Shown in pieces: positions 1 to 64,000 of a DNA stretch of 64,000 nt. This DNA is from Lachnospiraceae bacterium (GTDB lineage: Bacteria; Bacillota_I; Bacilli_A; RFN20; CAG-826), in NCBI GenBank assembly GCA_963643725.1, contig CAVILR010000003.1, forward strand, positions 4,578 through 68,577, in the 5' to 3' direction. The translations under genes were made by a program, and so were the position numbers. Position 1 is the first letter of the stretch. Each line of letters begins with the position of its first letter. Under the pieces are notes generated by a model. That model had not been told where the DNA came from. It worked only from the letters and a program-made list of their open reading frames with translations, and did not search any database.

Positions 1-1242
1 GACCTTCGCGCCTTTATATAACTTGCTCGCTTGTTGGGCGGCCATGATGATGTTTTTATTATTTGGGAAAACGATGATATTTTCGGCATCTAATTGTCTA
101 AATGCGGAGATGAAATCTTCAGTAGAAGGGTTCATCGTCTGATTGCCGCTGACAACGATATCAACGCCAAAGGCTTTAAATTGTTCTTCGATACCTTTGC
201 CTTGCGCCACCGCCACAATCGCGTATTTTTTATGCTCACGCTTTTTCTCTTCTTCACGCGTTTCTTCGCTGACGGTTTCATTGTGTTGAAGAGACATATT
301 CTCCGCTTTGATGGTTAAGAATTCACCAAATTCGCGCATTTTATGAAGAACCATTCCTGGATCTTTGGTATGGACGTGCACTTTGATGATATCGCCATCT
401 TTTAAGGCGACAATCGAATCGCCATCGATATCTTCACCTTTTAAAATGTTGGTGATTGTATCGACATTAAATGAATCGATATCCACTTTTACTTTTTGTA
501 AACGCAATATAAATTCAGTGCAGTAGCCAAATTTTAAAATGTCATCGCTAGTGAAAGCATTGAAATCGATTTGCGGAGTACTTTCCTTAGCCTCATTATC
601 ATTAGATAATTCGAGTTCGATTTTTTCTCCATCAAGATATTTGACAATACCTTTGACGATATAGACGTAACCGCAGCCACCGGAGTCGATGACATCGGCT
701 TCTTTTAAAACTGGTAGAAGATTCTTGGTGTTCTTCAACGTTTTTAAAGCTTGCTTTAAATGAAGTTCAAAGAATTCATTAATCGTCGATGTCGACTTAA
801 TATTTTTTGAAGCATATTCAGTGGCTTCGCGGAAGACGGTTAAAATCGTTCCTTCAACTGGTACATCAACCGCTCCATAGGCTTGTTTAACGCCCATCTT
901 ATAAGCTTCGGCCAGCTCAACTGCATCAACTTCTTCCTTGCTATCAAGGCTCTTACAAATGCCTCGAAAGATTTGTGAAAGAATAACACCTGAATTACCA
1001 CGCGCGGATAAAAGAGTACCTTTAGATAATTCCTTGCCGACCGCGCCGATCGATTTTTCGTGTAGACCTTCAATAGCTCTTACACCGCCTTCAATCGTGC
1101 GGCTCATATTCGTTCCGGTGTCGCCATCAGGAACAGGGAAGACGTTTAAATTATCAACCTCTTCATAGTTAGCGCGAAGGTTTTTCGCGCCACTAGCGAT
1201 AAGAGCGGTGAATTGCTCACCATTTAATTTTTTTAATATCAT
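1..1242 (-). CDS. DAK2-domain fusion protein, YloV-like (C-terminal end runs off the window)
   Basis: Manual translation from the ATG at 1242 gives MILKKLNGEQFTALIASGAKNLRANYEEVDNLNVFPVPDGDTGTNM..., which carries the DhaL/DAK2 PDGDTGTNM signature. The frame stays open to base 1 (...NIIVFPNNKNIIMAAQQASKLYKGAKV). It is absent from the ORF track because it has no stop inside the window. Confidence 0.85.
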   Translation of the reverse strand, partial: MILKKLNGEQFTALIASGAKNLRANYEEVDNLNVFPVPDGDTGTNMSRTIEGGVRAIEGLHEKSIGAVGKELSKGTLLSARGNSGVILSQIFRGICKSLDSKEEVDAVELAEAYKMGVKQAYGAVDVPVEGTILTVFREATEYASKNIKSTSTINEFFELHLKQALKTLKNTKNLLPVLKEADVIDSGGCGYVYIVKGIVKYLDGEKIELELSNDNEAKESTPQIDFNAFTSDDILKFGYCTEFILRLQKVKVDIDSFNVDTITNILKGEDIDGDSIVALKDGDIIKVHVHTKDPGMVLHKMREFGEFLTIKAENMSLQHNETVSEETREEEKKREHKKYAIVAVAQGKGIEEQFKAFGVDIVVSGNQTMNPSTEDFISAFRQLDAENIIVFPNNKNIIMAAQQASKLYKGAKV

Positions 1243-1244
1243 GA

Positions 1245-2162
1245 TTAAGCGACTTCGCCAGTGACGGTAACTTCTTTACCGTAATAATAAATTCCAAATG
1301 TTCCAGGGCCGGTAGATGCACCGATGATTGGTCCTAAATACATTACTTTAATATCTTTAAATGGTACTAATTCTTTAATTTTGCTAACCATTAAGTCAAC
1401 ATCTTCAGCTTTTGCATCCGCGTGTAGCACAAAACAAGTTTGTTTTTCTGGGTTGACGACGGTGTCGCGAACGAGTTCTGCGCAGCGAATAATTGAACCT
1501 TTACGTCCTTTGGCTTTTTCAATCGCGTGGTTACACCCAGCGATATCTGAGATAAGAATTGGTTTGACACCAAAGATATTGCCAAAGAATGCGGCTGAAG
1601 CTTTTACGCGTCCCGCTCTTTTAAGATAATCAAGAGTTTCGACTGTAGCGACTTGGTTATAACAAAGTTTTGTCTTTTCAAGTTCAGCAGCGATTTCTTC
1701 CATCGATTTACCTTCTTTACGCAAGTCGGATGCGTGCATGAGCATCATACCTTGTCCTAAACAGGAGATAAGTGAATCGACAATGATCATTTTACGGTCA
1801 GGATATTCCTTTGAATATTTATCGGTCCATAATTTATGAGCGAGTTTAATCGATGCAGATAAACCTGATGAGCAAGCGATATAAAGAATGTCTTCGCCAG
1901 CTTTAAAATGCCTTCCGAACACCTCATCATATTCTTGTTCAGTAATTTGAGAAGTAATAATACGATTTCCCGCGCGTAAAACGTTATAGAAATCTTTGAC
2001 GGAAATATCTTCCCAGTCTAAGGATGCATAAATCTCATGAAATTTTTTATCCTTATTATCAGTCCATGAAACAAGCATGCGAGCATAGTCGATATCATAT
2101 TTTTCTCTCATGTCACGAGTTAAGTCGCAAGTTGAATCACCAATTATTGCAAATTTTGCCAT
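1245..2162 (-). CDS. DegV family fatty-acid-binding protein
   Basis: 305-aa ORF with N-terminal KFAIIGDSTCDL and DegV-like length and layout. Its stop lies 2 nt upstream of the yloV-like start. Confidence 0.85.
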   Translation of the reverse strand: MAKFAIIGDSTCDLTRDMREKYDIDYARMLVSWTDNKDKKFHEIYASLDWEDISVKDFYNVLRAGNRIITSQITEQEYDEVFGRHFKAGEDILYIACSSGLSASIKLAHKLWTDKYSKEYPDRKMIIVDSLISCLGQGMMLMHASDLRKEGKSMEEIAAELEKTKLCYNQVATVETLDYLKRAGRVKASAAFFGNIFGVKPILISDIAGCNHAIEKAKGRKGSIIRCAELVRDTVVNPEKQTCFVLHADAKAEDVDLMVSKIKELVPFKDIKVMYLGPIIGASTGPGTFGIYYYGKEVTVTGEVA

Positions 2163-2253
2163 TATTAAATAGTCCTTTCCCTTTTGCAGTTAAATCTAGA
2201 TTACTCTAATCTCTTTTTTAGGCAATAGGCAATAAATGACATATGCCAATTAA

Positions 2254-2281
2254 TTGACATTTTTGAAAAAATGCCTATTAT
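2254..2281 (+). promoter_or_regulatory. Sigma-70-type promoter for the TetR gene (TTGACA, 16-nt spacer, TATTAT)
   Basis: TTGACA at 2254-2259 and TATTAT at 2276-2281, with the ATG at 2291 only 9 nt after the -10 and no SD. Flanked by the inverted repeat AATAGGCA (~2224) / TGCCTATT (~2272), a candidate operator. Confidence 0.45.
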
Positions 2282-2290
2282 TTTTCATAT

Positions 2291-2851
2291 ATGAAAGAAG
2301 ATTTACGAATAAGCAAAACAGAATCAGCTATAGAGGGGGCGTTTTTAGAATTAATCGAACTAAAAGGATATGAAAACGTCCATATAATTGATATTGCTAA
2401 AAAAGCGAACGTCAATCGCAACACGATTTATCTAAGATACGGAACAAAAGATGACATCATTTTAAAAATATTGGATAAAGCCATCAAAAAACAAGTAGCG
2501 GAACTAAATACTCAATCGCTTATTAAAACAAGAAATTCAAAGCGTTCAGTCTATGCGATGTTTAATTCTATATTTAATGTATTAAGCAATGACATTGAAC
2601 TATATCGAATCATCTTAACCGACGCCAATCTATCGGGCTATATCGAAAATGTCTTTAAAATGGTGCGTTCAATGGTCATGCATAATGTTGTCGATACGAA
2701 GAAAAATCGCATTGTCGTCGAATACATTCTTAAAGGTTCATACGGAATTATTCAAAATTGGATAATATTTGATACAGGTTCTATTGAAGAAAATGTTAAA
2801 ATACTCACTAGTTTAGTAGTGACAAACTTAAGACATCTTTCATTTAAATAA
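2291..2851 (+). CDS. TetR/AcrR family transcriptional regulator
   Basis: N-terminal HTH IDIAKKANVNRNTIYLRYGTKDDI. 186 aa, typical TetR size. Confidence 0.85.
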   Translation: MKEDLRISKTESAIEGAFLELIELKGYENVHIIDIAKKANVNRNTIYLRYGTKDDIILKILDKAIKKQVAELNTQSLIKTRNSKRSVYAMFNSIFNVLSNDIELYRIILTDANLSGYIENVFKMVRSMVMHNVVDTKKNRIVVEYILKGSYGIIQNWIIFDTGSIEENVKILTSLVVTNLRHLSFK

Positions 2852-2863
2852 GGAGTAAGGACA

Positions 2864-3787
2864 ATGTTTAAATGTAAATCACCTATTAAATTAAGAGAAA
2901 TAATCATCGCTGGACTTATTGGTTTAACGATTTTTATTCTCGGGCTAGTTTTTGATCAAAAGTTCACTCAATCAGTTTACAATGCAACTGAGACAAATAC
3001 GTTTGGTATATTTTTCTCAGGTATAGCTGAACTTCCAATTTGCTTTGCATTAACCTTCGGCGGCATTTCGTTAATTGTTTATCGCCCTAAAACGTTGAAA
3101 AAAGTGTGGGAAGTTTTATCAATTATCGTCGGCATTATCGCCATCCTCGCATCGACATATTTCACCTATGATACGTGGTGCGATTTCTATTCGTTTAATA
3201 ATACTGAATCGTTAAAAACGTTATTCGTCATCACCGGAATTATCTTCACATTATTATTCCAAGCTATCACGATTATTTATGTCATCTTTTTCACAAAAAA
3301 TAATAATCCGAGAACGATGTTATTGCTTGGTTTAGTGTTCATCGCCTTAGCCTTAACTATTGCAGTAGCTGGAACAGCGATGAAATATCTTTGGAGTCGT
3401 CCTCGTCCTCGCTTTATCTATGATCCAGACAATTATCATCCAGAACTATTCCGTAATGCCTGGGAACTAAATCCATTTGAAGCATTTAAAGTAGAGGTCA
3501 GTAACAACTATAAATCCTTCCCGAGCGGTCATAGCATATATTCCGCATCGGCAATGTTTGTTTTGCCATTATTAACATTAACTAATGACGAGATGAAAAG
3601 TGATAGACGTCTACAAGTCATCCTCTTCTATGTTGGCTTATTATGGGCATTACTTTGTGCTTTTTCGCGCGTTTATGCCGGGGCGCACTTCCTCAGCGAT
3701 GTTGGGGCAGGCTTCTTAGTTACCTATATCATCGGTTCATTAGGCATTTATTTTATATTCAAAGATAAAAAGGCAGAAACCCTTTAA
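2864..3787 (+). CDS. PAP2 family membrane phosphatase
   Basis: All three PAP2 motifs are present: KYLWSRPRP, PSGHS and SRVYAGAHFLSD. Several hydrophobic segments. AAGGAG SD upstream. Confidence 0.8.
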   Translation: MFKCKSPIKLREIIIAGLIGLTIFILGLVFDQKFTQSVYNATETNTFGIFFSGIAELPICFALTFGGISLIVYRPKTLKKVWEVLSIIVGIIAILASTYFTYDTWCDFYSFNNTESLKTLFVITGIIFTLLFQAITIIYVIFFTKNNNPRTMLLLGLVFIALALTIAVAGTAMKYLWSRPRPRFIYDPDNYHPELFRNAWELNPFEAFKVEVSNNYKSFPSGHSIYSASAMFVLPLLTLTNDEMKSDRRLQVILFYVGLLWALLCAFSRVYAGAHFLSDVGAGFLVTYIIGSLGIYFIFKDKKAETL

Positions 3788-3791
3788 AATC

Positions 3792-4964
3792 ATGGAACAA
3801 GAGCGAGAAAATCAATCTTCAACACCTGAAGAAGAATTATTAGAAAATCCTAATAAAAAGAATAAAAAGAAATTGATTTCCAATATCATCTTTTTATCAT
3901 TGCTTACCATTTTGGTTTTTGTCCTTCTTTTCAATATCGGCGATTTTAACGATATGAAGCAAAGCTTCCTAAGCATTGGAAGCAATTATCAATATTTCTT
4001 AATCGCCATTGGACTAACGATATTATATTTTGTGATTTGGCCATTCAGCCAATGCATATACGCCAAATCGATGGATGCGGAAGCAAGCATCGCTGAAAGT
4101 TATCTCATCGGTTGCTCTGAGCACTTTTATAACGGCATAACTCCTTTTGCCGCGGGCGGACAACCATTTCAAATTTATTCATATACAAAATGTCATGTTA
4201 AAACCGCCAAAGCGACAGGCATCATCTTGGCCTCCTTTGTGACTTTTATGATCGTCACGAACCTCTTTGCATTAAGTTCGCTATTTTTTGCAAAAGAACT
4301 TTGGGATGGATTTGTCGTTTTAAATAGTCAAGCCACGATTGTTGTTGCCGTCATCGGCATTACCATCAATTTCCTAGTTTTGATATTCATGTTTGTTTTA
4401 GGAACAAGCAAGAAATTAAGGCAATTCTTGGTTAAAATCTTCACAAAAATAGTAAATTGGAAGATATTTCATAACCCGAAAAGAAAATTACTCTCGCGTT
4501 TTGGCGACTTCTTAGTCAAGCAAATTCCCGCATTTGAAGAATATTGCACAAACGCTCAAATTGCCTTCAAAGAAGTCTTTAACCATAAGCGAGCATCCAT
4601 TCTTGCGATTATTGTTAAGATTATCGACATGGCGATTTATTATATGGTTCCTTTTTTCCTTCTTAAATCGGTCGGGATAGAAATTGGCTTTGAAAAACTA
4701 ATATTAGTCACCTTCACCACTTCCTTTGCAATTAATGCCGTCGTCTGGATGCCAACACCAGGGGCAACAGGCGGCATTGAATTCGCCTTTATGTTCGCCG
4801 TCGCGGCAGCTGTTGGAAGAGCAATCGACGGAGCGGGCGTCGCTTTATTATGGCGATTATTAACCTTCTACTTAACAATTATCTTAAGTTTTATATCAAA
4901 TTTAATCCTCGAAGCACACATTCGTCGCAAGGTGAAAAAAGAAGAGGCGATGAAAAATGTTTAA
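3792..4964 (+). CDS. LPG-synthase-TM / MprF-flippase-like (UPF0104) membrane protein
   Basis: Polytopic protein with the C-terminal PTPGATGGIEF motif characteristic of this family. Starts 4 nt after the PAP2 stop. Confidence 0.7.
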   Translation: MEQERENQSSTPEEELLENPNKKNKKKLISNIIFLSLLTILVFVLLFNIGDFNDMKQSFLSIGSNYQYFLIAIGLTILYFVIWPFSQCIYAKSMDAEASIAESYLIGCSEHFYNGITPFAAGGQPFQIYSYTKCHVKTAKATGIILASFVTFMIVTNLFALSSLFFAKELWDGFVVLNSQATIVVAVIGITINFLVLIFMFVLGTSKKLRQFLVKIFTKIVNWKIFHNPKRKLLSRFGDFLVKQIPAFEEYCTNAQIAFKEVFNHKRASILAIIVKIIDMAIYYMVPFFLLKSVGIEIGFEKLILVTFTTSFAINAVVWMPTPGATGGIEFAFMFAVAAAVGRAIDGAGVALLWRLLTFYLTIILSFISNLILEAHIRRKVKKEEAMKNV

Positions 4965-5787
4965 TGTTTTGTATGGCGGAGATAGATTAACTCTAAGAGG
5001 CATCTATCTTTCGATAAGAAGTATGCTTGAACATAACACCTTTCCAATTCATTTTTATATTCTTACAATGGCAACAGGTGAAAAGGGAATAAAAGGTCAA
5101 TCATTAAAAGAAGAAGATCGCTTATTTTTAGAGAAATTGATTAAGTCATATAATGAAAAAAGTGTTATTGATTTATTCGATTATACCGATAAATATAATG
5201 AAACGATAAAGAACACTAGAAATAATAAATGTTCCTTTTCTCCTTATTGCATGTTAAGACTATTCTCTGAGGAAATTTTGCCCGATGAAAATGTCTTGTA
5301 TCTTGACGCGGATACATTGATAAATGGTTCACTTTTGGAATTTGAAAAAGTCGATATTTCAAATGTCGAATTAGCCGCGGGGCTAGATTATCTTGCTCAG
5401 TGGTGGGTGCATCCAGGCTATTTTAACTCCGGCGTCTTATATTTAAATGGTAAGAGAATTAAACAAACGCATTTATTCTCTCGCTGCGTCGATTTATTGA
5501 TGAAAAAAACATATTATTTCGCCGATCAAAGCGCGTTGAATAATCTCGTCAAAGATTTTATTTATCTACCGAGAAAATATAATGAGCAACGACCACTTAA
5601 AAAAGACACAATCATCTGTCATTTTTGTAATCGCGTGATGAGGTTCTACGCCCCGATTAGACCATGGGATGTTAAGCTTATGAGAGAAGTCTATAAAATG
5701 ACCATTTTTGACAATACGTATAGAGATTATTTAGCAAATTTCCCTTTTGAAAGCATTGGCTTAACTAGACCAGATTATAAATTCTAG
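4957..5787 (+). CDS. Glycosyltransferase family 8
   Basis: LYLDADTL (DxD) and YFNSGVLYLN motifs. The start overlaps the upstream gene by 8 nt. Confidence 0.75.
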   Translation: MFNVLYGGDRLTLRGIYLSIRSMLEHNTFPIHFYILTMATGEKGIKGQSLKEEDRLFLEKLIKSYNEKSVIDLFDYTDKYNETIKNTRNNKCSFSPYCMLRLFSEEILPDENVLYLDADTLINGSLLEFEKVDISNVELAAGLDYLAQWWVHPGYFNSGVLYLNGKRIKQTHLFSRCVDLLMKKTYYFADQSALNNLVKDFIYLPRKYNEQRPLKKDTIICHFCNRVMRFYAPIRPWDVKLMREVYKMTIFDNTYRDYLANFPFESIGLTRPDYKF

Positions 5788-6716
5788 TCCGAATAAGCTC
5801 TAATACCTTCTTCGACGATCTCAAAATATCTATCTGGATTAATATCAAGCGCGACAAAGGCGTTTTTTTCTTGTTTTAGATAATCGAACTGGTCGCAGTT
5901 AGTTCTACCATATGATGGACCGCCGGTAACATCGATAGTGACATTCATCTTTTTTAAAGTAACGACATTATTATCTAATAGATAAACAACAGTAACTGGG
6001 TCGTGAAGCGGGCCGCCTTCAAAGCCAAAAACCGCCTTTTGATTGGCGTTAAAGACTTTCATCAATGCCACGAATAATTTAGACACCTTGTTATCGATTT
6101 TATTAATTCTATCAATTATTGACGGCAAGACTTTAACCTTGCGCGTTACGTCTAATCCCATCATCTTAATATTTAGCCCTGAACGAAAGATGATATCCGC
6201 GGCTTCCGGATCGCAATAAATATTAAATTCGCTAGCAGGAGTAACATTGCCATAGCCAACCGCTCCGCCCATCATGACAATTTCTTCGATATATTCTTTT
6301 ACTTCTGGGTGTTTGATTAAAAGGGTGGCGACATTCGTCAATGGACCAGTTGTTACTAAAGTAACCTTCTTATGTTCCTTTAATAATCTTCTCATTAATT
6401 CAACCGCGTTTTCTTTAGCAAAATCAATTTTTAAAGGAGGAAAATCAAAGCCATCAAGTCCGCTTTCACCATGGATTTCAGGGCAAGTAAGAGGTGCTCT
6501 TTTTAAGGGTTTACTTTCACCTAATGCAACTGGAACATCTAGCGATAAATACTGAACTAAATTTAAGGCGTTTCTTCCCGTTTTATCTAATGTTTGATTG
6601 CCTGATTCAACAGTTATAGCTAATAAATTTAAATTGACAGCAGAACCCAAAAGCATGATCGCAACAGCGTCATCGTGTCCAGGGTCGCAGTCAAGAATAA
6701 TGTTCTTCTTTTCCAT
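5784..6716 (-). CDS. Nucleoside hydrolase (IUNH/Rih family)
   Basis: Asp-cluster fingerprint DCDPGHDDAVAIML. The ORF-track start at 6752 is a TTG, so the ATG at 6716 (MEKKNIILDCDPGHDD) is preferred. Confidence 0.85.
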   Translation of the reverse strand: MEKKNIILDCDPGHDDAVAIMLLGSAVNLNLLAITVESGNQTLDKTGRNALNLVQYLSLDVPVALGESKPLKRAPLTCPEIHGESGLDGFDFPPLKIDFAKENAVELMRRLLKEHKKVTLVTTGPLTNVATLLIKHPEVKEYIEEIVMMGGAVGYGNVTPASEFNIYCDPEAADIIFRSGLNIKMMGLDVTRKVKVLPSIIDRINKIDNKVSKLFVALMKVFNANQKAVFGFEGGPLHDPVTVVYLLDNNVVTLKKMNVTIDVTGGPSYGRTNCDQFDYLKQEKNAFVALDINPDRYFEIVEEGIRAYSD

Positions 6717-6777
6717 AGGACTTATAATAAGAAGTCTAAGATAAAACCGCAAATGAAAATAATGATAAAATTAAAAA

Positions 6778-7902
6778 ATGATAAATAAACCTGATTACAA
6801 CAACTCCATCGTCAATCTCTCAAATTCAATATTGAAGCGTTTTAATGTTGAACCATTTCATAATTCATTAGATAAGATTGATGAATTAATAAAGGATAAA
6901 AAGAAAATAATAGTTTTCTTATTCGATGGTCTAGGAAAATGCATCATCGAAAAGCATTTAAAAGAAGACTCGTTTCTCCGCAAGCACAAAATCATGGATA
7001 TAACCTCAACTATGCCTCCGACGACAGTTGCTTCAACAAATGCCTTTTTAAGCGCAAAATATCCTTCTGAAACAGGTTGGTTAGGTTGGACACAGTATTT
7101 TAGTGAACTCGATAAATCGATTAATGTCTTCACTAATTATATCGATAATGAACACAAGCAATTAGAAGGCGATAACTACATGAAAAAGGTTGCTAGTTAT
7201 CCAACAATTGCGGATTTAATAAATCAAAAACATGGTAATAATCCAGCAAACCTTATATTTGGCTATCCCGTCGATAAAGAAAATAAGAAAGTTAAAAAGC
7301 TCAAATCATTTATCAAATATGCATATGAAGTAGCCAGTAGCAAAGATGAAAGTTTCACCTATGCTTATTGGTGCTCTCCTGATTGTTTGATGCATAAATT
7401 TGGGACGACTAGTTTTATAGTTCATCAAAACATTAAACGTATCGAAAAATTAATAAAACACTATTCCAAGAAGCATAAAGATGTCACCACTATACTAATT
7501 TCAGATCACGGCATGAAGGATGTTAAATTCATCGATATGAATCAATATCCAGATTTAATAGACACACTCGTTAGACCATCAACATTTGAAAAGCGTTGTG
7601 CAAACTTCTATGTTAAAAAAGGGCGAAATGAAGATTTTGAGAAACTCTTTAAGAAATATTATGGTAAGCATTATGAGCTTTTTACTATTGAGGATGCAAT
7701 TAAAGAAAATCTCTTTGGCATCGGTAAGCCTAGCAACATAGCAAAAAGATTTTTCGGCGATTACATCGCAATTTCAAAAGACGAATATTCCTTGGATTAT
7801 ATTAATAAGAAAGACAAGAAACGCGTTAAATTTAAAGGGCACCACGCCGGTGGCACCCTCGAAGAAATGATGATTTCAATTATTGGAATAGAAGGAAATT
7901 AG
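6778..7902 (+). CDS. Alkaline-phosphatase-superfamily protein (phosphodiesterase/nucleotide pyrophosphatase-like)
   Basis: Metal-ligand-like pattern FLFDGLG ... TSTMPPTTVAS ... ISDHGM ... GHHAGG. No SD seen before the ATG. Confidence 0.6.
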   Translation: MINKPDYNNSIVNLSNSILKRFNVEPFHNSLDKIDELIKDKKKIIVFLFDGLGKCIIEKHLKEDSFLRKHKIMDITSTMPPTTVASTNAFLSAKYPSETGWLGWTQYFSELDKSINVFTNYIDNEHKQLEGDNYMKKVASYPTIADLINQKHGNNPANLIFGYPVDKENKKVKKLKSFIKYAYEVASSKDESFTYAYWCSPDCLMHKFGTTSFIVHQNIKRIEKLIKHYSKKHKDVTTILISDHGMKDVKFIDMNQYPDLIDTLVRPSTFEKRCANFYVKKGRNEDFEKLFKKYYGKHYELFTIEDAIKENLFGIGKPSNIAKRFFGDYIAISKDEYSLDYINKKDKKRVKFKGHHAGGTLEEMMISIIGIEGN

Positions 7903-9056
7903 ATTTTCCTAATTCTGCCATCTAAAGAATGAAGTCTAATCGAGCCTCCTTGAGTGGCCACTAATCCTCTTGTATAGTGAATAGCTTCTTCTTGTGTTGC
8001 AAAAACCTTAATCGCTTTTTCTCCACCCGCTAATTTGACTTGCCATTTGCCGAGCAAGGATTTAGTCGTAGAAATATGATAGACGCGGACACCGCCATTA
8101 TAGGTAGCGGAGGTTGGTCTAATAGGAGTTTTAGCGACTGGTTTAGCCTCTACTTTTGTAGCAGGTTTTGTTTCTACCTTACTAACAGGTTTAGCAGCAG
8201 GTTTAGTTTCTTGTTTAACGACAGGTTTAGCCTCTACCTTACTAACAGGTTTGGCAACTGGTTTAGCCTCTTGTTTAACGACTGGTTTTGCTTCTTTCTT
8301 TTGAGGAGCTACATCATTAGTCTTTGTTGTAGTAACGGTAACACCACTTGTTGGAGCTTCTTTTTCTTCAACTGCATCTGATTTCTTGTTAGTTAAATGG
8401 TAAGACGCTAAATTAATAGCCCACCAAATATTTGCTAAAACATATGAACCAACGAGCATAATTGCAATGGCAATCGCCATTCTTACCATATTGACTGAAT
8501 TCTCATTGCCTTCGTGAACAAAATTATAAATATCAAATTTGGTGTCTTGCATTCCAAAGATAAGACCAATGTAGACGCCTCCATAAATTAAAACAGGAAG
8601 AACGCTGCACCATGTCCAACGCCATTTAATTTTAGTTTCAACATCAAATAGGACGAAACCAATAATTGCCACAGCAGGAGCAAGAACATGTAAGAATAAA
8701 TTCGCACCTTGATAGCTAATAATGTTTGAATCATTAATGCCCCAAAGTGGCGCTAAAAAGGTAGCAACTGTAATTAACGTAACGCTAATCGCTGTCACTG
8801 CAGCTAGTTTAAGTTGAATTAGCCATTGAGGTAATGGTTTGTTTTCTAACATGTAAATCGAACCGACAATTAGAAAGATTAAACCAACAATTGCCAAGAA
8901 AATGTTCGAATTAAGGGTGAATGGTAGATAAGGACTCACCAAGCCCGCATCAGTAAGCACATATTCATTGACGTAAAGAGCGATGCCAACTAGAGATAAG
9001 GCAGTTGCAATGAGTGTGAAACTGATACTTAGGATTTTTTTGACTTTACTTTTCAT
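7899..9056 (-). CDS. Multi-pass membrane protein fused to a C-terminal DUF2188 domain by a K/P/V/A repeat linker
   Basis: About 220 aa of hydrophobic segments, then KPVVKQEAKPVAKPVSKVEAKPVVKQETKPAAKPVSKVETKP..., then a DUF2188-like end GKWQVKLAGGEKAIKVFATQEEAIHYTRGLVATQGGSIRLHSLDGRI. Overlaps the rarA stop by 11 nt. Confidence 0.6.
   Translation of the reverse strand: MKSKVKKILSISFTLIATALSLVGIALYVNEYVLTDAGLVSPYLPFTLNSNIFLAIVGLIFLIVGSIYMLENKPLPQWLIQLKLAAVTAISVTLITVATFLAPLWGINDSNIISYQGANLFLHVLAPAVAIIGFVLFDVETKIKWRWTWCSVLPVLIYGGVYIGLIFGMQDTKFDIYNFVHEGNENSVNMVRMAIAIAIMLVGSYVLANIWWAINLASYHLTNKKSDAVEEKEAPTSGVTVTTTKTNDVAPQKKEAKPVVKQEAKPVAKPVSKVEAKPVVKQETKPAAKPVSKVETKPATKVEAKPVAKTPIRPTSATYNGGVRVYHISTTKSLLGKWQVKLAGGEKAIKVFATQEEAIHYTRGLVATQGGSIRLHSLDGRIRKI
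8128..8296 (-). repeat. In-frame tandem repeat, ~60-bp unit, ~2.7 copies (encodes the K/P/V/A linker)
   Basis: 8174-8233 and 8234-8293 align at offset 60 with few mismatches (ctaccttactaacaggttt.gca.c.ggtttag..tcttgtttaacgac.ggttt). A partial copy lies at 8131-8173. Confidence 0.8.
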
Positions 9057-10287
9057 TTTTTATTTTCCTCCAATATTCCTTTGCGTTTAGCTCATTTTTA
9101 TTTTCTTGTGGAACATAATATTTTGCATCCTTTAAATCGTTTGGTAAATATTGTTGTTTCACATAATGAGATGGATAATCGTGTGGGTATTTATAATTTT
9201 GCCCTTTCTTTTTTGCGTCTGCACCATCGAAATGCGTATTTTGTAATTGTCTAGGAGTGTCAACGCCTTTCCCATTAGCAATATCCTCGTTAGCTTTTGC
9301 ATAAGCAAGATAAGAGGAATTTGATTTTGGCGCGGTCGCTATTAATATTGTAGCATTTGCAAGAGGTAAACGCGCTTCCGGCATGCCAAGTTGTAAGGCC
9401 GTATCGACACAAGATTTAACAATGCTTATTAATTGAGGATAAGCTAAACCGACATCTTCGTTTACTGAACAGAGCAATCTTCTGGACGCCGCAATTATAT
9501 CGCCGGTCTCTAATAATTTGGCTAAATAAAATATCGCCGCATCAGGATCAGATCCTCTAAGCGACTTCATAAATGCCGATAAAGTATCAAAGTGATGATC
9601 TTGATTACGGTCATAACTAATATTAGCTTTATCTAGCAATTGTTCCGCATCAATCGAGTTAATTGTCTTTTTATCGACTGAAGCATTATATAAAAATTCA
9701 AGATTATTGATAGCTTTTCGCATATCGCCATTAGAGGAAACGGCTATTTTCTTTAATACATCATCTTTGACATCAATATTTAATTTCTTTGTCGCATTTT
9801 TAAGTCCTTCGATGATGTCATCGATTGCTAATGGCTTAAATTCAAAGACCGTAGAGCGAGATAATAAAGCGGGGTAAATATAAAAGAACGGATTCTCAGT
9901 TGTTGAAGCGATTAAAGTGATTGAACCACTTTCGATAAATTCAAGAAGCGATTGTTGTTGTTTCTTATTAAAATATTGAATCTCATCAAGATAGAGCAAT
10001 ATTCCATTTTGTGAAAAAACAGTATTAACATCAGCAATTATCTTCTTGATATCATCAAGCGTTGCAGTTGTCCCATTAAGAGAATAAAAATTCATATTCA
10101 TTGATTTGGCAATGATGTTAGCAAGGGTGGTCTTTCCAACTCCTGGAGGACCGTAGAAAATCATATTCGTAATCTTTTTTGAGGATATCGCACGATAAAA
10201 GACAGCATTTTTGTCTAATAAATGCTTTTGTCCTACGACCTCATCAATAGAAACTGGTCTTAATATATCTGCAAGAGGTTTATCCAT
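9046..10287 (-). CDS. rarA: Replication-associated recombination protein A (AAA+ ATPase)
   Basis: MDKPLADILRPVSIDEVVGQKHLL, Walker A GPPGVGKTT, and an MgsA-type C-terminal region. Confidence 0.9.
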   Translation of the reverse strand: MDKPLADILRPVSIDEVVGQKHLLDKNAVFYRAISSKKITNMIFYGPPGVGKTTLANIIAKSMNMNFYSLNGTTATLDDIKKIIADVNTVFSQNGILLYLDEIQYFNKKQQQSLLEFIESGSITLIASTTENPFFYIYPALLSRSTVFEFKPLAIDDIIEGLKNATKKLNIDVKDDVLKKIAVSSNGDMRKAINNLEFLYNASVDKKTINSIDAEQLLDKANISYDRNQDHHFDTLSAFMKSLRGSDPDAAIFYLAKLLETGDIIAASRRLLCSVNEDVGLAYPQLISIVKSCVDTALQLGMPEARLPLANATILIATAPKSNSSYLAYAKANEDIANGKGVDTPRQLQNTHFDGADAKKKGQNYKYPHDYPSHYVKQQYLPNDLKDAKYYVPQENKNELNAKEYWRKIKNEK

Positions 10288-10397
10288 GTGTTAATGATAA
10301 ATATTATTTTTCATTAATTCAAGGCAAATCCTGGTTAATATCTTTAGATAAGCAATATCTATTTAGAAGAAATGGGCAATTGGTTTATAATCAAACC

Positions 10398-11342
10398 ATG
10401 CTCTATAAAGTTTCAATTATCATCCCTGCTTATAACGCCTCCAAGACGATAAGACAGTGCTTAGATGCATTAATTAATCAAAAAACTAAATACAGTTTTG
10501 AAATTATTGTCGCCTTACGAGAAGGAAAAGATAACACAATATCCATACTTGATGAATATAAGATGAAATATCCATTTATCAAATATGCGATTTTAAGCGA
10601 TGGCTACATTCCAAAATCACGAGTGGAAGGAGCCAAGCTATCTAGTGGCGAATACATTATGTTTTGCGATGTAGATGACACATTTAGTGAAGACGCGATT
10701 GAGACAATGGTTAATGAGATTACAAATTCTCATGTCGATATAGTATCTGCTTCTTATTATGAAGTTTATAAAAACAAAACTAAAAAAGGCATGTTTAGAA
10801 TAAATAAGTTATTAGATCAAAAAGAAGTAATAAAAGGTTTAATGAAGGATACTTATCTAAGAAGTTTCTGTTGGAACAAAATATATAAGGCTTCTTTATT
10901 TAAAGATTATAAATATTATTATCCAAATCAAAATTTTGTTCGCGATGATACATTACTTAATCTCCAAGTTTATCTTCACGTAAATAAATTAAAAATAATA
11001 AAAAAGCCTATTTATTATTACGATAAGCGGTTTGAATCGACGACAAATAATATCGATAAAAGTCGATTCACATGGCTATTAAATATCTTTGCCTTAGAAC
11101 GTTATTATCTAGAGAAGAATAAGCCAGAATATCTATCGTTGTTTTATAGACTAAAAATAAGGCGAAAAATCATCACATTTCTAGAAAAATGTATAGTTAA
11201 AAGCTACTATACAAAGGACGAATTTAAAACTCTTAAAACTGAAGGTAGAAAATATCTTAAAATCATCAATAAAAAAGGCGAGTTAGAAATAAATAACACG
11301 CCTTGGGATAATCTAATTAAAGATATAGAAAACGCCGATTAA
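10398..11342 (+). CDS. Glycosyltransferase family 2
   Basis: VSIIIPAYNAS and CDVDD motifs. The ATG at 10398 is preferred over the TTG at 10380. Confidence 0.8.
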   Translation: MLYKVSIIIPAYNASKTIRQCLDALINQKTKYSFEIIVALREGKDNTISILDEYKMKYPFIKYAILSDGYIPKSRVEGAKLSSGEYIMFCDVDDTFSEDAIETMVNEITNSHVDIVSASYYEVYKNKTKKGMFRINKLLDQKEVIKGLMKDTYLRSFCWNKIYKASLFKDYKYYYPNQNFVRDDTLLNLQVYLHVNKLKIIKKPIYYYDKRFESTTNNIDKSRFTWLLNIFALERYYLEKNKPEYLSLFYRLKIRRKIITFLEKCIVKSYYTKDEFKTLKTEGRKYLKIINKKGELEINNTPWDNLIKDIENAD

Positions 11343-11353
11343 TTCGGCGTTTT
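11329..11353. terminator. Bidirectional rho-independent terminator (GT2 / fba)
   Basis: Perfect 10-bp stem aaaacgccga / tcggcgtttt with loop ttaat. A-run and T-run flanks serve both strands. Confidence 0.8.
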
Positions 11354-11359
11354 AGTTAT

Positions 11360-12331
11360 TTAGATTTTATCGTTAGAACCTAACACTTCACGAATCTTGT
11401 GCTCAACAAGTTGTTTAACATAAGCACGACCATCGCCGATATATTGACGTGGGTCGAAGTGTTCTGGATGCTCGTCAAAGTGCTCGCGAATTCCGGCAGT
11501 CATAGCAAGGCGGAGATCGCTATCGATGTTAATCTTGCAAACCGCCATTGAGGCCGCTTTACGGAGTTCATCTTCAGGGACGCCAACCGCATCAACTAAT
11601 TTGCCGCCGTGAGCATTGATGATTTTCACATATTCTTGGTTAACTGAACTTGAACCGTGTAAAACGATTGGGAATCCAGGAAGACGTTTGCTAACTTCTT
11701 CAAGAATATCAAATCTTAATGGAGGTGGAACAAGGACTCCATCTTTATTACGAGTGCATTGTTCTGGTTTAAATTTATAAGCGCCATGGCTTGTACCAAT
11801 TGCAATAGCCAAACTATCAACACCTGTTCTACGAACGAATTCTTCGACTTGTTCAGGACGAGTATATGATTCGTTACCATGTTCAACCTTAACATCATCT
11901 TCAATACCTGCTAATGTACCAAGTTCGGCTTCGACAGTAACGTATGGCTTATGAGCGTGAGCGTATTCAACAACTTTTCTTGTGATAGCAATATTTTCTT
12001 CGAATGGTTTGCTCGATGCATCGATCATAACCGAGGTGAAACCACCATCGATACAATCTTTACAAATTTCAAAATCTGCACCGTGGTCGAGGTGTAGGAC
12101 AATTGGTAATCCTGTTTCTTCAACAGCCGCTTCAACCATGTGTTTTAGATATGCTGGTTTAGCATATTTTCTTGCACCAGCGGAAACTTGAAGGATAACT
12201 GGTGAATTGCATTCTTTTGCAGCTTCAGTAATCGCTTGAACAATTTCCATATTGTTGCAGTTAAAGGCTCCGATGGCGTATCCGCCTTTGTAGGCCTTTT
12301 CAAATAATTCTTTAGTATTTACTAATGGCAT
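11360..12331 (-). CDS. fba: Class II fructose-1,6-bisphosphate aldolase
   Basis: MPLVNTKELFEKAYKGGYAIGAFNCNNME..., LHLDHG and GTSHGAYKF motifs. Confidence 0.95.
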   Translation of the reverse strand: MPLVNTKELFEKAYKGGYAIGAFNCNNMEIVQAITEAAKECNSPVILQVSAGARKYAKPAYLKHMVEAAVEETGLPIVLHLDHGADFEICKDCIDGGFTSVMIDASSKPFEENIAITRKVVEYAHAHKPYVTVEAELGTLAGIEDDVKVEHGNESYTRPEQVEEFVRRTGVDSLAIAIGTSHGAYKFKPEQCTRNKDGVLVPPPLRFDILEEVSKRLPGFPIVLHGSSSVNQEYVKIINAHGGKLVDAVGVPEDELRKAASMAVCKINIDSDLRLAMTAGIREHFDEHPEHFDPRQYIGDGRAYVKQLVEHKIREVLGSNDKI

Positions 12332-12453
12332 TGATTTTGCCTCCTCTATTTAAATACGTATATATTTTATATACTTCGTGGAAAAATTAAATAATTTTTT
12401 CGCTAATCTAAGTCGTTGAATGCGTTTTCAATTGGCGAATAATTAACACAATG

Positions 12454-12482
12454 TTGCTCAAAATATAAAACTTCATTAAAAT
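12454..12482 (+). promoter_or_regulatory. Putative promoter (TTGCTC, 17-nt spacer, TAAAAT) for the isochorismatase-family gene
   Basis: Hexamers at 12454-12459 and 12477-12482. GAGGT SD at 12489-12493, ATG at 12501. Confidence 0.45.
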
Positions 12483-12500
12483 GAAATCGAGGTAAAAACT

Positions 12501-13055
12501 ATGGAAAAATATGCTGTATTAGTAGTTGATATGTTAAATGATTTTGTTACCGGTGCATTAAAATGCGAACGCGGTGAAAAAATCGTTCCTTCGTTAGCTC
12601 ATTTCTTAGATGAGACTAGAAAGAATAATGTTCCTGTTATATTCTGCAATGATGCTCATTTAAAAGGCATCGACCACGAATTCAAGGTTTGGGAAGAACA
12701 CGCGATTAAAGGAACCAAAGGAGCGGAGGTTATTCCTGAACTTAAACTCGATGAAAATGTTGATTATGTTGTTCCTAAACGCCGTTATAGCGGTTTCTTC
12801 CACACCGACTTAGATTTATTACTAAAGGAATTAGGCATTACATCAGTCGTTATGTGCGGACTTCATACTCATATGTGCGTTCGCCACACTTCCGCGGATG
12901 CATTTCAACTAGGCTATAACATCGTCGTTAACAAAGAAGGAACTGATGCCTTTACTAAAGAAGATTATGAAAGCGGGCTCAGTTATTTAAAGACTGTTTA
13001 CGGGGCCAAAATTCTCTCAGCCAACGAAATAATCGAGTTGTTCAAAAATAAATAA
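12501..13055 (+). CDS. Isochorismatase-family cysteine hydrolase (nicotinamidase-like)
   Basis: VLVVDMLNDF (Asp), PKRRYSGF (Lys) and VVMCGLHTHMCV (Cys) form a triad layout. Confidence 0.8.
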   Translation: MEKYAVLVVDMLNDFVTGALKCERGEKIVPSLAHFLDETRKNNVPVIFCNDAHLKGIDHEFKVWEEHAIKGTKGAEVIPELKLDENVDYVVPKRRYSGFFHTDLDLLLKELGITSVVMCGLHTHMCVRHTSADAFQLGYNIVVNKEGTDAFTKEDYESGLSYLKTVYGAKILSANEIIELFKNK

Positions 13056-13066
13056 AATAGAAGATT

Positions 13067-13116
13067 AACAATCAATTTCGCCACGAATTGCCAAGAAATT
13101 GGTTGTTTTCTTTTTG
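13067..13116 (+). terminator. Rho-independent terminator
   Basis: 13-bp stem aacaatcaatttc / gaaattggttgtt (one mismatch), followed by ttctttttg. Confidence 0.7.
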
Positions 13117-13193
13117 CTGGCATTGATAAGTAATTAGTCTTAACTATGTAATATTTTTTAGATGACTTAAAATAATATTAACGAGGTTAAAAT

Positions 13194-14042
13194 ATGGATA
13201 TCTATTCATTAATTGCATCGCTTAAAAATAAAGGAGAAGATGCTTATCTAGTAACAGTTACCGATAAAAGCGGTATGGCTCCATCAGATGTTGGGAAAAA
13301 GATGGTCGTTTTGTCTAACGGTGAATCATTTGGTACGATCGGCGGAGGAGCTATTGAGCATTATGCGATAGAGAAATGCAAAAACTCATTTATAGATAGA
13401 ACCTCATTTAGTGAAAAATATCTTCTTATGGATAAAGATGTCCAAGTAGATAATGATGAAGTAAAACTTGAAATGGCATGTGGAGGAAAAGCAACACTTT
13501 TCTATGAATTCATCGGCCCTAAACAACATGTATTCGTTTTTGGCGCCGGCCACTGCGGCAAAGCATTATGCGCTTTACTTAAACCAATAAATTTCCATGT
13601 TACTGTTATTGATAACCGACAAGAATTACTCGATGAAATCAAAGATAACGCCGATGAAATTAAATGCATAGAATTCGATAAATTTGTAAGTGATAATGTT
13701 ACTAAATTAAATAATTCCTATATAGTTGTTGCCACGCCAAGTCATAAATATGATTATGAAGTGCTAGATAAGATTTTTGCATTGCATATTAAGCCCGCTT
13801 ATTTTGGTATGCTATGTAGCAAGAAAAAAATAAGTGATTATTTATCAAAAATATATGACCAGTATGGCAAAGATGTTGACCTATCAAACTTCTATTCGCC
13901 AATTGGTTTAAATTTAGGCGGTGATTCGCCAGAAGAAATTGCCGTTTCAATCGTAAGCGAAATATTATCAATATATTATAAAAAAGATAAGTTAATGCAC
14001 ATGCGAGATAAGATTAATAACTGCAATAAATCTTGTGACTAG
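13194..14042 (+). CDS. XdhC/CoxI family accessory protein
   Basis: N-terminal XdhC_CoxI-like AYLVTVTDKSGMAPSDVGKKMVV...GTIGGGAIE and Rossmann segment HVFVFGAGHCGKAL. Confidence 0.75.
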   Translation: MDIYSLIASLKNKGEDAYLVTVTDKSGMAPSDVGKKMVVLSNGESFGTIGGGAIEHYAIEKCKNSFIDRTSFSEKYLLMDKDVQVDNDEVKLEMACGGKATLFYEFIGPKQHVFVFGAGHCGKALCALLKPINFHVTVIDNRQELLDEIKDNADEIKCIEFDKFVSDNVTKLNNSYIVVATPSHKYDYEVLDKIFALHIKPAYFGMLCSKKKISDYLSKIYDQYGKDVDLSNFYSPIGLNLGGDSPEEIAVSIVSEILSIYYKKDKLMHMRDKINNCNKSCD

Positions 14043-14153
14043 TTTGTTCAAATTTCGCAATTTAGAATTTAAATCACAAAACAATCACTGATAATGAACC
14101 AACTGTTTTAGCATTGTTATTTCACGTTTTGCCCTTTTTGAGAAATAATTTGC

Positions 14154-14308
14154 GTTGTTTAGCGTTGTCGAGTGTTGTCAAAAATGCCAATTTGTTGTCT
14201 AAATAGCAAAAATGTTGTCAGGCGTTGTCGAGTGTTGTTGAGTGTTGTTGAATGTTGTCAAATGTTGTTGGAAACACTAATTTGTTGTTGAAAAGGCAAA
14301 AATGTTGT
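14154..14308. repeat. Strictly 10-bp-phased array of 12 GTTGT cores (consensus decamer ARTGTTGTYR)
   Basis: GTTGT starts at 14154, 14164, 14174, 14194, 14214, 14224, 14234, 14244, 14254, 14264, 14284 and 14304, all in the same decamer register. The four empty slots are related to one another (aaaatgccaa, aaatagcaaa, gaaacactaa, aaaaggcaaa). No ORF, and the period is not a multiple of 3. Confidence 0.9.
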
Positions 14309-14635
14309 CAAAAAATTGTTAGAAACGAACTGAAATATGAATAGAAATTAAACACTTCATTCAAACCGCGTTGTCTAATCATTTTGCTCGAAAAAATCAT
14401 CGTGCTTAGTATTTGATTCTGAAGGAAACAATAGAAAATTATTAAATAAGAAACATCTTATTAATTTTTCAACATATTAATAGGCACAATGAAAATACCT
14501 TCTTTAGTGGTATAAGCAGGACCGCACGCGGTGATAATCATGCAGAAACTAGGTTCCTTTCGATTATTTTGTTTAATTCTATTTTTCAAATTAGTAAAGG
14601 TTGAAATATTATTAGAGATCTCTTGTCAATAAAAA

Positions 14636-14680
14636 TCCCCCACTTTCTTTTACATATTTTCCCCCCACTTTCTTTTACAT
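14636..14680. repeat. Tandem direct repeat, 2 x ~20 bp (TCCCCCACTTTCTTTTACAT)
   Basis: Copy 1 at 14636-14655 and copy 2 at 14660-14680 (one extra C), separated by ATTT. About 120 bp downstream of the tRNA-Ala 3' end. Confidence 0.85.
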
Positions 14681-14744
14681 GGACTGGTAGCCTAAAAGTA
14701 GACACACAGCATACAATTCAGCCTTTACGAAAATGTGGAGAACC

Positions 14745-14790
14745 CAAAATAAAAAGGCTGTTCACTACGTTATGTTTCCTAACAGCCCTT
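14745..14790 (-). terminator. Terminator downstream of tRNA-Ala (also usable on the + strand)
   Basis: Stem ggctgtt (14756-14762) / aacagcc (14781-14787) with an 18-nt loop. On the minus strand it is followed by TTTTTATTT. Confidence 0.5.
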
Positions 14791-14800
14791 TTTATCAAAA

Positions 14801-14876
14801 TGGTGGATCTGACCGGGATCGAACCGGCTACCTCCTCGTTGCGAACGAGGCGCTCTCCCAGATGAGCTACAGACCC
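14801..14876 (-). tRNA. tRNA-Ala (anticodon CGC)
   Basis: The reverse complement GGGTCTGTAGCTCATCTGGGAGAGCGCCTCGTTCGCAACGAGGAGGTAGCCGGTTCGATCCCGGTCAGATCCACCA folds as a 76-nt cloverleaf. It has the G3:U70 Ala identity pair, anticodon loop TTCGCAA, a GTTCGATC T-loop and an encoded CCA. Confidence 0.9.
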
Positions 14877-14887
14877 AAGCGCATTTA

Positions 14888-14916
14888 ATTAAATAACAAT
14901 CTATCATATTTTTCAA
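14888..14916 (-). promoter_or_regulatory. Putative tRNA-Ala promoter (TTGAAA, 17-nt spacer, TTTAAT)
   Basis: Minus-strand hexamers at 14916-14911 and 14893-14888. tRNA position 1 lies 11 nt downstream of the -10. Confidence 0.35.
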
Positions 14917-14958
14917 GATTGACGATGAGAAATGATAACATTCGTCTCATCTTTAAAG

Positions 14959-14964
14959 TAGAAT
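14959..14964 (+). promoter_or_regulatory. Candidate -10 box (TAGAAT) placing the transcription start at or near the polymerase ATG
   Basis: TAGAAT ends 6 nt before the ATG at 14971 and no SD is present. The -35 is poor. Confidence 0.3.
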
Positions 14965-14970
14965 TATTCC

Positions 14971-16215
14971 ATGGCAAATGTGGTCGCGGTTATGGACATG
15001 AAAGCATTTTATGCTTTTTTTGAATGCGTAGAACGTAATCTCAACCCCTTTACTACTCCGCTTGTGGTTTGCGATACATCTAGAGGTGAAGGAACAATTG
15101 TTTTATCAGTTAGTCCGTATCTAAAACAGTTAGGTGTTCCATCAAGATGCAGAAAGCGTGAACTCCCTAATATTGATGGCATGATTTTTGCGACACCTCA
15201 AATGCAAAAATATGTTGAAAAATCTGCGGAAATCGTGGCAATTGTCCTCGATTTTGTCGGTGAAGACGATATTCATGTCTACTCAATTGACGAGCTTTTT
15301 ATCAACCTCGGGCCTTATCTAAAAATGTATAATTGCACCCCTCGACAACTAGTGATGAAAATTCAAAAAGCCATTCTTGATAAAACCCATCTAGTAGCCA
15401 CGGCTGGGATAGGAGATAATATGCTCCTAGCAAAGCTCGCTCTCGATTTAGATGGTAAGAAAAGACCGCCATACATCGCCCAATGGAATAAAAATAGTAT
15501 CAAAACGAAACTATGGCCTATTTCACCATTGTCAAAGATGTGGGGAATATCAGTTAATTATGAACGAAAACTCAATAATCTAGGAATATATACTGTTGGA
15601 GAATTAGCTAATGCACCAAAAGAATTATTAAAAAATAAATTTGGCGTTATCGGCGAACAACTTTGGGAACACGCCAACGGAATCGACAATACAAATATAC
15701 GAGAAAAATATCATCCAAAAGAGACGAGTTTCTCATTAGGTCAAGTTCTCCACGAAGATTATAGAAGCTCTGATGCTAAACAATTAATCATGGAAATGAA
15801 TGACGATTTGGCAAAAAGGCTACGCGACCATCATCTAAAGACGAAATCTGTTTCCTTATCAATTGGTTTTGACTATGATACCGGCGGAGGATTTTCCCAT
15901 CAAACCAAACTCGACTATCCAACAGATGATACGAAGAGTCTGTGCAACGAATTGATTCAACTTTTTGATATGTATATTGAAAATCATTTAACGCGAGCAA
16001 TCTATATTAGTTATGGTTCACTAGTTGAAAGCGAGTATGACCAATTATCTCTATTTGAGGATAGCGATGAACAACTCGAAAGAAAGAATCTTCAAAAAGC
16101 CCTTGATTTAATCAAAGATAAATATGGCGATAATATCGTATTAAGAGGATCATCATTACTTGAAAAAAGTACAGCAAAAGAAAGGCATAACCAAATTGGA
16201 GGACATAAAAAATGA
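14971..16215 (+). CDS. Y-family (translesion) DNA polymerase, UvrX/YqjW/ImpB-like
   Basis: VMDMKAFYAFFECVERN and YSIDELFINL catalytic motifs. 414 aa. Confidence 0.9.
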   Translation: MANVVAVMDMKAFYAFFECVERNLNPFTTPLVVCDTSRGEGTIVLSVSPYLKQLGVPSRCRKRELPNIDGMIFATPQMQKYVEKSAEIVAIVLDFVGEDDIHVYSIDELFINLGPYLKMYNCTPRQLVMKIQKAILDKTHLVATAGIGDNMLLAKLALDLDGKKRPPYIAQWNKNSIKTKLWPISPLSKMWGISVNYERKLNNLGIYTVGELANAPKELLKNKFGVIGEQLWEHANGIDNTNIREKYHPKETSFSLGQVLHEDYRSSDAKQLIMEMNDDLAKRLRDHHLKTKSVSLSIGFDYDTGGGFSHQTKLDYPTDDTKSLCNELIQLFDMYIENHLTRAIYISYGSLVESEYDQLSLFEDSDEQLERKNLQKALDLIKDKYGDNIVLRGSSLLEKSTAKERHNQIGGHKK

Positions 16216-16553
16216 GTGACCGTGGAATGAAGAAATGGGCACCGTTTTCCTCACTAATTGAGCAAGCGACATGCCTAGAGAAAATGCGTTATGAGAAAAA
16301 TAAAATTGAAAAACCAAAAATCTCAAGTGACGTTGCTCAAAAAATAAATTTCATTCTCTTAAATTGTCTAGGCGAAGAGATAACTGTAGTTTTTTTCTAT
16401 AATGGATATCTTTATACGATTAAATCGAAATTATTAAAAGTGAATAAAGTAAAGAAGAGTATCGAATTAAATGATGGCGAAATCTTCTTAAAAGATATAA
16501 TTGATCTAAATTGTGAAAATTATTCCAATAAAATAGATGATTTTATTAGTTAA
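16212..16553 (+). CDS. YolD-like protein (accessory partner of Firmicute Y-family polymerases)
   Basis: RGMKKWAPFSSL motif, 113 aa. ATGA start/stop overlap with the polymerase gene. Confidence 0.75.
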   Translation: MSDRGMKKWAPFSSLIEQATCLEKMRYEKNKIEKPKISSDVAQKINFILLNCLGEEITVVFFYNGYLYTIKSKLLKVNKVKKSIELNDGEIFLKDIIDLNCENYSNKIDDFIS

Positions 16554-16669
16554 TATATTGAGCGTATGATACCTCTTGAGATGATGTGCCCCCCTTACTT
16601 CTTCATCACCTCAAGAAGTAACTGCTCGTTTTATATAAATATAATTTGTCATTTGGCATAATAATAAAG

Positions 16670-17236
16670 ATGAAAATTTCAGTAGAAAAAGCATTATTAA
16701 AACTCCAAGATGGCGACACTAACGCTCTCGCGGATATTTATGATGCGACTAGTCGAGGCGTCTTCACATTCATTCTTCCAATAGTTAAAGACTACGCTCT
16801 TGCGGAAGATGTTATGGAACAAACCTATATCGCTATCTATGAGAAAATCAATCTTTATAAACCTAAATCAAATGGTCGAAACTGGATTCTTACAATCGCT
16901 AAAAATCTAGCAATTAATGAGTTCAATAAGAACAAAAAATATGTCGACTATGACTACAACGAAGAAAAGGTTATTCCTGAAGGATTATATTCACTTGATG
17001 ATAGTTTAGACACGCCGACAATTAAATTAGCAAACGAAATATTAAGCGAAGAAGAATTCAATATTCTCATCATGTACACAATCGGTGAATACAAACATCG
17101 TGAAATTGCAGAATTACTACATTTACCATTAGGCACTGTTACATGGAAATATAAAAATGCTCTGCAAAAACTTAGAGATGAACTAAATAAGAGGGAGACA
17201 AATGAAGCGAAACGACTTAGAGAAGAAAATCGTTAA
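16670..17236 (+). CDS. Sigma-70 family (ECF-type) RNA polymerase sigma factor
   Basis: Region 2 (AEDVMEQTYIAIYEKINLY...WILTIAKN) and region 4 HTH (REIAELLHLPLGTVTWKYKNALQKLR). The ATG at 16670 is preferred over the TTG at 16646. No SD. Confidence 0.8.
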   Translation: MKISVEKALLKLQDGDTNALADIYDATSRGVFTFILPIVKDYALAEDVMEQTYIAIYEKINLYKPKSNGRNWILTIAKNLAINEFNKNKKYVDYDYNEEKVIPEGLYSLDDSLDTPTIKLANEILSEEEFNILIMYTIGEYKHREIAELLHLPLGTVTWKYKNALQKLRDELNKRETNEAKRLREENR

Positions 17237-18920
17237 TGAAGCTAATCGCATAGTCCCAAATAAGATTAACAAAATCTATGAAAGACTAGGCATTAGTTTT
17301 ATCGATGAAAAAATTGACGCTTCATTAGAAAAGAAGATTGCTAAAGAAGGTAATGTATTAATAAAGAACGTTCGTCGTCCTGATATCGTTTCAAAAAATG
17401 ACGAATGGTCTAGCTTCTATGAAAAGAAGATTGCATCTGAAAAGAAACAATTTGTTCCAGATGTTAAAGATAAAATTGGAATCAAAAAGACCAATCCTCT
17501 CCTCGCCTTCTTTAAAAAGCCTGGTTTCATCGCTGGTTTTTCAACCGCCTCAATTGCAATCATCTGCTCATCTATCATCATCGTCAATAGTTTAAATAAA
17601 ATAATTGATACGCCAGACAATAGCTCATCAATTAATTCAACGACGACAACAATTGATGATAACAGTGGCGTTGATGAGGTAATCGAACTCAAAGGAAAGA
17701 GCACGATTAATTTTAAAGTTACATCCGCGAGTGAAAGCTATAAACCAGAAGTAATTTATTCAGTTAACACAACTGGCTACATTGATAATGGCTCAATCGT
17801 TTCCGCCAACGACGCTTCAGCAAATATTCTTAATGATTTCGATAATAACGAAGTAACAAAATTAGACTCTAATAAGCAATATACTATACCTACATTTACC
17901 GGCAATTATTTAAAAAGCGCCTTAAATCTTGGATATCTTGAAAGAAAAGATGCGAGCAAGGCAAATGTCATCACTTTAAAAATAAATGCTGGCAAAGAAG
18001 ATGAACAATATTATGAAACTATGAAGAAAAATCTTGAGAGTTCCATAAATGAATTCATGTATGAAAATAAGGTAATAGCAAAATTTGAAATAGTTGCTGA
18101 GACAAGCGCAGTCGAAGATGATGAGAAAACGCAACTCATCCGACAAGCATATGAAATATGCAATACGTTATTTGTTAATTCAAACGGAGAAGTTAATAAG
18201 GTTTTATGTTTTTCCACTAATTTCGATGATTGGCTAATTAAATACGCCGATTATTCAATCGAAGACCTTCAAGAATATGTCGATATGCTTCTATATATCT
18301 CGAGCATGATATCTAACGATAGTAACAAAGATGAATTTATTAATAGCCTTGCCGATTGCGTTTCAATGCAAGAAAAAATTTATGAATTAAACGATCGTTA
18401 TGAAAAACTTTCAGACTTATACGAAGATGTCTTAGATAAATTAGAAGGTGACGATGATCACGATGAAGATGATGATTTTGTTAAGCCGGACGATAAAGAC
18501 GGATATGATTGGGATTGGTGGGATGATGTAGGTCATAATCACGGTCATGGTGATAAACCACATAAGAATAAACATCACGATGATTATTACGGTGACGATA
18601 GGGTTGAACCATCCGATGAAAACTATGAGATATTCATCAATGATATCGATACTTTCTTAACTAATAATCAAAATATCGATTCTAAAACCAATGATGAACT
18701 TTATAGTTTATGTTCTCAAATACGCGATTATTCAAGGCAAATTTATGACTTTTATTTCTACTATGAAGAAAAAATAAATAGAACGATGAATGATATTCTT
18801 ATTTCATTAGATAATGGCGATTATAATAACGGTCATCCAAACGATGATAGGCCTGATAATGATTGCCCACCTGATTGGGATGATGACTTCGACGATTGGT
18901 GGGGTCATCACCATCATTAA
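17202..18920 (+). CDS. Putative anti-sigma factor: single-pass membrane protein with Asp/His/Trp-rich extracytoplasmic modules
   Basis: GAGGGAG SD, and the start overlaps the sigma gene by 35 nt. Three N-terminal EKKI repeats and a TM segment GFIAGFSTASIAIICSSIIIV. Two acidic modules, ...DGYDWDWWDDVGHNHGHGD... and ...PPDWDDDFDDWWGHHHH (C-terminus). Confidence 0.55.
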   Translation: MKRNDLEKKIVNEANRIVPNKINKIYERLGISFIDEKIDASLEKKIAKEGNVLIKNVRRPDIVSKNDEWSSFYEKKIASEKKQFVPDVKDKIGIKKTNPLLAFFKKPGFIAGFSTASIAIICSSIIIVNSLNKIIDTPDNSSSINSTTTTIDDNSGVDEVIELKGKSTINFKVTSASESYKPEVIYSVNTTGYIDNGSIVSANDASANILNDFDNNEVTKLDSNKQYTIPTFTGNYLKSALNLGYLERKDASKANVITLKINAGKEDEQYYETMKKNLESSINEFMYENKVIAKFEIVAETSAVEDDEKTQLIRQAYEICNTLFVNSNGEVNKVLCFSTNFDDWLIKYADYSIEDLQEYVDMLLYISSMISNDSNKDEFINSLADCVSMQEKIYELNDRYEKLSDLYEDVLDKLEGDDDHDEDDDFVKPDDKDGYDWDWWDDVGHNHGHGDKPHKNKHHDDYYGDDRVEPSDENYEIFINDIDTFLTNNQNIDSKTNDELYSLCSQIRDYSRQIYDFYFYYEEKINRTMNDILISLDNGDYNNGHPNDDRPDNDCPPDWDDDFDDWWGHHHH

Positions 18921-18950
18921 AAAACCTCGAGACGATCTCGAGATTTTTTA
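18921..18950. terminator. Bidirectional rho-independent terminator
   Basis: Stem ctcgaga (18926-18932) / tctcgag (18936-18942) with loop cga, flanked by an A-run and TTTTTT. Confidence 0.8.
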
Positions 18951-18967
18951 TTTTTATTGCTCAGTAA

Positions 18968-20197
18968 TTAAAATGCCCAATTTCCGTCTTTGAAAATTTG
19001 GACTTTCTTACCATCACGCGTATAACCGACAATATTTAAATCTTTTGAACCGATCATGAAATCGACATGGATTGATGCATCATTGATGCCCATATCTTTT
19101 AATTGTTCTTGGCTATATTTTTCATAGTCTTTTATGCAGTTAGTAAAGCCGCGTCCAAGCGCTAGATGGCAAGCTGCATTTTCATCATATAAAGTGTTAT
19201 AGAACAAAATTCCCGTATTATTAATCGGTGAATCGTATGGTACAAGAGCACATTCACCTAAATAAGGAGCGTTTTCGTCCATGCTAATCATATGTTTTAA
19301 AAGTTCTTCACCCTTCTTCGCATGAACTTCAACCGCTTTGCCATTTTCAAATCTTATAGAGAAATCTTCAATTAATTCACCTTGATAGGACAATGGTTTT
19401 GTTGAGAAAACAATACCTTCCGCTTTTCCTTTACATGGAGAAGTGAAACATTCTTCACTAGGAATATTCGGGTTAAAGAAGATATTGCTACCTAGAGTTG
19501 TTTCGCCACCCGCCAGCCAATTGGCGTTAGGAAGAAGCCAAACCTTGAAATCAGTTCCGTTTTTGCTCGTGTAATGTAAATAATCTAAATTTAAGGAATT
19601 TAAATAGGCGCTGCGCTTAGCTAAATCTTTGTTGTGTTCATCCCATGCTTTAATCGGATCACCATTGTCGCATCTAGATGTTTTTAAGATAGCCTCCCAA
19701 AGCGCTTCAGTTGCTTGGCGTTTAGATAAGGAAGGGAATACCTTCTTTGCCCATGCAGGAGAAGCAGCTCCAGCGATAACCCATTGATATTTATTTTCTC
19801 TTTTGTCGCGGAATGGTTTAATAATCGGATATTGAGCCTTTCGAACATTAGCAATCTTTGCTTGATTGACGCCCTTAAATGCATCAGGATCACTAGATTC
19901 GATATAAATCATCACCGGATTTTCATCTACAAGATATTCTTGTCGAGCAATTTGATATGGATATAAGTGAGAAAGTGACTTTAACGATTCTTTCTTATAG
20001 CTGACTTTGTCAGTTTTATCACTTGTCCAACGTATAGTAACTCGTTTTGCTCCTAGGGAGTAGCATTCGCTCATTATATAACTTGCGAGTTCTTCTTGAT
20101 TGACATCAGCGATTAATTCAACAATTTGTCCGCGTTGAACGTTGCCACCAACTTTAGCAATCAATTTTGCATATTGTTTTAATACAGTTTTTTTCAT
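18968..20197 (-). CDS. M29 family aminopeptidase (AmpS/PepS-like)
   Basis: MKKTVLKQYAKLIAKVGGNVQRGQ..., EECFTSP and HVDFMIGS motifs. The ATG at 20197 has a GAGG SD. The longer ORF-track start would run through the secG terminator. Confidence 0.85.
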   Translation of the reverse strand: MKKTVLKQYAKLIAKVGGNVQRGQIVELIADVNQEELASYIMSECYSLGAKRVTIRWTSDKTDKVSYKKESLKSLSHLYPYQIARQEYLVDENPVMIYIESSDPDAFKGVNQAKIANVRKAQYPIIKPFRDKRENKYQWVIAGAASPAWAKKVFPSLSKRQATEALWEAILKTSRCDNGDPIKAWDEHNKDLAKRSAYLNSLNLDYLHYTSKNGTDFKVWLLPNANWLAGGETTLGSNIFFNPNIPSEECFTSPCKGKAEGIVFSTKPLSYQGELIEDFSIRFENGKAVEVHAKKGEELLKHMISMDENAPYLGECALVPYDSPINNTGILFYNTLYDENAACHLALGRGFTNCIKDYEKYSQEQLKDMGINDASIHVDFMIGSKDLNIVGYTRDGKKVQIFKDGNWAF

Positions 20198-20257
20198 ATT
20201 TTTTAACCTCATGCGGTATTGTAGCACATTCTTAAAGCTAAATTGCGAAAACGATAG

Positions 20258-20285
20258 GCAAAATAAAAGCCGCATAACGCGGCAT
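20258..20285 (-). terminator. Terminator after secG
   Basis: Stem gccgc / gcggc (20269-20283), followed on the minus strand by TTTTATTT. Confidence 0.55.
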
Positions 20286-20301
20286 AAAGTTTAAATATTT
20301 G

Positions 20302-20529
20302 TTATTGAATGCAACTGATAAGAATTGCTAAGAACATAAAGACGATGACAAACGAGAAGGTTAACCAAGTAATGATTTTCTCAGAACCACGTTCTTTTGT
20401 TTTAACAAAGATGTTCATACCTCCGCCGGTAATCGCACCAGAAGCACCTTCAGATTTACCACCTTGGAGCAACGATAAAACAATGATGATTAACCCTATG
20501 ATTAAGAATATAACGTCATACCACTGCAT
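20302..20529 (-). CDS. secG: Preprotein translocase subunit SecG
   Basis: 75 aa with two TM segments and a Gly-rich loop (LLQGGKSEGASGAITGG). Confidence 0.85.
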   Translation of the reverse strand: MQWYDVIFLIIGLIIIVLSLLQGGKSEGASGAITGGGMNIFVKTKERGSEKIITWLTFSFVIVFMFLAILISCIQ

Positions 20530-20597
20530 ATCTTTCTCCTTGCTAAGTGCTTAAATATATTTACACATATTATTTATTAAAGCAACGCTTTATTTTT

Positions 20598-22577
20598 CTA
20601 CTTTTTGATAACGCTTCGATATTCTAAAATCGTATCGCGTATCTCCGCAGCTCTTTCAAAATCATATTCTTTGGCTGCATTTTTCATCTCTTTTTCTAAT
20701 TTTTTGATTTCATTTTCAATTTCACTTGTCGAGGAAACCTTTGATATTTTCTTTGATTTAGTATAGTTTCCATCAATGTTTTTAATCGGTTCATGTATCG
20801 GTTTAACAATTGTTTCAGGCACGATTCCGTTTTCTTTGTTATAGGCATCTTGAATCGCTCGTCTTCGGTTTGTCTCATCAATTGCAATTTGCATAGATTC
20901 AGTAACCGTATCACCATACATAATGACTTTTCCGTTTTTGTTTCTTGCCGCGCGGCCAATAACTTGGATTAACGCTCGTGAGGAACGGAGAAAACCTTCT
21001 TTATCTGCGTCTAAAATCGCAATCAATGAAACTTCAGGAATATCAAGACCTTCACGAAGGAGGTTGATACCCACTAAAACATCATATTTTCCTTTACGGA
21101 GTTGATAAATAATTTCACTACGTTCTAAAGTTTTTGTTTCATTATGCAAATATGCGACCTTAAAATCTTTGTCTTTTAGGTAAGATGTTAAATCTTCAGC
21201 CATACGTATAGTCAAAGTTACGACCATAACGCGTTCATGATTATTAATTCGCTTAGTTATCTCATAGATTAAATCATCGATTTGTCCAAGAGTTGGACGC
21301 ACCTCAATAAGCGGATCTAGTAGACCCGTTGGACGAATAATTTGTTCAACAACTTTGTTATTAGCTTTTTCAAGTTCATAATCGCCTGGGGTTGCCGAGG
21401 TACAAATCGTATATGGCATTAATGATTCGAATTCATCAAATTTAAGTGGTCGATTATCTAATGCACTTGGAAGACGGAAACCGTATTCGACAAGCGTTTC
21501 TTTTCGTGAACGATCGCCATTATACATTCCGCGTATTTGAGGAAATGTAACGTGAGATTCATCGACAATTAATAAGAAATCTTTGGGAAAATAATCAATT
21601 AATGAAAATGGTCTACTTCCCGGCTTTCTTCCATCGATATGTCGAGCATAATTTTCAATGCCTGGACACATGCCAAATTCAAGCAAACTATCCATATCTT
21701 GACGCGTTCGCATTTCAATGCGTTCAGCTTCTAATGGTTTGTCATTATCCTTAAAAAACTTAATACGTTCCTCTAATTCTTGTTCAATTGTCGTTACCGC
21801 TTTTTGAATTCTTTCCTTGGTTGATGCGTGATCATAGGCTGGGAAAAACGGATAGCTTTTATATGTCGCTTTCACCTCACCTGTTAATGAATCGACTTGA
21901 CTAATTTGTTCGACGACATCGCCAAAAGTATCGATTCTTATTATATATTCCTTGCTATGAGGAGGAGCGACTTCGATAATATCGCCTCTAACCCTAAAGG
22001 AACCAGGTTTTATATCGAGGTTATTTCTTATATATTGAGCGTCGACAAGCTTTTGAAAAAACACTTTTCTATCCAATGCTTCATCAACGCGTATATCAAA
22101 AGCTAAATTGCGATATTCATCAGGATCAGTTAAGCCATAAATAGAGGCGACTGAACTGACGATGATCGTGTCCTTTCTTTCTAAAATTGAATTTATCGCC
22201 GAGGTGCGCATCATCTCAATTTCTTCATTCATCAATGCACTTTTATCGATGTAAGTATCTGAACTAGGAAGATAGGCTTCTGGTTGATAAAAATCAAAGT
22301 TTGAAACAAAGTATTCAACCCTATTATTTGGAAAAATCTCTTTAAATTCCTCATATAATTGGCCAGCAAGCGTTTTATTATGCACAATTACAAGTGTAGG
22401 TTTTTGTATCTTTTCAATGACGTTTGAAACAGTAAAAGTCTTGCCCGTGCCAGTAGCTCCAAGAAGAACTTGTAGTTTCTTTCCTTCTTCAACGCCCTTA
22501 ACTAATTGCTCAATAGCCTTAGGTTGATCGCCGGTCGGCTTATAAGAAGATACGATTTTAAATTGTTGTTCCGCCAT
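20598..22577 (-). CDS. uvrB: Excinuclease ABC subunit B
   Basis: [17 protein letters not shown], Walker [10 protein letters not shown], and a C-terminal UVR motif ([11 protein letters not shown]). Confidence 0.97.
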
Positions 22578-23693
22578 TATTTGATTATGCCTTGTCTAGC
22601 AAGCATGTCTAAATAGGCATAGATAAATCCATCGATATTTCCATCCATGACTCCATCGACATCACTCTCTGAATAATTGGTGCGATTATCTTTCACCATG
22701 GTGTAAGGGCAAAATACGTATGAACGAATTTGACTGCCCCATTCAATATCTTTTTGTTCGCCGACAATGTTTTGCAATGCTTTTTGCTTCTTTTCAACTT
22801 CTAATTGATAAAGTTTACTTTTAAGCATATTCATTGCCATTTCTTTATTTAATAATTGACTTCGCTCAACTTGGCAAGATACTACGATACCAGTTGGCAA
22901 ATGGGATATGCGAACAGCGGTTTCAACCTTGTTAACATTTTGCCCTCCAGCTCCACCGGATCGATATGTATCGACACGGATGTCTTTATCTTCAATTTTA
23001 ATGTCAGGAATATCTTCAAACTGAGGGACAATATTGACTGACGCAAATGAAGTGTGGCGGCGTTTATTCGCATCAAAAGGTGAAATTCTAACTAAGCGAT
23101 GAACACCTTTTTCACTTTTGAGTAAGCCGTAAGCATTTTTGCCTTTAATCGATAAAGTCATCGATTTAATGCCGGCTTCTTCACCCATTTGACAATCGAC
23201 AACATCAAATTTCATGTGATGACGTTCGCAATATCGAACATACATTCTCGATAACATATCCGCCCAATCCTGTGCTTCCGTACCGCCAGCGCCACTATGG
23301 ATTTCTAAAATGATATTGAGTTTATCGAACTCACCTTTGAATAATAATTTTTGACGGAACGATTTAACATTCTTACTTAAATCATCAATCAACTCTTCAA
23401 TAAATGCCTTTGTATCAGCATCTTCTTCGGTGCAGACAAACAATAAATCTTTGAGTTCTTCGTGACTTTTTACAATTTTAAGATATGTGTCGCGTTCATC
23501 TTTAACATCATTGAATTCATCAATAACTTTCAACGCAGATTTTTGATCATCCCAAAAATTATCACGATTTTGTTCTTTTTCTAATTCATCAACTCTTTTA
23601 TTTAAATAATCGAGGTCAAAGAGAATCACCGAGTCTATAGACTTGCTCAGACAAAACATTTAAATCGTTTCTGAGTTCTTGTAGCTCTTTCAT
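22577..23693 (-). CDS. prfB: Peptide chain release factor 2 (requires programmed +1 frameshift)
   Basis: Frame 1 runs from the ATG at 23693: [25 protein letters not shown] then TGA. Frame 2 continues [14 protein letters not shown]... with SPF and GGQ motifs. Predicted product is 371 aa. Confidence 0.93.
23615..23621 (-). promoter_or_regulatory. RF2 autoregulatory +1 frameshift site CTT TGA C
   Basis: Minus-strand tct CTT TGA Cct. The in-frame TGA at 23618-23616 is codon 26. Confidence 0.9.
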
Positions 23694-26104
23694 TATTCCT
23701 TATCCTTGCTTTCAACATCGATAGCTTCATCACTCTTCTTTGCTTCAGCTTCGATTGGTTTACGAATTTGTACGACGACATTTAAAAATTTAAAAGCCGA
23801 GTCGACAGAGATGTTTTCTAAACATTCTCTAAATAACTGTTGCCCTTCATTAACATAGTCTTGTAATGGGTTAACATTGCCATATGAACGAAGGTGAATA
23901 CCTTCTCTTAATCTAGCCATTGTATCGATTTGCTTTGTCCAGTTTTGATCGATTGTTTGTAGGGCTATTTCTCTTTCAACTTGATTAGCGACATCACTAG
24001 GCCATTGTTTACGACGAATTTGATAGATGTCATAGAGTGTATCACCTAGATCTTGACCGGCTTCTTCAGCAGGTGATTCATCGTAGGCTGCAACTTTAAA
24101 TGAACCTTCAGGCATGAATTTAGGTTCGAGCAATTTTCTTAATTCTTCACCATTGATTAGACCATCCTTGCTATCAGAGGGAACTGCCTTATGAGCTAAA
24201 ACTAAACCAGCGGTTGCAAAGAATTCTTGAATTAAATCATCGATATTATCCGCATACATGATAGCGTCACGCTTTTCATAAATAGCTTTTCTTTGTCGAG
24301 AAATAACATCGTCATAATCGAGCAAATTCTTACGAATATCAAAGTTTTGACCTTCGATTTGCTTTTGAGCGTTGGTGATAACGCTGCTAAAAAGACGAGA
24401 TTCAAGAGGTCCTTCGCCAAATGATTCAATCCTCTTTTGCACCGATTCAGCAGCAAAGCGTTTTAATAAATCATCATCGAAGGATATATAGAATCGTGAG
24501 AAACCAGGATCACCTTGACGACCGCTACGACCGCGAAGTTGGTTATCGATTCGGCGCGATTCGTGACGTTCTGTTCCAAAGACACATAATCCGCCGAGAG
24601 CTTTGACTTCATCGTTAATCTTAATATCGGTACCACGACCAGCCATGTTGGTGGCGATAGTAATCGCACCTTTTTCGCCGGCGTGAGAAATAATCTCCGC
24701 TTCGCGAGCGTGGTTTTTTGCGTTTAATACTTCGTGCTTAAGGCCTTCACTAGTCAATAAATTAGATACTTCTTCAGATGATTCGACTGAGACGGTACCA
24801 ATCAAAATTGGTTGTCCTTTTTCATGTCTTTCCTTAACCTCTTTAACTAAGGCAGCAAGTTTCTCGCCCTTATGCGCGTAAATATAATCTAAAGCATCAA
24901 TTCTTTGAATTGGTCGATTAGTTGGAATTGAGACGACGCGCATGTTATAGATTTTTTGGAATTCTTCCTCTTCAGTTTTTGCTGTACCTGTCATTCCAGA
25001 TAATTTCTTAAATAAGCGGAAGAAATTTTGATAGGTAATCGTCGCAAGGGTAACTGTTTCTTGTTTAATTTCAACATTTTCCTTAGCTTGAATAGCTTGT
25101 TGAAGACCATCGGAATATTCACGACCCTTAAGAATACGGCCGGTAAATTGGTCAATTAATTGAATTTGATGTTCTTGATCGACCATATATTCGACATCGC
25201 GCGCCATGATGTAGTTAGCTTTCAAGGCTTGATAAATTCTATGAACTAAATCTTGGTGTTCTGGATCGTAGAGGTTACGAATGCCAAACATTCTTTCAGC
25301 TTTTGCACTTCCCTCTTCAGTTAAACTACAAGTCTTATCTTTGATATCGATATCGTAGTCCTTATCTTTTTTAAGCGTCTTAACAAATCGATCAGCGACA
25401 GTGTATTGCGATGCCGTTGCTTTCGCTCCACCAGAGATAATCAAAGGAGTTCTCGACTCATCGATTAAAATTGAGTCAGCTTCATCGATAACCCCATAAT
25501 TTAAACCGCGTAAAACGCGACCATTAATGGACTTGGCCATGTTATCTCGAAGATAGTCAAATCCAAGTTCAGCGTTTGTCGTATAGCAAATATCGCATAA
25601 ATGTGCTTCCTTCTTTTGTTGAGGAGATAATTCGCGTAGGTTACAACCAACAGTCAAACCTAAGAAACGGTAAATTTGTCCCATCCAATCAGCGTCGCGT
25701 TGAGCGAGGTATTCATTGACGGTGACAACATATGCTCCTTCACCTTTTAAAGCATTTAGATAAATTGACATCGTCGCAGTCAAAGTTTTACCTTCACCAG
25801 TTTTCATCTCGGCGACATCGCCATCGTTCATTACAAGCGCGCCGATAACTTGAACTTTAAATGGGAACTGATGCAATGTTCTCCACGCGGCTTCGCGCGC
25901 CACAGCCATCGCCTCATATTTAATATCATCGAGTGATGCTCCATTTTTTAATAGTTCTTGAAAATACGGAGTTTTCGCTCGAAGTTCATCATCGCTTAAA
26001 GCTCGCATCTTTTCTTCATAAGAAAGAACCTTATCGGCTTCGCGAGTATATTTCTTCAAAACTCTAGCATCAACTCGGAACAATTTTTCAATAAAATTAG
26101 CCAT
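23693..26104 (-). CDS. secA: Preprotein translocase ATPase SecA
   Basis: 803 aa with MKTGEGKTL and VIDEADSILIDE motor motifs. AAGGAG SD. Confidence 0.97.
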   Translation of the reverse strand: MANFIEKLFRVDARVLKKYTREADKVLSYEEKMRALSDDELRAKTPYFQELLKNGASLDDIKYEAMAVAREAAWRTLHQFPFKVQVIGALVMNDGDVAEMKTGEGKTLTATMSIYLNALKGEGAYVVTVNEYLAQRDADWMGQIYRFLGLTVGCNLRELSPQQKKEAHLCDICYTTNAELGFDYLRDNMAKSINGRVLRGLNYGVIDEADSILIDESRTPLIISGGAKATASQYTVADRFVKTLKKDKDYDIDIKDKTCSLTEEGSAKAERMFGIRNLYDPEHQDLVHRIYQALKANYIMARDVEYMVDQEHQIQLIDQFTGRILKGREYSDGLQQAIQAKENVEIKQETVTLATITYQNFFRLFKKLSGMTGTAKTEEEEFQKIYNMRVVSIPTNRPIQRIDALDYIYAHKGEKLAALVKEVKERHEKGQPILIGTVSVESSEEVSNLLTSEGLKHEVLNAKNHAREAEIISHAGEKGAITIATNMAGRGTDIKINDEVKALGGLCVFGTERHESRRIDNQLRGRSGRQGDPGFSRFYISFDDDLLKRFAAESVQKRIESFGEGPLESRLFSSVITNAQKQIEGQNFDIRKNLLDYDDVISRQRKAIYEKRDAIMYADNIDDLIQEFFATAGLVLAHKAVPSDSKDGLINGEELRKLLEPKFMPEGSFKVAAYDESPAEEAGQDLGDTLYDIYQIRRKQWPSDVANQVEREIALQTIDQNWTKQIDTMARLREGIHLRSYGNVNPLQDYVNEGQQLFRECLENISVDSAFKFLNVVVQIRKPIEAEAKKSDEAIDVESKDKE

Positions 26105-26186
26105 AAATTACTACTCCTTAGCAAGTAACTGCTTTATTTTAGCATTTATAAAATGCTTAGACAATTCATAATAAACACATCGATAA

Positions 26187-26879
26187 TCATGTCATTTTAG
26201 TTTTGCTCATTACGAGAATTTTAATCTTTTTTGGATGGCATTTCTTTAATAGATTGATCATCGCTTTAACTGTTGAACCAGTCGTAAAAACGTCGTCCAC
26301 GATCAGTAATTTTTTATTAGCCAATTTAGCATTTATATCGATAGATAAGTGTTTGCCGATTTCTTGCCTTTGTAAAAACGTGCCATCCGATTGTTTAACA
26401 TCATCAATTTTATGAATGCAACAACACATTTTAAGTTTTAATATCGAAAACATTTCTTGGACGTGATTAAAGCCTCTTTGTTTATCGCTTTCACTATACG
26501 AAGGGGCAGGAATCATTGTGTATCCGCGATATTTAATAGTTAGATAATGGGCAAAATATTCTAGAAAAATGGTTTTAAGTTCATAGTCGGAACAGCCTTT
26601 GAACTGATACAGTTTATCTTTAATCACATCGTCGTAATCAAATATTGATAAAGCATCATAATTATTGACATTAAATTTCAAAAATCTTGGTGAAAACTGG
26701 TTAAAACAGCTATTGCATATACTTGGATGATAATAGAAGAGATTGTGCAAAGAATCTTCCTCTATTGGACCAAAACATATCTTACAAAAATTTGTTTTTG
26801 CTAATGATAGTTTCTTTGGCTTTAAGCATGCTATCGCTTTTTTTATCCGCGAGAAAAATGACTTCTCCATAAGGCGCAT
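26187..26879 (-). CDS. comFC: ComF family protein (ComFC; PRTase-like)
   Basis: CKICFG...CNSC zinc motifs and PRTase loop LLIVDDVFTTGST. The ATG at 26879 is preceded by GGGAGGAAG. Confidence 0.8.
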   Translation of the reverse strand: MRLMEKSFFSRIKKAIACLKPKKLSLAKTNFCKICFGPIEEDSLHNLFYYHPSICNSCFNQFSPRFLKFNVNNYDALSIFDYDDVIKDKLYQFKGCSDYELKTIFLEYFAHYLTIKYRGYTMIPAPSYSESDKQRGFNHVQEMFSILKLKMCCCIHKIDDVKQSDGTFLQRQEIGKHLSIDINAKLANKKLLIVDDVFTTGSTVKAMINLLKKCHPKKIKILVMSKTKMT

Positions 26880-27927
26880 CAAACTTCCTCCCTACTCTTC
26901 CAGATATTTGAACCAGATTGTATTCGTTATATAGTTCGTGATCTGAACGAAAGATAATGACTTGGAGGTTTTTAATTGTTACCCCGCGTTCGAGCACGGC
27001 GGTGGTAATGAGCACTAAAAACTTATTCTTTCGAAAATCATCAATTATCTCCGCCCGTAAAGGGCTTTTAGAATGAACAACATTTAACGAATGGATGAAA
27101 GGCTTAATTGTTTTATACAAGCCTTCAGCAATTTCAATCGTTGGAGCGAATACAAATGTTGGCTTCTTTTCATCGATAAATTTTTTTAATTTTTTGATGA
27201 GATAAATATATTTTGTAAAACCAATTCTTATAACTAAGCAAGGAACCGGCAATGGTTGACGATGAAAGCGAGTATTCAATTCTAAAATCTCTCGATTACC
27301 GCTTCTAAATTTCTTAACGACTTCCTTAGATGGGGTTGCAGAAAGCATCACCACATTGCCTTTTTGAGCCTTGATAAACATCGAATTTAATAGTTCGTTC
27401 CCATTATATGGGAAAGCATCAATCTCATCTAAAACAATCAAATCGAAATAATGTTCATATCGATATAGTTGATGCGTTGTTAAAACGACAATATCAGCCT
27501 CTAAAAGGGATGTATGTCCTCCGTAGACAGATGTTACTGAATTATTTGGAAATGCTGATTTAATCCGAAGATATAATTCCTTAGCCACATCTTTACGCGG
27601 GATGGCGAATGCAACAGCTTGCTTACGCTTTAAAGCATATTCAATCACTCCATAAACTAATTCAGTTTTGCCCGCCCCACAGACGGCGTTTATCAACGTA
27701 TCATAACCACGTTTGTAGTTATAAATTACTCGTTCTGAAATCTCTTTTTGTTCCTTAGACAATGAATAATCGAGTTTAAGTTCTGCAGTTGCACCTGAAT
27801 ATTTATGCTCCTTTGCCATCTCTCCATGCATAGAAATACAAAAACGACAATATGCTTTGCCATGTATATAACCAATGTATTTTGGATTTGTGTTTCCACA
27901 TTTAGGACAAATATAATTACCCATCAT
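26782..27927 (-). CDS. comFA: Competence helicase ComFA (DEAD/DEAH-box)
   Basis: N-terminal Zn finger CPKCGN...CRFC, Walker A CGAGKTE, LDEIDAF and LSATP motifs. Confidence 0.85.
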   Translation of the reverse strand: MMGNYICPKCGNTNPKYIGYIHGKAYCRFCISMHGEMAKEHKYSGATAELKLDYSLSKEQKEISERVIYNYKRGYDTLINAVCGAGKTELVYGVIEYALKRKQAVAFAIPRKDVAKELYLRIKSAFPNNSVTSVYGGHTSLLEADIVVLTTHQLYRYEHYFDLIVLDEIDAFPYNGNELLNSMFIKAQKGNVVMLSATPSKEVVKKFRSGNREILELNTRFHRQPLPVPCLVIRIGFTKYIYLIKKLKKFIDEKKPTFVFAPTIEIAEGLYKTIKPFIHSLNVVHSKSPLRAEIIDDFRKNKFLVLITTAVLERGVTIKNLQVIIFRSDHELYNEYNLVQISGRVGRKFDAPYGEVIFLADKKSDSMLKAKETIISKNKFL

Positions 27928-27963
27928 TATTAGGTAGTTATATTTAATATGCTAATTACAAAT

Positions 27964-27990
27964 ATTAAAAAAGGAAGCAAAGCTTCCTGT
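27964..27990 (-). terminator. Terminator after rpiB
   Basis: Stem aggaagc / gcttcct (27972-27988), followed on the minus strand by TTTTTTAAT. Confidence 0.7.
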
Positions 27991-27997
27991 TGTTTAA

Positions 27998-28432
27998 TTA
28001 ATAATCAATCAAATGGACGCGTCGAAGATGGCGACCACCTTCAAATTCAGTGGATAAGAAAATATCAATGCGTCTTAAGATATCATCTAATTCCATAAAT
28101 GATGCGCCAAAGGAAATCATATTCGCATTATTGTGTTGTCTTAATAGACGGCTAACATCATCGTTATAGCCAATTCCGCATCTTATTCCCGTTATCTTAT
28201 TCGCGGCAATCATAATGCCTTCGCCTGATGAGCAAACTAATACGCCAAAATCAGCTTTGCCTATGCTAACGCTTAACGCCGCTTTTTTCCCATAGACAGG
28301 ATAATCGCAAGAATCGGAAGAAAATGTTCCTTCATCTAAAACTTCATGACCTTGTTTAGATAAATATTCTTTAATCGCTTCTTTATATTTAAATCCTGCG
28401 TGATCTGAACCAAGAGCTATAACCATAATCAA
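27998..28432 (-). CDS. rpiB: Ribose-5-phosphate isomerase B
   Basis: IALGSDHAGF and VCSSGEGI motifs of the RpiB/LacAB family. 144 aa. Confidence 0.9.
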   Translation of the reverse strand: MIMVIALGSDHAGFKYKEAIKEYLSKQGHEVLDEGTFSSDSCDYPVYGKKAALSVSIGKADFGVLVCSSGEGIMIAANKITGIRCGIGYNDDVSRLLRQHNNANMISFGASFMELDDILRRIDIFLSTEFEGGRHLRRVHLIDY

Positions 28433-29037
28433 TTCTCCAATGCCTTATATATATCTTCTTTACTAATCAATCCTTCTCGAACAATACTAATCGATGAATC
28501 AACGAGCACAATTGTTGATGGAACTGAACTTTTTGCTTCCCCTTTTATAATAGCATCAATGTCGCTTGAAAATACTTTTAATACATCCTCATCATTACAT
28601 AAAGGTTTTTCACCTGAACGGTTCGCGCTTGGAACTAATAGGGGCTTATTAACTGCGTTTATCAATTTTCTTACAAATTCATCATCGGGAACGCGCATCC
28701 CAACAAAACCTTCTTTAGAAACAACCCAAGAAGGTAGCCCATCTTTTGCCTTAACAATAATCGTGAATTGCCCTGGCATAAATTTTTTTATTAGTTTTGT
28801 AGCGCGCTCATCAATAACGCCATATTTATAGACATCTTCGACTCTTCCGCACATCAAGGTAAATGGTTTCTCAGGAGGTCGTCGTTTAACAGAAACTAAA
28901 TCATCATATGCTTGTTTGTTATCATAGATAACACCTAGACCAAAGACTGTCTCAGTAGGAAAAGCTACTATTCCTCCATCTTTAAGTATCGAGGCCGCGA
29001 TTTCGTATTCGTCTTTCTTTAACAATTTCATAATCAA
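28429..29037 (-). CDS. tsaC: L-threonylcarbamoyladenylate synthase (YrdC/YwlC type)
   Basis: VAFPTETVFGLG and LLVPSANRSG motifs. 4-nt overlaps on both sides. Confidence 0.85.
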   Translation of the reverse strand: MIMKLLKKDEYEIAASILKDGGIVAFPTETVFGLGVIYDNKQAYDDLVSVKRRPPEKPFTLMCGRVEDVYKYGVIDERATKLIKKFMPGQFTIIVKAKDGLPSWVVSKEGFVGMRVPDDEFVRKLINAVNKPLLVPSANRSGEKPLCNDEDVLKVFSSDIDAIIKGEAKSSVPSTIVLVDSSISIVREGLISKEDIYKALEN

Positions 29038-29900
29038 ATTTTACTACTAATCAAAATGGTGAGAATACGATATTTCTCGTTGATATCTTTTGTAAATGAA
29101 AATTGACATGGATAGTCAAGTTCAGATAAAAGCTTAATTAAACGATCTTTTAAATCGTAACCAATTTCAAAAACTATCAATAATTCATCATTCATCACCT
29201 TTGGGGCGTCGAGCAATATCGAGCGGTAAACATCAAGTTTTTCGCTAGTGAAAAGAGCGTTATGAGGCTCATAATCTAACACGCTTTTATCGACCTCATT
29301 TCTATTTAATATATAAGGTGGATTAGAAACGATGACGTCAACTTTAATGTTGTGTTTAATCAAGGGTTTTAATGCATCTCCGCATAAAACATAACCATCG
29401 ACATGATTTTTTAACAAATTAGATGTTGCAACATCGTTCGCATCCTTAGAAATATCGGATAAATAAAGAGCATTTACTTTAAGGTGTCGAGCAAGGGAAA
29501 TGCCTAAGCAGCCAGAACCTGAGCATATATCAGCGAGAGCGATAGGTTTATCGCCATATATTTTAAGTATCTTTCTAAGAGCGTAAGAAGCGACTTCTTC
29601 TGTTTCACTTCGCGGAATTAAAACGCGTTTATCGACATTGAATTTTGAACCAAAAAATTCCGTTTCTCCAAGAATATATTCAATGGGTTCACCATTTAAA
29701 AATCTTTGAAATTGAGACTCAAATTTAGGCAAATCGTGGATATCTTCATTTCTACGTAGATAGAATGCACTCATCGAATCGAGGTTATTATTTTGACACA
29801 AAAGAAGGCGAACATTTATTTCGTCTCGCGATTTATTTTCTAGTTTTAAAACAGCTTTTTTATATGTCTCAATTAGAGTTGGCATCGTTATTTTCACCAA
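29034..29900 (-). CDS. prmC: Release factor glutamine N5-methyltransferase
   Basis: SAM motif DICSGSGC and catalytic VSNPPYI. An alternative start at 29885 is possible. Confidence 0.9.
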   Translation of the reverse strand: MVKITMPTLIETYKKAVLKLENKSRDEINVRLLLCQNNNLDSMSAFYLRRNEDIHDLPKFESQFQRFLNGEPIEYILGETEFFGSKFNVDKRVLIPRSETEEVASYALRKILKIYGDKPIALADICSGSGCLGISLARHLKVNALYLSDISKDANDVATSNLLKNHVDGYVLCGDALKPLIKHNIKVDVIVSNPPYILNRNEVDKSVLDYEPHNALFTSEKLDVYRSILLDAPKVMNDELLIVFEIGYDLKDRLIKLLSELDYPCQFSFTKDINEKYRILTILISSKI

Positions 29901-30951
29901 GCATTTTCATCTCTTGATCATAATGGATTAATGCATCAAGAATTTCATCGAGGTCGCCTTCCATAACGCGGTCAAGCTTTTGAATAGTAAATCCAATTCG
30001 ATGATCGGTAACGCGATTTTGCGGATAGTTATATGTACGTATTTTTTCACTGCGTTCGCCGGTTCCAACCTTTAATTTGCGTTCATTGCCAAATTTTTCT
30101 TCTTGTTCTTCTTGTAACTTCGAATAAATTTTAGCTCTTAACATTTGTAGACAAATTTCTCGATTTTGAATTTGTGATTTTTCAGTTTGGCAGGATACGA
30201 CAACACCCGTAGGCTTGTGCGTCATGCGGACTGCGGATTCGGTTTTATTGACATTTTGTCCTCCCGCGCCTTGAGAACGATATGTATCAACTTGAATATC
30301 TTCCATTTTTAGTTCAACTTCGATGTCTTCCATCTCCGGCATCACTAAAACTGTCGCGGTAGAGGTATGAATTCTTCCAGATGCTTCCGTCTTCGGTACG
30401 CGTTGAACGCGATGCGCGCCACTTTCAAATTTTAAACGCGAATAGACTCCATCGCCTTTAATCATAAAAGATACGAGAGAAAAACCACCTGCTTCAGAAA
30501 TGTTTTCTTCGATCATTTGGATTTTCCATCCACGGTGTTCAGCATAGCGAACATACATTCTAAATAAATCGCCCGCGAAAATATTTGCTTCATCTCCACC
30601 TGCTGCGCCTCGAATCTCAACAATAATGTTTTTATCATCGTTTGGATCTTTTGGTAAAAGCATGATTTTAATGTTTTCAATCAATGATGCTTCTTCTCCT
30701 TGAAGTCGATGATATTCTTCATGAGCGAGGAGCGATATTTCCTTATCGTCGTCATTCATCATCAATTCAGCATCTTTTAAATCAGATGAAACTTTGTTGT
30801 ATTTATCAAAAATCTCGACGATAGGTTCGAGATTTGAACGTTCCTTTGATAACTGCGTAAAACGTTTGATGTCTTTTACGACATTTTCGTCTCCGAGTTC
30901 TTTATCAATTTCTTGAAGTCTTTCCTTGGTCGCTTCAAGTCTTTTAAGCAT
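29869..30951 (-). CDS. prfA: Peptide chain release factor 1
   Basis: MLKRLEATKERLQEI start at 30951. PKT (PxT) and GGQ ([12 protein letters not shown]) motifs. Confidence 0.95.
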   Translation of the reverse strand: MLKRLEATKERLQEIDKELGDENVVKDIKRFTQLSKERSNLEPIVEIFDKYNKVSSDLKDAELMMNDDDKEISLLAHEEYHRLQGEEASLIENIKIMLLPKDPNDDKNIIVEIRGAAGGDEANIFAGDLFRMYVRYAEHRGWKIQMIEENISEAGGFSLVSFMIKGDGVYSRLKFESGAHRVQRVPKTEASGRIHTSTATVLVMPEMEDIEVELKMEDIQVDTYRSQGAGGQNVNKTESAVRMTHKPTGVVVSCQTEKSQIQNREICLQMLRAKIYSKLQEEQEEKFGNERKLKVGTGERSEKIRTYNYPQNRVTDHRIGFTIQKLDRVMEGDLDEILDALIHYDQEMKMLGENNDANSN

Positions 30952-31097
30952 TCCATTATCCATAAGTGTTAGTAATATTATCATATTTTTGACCTATTAA
31001 AAAGAATGCAAACCATCAATTAATAAATATTATTAAAAAACGCATTTTGGCTTTTATAGAGAGAGGATAAATTGTATAATCAATGCGGAATAATTTT

Positions 31098-32855
31098 ATG
31101 AGTTATAAAGCATTATACAGAACCTACCGTCCAAAAACATTTGAAGAAGTCGCTGGGCAAAAACATGTTGTTAAAACATTAAAAAACGCATTAGAAAATA
31201 ATAAGATAGCGCACGCCTATCTTTTTGCTGGTCCTCGTGGAACAGGGAAAACGACAATGGCCAAGCTCTTTGCAAAAGCTTTAAACTGTGAACAAGGCAT
31301 TGGCCATCAATGCAATCAATGCTCAAATTGTGTCGAAATAAATGAAGGAACGCATCCAGATGTTATTGAAATTGACGCGGCGAGCAACAATGGTGTCGAA
31401 CAAGTTCGTGAATTAATAGATAAGGTTAATTACTTGCCAATCAAAGGGAAGTATAAAGTTTATATCATCGATGAAGTTCACATGATGACAACTAACGCGT
31501 TTAATGCATTATTAAAAACGCTTGAAGAACCGCCAAGCCATGTCATTTTCATTCTTGCTACAACAGAACCCCACAACATCATCCCAACGATTATCTCCCG
31601 ATGTCAAAGATACGATTTTACTAAAGTAAGCGATGATGATATTTATGAAAGAATGGTCGAAATTCTTCATCACGAAAACATCGAATTTGAGGATAAAGCG
31701 GTGAGAGCGATTATCTCCTTAGCCGATGGTGGAGTTCGCGATGCTTTATCAATTCTTGATCAAATCCTCGCCTATAGCGGTTCGTCACTAAAAGAAAAAG
31801 ACGTATACGATTTATTTGGTCTAACATCCGTTGAAGAAAAAGTATCTTTATTAAAAGCTATAAATGAAGGCGATATGCCCTTGTGCCTAAATAAAATTAA
31901 TTCCTTTTTCCAAGCCGGCGTTGATTTAAAGCGATTAACAAACGATTTATTAGAAATATTAAAAGATGTTTTGATCATCAAAAAGACAAACGATGAAACC
32001 GAACTATCAATTATTGATGAATTAACTGCGACATCGCTAGCGTCAATCTTTGATTACAAAACACTTAATGAGATGATATCGACATTTTTAAAAGCTCAAA
32101 CCGATTATAAAAATGTTAATAACATTAAAACGATGTTCGAAGTTATCGTCCTGCGGCTAGCAACGATGAAAGATGATAAAGAAAAACCTATCATTAAACC
32201 TGCTCAACAAGAAATAAAAGTGACTAAGCCAGTTTCTACATCAGCAAATGAAGAAAAGCTTATCGAAAAAGAAACGGATTCTCCACAATCTACTAGCAAA
32301 GAAAAAGAAGAGATTAAACCTCAAATAGAAGAAGTTAATAAAGAACCCATCGAATCGCCAAGTGAAAATGTTACAAAAGACAACGAGGATCCAGACTGGT
32401 TATTCGATGATGATAACGAGAAAAAAGCGGTCGCCAGCGAAGGTGAGCATTACGAACTTGATGATGATGTAATTCTAAAATTAATGGTCTTAGGCGATAA
32501 AGCAGAACGTAAAAACCTCATGAGTCGCTGGAACGAACTTAATTCCTATATCAATCACCCCTCCTTTGGAGATGTCATCGCTTTACTTAAAGATGGGAAA
32601 CCATTCATCGTTAGCAAAGAAGCGATTATACTCGAATATGATTTCTCAAAATTAGCAGATAAAATCAATATTAAAACTAACGCCGATACAGCCGCGGAAA
32701 TATTGAGCAAAATGCTCGGAAGAATGGTCTTTGTCTACGCGATTTCACGTAGCGAATCTGTTCGCCTTATCACCGCGTTTAATAATTTAAGGCAGATATC
32801 AAAACTCCCAAAAGTAGGAGAAATACAATTAACATTGGAGGATTTAAAGAAATGA
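31098..32855 (+). CDS. dnaX: DNA polymerase III subunit gamma/tau
   Basis: YRPKTFEEVAGQKHV, GPRGTGKTT, Zn module CEQGIGHQCNQCSNC, and ISRCQ. The ATG at 31098 is preferred because the ATG at 31083 sits 2 nt after a TATAAT. Confidence 0.93.
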   Translation: MSYKALYRTYRPKTFEEVAGQKHVVKTLKNALENNKIAHAYLFAGPRGTGKTTMAKLFAKALNCEQGIGHQCNQCSNCVEINEGTHPDVIEIDAASNNGVEQVRELIDKVNYLPIKGKYKVYIIDEVHMMTTNAFNALLKTLEEPPSHVIFILATTEPHNIIPTIISRCQRYDFTKVSDDDIYERMVEILHHENIEFEDKAVRAIISLADGGVRDALSILDQILAYSGSSLKEKDVYDLFGLTSVEEKVSLLKAINEGDMPLCLNKINSFFQAGVDLKRLTNDLLEILKDVLIIKKTNDETELSIIDELTATSLASIFDYKTLNEMISTFLKAQTDYKNVNNIKTMFEVIVLRLATMKDDKEKPIIKPAQQEIKVTKPVSTSANEEKLIEKETDSPQSTSKEKEEIKPQIEEVNKEPIESPSENVTKDNEDPDWLFDDDNEKKAVASEGEHYELDDDVILKLMVLGDKAERKNLMSRWNELNSYINHPSFGDVIALLKDGKPFIVSKEAIILEYDFSKLADKINIKTNADTAAEILSKMLGRMVFVYAISRSESVRLITAFNNLRQISKLPKVGEIQLTLEDLKK

Positions 32856-33151
32856 ACATGCAACAAATGCTAATGCAAGCACAAAAAATGCAACGCGAGC
32901 TTAAAAAGGCGCAAGAAGCGTTGAAAGAAAAAGAATTTACTGTTTCAAAAGGCGGCATGGTTACCATCGTTATGAAAGGCGACAGAACATTAGTTTCACT
33001 CGACATCGACAAAGATGCATTGAGCGAAGATAGCAAAGATATGGTGCAAGATGCACTTGTTTTAGCTATCAATGAAGCATTGAGCCAAATCGAAAAAGAA
33101 AGCGAAGCCATAAATGAGCAAATAACCGGACGAACCGGAGGCATATTCTAA
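32852..33151 (+). CDS. ybaB: YbaB/EbfC nucleoid-associated protein
   Basis: 99 aa, MNMQQMLMQAQKMQRELKKAQEAL... In the conserved dnaX-ybaB-recR order. Confidence 0.9.
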   Translation: MNMQQMLMQAQKMQRELKKAQEALKEKEFTVSKGGMVTIVMKGDRTLVSLDIDKDALSEDSKDMVQDALVLAINEALSQIEKESEAINEQITGRTGGIF

Positions 33152-33154
33152 AGA

Positions 33155-33751
33155 ATGAAAGAACTAAAAAGCATTATTAGATTAACCGATTCATTCGAGA
33201 AATTCCCTAGCGTAGGTCATCGCTCTGCCGAGAAAATGGCCTATTCCGTTTTAAATATGAAAGATGAAGATGTTAACGAACTAATCAATGCTTTAAAAGA
33301 CATAAAAGAAAAAGTTCATAAATGCCCTAGATGTGGCAATTTCACCGAGGAGGAATATTGCTCTATTTGCTCTGACGTCAATAGAGAGCAAAACAAATTG
33401 ATTGTTGTATCATCTCCGAAAGATATCGAATCGTTTGAAAAACTAAATTCCTATAACGGCTTATATCACGTCATCGGCGGAACGCTTAAAGCGAGTCTCT
33501 CTGTCGGCGCGGACGATTTAGCGATAGAGGAATTGATCAAACGAGTTGAAAACGAAAATATCGTGGAAGTAATACTTGCAACAAATCCAACGATTGATGG
33601 CGAAACTACGGCATTATATATCGCTAAATTATTGGAAAATAAAAATATCAATGTTACGCGACTAGCCTATGGACTTCCGATGGGCGGATATCTTGAATAT
33701 GCAGACTCTTTGACTTTGTCAAAGGCGTTAGAGGGAAGGAAGAAAATTTAA
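33155..33751 (+). CDS. recR: Recombination protein RecR
   Basis: Cys4 finger CPRCGNFTEEEYCSIC and a Toprim segment. Confidence 0.95.
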   Translation: MKELKSIIRLTDSFEKFPSVGHRSAEKMAYSVLNMKDEDVNELINALKDIKEKVHKCPRCGNFTEEEYCSICSDVNREQNKLIVVSSPKDIESFEKLNSYNGLYHVIGGTLKASLSVGADDLAIEELIKRVENENIVEVILATNPTIDGETTALYIAKLLENKNINVTRLAYGLPMGGYLEYADSLTLSKALEGRKKI

Positions 33752-33763
33752 GGGGATCAAAAT

Positions 33764-34390
33764 ATGTTTATAACAGTTGAAGGACCAGAAGGTTCGGGCA
33801 AAAGCAGCGTCATCAAAGAAGTGGCAAAAAAATTAGAAAATGATGGTGAAACAGTCGTTTTAACCCGCGAACCTGGCGGAACACCAATATCGGAAGAAAT
33901 ACGAAACGTCATTTTAGATAAAGCCAATACGAAAATGGACGGCATGACCGAAGCACTTTTATATGCAGCGAGTAGACGTCAACATCTAGTAGAAAAAGTT
34001 TGGCCTCTTTCCAAAGAAGGAAAAATTGTTATCTCTGACCGCTTCATCGACTCTTCGCTCGCCTATCAAGGTGGTGCAAGAGGTCTTGGAATAGATAAAG
34101 TCCTCGCCTTAAATATGTTTGCTACCGATGGATATTTCCCAGATTTAACACTCCTATTTGATTTAGAGCCGGAAATCGGATTAAAACGCATTGCTATGAA
34201 CGCAAATAGGGAAGTGAATAGATTAGATTTAGAAAAAATCGAATTCCATAAAAGCGTTAGAAAGACATTCCTAGATTTAGCCACTCGTTTCAAAGATAGA
34301 TACGTTATTATCGATGCTTCTAAGCCATTTGATGAAGTTGTTGAAGATGCGTATAACACAATTAAAAACAAATTACATAAATGCAGATAG
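33764..34390 (+). CDS. tmk: dTMP kinase
   Basis: P-loop FITVEGPEGSGKSS and DRFIDSSLAYQG. Confidence 0.95.
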   Translation: MFITVEGPEGSGKSSVIKEVAKKLENDGETVVLTREPGGTPISEEIRNVILDKANTKMDGMTEALLYAASRRQHLVEKVWPLSKEGKIVISDRFIDSSLAYQGGARGLGIDKVLALNMFATDGYFPDLTLLFDLEPEIGLKRIAMNANREVNRLDLEKIEFHKSVRKTFLDLATRFKDRYVIIDASKPFDEVVEDAYNTIKNKLHKCR

Positions 34391-35361
34391 AAAAATATTT
34401 ATCACAATATCAACCAGTTATTTATAAAACTTTTATTAATGCGTTAAAGTCTAATCATCTTTCGCATGCCTATCTCCTCAGTGGTGCGTCTGGTATGCCA
34501 TTAAAAGAAAGCGCGATGTATTTAGCAAAAAGTTTACTATGCGATAGTCCAAATCCTCTCGCCTGTAATAATTGCATCACCTGCCTTCGCGTAGATGAAG
34601 GAAATTACGCCGATATAATCGTCGTCGACGGAAGCGAGAGCAAAATCAAAAAGAATGAAGTGACAAAAATCATTGAAAATTTTGATAAAACATCTTTAGA
34701 GGATAAAGGCATCATGATTTATGTCATCCATCTAGTGGAAATGATGACACCTGTAGCGATTAATTCACTGCTTAAATTCTTAGAAGAACCTGGTAGAAAT
34801 ATCTATGCCTTCTTAACGACTGAAAACGAATCAAAAGTGCTACCAACAATTCTTTCCAGAACGCAGATATTGCGCTTTAAAAGCATCCCTCGAGAAGAAA
34901 TAATAAAAGATGCAATCGAAGAAAATGTTTCATTAGAAGATGTAGAAATGCTTTGCAGTTTCTATAGCGATGGCAATTCGATTAAAAATGCATCTGAAAG
35001 TGAAAACTACCAAATAGCTAAACAAGCATTAGATGATTTGTTAGATGGACTATTACTCAATGAAGGTGAGGCAATTTATGCGATGCAGCGCCACGTGATA
35101 CCATCATTAAAAAGTACTGAATTAGTTAAAACATTTCTTAAGATGCTCGCTTCAATCTATGAAGATATATTGAATATAAATATTAAACAGCCAATTAAAC
35201 TGACGACTTATAGTAAAATAATAGAGGAATTAGCTAAAAAGCTAAAACATATCGATAAAAGCTTGTATATAATCATGTCATCAATTCAAAAAGTAGATTT
35301 AAATGTCAATTTAGGTCTACTGCTCGATCACGTGATATATGAGTTAATCGCGGAGGAATGA
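34381..35361 (+). CDS. holB: DNA polymerase III subunit delta-prime
   Basis: LSHAYLLSG, Zn motif CNNCITC and LSRTQILRF. Confidence 0.85.
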   Translation: MQIEKYLSQYQPVIYKTFINALKSNHLSHAYLLSGASGMPLKESAMYLAKSLLCDSPNPLACNNCITCLRVDEGNYADIIVVDGSESKIKKNEVTKIIENFDKTSLEDKGIMIYVIHLVEMMTPVAINSLLKFLEEPGRNIYAFLTTENESKVLPTILSRTQILRFKSIPREEIIKDAIEENVSLEDVEMLCSFYSDGNSIKNASESENYQIAKQALDDLLDGLLLNEGEAIYAMQRHVIPSLKSTELVKTFLKMLASIYEDILNINIKQPIKLTTYSKIIEELAKKLKHIDKSLYIIMSSIQKVDLNVNLGLLLDHVIYELIAEE

Positions 35362-36191
35362 TTATGAATTATTACGTTTCAATAAAGTTTGCTAACGCTG
35401 GGAAAGCCTATTTCTTTAGCAGCGATATCGGTGATTTAAAAATTGGAGATAAAGTCGTCGCTGAATCAGTAAGAGGACTTCAAGTTGGCGAGGTAGTTAG
35501 CGAGGTAACTCCAATAAGCGAATATAAAAGCCAATTAGAACTTAAACCGATATTAAGAAGGGCAAACGAAGATGATTTGCTCATCTATGATGAAAACAAA
35601 AAAAGAAGCAAGGAAGCGCTGAAGATAGCGAATAAAGAAATCGAAAATCTCGGACTAAATATGCATCCAATCGAAGCGGAATACACGCTCGATGGAAGTA
35701 AATTAACCATCGTCTACGTCGCTGATGAACGCGTTGATTTTAGAGAATTGTTAAAAATCCTCGCCTCGCGTTTTCATTGTCGAATCGATTTAAGACAAAT
35801 TGGTTCACGCGACAAGGCAAAAATGATTGGCGGAATCGGTATATGCGGATTGCCTCTATGTTGCAAATCATTTTTAAATAACGCGGAAGGCATTTCCATA
35901 ACAAGAGCTAAAAATCAGATGCTATCGCTAAACATTCCAAAACTTTCTGGCCACTGCGGCAAATTAATTTGTTGCCTATTATATGAAGACGATGCTTATA
36001 CTGAACTCAAAAAAGACTTCCCTAGAATAGGTGATACATTCAAAAAGGGTGATACGTTATATAAAGTAACTGGTATTAATGTTTTATCGAGAATGGTAAA
36101 AATTGAAAATGAAGAAGAAATAAACACCATCTCCTTAAAAGAGCTAAAAGAGCAATATAAAGGTAAGAGCAATGCGGGCAAAAAGTTTTGA
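35358..36191 (+). CDS. ricT: PSP1-domain protein RicT/YaaT
   Basis: PSP1 domain with Cys cluster GICGLPLCCKSF...GHCGKLICCLLYE. Confidence 0.85.
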   Translation: MIMNYYVSIKFANAGKAYFFSSDIGDLKIGDKVVAESVRGLQVGEVVSEVTPISEYKSQLELKPILRRANEDDLLIYDENKKRSKEALKIANKEIENLGLNMHPIEAEYTLDGSKLTIVYVADERVDFRELLKILASRFHCRIDLRQIGSRDKAKMIGGIGICGLPLCCKSFLNNAEGISITRAKNQMLSLNIPKLSGHCGKLICCLLYEDDAYTELKKDFPRIGDTFKKGDTLYKVTGINVLSRMVKIENEEEINTISLKELKEQYKGKSNAGKKF

Positions 36192-37020
36192 TAATACAAA
36201 ACCACTTCTTTATCTAGTGCCAACGCCAATTGGTAATCTCGACGAATTTTCGCCTCGCGCATTAGAAGTTATTAAAAATGCCGATATAATTGCTTGCGAA
36301 GACACAAGAGTTACCCACAAATTGCTGGCGTTTTTCAATATTTCAAAACCTTTAGTGTCTTTAAGAGAGCATAACGAAGTAGAGCAATCAAACTATATAA
36401 TCGCTGAAATTAAAGCAGGTAAAAAAGTTGCATATATGTCAGATGCAGGTTATCCATGCATTTCCGATCCTGGTTCAAGATTAGTTAAACTAGCGCTAGA
36501 AAATGATATCAACGTCTCCTCACTAAGTGGTCCAAACGCGGCATTAAACGCTCTTGTCGCATCTGGGATTGATGCATCGCATTTCTATTTTCATGGTTTT
36601 CTCGACGCAAAGGAAAGCGTTCGCAAAGAAGAATTGAGAAAATTATTCAATAAAGAAGAAACATTGATTTTCTACGAATCACCACATCGCATCCAAAAGA
36701 CCTTAGCCAATATGCACGAAATATTAGGAGCAAGGAAAGCGTGCATTGCTCGCGAACTAACAAAAATCCACGAAGAATTTATTAGGGCTAACTTAAAAGA
36801 ATTGATGGAAATCGAACCAGACACTCTAAAAGGTGAGATGGTGCTTATCGTTGAAGGCAAAAGTAAAGAGATAAAACCACATATCGAAAATACTGAGCTC
36901 TTAAAAATGGTGTCCTCATTAACCGAAACTGGACTTTCCACAAAAGATGCAATTAAACAAGTCGCTGAGCTAACTAATGTAAGCAAAAATTACATCTATA
37001 AAATTTATCACATCAACTAA
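36172..37020 (+). CDS. rsmI: 16S rRNA (cytidine1402-2'-O)-methyltransferase
   Basis: LYLVPTPIGNLDEFSPRAL and DAGYPCISDPG motifs. Confidence 0.9.
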   Translation: MRAKSFDNTKPLLYLVPTPIGNLDEFSPRALEVIKNADIIACEDTRVTHKLLAFFNISKPLVSLREHNEVEQSNYIIAEIKAGKKVAYMSDAGYPCISDPGSRLVKLALENDINVSSLSGPNAALNALVASGIDASHFYFHGFLDAKESVRKEELRKLFNKEETLIFYESPHRIQKTLANMHEILGARKACIARELTKIHEEFIRANLKELMEIEPDTLKGEMVLIVEGKSKEIKPHIENTELLKMVSSLTETGLSTKDAIKQVAELTNVSKNYIYKIYHIN

Positions 37021-40000
37021 TTTGTTTTTTCTTCTTATTGGCTAGAGCAAATCCTAACGCGGATAAGCCTCCTCCTCCAAATAAAGACACAAAGGTCATC
37101 GCTAATCCTTCTTTAATGTGTGGAGTTTCATATTTCATTACATAACTTACTTCACCTTTAGGGGCGACAAATCCAGCAAATCCGCCTTGCGAGTTGTAGA
37201 CTTTTAGTTCTTTTTCTTCTCCATCGACTTTCGCATAAACTTTCCATCCGCCTGTATAGGCTAATTGAGTGACGACAAAGCGAGGCGATGAATAATTTGT
37301 GTTAAATGTAAACGTGTTGACGTTATATGTTATGTCGTTTAAGCCATTATCTATCGCCGTAGTAAATCGATTGATGCAATCTTCAAAAGGTTCGTAATGG
37401 AAGGAGAAATAATTGTTCCAATATTTTTCCCCATCGACGCAGATGATGATGCGTTTAACTTTTTCTTTCGAATATAACGCGCGGATACTACGCGCTGAGC
37501 TTCGCGAGAAGTCGCGGCAATTATCAAAAGTAATTACTTTGCTAGTTCCATCTTCGTTCTCGCCGATTAAATAAACGGTCGCCGAGTAATTTGTTCCGCT
37601 AGACTGGCGAATTGGATAGTTGATGTAATAAGCTGCACCCTCCTCACCAATAGGAAAATAACCAGTAGATGAATTAGGCTCTAGCACAACTTGATATCGA
37701 TTAGCAGGGATTTCATCAGAAGTTATATCAACTTTTTGCGAATCGATGATGTCGCGGTCAGGATTAGATGGATCAAAATATTTATATCCGGTTATATTAC
37801 CTTCGTTATCGTAAATTGCCGGTCCAACATAAATACCTTTAATTAAATAATTAACAGATTTTGCGTTTTTCGCGTTATTATCTGGCGCCTCTTCATAATT
37901 AAATACATCGCCATATTCGCGCATAATCTCATAAACGTCATCATTATTTAATATCGCTCCATTAAAATAAGCTTCTTCATTCCGCAAAACATATTCATAT
38001 GGTGCGTAATAAGGATAGAACGAATTATAAATTGAACATTCACATTCATTTTTAAAATATAGCGTATCTAGTGATGTGCCTAAATTAATCTGATATTTAT
38101 TTTTATATACTCGATATCCATCATCATCGCTATCGATGCGTTCATAATTCAATGGAATATTTGGTTCGTAAACAACCTTTGTTTTCTCTCCGTCGCTACT
38201 AGTGAAAGTAAACATCGTGTCACTATCTTTGGAAACATAATATTTAACACCTAAGAAAGCGTCGAGATTGACCCGTTTTGAACTAATCGTTCCATTCCAT
38301 GCCGTATCATTCATCATAACTTGTGAAAATCTTAAGAAGTCATCGATATCATTGTTATAGAAAGTATGAAATGTTCCTAAGCCATTAAAGTTTTCTAACA
38401 TGCCTAAATTAGAATTGCCTTCATAGACTCTAGATGAAGAAAGTCGAAAATACGATTTATCGCTATCATTAATTTCTTTAATAATTCGCGTTTCGGTAGG
38501 CACGTTATTATAACCACCTCCTACGCTTGTAGAGATGCTTTGAAGCGAATGAATGTTGGCTACAAGAGTTCCAACAGCAAATATTTCGACAATAAATGAG
38601 GTTCTAATAACGGTAGTAACGTGTTTCTTTTTCCAAAATCCGGCGATTAAACCAGTCTCAACAACAGTCAAGATGAGCTGATATATAACGAGCAAAATCA
38701 TTAAACCCGTTTCAATAAAATAGTCATAATTAAGAACAATGTATTGTGAAAGGAAATATGTCATTAGCATAAAAGCAAAGGTCACAACGCCTGAAGTAAT
38801 AACGACCCAGGTTGGGATCTCCTCTTTATGGTCAAAATTGATCGCAATATAAGTTATCGCAGCAACTGGAACGATAATTTCCCATCGCCCATAAGGGGTG
38901 ACAAACGCCCCAAAAAGGAAATAGACAAACGGAACGAATAGAGCTGTTACTAAGCCAAACATTGCGATGAAATGTGATATCTTCTTGTTTTTGATCGAAC
39001 GATAAATCGAGCAGCCTAATAAAATCATATTCGGCGTGTAGATAAATATGCTACTGCCCGTATTTTCAAACCATTTGTAATGCATGATGTTAGTAAAACG
39101 GTCAGAAACAGTTGGGTAAAAATAGCTACAAAGTGGAAAGACAAATGAGAAATAATAACTCTCATATGCGCTTCCATAATTAGTGACGCTGGAGCTCCAA
39201 CAAGTAAAAAACAATTTAAAGAATTCGCTATAGTTGCCTTCTTTTAATGATGCCTTGATGGCGTTTAGATATTGTGCCTCTTCCGCTCTAGTTATCGAAA
39301 AGCTAGCGATGACCGCGGGGAAAACGCAAAACATTGACAATCCTAAACCGAATAGAAAGCCAAAGAAACCGTAGACAATAACTAATATGTTATCCTTTGC
39401 ATTTCTACTTTTAATAGTTTGAAAATAACGAAATCCGGCGTAGATAACTGAGAATATTCCAATAGATAAAAGAAAGAAATAATTAGATATTCCAAGCAAA
39501 AAGAAACCAAGAACTGCAAAGATAACTTGTTTTTCTTTGATGATTTTTTCAATGCCAAACAAGATTAACGGGAAAAAAGTCATCACTTCATAGAAAGGAT
39601 TAAACCATAGATAATATGCCATCCATCCCATAAAAGCATAAGAGATCGAGAATAGTCTTGCGTTCTTCTCACTTACTCCCATATAGCGTAAATAAAGCCT
39701 AAATAATATTCCGCCTGTCACTAACCTTGCAATGCTGATGATTGCCATCATATGAGGGATGAAAGAACGAGGCACAAATAGAATCGGAAAAGTAAATGGT
39801 GAGAATAAACCATAATACGTATTAGCAAAAACGTTATCCGCGCCTAAAAATGTATTGGAGTCATAGAATGGGAACTGACCAGTTTTAAAAAACGTCCACC
39901 AGTCATCATAGAAATCGTAATAGAGTTGATATGATTGCTGGGAAAAGTCACCGCTATAAGGGGTGGTGAATTTTTGCGTAATTAAAGCGTAACCAAAAAA

Positions 40001-40123
40001 TAAGAAACCAACACCAATAAGCGTTAAAACGTAATAAAAAAATGATTCTTTATTTCTCAAGAAAGCAAATTTATTGCTTATTTTTTCTTTTAATTTGGCA
40101 GAATTAGAATAATCGCTAATCAT
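37013..40123 (-). CDS. YfhO family (GT-C-like) large membrane protein
   Basis: 1036 aa. N-terminal YSGDFSQQSYQLYYDFYDDWWTFFKTGQFPFYDSNTFLGADN, then many TM segments and a large extracytoplasmic C-terminal domain. Confidence 0.7.
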   Translation of the reverse strand: MISDYSNSAKLKEKISNKFAFLRNKESFFYYVLTLIGVGFLFFGYALITQKFTTPYSGDFSQQSYQLYYDFYDDWWTFFKTGQFPFYDSNTFLGADNVFANTYYGLFSPFTFPILFVPRSFIPHMMAIISIARLVTGGILFRLYLRYMGVSEKNARLFSISYAFMGWMAYYLWFNPFYEVMTFFPLILFGIEKIIKEKQVIFAVLGFFLLGISNYFFLLSIGIFSVIYAGFRYFQTIKSRNAKDNILVIVYGFFGFLFGLGLSMFCVFPAVIASFSITRAEEAQYLNAIKASLKEGNYSEFFKLFFTCWSSSVTNYGSAYESYYFSFVFPLCSYFYPTVSDRFTNIMHYKWFENTGSSIFIYTPNMILLGCSIYRSIKNKKISHFIAMFGLVTALFVPFVYFLFGAFVTPYGRWEIIVPVAAITYIAINFDHKEEIPTWVVITSGVVTFAFMLMTYFLSQYIVLNYDYFIETGLMILLVIYQLILTVVETGLIAGFWKKKHVTTVIRTSFIVEIFAVGTLVANIHSLQSISTSVGGGYNNVPTETRIIKEINDSDKSYFRLSSSRVYEGNSNLGMLENFNGLGTFHTFYNNDIDDFLRFSQVMMNDTAWNGTISSKRVNLDAFLGVKYYVSKDSDTMFTFTSSDGEKTKVVYEPNIPLNYERIDSDDDGYRVYKNKYQINLGTSLDTLYFKNECECSIYNSFYPYYAPYEYVLRNEEAYFNGAILNNDDVYEIMREYGDVFNYEEAPDNNAKNAKSVNYLIKGIYVGPAIYDNEGNITGYKYFDPSNPDRDIIDSQKVDITSDEIPANRYQVVLEPNSSTGYFPIGEEGAAYYINYPIRQSSGTNYSATVYLIGENEDGTSKVITFDNCRDFSRSSARSIRALYSKEKVKRIIICVDGEKYWNNYFSFHYEPFEDCINRFTTAIDNGLNDITYNVNTFTFNTNYSSPRFVVTQLAYTGGWKVYAKVDGEEKELKVYNSQGGFAGFVAPKGEVSYVMKYETPHIKEGLAMTFVSLFGGGGLSALGFALANKKKKQIS

Positions 40124-40200
40124 CTCGATTATCTTATTACATTTATAAAAAAATTAACACTTATAAGTGCTAATTTTAAGATATTTGAGACTAAGTGAGA

Positions 40201-40536
40201 CTAAGCTTCTTGGTCGATATTTTTTAACGATGGGCCAATAAAATCGGAAACAGGAAGGGTAAATATAATTCCCTGACCCTTCGTATCGAGTCCAGCTTCT
40301 TTATATATTGCTTGAACAATTGTATCTTTTTGTTCTTTATCGACGATGATAAAAACAATTTCTTTTTCAGGAGTAATTGAAATACCAAAGAATTTTTCGA
40401 TGTCGCTATTTCCAGTTCCTTTGCCGTGAAAAATTGTTCCTCCACGAGCTCCAGCATTTTTCGCCGCGTACATGACTAAATCGCTAAAGCCATCATTGAT
40501 GATGCAGACAATTAATTCGTTTTCTGTTTTTTCCAT
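40201..40536 (-). CDS. P-II family (PII-like) signal-transduction protein
   Basis: 111 aa, LIVCIINDGFSDLVMYAAKNAGARGGTIFHGKGTG... in a beta-alpha-beta layout. Confidence 0.7.
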   Translation of the reverse strand: MEKTENELIVCIINDGFSDLVMYAAKNAGARGGTIFHGKGTGNSDIEKFFGISITPEKEIVFIIVDKEQKDTIVQAIYKEAGLDTKGQGIIFTLPVSDFIGPSLKNIDQEA

Positions 40537-40973
40537 GCTTTAATATGCTCCTTTTTAGTAACTGTTTGAGTATTAGTTAAGAATTTATAAACGCTGACGC
40601 CAGCTACGCTGGTGAGTTTAATTGAAAAGGCAATACCTTTCGCAGCTGTTGAAATTTGAAATCTCTCTGAAATCTTTTCTTTAAATTCAGGAACTATTTC
40701 TTCCTTCATGAAGGTAAAAATTAGTTGTTTTTTTGGCCCTTGAAGTTGCGACTCGCGCATATATGTTCCTTCTCCGATTGTAGTGATGCTCATCGCTACA
40801 TCTAAATCGTGAAGAATTTTAATGATGCCATTAGCTTGTCCATAGGCGACGATGATAACAAACATCTTTAAGGGTTTAATCTCATTTGTTTGATCAAATG
40901 GGGCGCGTTCAACTATTTTTTCTTCAGCTTTGTCTTTTATCTTTTTGACAACATTTTTTATTTTAGTGTCCAT
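40512..40973 (-). CDS. Second, divergent PII-like protein with an N-terminal Lys-rich extension
   Basis: KMFVIIVAYGQANGIIKILHDLDVAMSITTIGEGT... Overlaps the downstream PII gene by 25 nt. Confidence 0.55.
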   Translation of the reverse strand: MDTKIKNVVKKIKDKAEEKIVERAPFDQTNEIKPLKMFVIIVAYGQANGIIKILHDLDVAMSITTIGEGTYMRESQLQGPKKQLIFTFMKEEIVPEFKEKISERFQISTAAKGIAFSIKLTSVAGVSVYKFLTNTQTVTKKEHIKAWKKQKTN

Positions 40974-40982
40974 ATGCCCTCC

Positions 40983-42521
40983 TTAAAAATGAATGATTTG
41001 ATCATCGAATTCTTCTTTAACTCTGAAGCGCGCAATCTTGAGTTGATTGTTCTGCTTAATCGTTACGAATAATCCAATACTTTGTATCGTTAATAACGGC
41101 ATCATTGCCACGATAGCAATCGTGCCAAATGCGTCGGTCATAATGAAATCGGTATTTCCATGAAGCGAGTAGCACGCCCCAATCGCGTAAGGTAATATAA
41201 ATGTCGAGTTCATCGGTCCAGAGACGACGCCGCCTGAATCGAAGGCGATGGCAAAATAAATGTCTGGAACAAAGAACGATAACGCGAAGGCAAGAATGTA
41301 TCCTGGAACAATAATGTATAGTAAATTAAATCCTGCGATTACCCTAGTCATCGATAGTCCAATGGCTAAACCATTACCTAGGGCTAACGCGGCAAAGACG
41401 GCATTTTTATGAACCGCGCCGGAGCTGACGTTTTCAATTTGGTCAGTGAGAACATGAACTGCTGGTTCAGCAAATACTGCAGCAATACCTAATACAACAC
41501 CGATGAGAATTAAGTATGGAGCTTTAGAAGCTAATTCGATACCAAGCTTTTGAGAGATTGGTAAGAAACCAGCTTCGACCGCGCCTAAGAATAAGACAAG
41601 CCCAACATAGGTAATTAATAATCCAATTAAAATATCAACTAATTTCTTGGTGGGAAGTTTAAGAACAAGCCAGTTATAAATAATAAAGAACACGAGGATA
41701 GGAGAAATGGCTAACAAGACATTTAAGAATGCTCCATTGCCACCTTCGTGATAAAAATAACCCTCAGCAAAATGTGGAAGAATCGCTTTCCAATTATCAC
41801 CAATTTCCGTAGGTTCAAATACATATCCGTCATTAGAAATAGCTAATGATAAAATCATGACAACTAAGATAGGGCCAAGCGAAGAAAAGGCGACTAGACC
41901 GAAACTATCAGCGTTTTTGTTGCCGCTTTTACTCGCCGCAATACCAATGCCAAGAGCTAAAATAAATGGAACGGTAATCGGCCCAGTAGTGACACCGCCT
42001 GAATCCAAAGATAATGGTATAAAATTAGGGTCGACTAAACAGGCGAGTGCGAACAATAAACCATAGAAGGCTAATAGCCATATTTTAAGAGACTTGCCAA
42101 ATAGAATGCGCAACGCTCCAACGACTAAGAAAACGCCGACGCCGACGCCAATGCCAATTATTAAAACCCATTTATTAATCGATACCTGTTCGGCCAAGAC
42201 AGCTAAATCTGGTTCAGCAACAGTGACAAAAACACCAACCAAGAAAAAGACAATAACTAACAAGACCATGTTTTGCTTTTTGGTAATTGATGATCCTAAA
42301 TATTCGCCAATTTTTGACATTGAACGCTCACTGCCAAAATTGAATAGCCACATGCCAAGAGTAACTAAAACAGCACTAACTAAAAATAGTGTTAATTCCT
42401 GGATAGTTAGCATCCCTTCACCCGTAATAAACTTAGTTAAATAAACTACTAAAACGACCGCCACAACAGGTAGCGATGATAAAGCGGCTTCTTTAAGTTT
42501 TTTAAGGAGTTCGATTAGCAT
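40983..42521 (-). CDS. DUF1538 family polytopic membrane protein (two internal repeats)
   Basis: 512 aa. Duplicated signature LDSGGVTTGPITVPFILALGIG / FDSGGVVSGPMNSTFILPYAIG. Confidence 0.7.
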   Translation of the reverse strand: MLIELLKKLKEAALSSLPVVAVVLVVYLTKFITGEGMLTIQELTLFLVSAVLVTLGMWLFNFGSERSMSKIGEYLGSSITKKQNMVLLVIVFFLVGVFVTVAEPDLAVLAEQVSINKWVLIIGIGVGVGVFLVVGALRILFGKSLKIWLLAFYGLLFALACLVDPNFIPLSLDSGGVTTGPITVPFILALGIGIAASKSGNKNADSFGLVAFSSLGPILVVMILSLAISNDGYVFEPTEIGDNWKAILPHFAEGYFYHEGGNGAFLNVLLAISPILVFFIIYNWLVLKLPTKKLVDILIGLLITYVGLVLFLGAVEAGFLPISQKLGIELASKAPYLILIGVVLGIAAVFAEPAVHVLTDQIENVSSGAVHKNAVFAALALGNGLAIGLSMTRVIAGFNLLYIIVPGYILAFALSFFVPDIYFAIAFDSGGVVSGPMNSTFILPYAIGACYSLHGNTDFIMTDAFGTIAIVAMMPLLTIQSIGLFVTIKQNNQLKIARFRVKEEFDDQIIHF

Positions 42522-42584
42522 ATTTTTTATTATATAAACAACCTAAAAATGCATTCAAGTATAAAATTCAAACTTAAGTCCGAA

Positions 42585-43532
42585 TTATTTATTTTTATTA
42601 CATTTATTCGTAGTTTTGTTAAATAAATTATTAAATTCTTCTGGCATAGGCGCGGTGAAGACCATCAGTTTATTAGTAAGTGGATGAACAAAGCTTAGTT
42701 CATAAGCGTGAAGTCCAAGTCTTTTTAAAGGGTTAGATGGTTCACCATATTTATCGTCGCCAATAACATAATGATTGATGTTACCAAGTTGAACACGTAT
42801 TTGATTTTTCCTACCTGAATCGATATCGACATCTAGAAGGGAATACAAATCATTTGAACGAATAACTTTATAATGAGTGATACATTTTTTACCGTTTTTC
42901 TTATCCGATGAGACATACATTAAATTCAATGCATTTTCTTTTAAATAATCAATAAGCGTGTCTTCCTTTTTTTCAAGGCGACCTTCAACTATTGCATAAT
43001 ACTTTCTTGATTTAACGATTTCATTCCAATCTTTTTGTAAAATATCCTTGATTTGAGGGTTTTTTGCAAAAAGTAATACGCCGGAAGTATCTTCATCTAG
43101 ACGGTGAACAACATAAATTCTTGCGTGTTTATCCTTTTGCTGAAGATAGTCACTAACCATTCGATATGCGGTTCTACCCTTCTCACGGTCGCTAGCGATA
43201 GAAAGAAGACCGCTCGGTTTATTAATAACAATTATTTCGTTATTTTCATAAATGATTGGTAAGTTTTTTCTTTCCTTTTTAGCGATTCGCCTTTTAGAGA
43301 CGATAACAGTATCCTCTTTGGCTAATTTTAGATTGAATTGGCTCACCGGCGCTCCATCGACAGCAACTTGATGATTTCGCAATAAAGATTTAACGGCATT
43401 TCTAGATAGCGAAGGATATTTGCTCAATAAAAAAGTCAGTAATTCACAATCTTCATAAACCTTAAATTCTTTTATCGAATTAGGGTCAACTTTTCCTTTG
43501 TTTATATTTTTCTTATTATCGTTTTTGTTCAT
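42585..43532 (-). CDS. RluA family pseudouridine synthase with an S4 domain
   Basis: Catalytic HRLDEDTSGVLLFAK. S4-like LSRNAVKSLLRNHQVAVDG. Confidence 0.85.
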   Translation of the reverse strand: MNKNDNKKNINKGKVDPNSIKEFKVYEDCELLTFLLSKYPSLSRNAVKSLLRNHQVAVDGAPVSQFNLKLAKEDTVIVSKRRIAKKERKNLPIIYENNEIIVINKPSGLLSIASDREKGRTAYRMVSDYLQQKDKHARIYVVHRLDEDTSGVLLFAKNPQIKDILQKDWNEIVKSRKYYAIVEGRLEKKEDTLIDYLKENALNLMYVSSDKKNGKKCITHYKVIRSNDLYSLLDVDIDSGRKNQIRVQLGNINHYVIGDDKYGEPSNPLKRLGLHAYELSFVHPLTNKLMVFTAPMPEEFNNLFNKTTNKCNKNK

Positions 43533-44391
43533 TTAATTTTGAATATTTTAATAAATCTTTATAGCATTCTGGACGGCGGTCGCGAAACACACCCCAGGAT
43601 ACTCTTTCTTTGTTGATTAACTCCAAATCAAATTCATGAATTTTATAGCCTTCACTTTTGCGATCAAGTTGTTCAACAATTTCGCCATGGCTATCAGCGA
43701 TGAAGGAGAATCCTTGAAATTCCATCGATGAATTATTAGTTTTTTCAACGCCAACGCGATTAGATGCAACAACCGGAATAATGTTCGCAGCAGCGTGACC
43801 ACGCATCGTGTTTTGCCAATGTATCATCGAGTCGCGAACTAAAACGGGTTCGCTTCCAATCGCTGTTGGAAAAAGCAATATTTCCGCGCCTTTTAATGTC
43901 AATATTCTAGCTGTTTCAGGGAACCACTGATCCCAACAAATGCCGATGCCAACACGCCCAAATTTAGTGTTAAATACCTTGAACCCTGTATCGCCTGGAG
44001 AGAAATAGAATTTTTCTTCATAGCATTGACCAGTCGGGATGTGCGTTTTGCGATATAATCCAAGTTCTTTTCCATCCGCGTCGATAACCACTAATGAATT
44101 AAAATAGTTAATTCCACTTTTCTCAAAGAAAGAAATTGGTAAAACAACATTATTCTTCTTAGCTACTTCCTTAAAAATAGCAATCAGTTGAGAATTTTCG
44201 TGCTCTTCGGCAAGAGAAAACTTATCGTAATCTTCTTCTTGGCAAAAATATAAATTTGAAAATAGTTCTTGAAGCAAAACGATATTTGCTCCATCTTTGG
44301 CGCATCGTTCAACCATAGTAATGGCTTTTTTGATATTGTCTTCTTTATTAGATGAACAAGACATTTGCGTTACTGCGACTTTAATTTTCAT
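43516..44391 (-). CDS. aguB: N-carbamoylputrescine amidase (CN-hydrolase)
   Basis: MKIKVAVTQMSC..., LLQELF (Glu), YRKTHIP (Lys) and IGICWDQWFPE (Cys). Confidence 0.8.
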   Translation of the reverse strand: MKIKVAVTQMSCSSNKEDNIKKAITMVERCAKDGANIVLLQELFSNLYFCQEEDYDKFSLAEEHENSQLIAIFKEVAKKNNVVLPISFFEKSGINYFNSLVVIDADGKELGLYRKTHIPTGQCYEEKFYFSPGDTGFKVFNTKFGRVGIGICWDQWFPETARILTLKGAEILLFPTAIGSEPVLVRDSMIHWQNTMRGHAAANIIPVVASNRVGVEKTNNSSMEFQGFSFIADSHGEIVEQLDRKSEGYKIHEFDLELINKERVSWGVFRDRRPECYKDLLKYSKLNEQKR

Positions 44392-47008
44392 GGTGATTAT
44401 TAAACCCCTTTTGATATGGAATTTGCATGGTTATGCAATGAATATTTCCTCCACCGAGTAATATTTCTTTTGAATCTATCTGGATAATGTCTTTATCTTT
44501 GTATAGTTCTTGTAATTTCTTTTTAGCAAGTTTGTCTTCCTTTACGTTAAAGGCGGGAAGAATGACAAATTTTTCGCCTTGATAGAAATTGATGTATGAT
44601 GCAGCGAGCCTTGAGCCTTCTAAACGTTCTTTTGCGGCATATCGACTTGTTTTAATTCCCTTTGCTTCATCTTTATCCATAAATAAAGGCTTTGGTAATT
44701 TAATTTTAACAATTTCAAACTTTCTCCCCATCGCATCAGTTTCGTTTTTAAGTGTTTTATACGCTGCGAGAGAATATTTATATTGCGGATCATTTTTATC
44801 ATCAGTCCATCCTAATGCGATGACGCCAGGTCTTATAAAACAGGCGATATTATCGACGTGCTCATTGGTTTCATCTTCATAAATACCATTGTCTAGCCAA
44901 ATGATTTTGTTAACGCCTAGATATGTTTTAAGATTTTCTTCGATTTCTAATTGGCTTAATCGTGGATTTCTTCCCTTAGATAGTAAACACGCTTTTGTAA
45001 CCATACATGTTTTTTCGCCATCGACATGAATGCTTCCGCCTTCAAGAATAAAATCATCTAAATAATAACGTTCGATTTTAAACAATTTTGCTAAACGACC
45101 AGCGAGTAAATCATCATCTTTATAATTGTTATATAAACCATCAACCTCGCCACCCCAGGCATTGAATCTAAAGTCAACAAGTCGCATTTTATCGTTATTT
45201 TTTACAAATATTGGACCGGTATCACGAGCCCATGCATCATCGTAACGAATCTTGATGGGAATAATATTTTTTTGATTCTCATAATCGCTAATTACTTTGT
45301 TATAAATCGATGGATGAATTCCAACATATACAGGTTCATATTTAGCAATCGCATAGATGACCTTTTTAAATGTTTCTTGAGCAGGTATAGCATTATCTCT
45401 CCACGTGTCTTTTCTAAAAGGAATGAGGATGAGCGTACCGCTATGAGGGCCGCCTTCAAATGGCATTTCATAGCCATCAGAACGAGGATTAGATAATCGT
45501 TTTGTTAAATAATCGTTCAATTTATTTTCATAGACGTGATAACGATTCCATTTAGTTGTATCGATAACATTGACGTTATCAACACCATAATCGCTTAAAA
45601 TTGTAACGTTAAGTTTCTTATATTCTTCGATTCTTTCGATCAATTCCTTCGTAAAGACTTCACCAGGAACAATTAAAGGAATTCCTGGAGGATAAATCAT
45701 AATTGATTCTTTAGAAATCGAATTTATCGCATCAGAGAGTTTAACTCGTTTCCCAGGGGCATGAAATGCGGCGCGAGGACGGATGAGTTGAAATGGGAAA
45801 TCAATTCCAAATGCGTGCTTAACAACATTATTCTTTTTTGAGTAATGTTTTTTAGAAATGTCTTTTAATATTTTGACTAAACGAACCATTTGAGCTTTAT
45901 TGTTGCCAATGGCTAAAACTCCCATAATTACATATGTTTCAGCGAGTTCAACTTGAACGTTATATTCACGTTTGAGGAGTTGATAAAGTTCAAAACCATT
46001 AATATCTAAGTGATCAAGTTTAATTACAAGTTTCGTGTCATCATAATCAAAACATCCCTTCGAAAGGAAATGTTCTTTTCCACATGGAGTAAAACCTGGG
46101 ATTTTTGAAATTTGTTCGCGAACATATTTACTTAATTCGTGAACGCGTTTTATATTTTCATTTCCATGTAGGGCTACATATTCGCGGGCAGCATCAAGCG
46201 ATGCAATCAATATAGATGAAGGCGATGTTGTATTTAAAATATTCAAGGTTTTTTGAACAATTTCTTTGCAAATCACCTTCGATTTCAATAATAAAACCGA
46301 TGATTGCGTCAATGAACCTCCAGTCTTATGAAAGGAAACAGAAGCCATATCCGCCCCGGCATCCATTGCTGAAATAGGTCCATTATCATCAAAATAATAA
46401 TGGGCTCCGTGTGCCTCATCCACCAAAACGAGCATTCCGCGAGAGTGAGCTTCGTCAACTATGCGTTTTAAATCAGCGACCGCGCCAAAATATGTTGGAT
46501 TAATTACAAACACCGCTTTTGCGGTTGGATAACGCTGCATTGCTTTGATGTAGTCATCCACCGATGGCTGATTTGCGATTTCTAGTTCGGTATCTAGTTT
46601 AGGAGCAATATAAACAGGCGATGCTCCTGAAAGAATAAGTGCCGAGATGATGGATTTATGAACATTGCGTGGCAAAATAATTCGATCGTTAGCCTTACAC
46701 GAGGCCATAATCATCGCCAATATGCCTGATGATGTGCCATTAATTAAGAAAAAAGCATGGTCGGCATGAGTAAAATCCGCCATAAGGTTTTCGGCTTCGA
46801 GCAAAACGCCATGCGGATTAGCAAGATTATCCATTCCAATCGGGGCGTTAACATCCGAACGAAAGACCGTGTCTCCGACAAAGCTTTTTAATTTATTCGA
46901 TACATTGCCCATATGATGGCCAGGAACATCTAATGGCAAAACATCGGAATTAACATATTTTTTTAGGGCGTCTAAATACGGAGTTTTTCTTTGATCTAAT
47001 TTACTCAT
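44381..47008 (-). CDS. Bifunctional fusion: PLP-dependent Orn/Lys/Arg-type decarboxylase (N) + agmatine deiminase (C)
   Basis: The N-terminal ~505 aa carry the PLP-Lys motif SVSFHKTGGS and PPGIPLIVPGE. The C-terminal 370 aa (44384-45493) start GYEMPFEGGPHSGTLILIPF and end GGGNIHCITMQIP (catalytic Cys). One uninterrupted ORF, with the ATG at 47008 preferred. Confidence 0.8.
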   Translation of the reverse strand: MSKLDQRKTPYLDALKKYVNSDVLPLDVPGHHMGNVSNKLKSFVGDTVFRSDVNAPIGMDNLANPHGVLLEAENLMADFTHADHAFFLINGTSSGILAMIMASCKANDRIILPRNVHKSIISALILSGASPVYIAPKLDTELEIANQPSVDDYIKAMQRYPTAKAVFVINPTYFGAVADLKRIVDEAHSRGMLVLVDEAHGAHYYFDDNGPISAMDAGADMASVSFHKTGGSLTQSSVLLLKSKVICKEIVQKTLNILNTTSPSSILIASLDAAREYVALHGNENIKRVHELSKYVREQISKIPGFTPCGKEHFLSKGCFDYDDTKLVIKLDHLDINGFELYQLLKREYNVQVELAETYVIMGVLAIGNNKAQMVRLVKILKDISKKHYSKKNNVVKHAFGIDFPFQLIRPRAAFHAPGKRVKLSDAINSISKESIMIYPPGIPLIVPGEVFTKELIERIEEYKKLNVTILSDYGVDNVNVIDTTKWNRYHVYENKLNDYLTKRLSNPRSDGYEMPFEGGPHSGTLILIPFRKDTWRDNAIPAQETFKKVIYAIAKYEPVYVGIHPSIYNKVISDYENQKNIIPIKIRYDDAWARDTGPIFVKNNDKMRLVDFRFNAWGGEVDGLYNNYKDDDLLAGRLAKLFKIERYYLDDFILEGGSIHVDGEKTCMVTKACLLSKGRNPRLSQLEIEENLKTYLGVNKIIWLDNGIYEDETNEHVDNIACFIRPGVIALGWTDDKNDPQYKYSLAAYKTLKNETDAMGRKFEIVKIKLPKPLFMDKDEAKGIKTSRYAAKERLEGSRLAASYINFYQGEKFVILPAFNVKEDKLAKKKLQELYKDKDIIQIDSKEILLGGGNIHCITMQIPYQKGFNNHHEN

Positions 47009-47036
47009 AGCGATAATTATATTTAAGTTAACTTTT

Positions 47037-47978
47037 CTATTCAATGTTCGCGTGTTTCTTAAAGAAAGAGACCATTGCATTATTGCACTTTAAACCCTCG
47101 TTATCATAGACGAAATGATTATAGACGTGACCAATGCGTTTATCGGATGTTGTTTCAATTAGAAATTCGGCATTGAGGTTATATTTTTCAGCATCTCTTT
47201 TAAGCTTCAGCGTTTGATCTAAAAACATATCTTTGTAGGCGGACGAGGCGAGTAATGGCGATGTCTTATATCCTTCTAAGATATAAGTTCGAGGAGAAAC
47301 TTCATCCATATAGCCTTCTTCAAAACAATGTTTCGAAAACAATTTCTTTATATCCTTCTTTGATAAATATTTCTTGGCAATCTTCATCAACGATGAAAAA
47401 TCATACATGGTCGAATTGAGGGCGATACAGTTAATCTTGATATTAGGTACATGCTTTATAGAAAATTTATCCTGTAATTTCTTTGAATGAAGAATTAAAT
47501 CCACCATTAAAGCGATGTGTCCGCCGGCTGAGTCACCAATTAGGCATAATTTATCGGTATTAAAATGATAAACTAATCGGTTTTCTTCTATGAAGTCTAG
47601 TACTTTAAAGATGTCATGTACTTGTGCGATAACATCAACATTTTCGCTATTATTTATCAATCGATAATTAGGTGTAATAACTTGAAATCCTTGATTAGCA
47701 AACCATGATGAGAAGACTGTCTGATATTCCTTTTTTCCATAGACATATGCTCCTCCATGAATGTAAAGAATTAGTCCACCATTTTCATGATTTAAAACGG
47801 GAGAATATATATCCAATAGATGATATTCATCTTCATCAGAAACATACTCGATGTCTTTAAAAAGGCAATACGTACCAAAAGTTTTTGTCTTTTTGATGAA
47901 TTTTTTATCACCTTTAGACATCGAATGGATGAAGATATTAATCGGTATTCGTAAACACATAATCATAGAATAGCACAT
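47037..47978 (-). CDS. Alpha/beta hydrolase (esterase/lipase, HGG type)
   Basis: YIHGGAYVYG oxyanion motif and LIGDSAGGH nucleophile elbow. The start is uncertain (47978, or 47921 giving MSKGDKK). Confidence 0.75.
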   Translation of the reverse strand: MCYSMIMCLRIPINIFIHSMSKGDKKFIKKTKTFGTYCLFKDIEYVSDEDEYHLLDIYSPVLNHENGGLILYIHGGAYVYGKKEYQTVFSSWFANQGFQVITPNYRLINNSENVDVIAQVHDIFKVLDFIEENRLVYHFNTDKLCLIGDSAGGHIALMVDLILHSKKLQDKFSIKHVPNIKINCIALNSTMYDFSSLMKIAKKYLSKKDIKKLFSKHCFEEGYMDEVSPRTYILEGYKTSPLLASSAYKDMFLDQTLKLKRDAEKYNLNAEFLIETTSDKRIGHVYNHFVYDNEGLKCNNAMVSFFKKHANIE

Positions 47979-48003
47979 TTAATTTGTTAAAATTAATGAA
48001 GTT

Positions 48004-49149
48004 ATGAGTAAATACAAGAAAAGGTTCTATACGTCATTAATAACGCTTTGTTCAATTATTTTTATCTTTATTCTTTTATTGTTGCTTAGAACGAATTCGG
48101 ATATTTCCGAAGGATATTCGCGAACAATCTCACGAGTTGAACAATATATTTCATCAACACTTTTCTCGTATCTACCATTTTCAATGTTTGAATTTTTCAT
48201 CATCTTGCTCGTTTTATATATTCTTATATGGTTAATTCTTACAATCCGCCATTTGCATCGCTTTTCATTTCGCGGTTCATCGCGATATTTTCTAAATTTT
48301 GGTATCGTCATTTCACTTGTATTATTAACATATTTAGGTACGGCCGGAATGGAATATAATCGCTATCCAATAAGTGGAATTCCTCAATATGTAGAAGTGC
48401 TTGAAGACACGGACAAATATGAAGATATCGCCACCTATTTCCAAGATGACTATAACGAAATAGCTAAATCGTTTGAATACGATGAAAATGGTTTAATGAT
48501 TAGACCTTATTCCATCGACAAATTAAATGAAATTATGCTCGATGAGTTCAAAGTTTTTGATGAAGATGAATATTACACAAAGAAAACGACAAAAGCTAAA
48601 GAAATGCCAATATTAGGATTAATTTATCGCGAGCTCGGCATCACTGGCGTCGCTTTTGCGCCAACAGGCGAAGCCAATGTTAATCCTTATATCCCTGCAG
48701 GTGAATACGCTTTTACCTTAGCTCACGAAATAGCTCATACGAAAGGAATAATTCGGGAGAATGATGCTAATTTAGTCGCCGCGTATATTTGTTTAAATTC
48801 AGAAAATGAGTATCTTCGTTATTCGGGCTACGTTTATACGATTAGTTCACTATATTATCTAGTTCAATGTACAAATAATGATGAAGTAATAAAGAATTAT
48901 CGCAATGGTTTTTCAAACCTTATAATTAACGATTCTAAAGCGCGTTCAGCGTATTGGAATAAACATAACAAAGCGCATAAAATCGGAAATTTCTTCAATG
49001 ACTTGTATCTCAAATTTAATGGAACCGAAGGAACGACATCATATATTGATAAATCCGATATATCCAGTGAAAAAGGCAAATACAAAGTCAATTCGTATTC
49101 GCCTTATCAAGCCTTATATTTAAGTTTATATTTCGCTGTTAATGATTAA
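48004..49149 (+). CDS. DUF3810-like membrane zinc-metallopeptidase-like protein
   Basis: N-terminal TM segments and an intact HExxH (LAHEIAHTKG). Confidence 0.6.
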   Translation: MSKYKKRFYTSLITLCSIIFIFILLLLLRTNSDISEGYSRTISRVEQYISSTLFSYLPFSMFEFFIILLVLYILIWLILTIRHLHRFSFRGSSRYFLNFGIVISLVLLTYLGTAGMEYNRYPISGIPQYVEVLEDTDKYEDIATYFQDDYNEIAKSFEYDENGLMIRPYSIDKLNEIMLDEFKVFDEDEYYTKKTTKAKEMPILGLIYRELGITGVAFAPTGEANVNPYIPAGEYAFTLAHEIAHTKGIIRENDANLVAAYICLNSENEYLRYSGYVYTISSLYYLVQCTNNDEVIKNYRNGFSNLIINDSKARSAYWNKHNKAHKIGNFFNDLYLKFNGTEGTTSYIDKSDISSEKGKYKVNSYSPYQALYLSLYFAVND

Positions 49150-50726
49150 TTCTTTGATATCGAATTAATGTATTCAGTTTCCAATGCGACATCAAGTCGA
49201 GGGAATAGAGGTGAGCACTTACTAACTTTTAAGCCAGCGTATGGGCAGAACTTATAAACATTATCGTATGCTTGCAATTGTTTATTAACTCCAAATTGAG
49301 CAAAAACTTTCTCTTCAGTTTCCACGAGTACAGGGGAAAGTAATTTAGTTGATACGATGATGGAATTTACTAGTATTGCCATGACATTTTTAAGTTCATC
49401 AATTTTACCATCTTTGGCTAAAACCCACGGTTGTCTTTCCTCGATGAATTTATTGCTTGCGTTCAGCAAATTAGTAACAGCAATCAATGCTTCGCTAATC
49501 TTTAAATCATCCATATTGACTTCATATTCTTTAATAGTTTTTTCAGTCAATTCTTTCATCGCCTCATCAGAGCTTGAAAGGTCATTAATTTCTGGAACAA
49601 CACCATCGAAATATTTATTTATCATGGTAGAAACCCGATTAATGAGATTACCGAAGTTATTTGCGAGGTCGACATTTATACGTTCAGCGAATAATTCAGG
49701 TGTAAATCTTCCATCGCTTCCAAAGGAAAATTCACGCGCTAAAAACCAGCGAAGCGCATCGACTCCATAACGTTCAATTAATGGGAAAGGTGATACGACA
49801 TTGCCACGAGATTTTGACATCTTCTCACCGTTGAGATCAAGTAGCCCATGAACAAATACGCGGTCAGGCATTCTTAAGCCTAACCCTTTTAAAAACATTG
49901 GCCAATAAATGACGTGGAAACGTGAGATATCCGCGCCGACAACATGAACGATTTCTGCATCTTCGTCTTGCCAGAATTTCTTAAACAAGGAATCATCTTT
50001 GCTATCATAGCCTAACGCGGAAATATAATTTGTTAGAGCGTCGAGCCAAACGTAAACGATGTGTTTAGGATTTTCTCTAATTTGAATGCCCCAATCAAAC
50101 GAAGTTCGAGAAACACACAAATCGTTTAATCCAGGTTTAATGAAAGTATTCATCATCTCGTTTTTTCGATTAATCGGTAAAATAAATTTTGGATTTTCAT
50201 CCATTTCTTTTAATAGATCTGGTAAATATTTTTGCGTTTTAAAGAAATAAGCTTCTTCTTTCGCTTTATGAACTGGTCGATGGCAATCAGGACAAAGATG
50301 TTCTTCCCCAACTTGCGTGTCAGTCCAAAATGATTCACAAGGTGTGCAATACCAACCTTCATAGTTACCTAAATAAATGTCGTCATTTTCATAGAGCTTA
50401 GAAAAAACATCTTGAACAACATGGATGTGTCTTTCTTCAGTCGTGCGAATGAAATCGTCATTGGAAATGCGCATCGCTTTCCAAAGTTCCTTAAATTTAT
50501 TAGCAATTTCATCGACGTATTGTTGAGGAGTAACGCCTTTTTCTAAGGCTTTCTTTTGAATTTTTTCACCGTGTTCATCAGTGCCGGTTAAAAAATATGT
50601 TTCAACCCCGCGCATTCTTTTATATCTTGCTAAAATATCGCACATCGTCGTGCAATAGGCATGGCCAATATGCGCCTCTGCGCTCGGATAATAAATTGGT
50701 GTTGTTATGTAGAACTTGTTTTTCAT
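49146..50726 (-). CDS. metG: Methionine--tRNA ligase
   Basis: HIGH (AHIGHAY), KMSKS, and Zn knuckles CTPCESF/CPDCHR. The ATG at 50726 has an AAGGAG SD. Confidence 0.95.
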   Translation of the reverse strand: MKNKFYITTPIYYPSAEAHIGHAYCTTMCDILARYKRMRGVETYFLTGTDEHGEKIQKKALEKGVTPQQYVDEIANKFKELWKAMRISNDDFIRTTEERHIHVVQDVFSKLYENDDIYLGNYEGWYCTPCESFWTDTQVGEEHLCPDCHRPVHKAKEEAYFFKTQKYLPDLLKEMDENPKFILPINRKNEMMNTFIKPGLNDLCVSRTSFDWGIQIRENPKHIVYVWLDALTNYISALGYDSKDDSLFKKFWQDEDAEIVHVVGADISRFHVIYWPMFLKGLGLRMPDRVFVHGLLDLNGEKMSKSRGNVVSPFPLIERYGVDALRWFLAREFSFGSDGRFTPELFAERINVDLANNFGNLINRVSTMINKYFDGVVPEINDLSSSDEAMKELTEKTIKEYEVNMDDLKISEALIAVTNLLNASNKFIEERQPWVLAKDGKIDELKNVMAILVNSIIVSTKLLSPVLVETEEKVFAQFGVNKQLQAYDNVYKFCPYAGLKVSKCSPLFPRLDVALETEYINSISKN

Positions 50727-50814
50727 ATGAGGTACTCCTTGTTCTAAGCTAAAAAGATAGAAATAGTATCGTTTATTTGATAGTAAAAATCCACTCATTG
50801 AGTGGACAATTTAC

Positions 50815-51021
50815 TTATTTCTTTAATCCGTATTTCTTATTGAAGCGGTCAACGCGGCCATCATTGGAAACAAATCTTTGTTTGCCGGTGTAGAATGGAT
50901 GGCAATTTGAACAGGTGTCAACGTGCAAATCTTTGCTAGTTGAATGCGTTTCAAATGTTGCTCCGCAGGAAACACAAGTAACGGTAACTTTGTGAGTTTC
51001 TGGGTGAATTCCTTTTTTCAT
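50815..51021 (-). CDS. rpmE: 50S ribosomal protein L31 (Zn-ribbon, C+ form)
   Basis: 68 aa, [10 protein letters not shown]..., CVSC...[10 protein letters not shown]. Confidence 0.95.
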
Positions 51022-51283
51022 AATTAACTCCTTCCGCCTTAAGCCTTGTAGGTCTTAAAGAAAGTAACGTTGATGATTTTAGCATTGCTAAGCGCGTAAA
51101 ACAATAATCGAATTTCACTAAAATTAACAAAACTAATTTTTCCCCTAAAGGGGAAGGTTTTGATAGTTCTACATTTTATAATCTAAATTTCATCAATATT
51201 TAGACAACGTTTAATGTGTGCCTAAGAACTAATTAACTGCATTTTCGATTACACGCGTGTATAATTACAAAACAATCGATTTT

Positions 51284-52834
51284 ATGAAAGCAACTGAGAA
51301 ACAAAACATTAAAAAAATAATCATCGTCGGAGCGGGTGTGTCTGGTTTGACTGCTGGTATATACGCTCAAAAGCACGGTTTTATAAGCGAAATATATGAA
51401 AAGAATCCAACTAACGGGGGCTTGTGTACAACCTGGAATCGTAAAGATATGAAAATCGATGGTTGCATACATTGGCTGACTGGAACAAAAGAAAATACCG
51501 ATATCAATAAGCTATGGAAAGAAGTTGATGCTTTTGATAGCGATGACATCATCCATCCGGATAATTTTGGTTCAATTGAATATAACGGCAAAGTTTTTAC
51601 CTTTTGGTGCGACCTCGATAGATTAGAAAAAGAATTAATAGAGATATCACCAAAAGATAAGCGTTTAATTAAGCGCCTCAAAAAATTAACCATAAGATTT
51701 TATAAAATGCCTCTTCCTTTAAAGAAGCCGTTAAGCACCTTAAATGTATTTGATCTACTTAAATATGGCGTAAAAATGATTCCTTATTTGCCATCATTTA
51801 TCTACGCAATTAACATATCACAATCAAGATTTGCCAAGAAATTTAAATCGCAAGAACTTGCTTATATCCTTTCAAAAATCGTACCTGGAAGTGGGAATCT
51901 TTACACAACTTTATATGCCTATGGGACGGTTATATTTGGCAACGGAGGAGTAATTAGAGGCGGGAGCCAAACATTAATTAATAGACTAGAAGATAATTAT
52001 CGAAGGCTCGGAGGAATTATCCATAACAATTCTGAAGTGAGTGAACTAATTGTTGACAATAAAAAGGCGACAGCGATGAAACTTAAAAATGGGAAAATTA
52101 TCGAAGGCGATTATTTTGTGACATGCGTGGACGCTTATGAGGCAACGCGCAAACTCATCAAGAGCGATAAACGCGATCACCATTTATCAAAACGATTTAT
52201 AAAACTAGATAAATATCCTTTGCCTTCCGCGGTTTATATATCATTTTCCGTGAGCGTCGAGAAACTTAAATCATTAAATATTACATCAACATATGAATTT
52301 CCTTGTTCTCCGTTTACGGTTGCTAAAAAACAAGAATGTTCGATTAAAATTCGTGATTATTCATACGATAATAGCTTTATCAAAGACGGTCGCGTCTTAT
52401 TAACAGTTTTAGTTCACCAAGATGACCGCGATTATTATTATTGGAAAAAGCTACACGATAACTATAAAGATTATCTAAAGGAAAAGAATCTTATTGCTAA
52501 CAATGTTAAGGAACGTATTGAAGAACGCTTTCCTTCTCTTAAAAATGATTTAATTCTTCTTGATGTAACCTCACCAATAACATATGCTCGATACGTAAAC
52601 GCCTATCGAGGCGCCTATATGCCGTGGTCATTCACTGCTGATGGAAGACAACTTATGCACAATTCAAAAATGAGAGGATTAAAGAATGTTATCTTCTCAG
52701 GGCAATGGATTATTATGCCTGGAGGCATACCAATAGCCTTAATAAGTGGAAAATTTGCAATTCAATTAATTGCTAAAAAAGAACATAAATCAATGTATCT
52801 ACCAAAAACTTATCAATATCATTTATCAAAATAG
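51284..52834 (+). CDS. FAD/NAD(P)-dependent oxidoreductase (phytoene-desaturase/amine-oxidase-like)
   Basis: Dinucleotide fold KKIIIVGAGVSGLTAGIYAQKHG. The ORF-track GTG at 51257 lies inside a TATAAT (51260-51265), so the ATG at 51284 is preferred. Confidence 0.75.
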   Translation: MKATEKQNIKKIIIVGAGVSGLTAGIYAQKHGFISEIYEKNPTNGGLCTTWNRKDMKIDGCIHWLTGTKENTDINKLWKEVDAFDSDDIIHPDNFGSIEYNGKVFTFWCDLDRLEKELIEISPKDKRLIKRLKKLTIRFYKMPLPLKKPLSTLNVFDLLKYGVKMIPYLPSFIYAINISQSRFAKKFKSQELAYILSKIVPGSGNLYTTLYAYGTVIFGNGGVIRGGSQTLINRLEDNYRRLGGIIHNNSEVSELIVDNKKATAMKLKNGKIIEGDYFVTCVDAYEATRKLIKSDKRDHHLSKRFIKLDKYPLPSAVYISFSVSVEKLKSLNITSTYEFPCSPFTVAKKQECSIKIRDYSYDNSFIKDGRVLLTVLVHQDDRDYYYWKKLHDNYKDYLKEKNLIANNVKERIEERFPSLKNDLILLDVTSPITYARYVNAYRGAYMPWSFTADGRQLMHNSKMRGLKNVIFSGQWIIMPGGIPIALISGKFAIQLIAKKEHKSMYLPKTYQYHLSK

Positions 52835-52844
52835 GAGGCAAAAT

Positions 52845-54242
52845 ATGTTAAGCAAGAAACAAGCAATTGATGTCTTAAATGCTGGATTATCAACTGGAGC
52901 AGATTATGCAGAAATCTTCATTCAAGACAAACTGACTCAACGATATGTTGTAGAAAACGGAAAAGTAGATATCTCATCTATTAATCAAATCTTTGGCGCG
53001 GGCGTTCGTTTATTAAAAGGATTACAAAGCGTCTACGGCTACACAAACGATGTCACTAAAAAAGGATTATTAGATTTAGCAACCTTCTTAAGCGCTTCTT
53101 TTAGCGGAGAGCAAACATTAAAAGTGGAATCGCTTAAGGTTAAGAATGTTAAAAATAGACATCCTCATCTAAGACCACACGCCTTAGAAGATAGCAAAAC
53201 AAAAATTGACTATCTTAAAAAAGGTGATAAAGCTTTAAAAGAAGTGAGTCCAAAAATCGTTCGCACACAATGTGGGCTTGTTCATTACGAAGATAAAATC
53301 ACATTAATTAATTCTAAAGGCTTTATATATAAAGATAGCAAAGAAAGAGGAAGACTATTTCTAATGTGCGTCGCAGTTGACGGCGAAAAAATAGAAACTG
53401 GTTTTGCTGGACCTGGTGCAAGTGCAGGCTTTGAATATTTTGTTAACAATGTCGATGTCGAAAAACTCGCCAAAGAAACTGCAGATAAAGCGATTCTCAT
53501 GCTCGGCGCAAAAGAATGTCCAAGTGGAAAAATGCCAGTTGTATTAGGCAATGGTTTTGGTGGAGTTATCTTCCATGAGGCCTGTGGCCACGGCCTTGAA
53601 GCCAGTGCAGTTAGCAAAAACTTATCAGTATTCGCTAATAAATTAGGACAGCAAATAGCATCGCCAATTGTTACTGCATATGATGATGGAACTATCGTAA
53701 ATGCGTGGGGTTCTAATAACATCGATGATGAAGGAAATCCTACTCAAAGAACCACATTGATTAAAAACGGAATTCTCACTTCTTATTTAATTGATAACTT
53801 CAACGGAAGAAGGATGAATATGGAAGGTAACGGAGCTTGCCGAAGAGAATCATATCGTTATGAACCGACATCAAGAATGTCGAATACATTCATCGCAAAT
53901 GGCACATCCACACCTGAAGAAATCATTAAAGCCACGAAATTAGGCTTATATGCTAAATCGCTTAACGGAGGATCAGTAAATCCAGCTACTGGCGAATTCA
54001 ATTTTGGCTGTAGTGAAGCATATATTATCCGCGATGGCAAAGTTTGTGAACCAGTTCGTGGAGCAAGTTTGATTGGAAGCGGTGCAGAAGTATTAATGCA
54101 CATTGATATGATTGGTAACGATTTAGAACGTTCACAAGGTATGTGTGGAGCTGCATCTGGTAGTATTCCAACCGACGTAGGACAACCTACTATTCGAGTA
54201 AGTGAAATACTCGTCGGTGGAAATGGAGGGGAACTAAAATGA
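52845..54242 (+). CDS. tldD: TldD family metalloprotease
   Basis: AGGAGG SD. HEACGHGLE metal motif. 465 aa from the ATG at 52845. Confidence 0.88.
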   Translation: MLSKKQAIDVLNAGLSTGADYAEIFIQDKLTQRYVVENGKVDISSINQIFGAGVRLLKGLQSVYGYTNDVTKKGLLDLATFLSASFSGEQTLKVESLKVKNVKNRHPHLRPHALEDSKTKIDYLKKGDKALKEVSPKIVRTQCGLVHYEDKITLINSKGFIYKDSKERGRLFLMCVAVDGEKIETGFAGPGASAGFEYFVNNVDVEKLAKETADKAILMLGAKECPSGKMPVVLGNGFGGVIFHEACGHGLEASAVSKNLSVFANKLGQQIASPIVTAYDDGTIVNAWGSNNIDDEGNPTQRTTLIKNGILTSYLIDNFNGRRMNMEGNGACRRESYRYEPTSRMSNTFIANGTSTPEEIIKATKLGLYAKSLNGGSVNPATGEFNFGCSEAYIIRDGKVCEPVRGASLIGSGAEVLMHIDMIGNDLERSQGMCGAASGSIPTDVGQPTIRVSEILVGGNGGELK

Positions 54243-55564
54243 AAATAAACGTAAATAAATTTTTTGAACTTGCTAAAGAAAGCAAAATTGATGCATGTGA
54301 TCTATCATTGACAAGAAATAAAGAAACGAACATTTCTGTTTTCCATAATGAGGTTGATAGTTTCTCACAAAGCGATGCAACTTCATTAGTGGCTCGCGGA
54401 ATCGTAAACGGGAAAATGGGTACTGTGGCAACTGAGAAATTAGATAAGGAAACGCCTCAATTCCTGGTTAACTCCATTGTTGAGAACGCAAATAACATCG
54501 AATCTGATAGAACACCAACCATCTTTAAAGGAAGCGAAAAATATCATCGTAAAAATGTCTTTAATCCAGATGTTGTATCTGGAGACGTTAAAGATAAAAT
54601 TGAGCTACTTAAAACAATTGAAAAGAAATTGCGTGCGTATGATAAGCGCATTGATGAAGTCGCTACTGTTGCCTATAGCGAATCATTAACCGAATCACTT
54701 CTAATCAATTCATATGGATTAAAACTCAAAGATAAAATTGCTTCATGCACTTTCGTTGCAGAAGTCACGGCTAAAGAAGGGGATGAAATCAAAACTGGCT
54801 ATAAAGTTTTTGCCTCCCTTAACCCAAGCGAATTTGATGTAGATAAATTTGTTAAAGATGTTGCTGAGAACGCATTAAAGAAGCTCGGCTCTACTCAATG
54901 CAAGAGCAAAAAATATCCAACTGTATTAGAAGCGGAGCCATTCGCACAATTGCTTAAAGCATACTTATCTAATATGGATGCGGAAGCTGTTCAAAAGAAA
55001 TCATCGATGTTTGTCAATAAATTAAATCAACCAATTGCCAATAAGAAATTAACCATCATCGAGAATCCTCTTGAAAAGAATTTATTCTTCTCATATCACG
55101 ATGACGAAGGTGTAGCTACGACTAAGAAAACATTAATTAATAAAGGCGTCTTACAGTCATATCTATACACATTAGAAACAGCAAAAATTGACGGCGTTGA
55201 GCCTACTGGCAATGCAAGAGTTGGCGCAAAAGCAGTCGCCTCACTTAATTGCATATACGTTAAGCCAGGCAAGAAAACACTCGATGAAATGTTATCTTCA
55301 ATCAAAGAAGGTGTTTATATCACCAGCGTCGAAGGTCTCCATGCAGGGATGAACGCCATGAGCGGTAATTTCTCATTGCAAGCGCAAGGCTTTATGATTC
55401 GCGATGGCAAATTAGCGGAACCTTTATCATTAATTACTATTGCTGGAAACCTCGCAGACATGTTTATGAACATCAAAGAAATTGCCAAAGAACAAAAGAT
55501 GATTTTAAATGGCGTTTTCACACCAGATGTCTATTTCAAATCCTTAGCGGTTTCTGGTAAATAA
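54239..55564 (+). CDS. pmbA: PmbA/TldE family protein
   Basis: TldD/PmbA-fold paralog lacking the HExxxH. ATGA overlap with tldD. Confidence 0.85.
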   Translation: MKINVNKFFELAKESKIDACDLSLTRNKETNISVFHNEVDSFSQSDATSLVARGIVNGKMGTVATEKLDKETPQFLVNSIVENANNIESDRTPTIFKGSEKYHRKNVFNPDVVSGDVKDKIELLKTIEKKLRAYDKRIDEVATVAYSESLTESLLINSYGLKLKDKIASCTFVAEVTAKEGDEIKTGYKVFASLNPSEFDVDKFVKDVAENALKKLGSTQCKSKKYPTVLEAEPFAQLLKAYLSNMDAEAVQKKSSMFVNKLNQPIANKKLTIIENPLEKNLFFSYHDDEGVATTKKTLINKGVLQSYLYTLETAKIDGVEPTGNARVGAKAVASLNCIYVKPGKKTLDEMLSSIKEGVYITSVEGLHAGMNAMSGNFSLQAQGFMIRDGKLAEPLSLITIAGNLADMFMNIKEIAKEQKMILNGVFTPDVYFKSLAVSGK

Positions 55565-55587
55565 TATTTAATCCAAATTAATAAAGA

Positions 55588-55620
55588 GCCATCGTTGAAT
55601 GACTCTTTTATTTTTGATAA
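55588..55620 (+). terminator. Terminator after pmbA
   Basis: Stem aaagagccat / atgactcttt (one mismatch), followed by TATTTTT. Confidence 0.6.
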
Positions 55621-55700
55621 TAGTTTTAATTTAAGGTTTTCGAACAATCATAGATCGTTCTTTAGCTTCATTAACTAGAAGACAGATTGAGTAATGATTT

Positions 55701-56552
55701 TTATTTTTTGATATATAAAATGCCGATAGTTCCATAGCCGCAGTGGGAGGAAACGACGCATCCGGCGCGGGTTATTTCAATAATCTTTGGATCGACTAAT
55801 TGGGCAACTTGATCATAAACAAATTTTAATCCATTATCATCGATTCCAGCATGAGTTATCATCACGTGGTCAAAATCGATATTAGGCAAATCTTCTTTGA
55901 GTTCCTTGACCATTTCTAAATAAGCAGTTTTTATAGGACCACGAGGTTTCTTCTCAACTCCTAGTTTACCATCAACCATTTTTAGAATCGGATGAATATG
56001 CAAAAGAGTTCCGAATATAGCGGTAAATGTTGAACAACGACCACCTTTTCTCATGTAATCGAGTCTTTCAAGAACAAACTTTGCTGATACTTTATCAACA
56101 ATTGTTTCTAAATAATCAACGATTTCCTTTGCGCTTTTACCTTCATCGCGAAGTTTCGCAGCCTTTAAGGCTAATAAACCTGTTCCAGACGATAGATTTT
56201 TTGAATCTAGTGGGAAAACGCGGCCTTCTTCTAACTCATTCATAGCGATATGTATGTTTTGTAACGTCGTGGACAATCCGCCTCCAATGCCCATAAACAC
56301 AATATCGTAGCCATCATCAATGAATGGTTTTAATTTATCAACAAAAGTTTGAGGAGGGATTGCCGCGGTTGAAGGTAACGGACTTCCTTCTTTAACTTTT
56401 TTATAGATTTCATCAGGAGTGATATCAACTCCGTCTTTATAACTTTCTTCACCAAAATTAACGCTTAATGGCATAACAAATAAGTCATATTTCTTATAAA
56501 GTTCAGGCGTCAAATCGACCGTAGAGTCCACTACTATTTTTACTTTATTCAT
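55701..56552 (-). CDS. DegV family protein (second copy)
   Basis: [21 protein letters not shown] before the ATG at 56552. Confidence 0.88.
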
Positions 56553-56655
56553 TCTCTTAGCTCCTTTTAACACAAAAAATTATAACAAATTATGTTTATT
56601 CTATATACCTATTCTCCTTAAAAATGTTAAAATCATTTTTATTGGAGGAGCATTT

Positions 56656-57321
56656 ATGTCGAAAGAAAAAAAGACAAAAAGCAAAGACAAATGCCGTTCA
56701 TTATGGAATGATTTTAAGGCATTTATATCAAAAGGCTCAGTTCTTGATTTAGCAGTTGGTGTTATTATCGGCGGAGCTTTCGGTGCTATCGTTACAGCCG
56801 TTGTTAACATTTTATTAAGCATCTGCACTTGGGGGGTTCCAGGTGGAATTAAGGGTTTAGTAATTACTTTGCCAGCAATTACTGATGCTCAAAAAGGTAT
56901 CGAAGGTATCGGGCAAACATTTGAGTTAAGTCAATTAAAGGAAATGACAAATCTCTACGCTCAGTCAAAAGGCTACGAGTTAACCGCGGATAATTATGCC
57001 GCGATGGAGAATGCATTAACAAGCAAGTACACACTTCACGGAACAAGATATTATTTTAATGGTTCTGCGATTATTGACTTTGGAACACTTATCAATGCAG
57101 TTATCAGTTTCTTAATTATTGCCATCGTTCTATTTATCATCGTTCGCGTCGCAGCAACCTTAAAACAAAGAAAAGCGGAATACGAAGCCAAATTAAGAGA
57201 AGAATATTACAAAAAACATCCTGAAGAAAGACCTGCACCTGTCGAAGAGGCAGCACCTCAACCAACCGAGACGGAACTTCTCGTACAAATTCGCGATCTA
57301 TTAAAAGAAAAGAAATCGTAA
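56656..57321 (+). CDS. mscL: Large-conductance mechanosensitive channel with an expanded TM1-TM2 loop
   Basis: [31 protein letters not shown] is the canonical MscL N-terminus and TM1. GGAGG SD. 221 aa. Confidence 0.85.
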
Positions 57322-57329
57322 TTTATTTC

Positions 57330-57656
57330 ATGACAGTTATTGAAAAAGTCGATTATTTACTAAAATGCCTTGGTTTAACTGAAAGGCAATTTGCGAAGAA
57401 ATATCGTATTCGAAAAAATATTATCAATAAGTGGAGAATAGGCGCCGCCTATCCTAAGGCTGAAAACGTCGCTTATCTATGCAATAAATTTGGTTTATCT
57501 GTCGAAGACTTCCTCGATGATAATTCGACATTAGATATCAACGCAAAATACGCTGACGAGCATCGAATTCTTGGCAAAATTAGGTCAAATGAGACTAATT
57601 TCAATAACGAAGACTTTCCTAACGAGGATAATTCTCGTTACGAAGAAAGAGATTAA
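57330..57656 (+). CDS. XRE-family helix-turn-helix protein
   Basis: LTERQFAKKYRIRKNIINKWRIGAAYPKAENVAYLCNKFGLSVEDFL. Confidence 0.75.
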   Translation: MTVIEKVDYLLKCLGLTERQFAKKYRIRKNIINKWRIGAAYPKAENVAYLCNKFGLSVEDFLDDNSTLDINAKYADEHRILGKIRSNETNFNNEDFPNEDNSRYEERD

Positions 57657-57670
57657 TTAGATATTAAAAA

Positions 57671-57695
57671 GGTCTCCTTGTCGGAGATCTTTTTT
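57671..57695. terminator. Bidirectional terminator
   Basis: Stem ggtctcc / ggagatc with loop ttgtc, flanked by AAAAA and TTTTTT. Confidence 0.75.
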
Positions 57696-57708
57696 GATGT
57701 TGTTTATT

Positions 57709-58875
57709 TTATTTGAAGTATTGTTTGAAGCCATCGAGTTCAGGAATTTTCCAATCCTTATGTGCTTCACTTACGATTTTAATCGCGTCTTTATATAATT
57801 CTTCTTCAGTGCTCGCTCTGCTTTTTAACGCTCGCTTCATAGCTTTCTCTTTACGCGAGTTAGCAAATTCGACCTCGCCAATAGATTCATCTAGCATTCC
57901 AGCGATGAGAACATATGCACGAATTGATTCCATCGATAAATCATTTGAAATAAATCTTCGAATAGAATCATTAACTTCTTCATCATAATATTTTCTTGCC
58001 TCTTCTAAAGAAGAAGTCATGATGATAATGTATAGCTTCTGAGCAATTAATCTATATAACGTAGATTTGGAAATCTTGTCGCTAGATTCGCACATTTTAT
58101 TAATCAATTTCAATGCTTCGACATAATCTTTATTTGCTAAATCTTCGTAGATAGTAATAAGGTTTAGCGAAGCGGTAAAGTTTGTAACTTCATCAAATAC
58201 TTTAACCTCACCAATAGGTTCACCTCTTCTTTGAAGATCTTCGATGCGAAGTAATTCATTATATGCAGCGACATTGACTGGTTTAGATATGAGAGTTAAT
58301 CGATATCCATCAGTCATGGAGTCGAGTTTAACAGGAACGAAATTATAAATAGCCATCATCGAAGAGATGGTGATAAAGATAATCGCCGCGGTGCCAATCC
58401 AGATAAGTGGGGTTTTAGAAGTTATATCGGCTCCTGAACTAATCGAATATAAAACGACGCAAGCGATTAATTCAATTATGTACATAAATAAAGGCAACCA
58501 AACGAATGGTTTCGGATTCGATTTTTCACTTTTAGGTGCTAAAACGGTTTCTCCAGTTAATCCATCAAAGTCTCGAAATTGGAATTTTCTTTTGCCATCT
58601 TTTTTATAAAAGCAAAAGCCAAATACATTGAATGAAACGATTGTATAGCCACCCATCAATCCACCTAATACGTGACCGAGTTCTAAGCCAACTGAATTTA
58701 CAATAATACCAATTAATATCGTTAAAATCGAGAAAACATAAGGGTTAAGAAATGTCGATCCATAGGCCTTATTATATTGTTCAAACATTCCACGAACTAA
58801 TGTAAAGCCGATAATGACCGCGAAGACGATCATTAAAACGTAGACAATCGTGCTAGCAACATCTTCTTTTTTCAT
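57709..58875 (-). CDS. Membrane protein with a degenerate site-2-protease-like core and a helical C-terminal domain
   Basis: TM-embedded GLELGHVLGG where M50/zincin proteins have HExxH, and a later TM with NFVPVKLDSMTDG resembling NxxPxxxLDG. About 190 aa of helical soluble tail. Confidence 0.4.
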   Translation of the reverse strand: MKKEDVASTIVYVLMIVFAVIIGFTLVRGMFEQYNKAYGSTFLNPYVFSILTILIGIIVNSVGLELGHVLGGLMGGYTIVSFNVFGFCFYKKDGKRKFQFRDFDGLTGETVLAPKSEKSNPKPFVWLPLFMYIIELIACVVLYSISSGADITSKTPLIWIGTAAIIFITISSMMAIYNFVPVKLDSMTDGYRLTLISKPVNVAAYNELLRIEDLQRRGEPIGEVKVFDEVTNFTASLNLITIYEDLANKDYVEALKLINKMCESSDKISKSTLYRLIAQKLYIIIMTSSLEEARKYYDEEVNDSIRRFISNDLSMESIRAYVLIAGMLDESIGEVEFANSRKEKAMKRALKSRASTEEELYKDAIKIVSEAHKDWKIPELDGFKQYFK

Positions 58876-58887
58876 AAAAATTCTCCT

Positions 58888-60063
58888 TTAGAGGGCATAT
58901 CTAAATATATTTATGATGTCCTCTTCGTTAAGCGGTTTGATTGACATTGGGCCAATCAAACGTGTGCCGTTATTTGTCAATTTTCCGCTTATAAGAGGTA
59001 AATCTTTTGCTGTTAAGCCAAGTTCAGTTAGTGTTGTTGGCATTCCAATCTTTTTAAAGAATTCCTTCAAAGATTGTATTCCAATTTTAGCACTTTCTTT
59101 TTTATCTAGATAGGAGAGATTAAAAACAACTTCTCCAAAATGGGTAAATTTATCTAAATCATAGTTATAGACATATTCCATCCACGCCGGGATTAAAACC
59201 GATAAACCTGCGCCATGAGCGATATCGACTTTATATGCGCTTAATGCGTGTTCTAATGCGTGAATTGTTAATGCGTATTTCTTGCCTAATCCAGTTAACC
59301 CATTATGCGAATATGAACTAAGAAGCATCATTATGCCTCTTGCATCATAATTATTAGGCTCATCGATACATATTTCACCAACACGTATGGTTTCTTTTAT
59401 TACTGTTAAAGCGAATTCATCCGCAAATTCTAAGGTGTTACTTTTAGCAAAATATCTTTCTAAAGAATGCGAGATGATGTCAACGATACCGCATCCGGTT
59501 TGATATTTGCTCACCGAGAAAGTCAATTCAGGATTATAAATAGCAAATAGAGGACGAATTAAATCACTATTAAAGCCTTGTTTTAAATGCCTTTTATCAT
59601 CTGAGATAACGCAAGAAGAAGATAGTTCGCTTCCAGAGGCCGCGATAGTGAGAATAACTCCAATCGGCAAAGCCTTTTTCGGTGTGGCTAAATAGAGCGA
59701 AAAATCATATGGGTCGCCATCGTAATAAAAATTAACGGCAATCGATTTACTCGCATCGATAACTGAACCTCCACCGATTGATAAGATGAAATCGACATCA
59801 TTTTCCTTGGCTATTTTTAAGCCTTCTATAACGGATTCAAGCGAAGGATTCGCACGTATTCCTTTTAATGTATAGTGCTTGATATTCTCTTCATCCAATT
59901 TAGAAACAACTCGATCATAGAGCCCATTTTTGAATGAAGAGCTACTGCCTAAAACTAATAAAACCCTTTTAACGTTTAATTCTTTAAGGATTTTACCAAT
60001 CAATAATTCTTTGTCCTTACCGAAATAAAGCTTAGTTGGAGATACAAATTCAAAGTCGATCAT
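58888..60063 (-). CDS. Iron-containing (group III) alcohol dehydrogenase
   Basis: GGGSVIDASK and His-rich metal motifs (HSLERY, HALEHAL...AHGAGL). Confidence 0.88.
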   Translation of the reverse strand: MIDFEFVSPTKLYFGKDKELLIGKILKELNVKRVLLVLGSSSSFKNGLYDRVVSKLDEENIKHYTLKGIRANPSLESVIEGLKIAKENDVDFILSIGGGSVIDASKSIAVNFYYDGDPYDFSLYLATPKKALPIGVILTIAASGSELSSSCVISDDKRHLKQGFNSDLIRPLFAIYNPELTFSVSKYQTGCGIVDIISHSLERYFAKSNTLEFADEFALTVIKETIRVGEICIDEPNNYDARGIMMLLSSYSHNGLTGLGKKYALTIHALEHALSAYKVDIAHGAGLSVLIPAWMEYVYNYDLDKFTHFGEVVFNLSYLDKKESAKIGIQSLKEFFKKIGMPTTLTELGLTAKDLPLISGKLTNNGTRLIGPMSIKPLNEEDIINIFRYAL

Positions 60064-60596
60064 TTTACTACCTTATTATGAAGATATTGCTCAGTAAGAT
60101 AATTCCATATAGGAGATAATCTTTTTATAACATGGCTGCTCTTTTCTTTACTAGTATTTGAAAGATAATAAACCATTTCTTTTGAAAAGATAGCAGCAAT
60201 ATATCTAGCGACGTAGTTAGATTTTGCTAATACGTTACCTGGATGATGGATTTTGATATAGTCAAGCGTCTTTTGATAAAAATATGTATAAAAATATTGT
60301 TCTAACTTATCGCTTGCAAACGAATAGGCGACCGATTTTAAGAATGTTTCATTCGCGTTTATGTAGGCGATTAACGGCTTAATAATAGAATCAAAATCGA
60401 TCGCTTTTTTGTCTCGAGCTACTTTTTCTTTTAAAAATATCGCTTCAATAACATCGGAGATATCACGGAAATGATAATAAAATGTCTGACGATTTGACTT
60501 AACGCTTTTTGAAAGCATCACCACATTTATTTCATCCAGTGGCGTCGTCTTCATCAATTCCTTTAATCCTTCGCGGTATTTAGCTTCGATTCTCAT
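60060..60596 (-). CDS. TetR-like regulator (DhaS-like)
   Basis: MLSKSVKSNRQTFYYHFRDISDV HTH region. 178 aa. Confidence 0.65.
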   Translation of the reverse strand: MRIEAKYREGLKELMKTTPLDEINVVMLSKSVKSNRQTFYYHFRDISDVIEAIFLKEKVARDKKAIDFDSIIKPLIAYINANETFLKSVAYSFASDKLEQYFYTYFYQKTLDYIKIHHPGNVLAKSNYVARYIAAIFSKEMVYYLSNTSKEKSSHVIKRLSPIWNYLTEQYLHNKVVK

Positions 60597-61492
60597 AATT
60601 TTGATAATTCCTTAGCAATCGATGCACCAAGTTTTGCGTTGTTTAAAACTAATTTAATATTCGATTCTAATGAATCTCCTCCGGTGAGTTCGACGATAGT
60701 TTTAAGAAGAAATGGCGTAACATCCTTGCCTTTAATATTGTTTTCTTCGGCGAGCAATAACGCCTTATCAATAACCTTATTAATGAATTCGGGATCCATT
60801 GAATATTGCTCAGGGATAGGGTTAGCAACCAATATTCCTCCGTCTAAGTTATTATCTCGTTTAGCTTTAATGATACGTGCGACTTCAAGAGGTGAAGAAA
60901 CTACATTTTCCATCTTAATCCCGGAATGACGAGTGTAAAAATCAGCGAATTCATCGCTACCATAACTTAAAACGGGGACGCCTTTGGTCTCTAATATTTC
61001 TAAGGTTAGATTTAAATCTAAAATGGCTTTAACTCCGGCGGAGATGACAGTTACATTTGTTTTGGCTAATTCTTCTAAATCCGCGGAGATATCGAATGTT
61101 TTCTCCGCGCCTCGATGCGCTCCGCCAACACCTCCAGTAACAAATATTTCTATCCCGGCTTGATGCGCTAAAATCATCGTCGCCGCGACAGTGGTCGCAC
61201 CCCAAAGTTTGTTGGCGTAAACGATTGGCAAATCGCGACGTGACACTTTTCTAATGCCGCCTCTTTTACCAAACTCTTCAATTTCTTCAGGCGTCATGCC
61301 GATTATAGCTTCACCATCAATAATGCCAATTGTCGCAGGAATTGCTCCGTTATCACGAATTACTTTTTCCACAAGCAAAGCCGTCTCAACGTTTTTAGGA
61401 TATGGCATGCCATGAGATATGATTGTTGATTCAAGCGCAACAACAGGAAGATTGTTTTCTAATGCGTGTTTTACTTCTGGATTAATTTTCAT
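60593..61492 (-). CDS. psuG: Pseudouridine-5'-phosphate glycosidase
   Basis: LPVVALESTIISHGMPYPKNVETA and FVTGGVGGAHRG motifs. Confidence 0.92.
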   Translation of the reverse strand: MKINPEVKHALENNLPVVALESTIISHGMPYPKNVETALLVEKVIRDNGAIPATIGIIDGEAIIGMTPEEIEEFGKRGGIRKVSRRDLPIVYANKLWGATTVAATMILAHQAGIEIFVTGGVGGAHRGAEKTFDISADLEELAKTNVTVISAGVKAILDLNLTLEILETKGVPVLSYGSDEFADFYTRHSGIKMENVVSSPLEVARIIKAKRDNNLDGGILVANPIPEQYSMDPEFINKVIDKALLLAEENNIKGKDVTPFLLKTIVELTGGDSLESNIKLVLNNAKLGASIAKELSKL

Positions 61493-63920
61493 TTTTAGTT
61501 CTCTTTTCGTTTATTTTATTTTGAAGTTTATTAACGAAAATCGTTAAAAAGATGTATAAGATGATAGCGATTATTATCACAATTAATAAAATATACCAAT
61601 TATTGAACGTGATTAAATCATATTGAATATTGAAGAAACTCTTAGGTTTAAAAGCAAAATAATCTATGAGGAAAAAAGCAGTCATTAAGATAGCGATCGT
61701 TATCGCTAACAATCTTCGATAAATATCAAATGGCCAAGAAATTATGAGTAACGTTACAAACGATATTAATGTAAAGGAAATAACGCACAATGTAGTCGCC
61801 GCCTCTAACGATAAAAAGTTTGGATTAGCCCAAGAAATAATAAAGATTGTTAAACAAGCGATAGATTGAACAATTCCGCCTGGAAGAGATTTGTTCACGA
61901 TATTATCAAAGAATTTATTTTGAATGCGTTCTTCGTTAGGTTGAAGCGATAAGAAGAAGCTAGCAAAGCCAATAGTCAATAATTCCCAAATATACATATT
62001 GTTTGTTACAAACGGATAACCATTATCTTCATTTATCCAAGACGCGATAAGGAAAACAAAAGTCATAATCATCGCAAATATAGTTTTCACTAAGAAAATC
62101 GAGCATGAACGTTGAAGATTATTAATGACTCTTCTTCCCTCGGCGACAACATTAGGCAAAGATGAAAAATTCGAATCGAGAGACACCAAATGTGAAACTG
62201 CCTTCGCGGCATCGCTACCATTAGCCATTGCAATTGAACAATCAGCGGTTTTTAAAGCTAGAATATCATTCACGCCATCTCCAGTCATTGCAACAACATG
62301 CTTTTCTTCTTGCATAGATGATATTAATGCTTCTTTTTGCTCAGGAGAAACGCGGCCAAAAACCGTGTATTCGTTGGCGATTTGCCTAACTTCTTCAAGC
62401 GTTTTACCTTCTAATGAAACCCATCTTTCAGCGTTATTAACACCCACTCTAATGGCGATTTCTGATACGGAAATTGGATTATCACCAGATATGATTTTGA
62501 TATTAACTCCATTATCTTTGAACCATTTAATATTTTCATATGCATCATCTTTGATGTGCTCTTCTAGGACGATGATGGCGATAGGATCAACGCTAGGCAT
62601 AAGCGAATCGTCCTTTAAACCAACGCTAGAATAGCCCAACAACAAAACGCGGAACCCTTTTCTTTCGTATTCAACAAATTGTTGATCGAAGTCGTGATTA
62701 TGTTTCAAAAATTCTCTTGCCCCTAATAGGAAGCACCTTCCATCACTTAACATAGTTGCAGAATATTTTCTAACGCTTGAGAAGGCTAAGGAAGAGGTGT
62801 AATCCAATGTTTTTTCATTATGTAACGCCTTAAGCAATGCGTTTGCAGTGGCATTACTATCTTTCGTAGAAATAATCAGTGTATTTAAAATTGTTTTGAT
62901 GTTATCGACACTTAATTCCGTTAATGGCTTTATTTCCTTTAACGACATCGTCCCGTCAGTAATCGTTCCTGTTTTATCTAGGCAAAGCGTATCGACACGA
63001 GCCAACGTCTCAATACAATATAATTCTTGAACAAGCATTTTTCGTCTAGCTAAACGAATGACACCAACCGCAAGAGTTAAAGATGTTAATAAATACATAC
63101 CGATTGGAATCATCGCGAAGATTGAGCTCGCAAATTTAATAACATTATCTTTGTATTCGTCCCCTGTTAATTTGCCTTGAACGAGTAAAGTGATAAACAT
63201 CATCAAACCCAACGCAATAATAAAAACGCCGATGACTAAAAATATCTTTTTAATCGAGCGTAATATTTCTGATTTCGGTCTTCTAAATTTTTTGGCTTTG
63301 TTTTGCAAAGAAGTTGCATAATTATCTTTACCAACTTTTTCAACGCGCACCTTTGCATAACCACTTGTCACAAATGAACCTGAAAAAACCATGTTTTGTG
63401 GTGATTTATGAATATTTAATGATTCGCCAGTGAGTAAAGATTCATTAACTTCAAGACTTCCTTCAAGGATGATAGAGTCAGCGATGATTTGATCGCCAAG
63501 CTTTAATATAACGACGTCGCCGAGAACAATTTGATTCGCAGGAATTGTTGATTCTTGCCCATTGCGAAGAACGTTAACTGTTGGATAAGAGACAACTTTT
63601 AATTTATCTACTTTATGACGAGCTTTGATGTCTTGAAATAATCCAATGCCTATATTAATTATCAATAGATATAAAGAAACGAATTTAGTAAAATCCGCGC
63701 CGACAACCATCATATAAATCGACAAGCCAAATATGATGATGTTGAAAAAATTAATAACATTATCTAGAAAAATACGGAAATAAGTTTTAGTTACTGTTTT
63801 TGGAATCTTGTTAACTAATCCTGCATCTGTCCTTTCCTTTACTTGCTGAGCATTTAAGCCAGTTAATGGGTCAGTACTAGATAGGTCAATTTCCGCAATT
63901 TTTCGATTTTTTTTGCTCAT
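61482..63920 (-). CDS. Cation-translocating P-type ATPase
   Basis: TGES, DKTGTIT and GDGVNDILALK motifs. 812 aa. Confidence 0.92.
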   Translation of the reverse strand: MSKKNRKIAEIDLSSTDPLTGLNAQQVKERTDAGLVNKIPKTVTKTYFRIFLDNVINFFNIIIFGLSIYMMVVGADFTKFVSLYLLIINIGIGLFQDIKARHKVDKLKVVSYPTVNVLRNGQESTIPANQIVLGDVVILKLGDQIIADSIILEGSLEVNESLLTGESLNIHKSPQNMVFSGSFVTSGYAKVRVEKVGKDNYATSLQNKAKKFRRPKSEILRSIKKIFLVIGVFIIALGLMMFITLLVQGKLTGDEYKDNVIKFASSIFAMIPIGMYLLTSLTLAVGVIRLARRKMLVQELYCIETLARVDTLCLDKTGTITDGTMSLKEIKPLTELSVDNIKTILNTLIISTKDSNATANALLKALHNEKTLDYTSSLAFSSVRKYSATMLSDGRCFLLGAREFLKHNHDFDQQFVEYERKGFRVLLLGYSSVGLKDDSLMPSVDPIAIIVLEEHIKDDAYENIKWFKDNGVNIKIISGDNPISVSEIAIRVGVNNAERWVSLEGKTLEEVRQIANEYTVFGRVSPEQKEALISSMQEEKHVVAMTGDGVNDILALKTADCSIAMANGSDAAKAVSHLVSLDSNFSSLPNVVAEGRRVINNLQRSCSIFLVKTIFAMIMTFVFLIASWINEDNGYPFVTNNMYIWELLTIGFASFFLSLQPNEERIQNKFFDNIVNKSLPGGIVQSIACLTIFIISWANPNFLSLEAATTLCVISFTLISFVTLLIISWPFDIYRRLLAITIAILMTAFFLIDYFAFKPKSFFNIQYDLITFNNWYILLIVIIIAIILYIFLTIFVNKLQNKINEKRTKNEN

Positions 63921-64000
63921 AAATACTTAATAAGTATATGTTAAAAATTCATACACTGTAAAGAAATAAGTATGATTTTACTTTGCTCGCTTGTTTTTAA

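Follow-up and report, generated by a model that had tools for sequence, protein, structure and literature searches.

The stretch of DNA considered here, called the window and 64,000 nucleotides in length, carries an array of short, evenly spaced direct repeats in one of its intergenic spacers. A preliminary description of the same DNA had taken this array for a candidate protein-binding site, centromere- or iteron-like, and thereby raised the question of what such an array does in this place and to which gene, if any, it belongs. Comparison with related genomes points to an answer. The array is probably the orphaned promoter and iterated-operator region of a lost gene cassette, which would have encoded an ATPase-nuclease of the 'DUF1703' architecture.

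Twelve exact GTTGT cores are present on the plus strand, starting at 14154, 14164, 14174, 14194, 14214, 14224, 14234, 14244, 14254, 14264, 14284 and 14304, and all of them share one exact 10-bp register. The interval 14150-14320 comprises seventeen 10-bp slots, twelve with GTTGT at the same offset and four with fillers of two related kinds (AAAATGCCAA / GAAACACTAA and AAATAGCAAA / AAAAGGCAAA). TTGTT occurs at 14114 and 14316, and a thirteenth GTTGT at 14370 lies out of the array register. Apart from the out-of-register GTTGT, these elements had been described before, and each was recovered. In 2000 shuffles of the 758-bp spacer, the number of cores in the same register never exceeded 2. GTTGT occurs 57 times on the plus strand across the 64-kb window, where the next densest 200-bp stretch after the array has four. 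GTTGT-N5-GTTGT occurs seven times in the window, always within the array, against an expected 0.06. Autocorrelation, which had been proposed as a check of the periodicity, gave self-match peaks in the spacer at lags of 10 (0.43), 20 (0.57) and 30 (0.40), compared with approximately 0.25 elsewhere, and TRF and a repeat finder reported array periods of 10 and 20. The spacer contains no ORF as long as 43 aa. The array is real, non-random and non-coding.

The spacer is bounded by the 3′ end of an xdhC-like gene (plus strand) on the left and by the 3′ end of tRNA-Ala(CGC) (minus strand) on the right, and its features are collected in Table 1. Beyond the tRNA gene follow genes for a Y-family polymerase, a YolD-like protein and an ECF sigma factor. 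The remaining window is of a housekeeping nature (fba, mgsA, uvrB, prfB, secA, prfA, dnaX-ybaB-recR-tmk-holB, metG and others). Pfam and NCBIfam scans found no partition, replication, integrase, excisionase or recombinase gene anywhere in the 64 kb; for partition, replication and recombinase genes, the preliminary description had stated this of the vicinity of the array.

Table 1. Features of the array, its spacer and the bordering genes in the window.
Feature	Position	Strand	Basis or remark
xdhC-like gene (XdhC_CoxI + XdhC_C)	13194..14042	+	Pfam, NCBIfam; left anchor for finding orthologous loci
Array lead-in, conserved	14111..14149	+	Among the best-conserved stretches of the window-L321 alignment
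Promoter-like TTCACG-17-AATAAT	14121-14149	+	Transcription would start at the first unit; L321 equivalent 3827-3855
Array part 1, colinear with the sister-lineage array	14150..14220	+	Slot table, L321 alignment; three units, AAAAATGCCA-type filler, one unit, AAATAGCAAA-type filler, one unit
Extra units GGCGTTGTCG, AGTGTTGTTG and start of the next, joining the 67-nt modules	14221..14243	+	Repeat finder, slot table
Array part 2, diverged duplicate of 14154-14220	14244..14310	+	Repeat finder
Residual promoter-like TTGAAA-17-AAAAAT, last unit in its spacer	14288..14316	+	Promoter scan
Scar region, ~110 bp in place of the sister lineage's 1.8-kb gene	14317..14430	+	blastn mapping
Right flank common to the sister lineage, 77% identity	14431..14800	+	blastn map
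tRNA-Ala(CGC), right anchor, 3′ end towards the variable spacer	14801..14876	-	ARAGORN, Rfam

The possibility of a catalogued repeat or MITE family, raised in the preliminary description, was rejected, as was an Rfam family: the array is a single locus without dispersed copies in the 64-kb window, the repeat finder detected no inverted repeat flanking it, and Rfam at gathering and permissive thresholds returned tRNA only. Among known motifs, the Spo0A 0A-box, CtsR sites, PhoP/WalR-type direct repeats, the DnaA box, Tus-Ter (GTTGTAAC) and ECF -35/-10 elements derived from CAAC...CGAC were likewise rejected for mismatches at key positions or for their period.

Orthologous loci were found by XdhC protein search, with homologues at 99%, 93% and 81% identity. 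L320 (XdhC 99%) has the same gene-less array of 12 units and matches the window at 99.4% identity across 686 bp. In L321 and L322 (XdhC 93%), which represent a sister lineage, the left synteny of fba, isochorismatase and xdhC is kept, and L321 extends to tRNA-Ala. Both have an orthologous plus-strand array of eight GTTGT units, arranged as 3, filler, 1, filler, 1, filler and 3. The L321 array keeps to a 10/20-bp lattice and leads directly into GTTGTATTATTGTTCCAGGAGTAAGAATTATG and a gene that was called as 572 aa. A promoter scan of L321 found TTGTCG-17-TATTAT (3941-3969) overlapping the last units, followed by AGGAG and an ATG; the weak TTGAAA-17-AAAAAT of the window has the matching position.

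The L321 gene (3989-5656) lies between the two blocks that match the window. By blastn, window 13902-14248 corresponds to L321 3607-3964 (85%) and window 14431-14849 to L321 5793-6199 (77%). The alignment is colinear from the xdhC stop across seven slots, after which the window has extra array units and the scar region in place of the 1.8-kb L321 gene. The scar region gives no more than weak local alignments with L321 and contains, besides the out-of-register GTTGT, a 4-codon ATG remnant at 14338. No remnant of an L321-type protein was found in the window by tblastn or with a family HMM. Judged by this alignment, the window array is shown to be the orthologue of the gene-proximal array in the sister lineage. 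By the same comparison, the window copy is an orphan of the cassette and not an intact member, because the gene is absent and the weak TTGAAA-17-AAAAAT alone is left. The earlier statement that the array has no linked gene is thus true of the window, where the gene appears to have been lost, but not of L321, in which the ATPase-nuclease gene comes right after the array. That the gene was lost here, and not gained by the sister lineage, is judged from the shared array and a weak resemblance of the ATG region.

More distant loci (XdhC 49-71% identical) keep the xdhC - tRNA-Ala - polymerase synteny, tRNA-Ala being syntenic in L001 and L002 as it is in L321, with a spacer that varies from 350 bp in L002 to 2.1 kb with a lipoprotein gene in L001. 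The slot at the tRNA 3′ end therefore appears to be a variable region. A phased motif in orthologous spacers, on which the preliminary description had made its reading depend, is present in L320, L321 and L322 but absent, as is any similar spacer, from loci with XdhC of 71% identity or less among GTDB representatives and JGI metagenomes.

A search of relatives for the array and a linked gene had been suggested, and in L321 and L322 it led to a gene with PF09820 and PF08011 domains. The L321 product matches PF09820 (AAA-ATPase_like) at 1e-38 and PF08011 (PDDEXK_9) at 3e-13. Its AF2 model (pLDDT 89) was matched by Foldseek to the STAND/AAA+ proteins Avs3, Apaf-1-like Dark, NLRC4 and RdrA, and also to the CinB/CidB nuclease domain. 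As modelled, the protein of ~555 aa is a STAND/AAA-like ATPase fused to a predicted PD-(D/E)XK nuclease, which is the 'DUF1703' architecture. It has no recognised sequence-specific DNA-binding domain beyond the STAND-type helical/winged region. Some symbionts have an expanded DUF1703 family (PMC6387759), and the ATPase domains listed for defence systems such as RADAR RdrA include PF09820 (PMC10952713).

Gene callers begin the ORFs of L321 (3938-3988), P0241, P0242, P0251, P0253 and P0364 inside the repeat array. The mis-called starts lengthen the N-terminus by 15-30 spurious residues, with V, C, L and S prominent among them, and lengths of 572-585 aa are called for real lengths of about 555-559 aa. 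For L321, the true start is most likely MDKKPVPLG, as read from the sequence, which gives 555 aa instead of 572.

The recurrence of the array was read indirectly, by back-translating such mis-called N-terminal extensions of homologues. P0251 (61% identical) has the N-terminus MLQGVVKRCSVLYHIP (MLQGVVKRC...), its cluster-mate P0364 has MLQGVVWCCTMLQGVAACCSMLYHIP and P0253 has MFDVAERCLALYLVD. Back-translation of these three 60-61%-identical homologues yields GTTG(T/C) cores every 10 nt and then a TATAT-like box; in P0364, the cores are at 3, 13, 23, 33, 43, 53 and 63. The array can thus be inferred upstream of homologues that are 99-100% and about 60% identical. No such array was found at 6 plasmid loci and 42 distinct viral-contig loci of family members with 30-37% identity. 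A family-wide array for PF09820 was therefore rejected, and the array would be a trait of a subfamily, not of all PF09820 genes.

Two variations were met within the wider family. Longer PF09820 + PF08011 members of about 625 aa (L325 267-500 on Butyrivibrio pNP243, and P0330) carry an N-terminal HTH_17 (excisionase/MerR-like) DNA-binding domain, so that DNA binding is explicit in part of the PF09820 + PF08011 family. On the Selenomonas ruminantium plasmid pSRC6, a PF09820 ATPase gene is directly preceded by a long palindrome (L330 411-478) of three 9-bp TTGGATA-type units and their three inverted copies, a different repeat solution with the same gene family.

According to the reading preferred here, a single-gene cassette for the ~555-aa PF09820 + PF08011 protein would once have stood between xdhC and tRNA-Ala. 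In the window lineage, the coding sequence would have gone and the array would have been left as an orphan, reaching 12 units via duplication of a module of ~67 bp. Each decamer core would be one putative binding site. On sites of the same orientation one helical turn apart, a sequence-specific protein could polymerise head-to-tail along one face of the DNA and thereby govern the promoter at the 3′ end of the array. Candidates for the binder are the product of the cassette itself and a host factor. A cooperative protein-binding operator is the most likely function, and in this sense the protein-binding array of the preliminary description persists as the best reading, with constrained cores, while its centromere or iteron label is not borne out, no par or rep gene being present. 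The preliminary description had also read the array on the minus strand. The three TTGACA hexamers noted there do exist within the array; however, our own reading of the sequence found no usable -10 for them at 16-18 nt, the promoter scan listed no minus-strand promoter inside the array, and the orthologue points to the plus strand. The biologically relevant strand is thus most likely plus (GTTGT). Since the window array now has no gene to control, it is most likely a relic of recent date, which could still serve as a titration site at most. Counted against the operator reading were the absence of a recognised sequence-specific DNA-binding domain from the L321 protein beyond its STAND-type region, the absence of arrays from the members with 30-37% identity, and the second conserved promoter-like site upstream of the array, present in the window and in L321, which could serve a transcribed 5′ leader or RNA.

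The locus would then be a variable slot beside a tRNA gene, from which a candidate defence-type ATPase-nuclease gene has been lost and in which its control region is left. The natural gene-plus and gene-minus alleles, together with the array sequence and a predicted reader helix in a second family described below, offer a testable handle on the regulation of such ATPase genes.

The GTTGT/GACAAC motif alone does not identify the binder, because phased arrays of this core also stand beside unrelated genes in phage contigs and in E. coli P4/PICI-like islands. Pattern scans of genome and viral collections (GTTGT-N5 x4, a YR/RRY-restricted version and GACAACA-N3 x3) were set aside, as they returned mostly unrelated near-perfect VNTRs or phage arrays. 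Nevertheless, a second gene family was met through a generic pattern scan, in which two Lachnospiraceae loci had a decamer array before homologous ATPases of ~350 aa. This Orc1/Cdc6-like family (Pfam ATPase_2/AAA_16) has 2224 homologues at E<=1e-10. Ten out of ten independent loci carry a decamer array of 4-9 units with spacings of 10 and 19-20 bp and AT-rich fillers, often with TTGAAA; the last unit lies between the -35 and the -10. These loci (L277-L299, for example L279 1850-1980, L277 1390-1460 and L295 1385-1470) come from gut and rumen Bacillota.

The cores of the Orc1/Cdc6-like arrays differ among paralogues (ATGACAAA, ATGACAACAA, ATGATAAA, ATGACCAA and GGTTGTAAAA) and vary together with the predicted recognition helix (NSAIQVY, NSKYQVY, NGNLQTY and SNQFTVY). 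An AlphaFold model of the family (pLDDT 89) is nearest to PABY2304 and to archaeal Cdc6/Orc1, with a DNA-bound structure among the latter. On this model, the C-terminal winged helix is a candidate reader of the repeats.

The likeness to the window array extends to the 10- and 19-20-bp lattice, the single orientation, the AT-rich fillers and the last unit inside the promoter. Some members use ATGACAACAA (other strand TTGTTGTCAT) or GGTTGTAAAA, which have the same core, and the loci are likewise single-gene cassettes in housekeeping surroundings, in gut and rumen Bacillota. In contrast, the protein belongs to another family, in which profile comparison with the L321 protein was weak and detected P-loop similarity only, and it has a winged-helix reader candidate where none is evident in the DUF1703 protein. 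The family indicates that decamer lattices of this kind recur as control elements of single-gene ATPase cassettes in these bacteria, and it offers the best model for the working of the window array. Loss of an Orc1/Cdc6-like gene from the locus itself was rejected; tblastn and HMM searches found neither such a gene nor a remnant of one in the 64-kb window, and the sister lineage has a different gene.

Phased decamer arrays thus stand before the genes of two uncharacterised P-loop ATPase families, a link that is reproducible and apparently undescribed. The literature searched gave no description of a GTTGT/ACAAC/TGACAAC array or of phased arrays upstream of PF01637, PF09820 or PF08011 genes. 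A wider reading, to be held only tentatively and considered rather unlikely as a whole, would join the two: DUF1703 and Orc1/Cdc6-like cassettes of gut and rumen Bacillota would share one control architecture, the 10-bp-phased decamer array, with a core that co-varies with the protein, an ATPase that itself polymerises on the array, and orphan arrays that persist and even expand as trans-acting platforms.

The nested duplication noted earlier is evident: the module 14154-14220 recurs at 14244-14310 with 78% identity over 67 nt. Duplication of this module is the best explanation, on sequence grounds, for the 12 units of the window. The two modules differ at 15 positions, none of them in a GTTGT core (P=9e-4). 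Between the window and L321, 70 colinear bp contain 11 differences, every one of them outside the 25 core positions (P=0.008). Within the 12 units, departures from the consensus number 24 and are confined to the five flank positions, and 60 of 60 core positions are intact. The pattern of substitutions indicates that the GTTGT core is constrained while flanks and fillers drift.

Perfect cores and growth of the array after loss of the gene could mean that the orphan is still functional. In that case it would act in trans, offering a binding platform, a decoy or a titration site to a protein whose gene lies at another place in the genome, such as a paralogous DUF1703 product or a winged-helix Orc1/Cdc6-like ATPase that reads GACAAC-type decamers. 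The intact core positions and the 12 units, compared with 8 in the gene-linked orthologue, would fit such a use. The minus-strand units (TGACAACA), the 10/20 lattice and the T-rich fillers resemble Orc1/Cdc6-like arrays of Bacilli and Lachnospiraceae MAGs, and local alignment of the window array with that of L279 scores 22, compared with 9.4 +/- 1.3 in shuffles (z ~9). A suitable paralogue could also reside elsewhere in the genome, as one MAG can hold several Orc1/Cdc6-like genes (L020 + L297). However, neither a DUF1703 nor an Orc1/Cdc6-like gene occurs in the 64 kb (tblastn, HMM), the working strand indicated by the orthologue is plus, and decamer arrays with GACAAC/GTTGT adjoin many unrelated genes in phage contigs. 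Continued use in trans is therefore regarded as unlikely.

The same data bear on a neutral origin, by which the array would be a decanucleotide minisatellite (VNTR) made by replication slippage and bound by no factor. The change in copy number from 8 to 12 between lineages, the clear internal duplication and the commonness of GTTGT-core decamer tandem repeats in many unrelated genomes would all be expected of a VNTR. Yet in three independent comparisons no substitution falls in the 5-bp core, a constraint that is not the behaviour of a neutral minisatellite. Moreover, the array is kept upstream of genes that are just 60% identical, and its units are heterogeneous with fixed filler slots, unlike the near-perfect VNTRs returned by the pattern scans. 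A neutral repeat is thus quite improbable.

Several known systems resemble the array in form. The heptad arrays bound by the omega protein of pSM19035 are iterated direct-repeat operators occupied cooperatively by one repressor. Type II parC centromeres (R1, pSK41), which are bound by ParR, are 10/11-bp or 20-bp direct repeats containing the promoter of the operon. KfrA of plasmid RA3, likewise a cooperatively binding repressor, has five 9-bp repeats over its own promoter (PMC7783346). Like the KfrA and omega operators, the array has short units of the same orientation about one helical turn apart that overlap the promoter of the adjacent gene, with unit number and arrangement that vary. Unlike them, its linked gene encodes an ATPase-nuclease and no small DNA-binding protein, and is absent altogether from the window. 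The lost gene is itself a member of the DUF1703 family (PF09820 + PF08011), although distant members of that family lack phased repeat arrays.

With type II parC the window array shares direct repeats of one orientation with a period of about 10-11 or 20 bp. It differs in having no parM/parR, in its chromosomal housekeeping context (fba, secA, prfB, uvrB, dnaX-recR-tmk-holB) and in that the orthologous L321 array precedes a DUF1703 gene. Unlike the iterons of replication origins, it is accompanied by no rep gene in Pfam scans, and no DnaA-box-like 9-mers were seen on reading the array. A free-standing plasmid or phage centromere (parC-like) or iteron set, possibly derived from a mobile element that decayed at the tRNA gene, would nonetheless agree with phased direct repeats near a tRNA 3′ end, with spacer content that varies among relatives and with the 10-bp-phased GTTGT array found between int and an alpA-like gene in E. 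coli P4/PICI-like islands. However, neither the window nor the orthologous L321 contig has a par, rep, int or xis gene, no partial duplication of the tRNA end (a sign of an att site) was found, and the search of plasmid and phage collections that had been proposed gave no blastn match for the spacer. The L321 array, moreover, abuts an ATPase-nuclease gene and no partition or replication gene. The tempting reading as a chromosomal centromere or iteron set is thereby removed for this window, its probability being very low.

Just as improbable is an RNA element, in which the array would be transcribed from the upstream promoter-like site as a GUUGU-repeat 5′ leader or a protein-sponge RNA: TTCACG-17-AATAAT is conserved directly 5′ of the first unit in the window and L321, and the predicted RNA is essentially unstructured, as in sponge RNAs, but there is no Rfam match and no terminator, folding of either strand is no better than that of shuffles (z = +0.65 and +0.86), the exact 10.0-nt lattice is a feature of the DNA helix with no obvious RNA rationale, and in the analogous Orc1/Cdc6-like ATPase family the promoter is at the 3′ end of the array.

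A possible small RNA lies elsewhere in the spacer, at 14620-14797 (plus strand), with a promoter-like TTCAAA-16-TATTAT (14585-14612) upstream. In this part of the right flank are two perfect copies of the 19-nt direct repeat CCCCCACTTTCTTTTACAT (14637-14655 and 14662-14680), C-rich motifs, and a hairpin followed by a T-run beside the tRNA gene and shared with it. The second copy differs in L320 (CCCCTAGTTTCTTTTACAT), and L321 has one diverged copy. Rfam gave no match for this candidate.

Elsewhere in the window, a 385-aa ORF (7899-9056, minus) that ends in a DUF2188 domain contains, at 8130-8295, a tandem repeat with a period of 60 (2.8 copies, sub-periods of 12, 24 and 36), presumably a coding repeat. 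An ECF sigma gene, just past the Y-family polymerase and YolD pair, is followed by a start-overlapping 572-aa ORF (together 16646-18920), for which Pfam and NCBIfam gave no match and which may encode an anti-sigma or membrane partner. No CAAC...CGAC-type motif lies upstream of the sigma gene. At 31083-37020 is the cluster dnaX - ybaB - recR - tmk - holB - PSP1(yaaT) - rsmI-like. A cluster of the dnaX-ybaB-recR type is origin-proximal in Bacillus subtilis, and by analogy the window may adjoin the chromosomal origin. The GC skew of the window mainly follows gene orientation.

Phased arrays were also met in other genomes. The array of the E. coli P4/PICI-like islands reads CCCGTTGTTC CATTTTGTTC CTTGTTGTTC GTCGTTGTGT CTCGTTGTTT CACGTTGTCC in 10-bp phase and lies between the int 3′ end and an alpA-like HTH gene (L213 about 1256-1316, minus; L276 about 3185-3245, E. 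coli NCTC86). Of 5426 complete E. coli genomes, 830 carry this array. In viral contigs (L311 170-410 and L316 240-530), GTTGTCA/TGACAAC decamers crowd the phage intergenic regions and occur in either orientation, and L311 holds ATGTTGTCAAAAAAATGCCA, which is close to GTGTTGTCAAAAATGCCA of the window.
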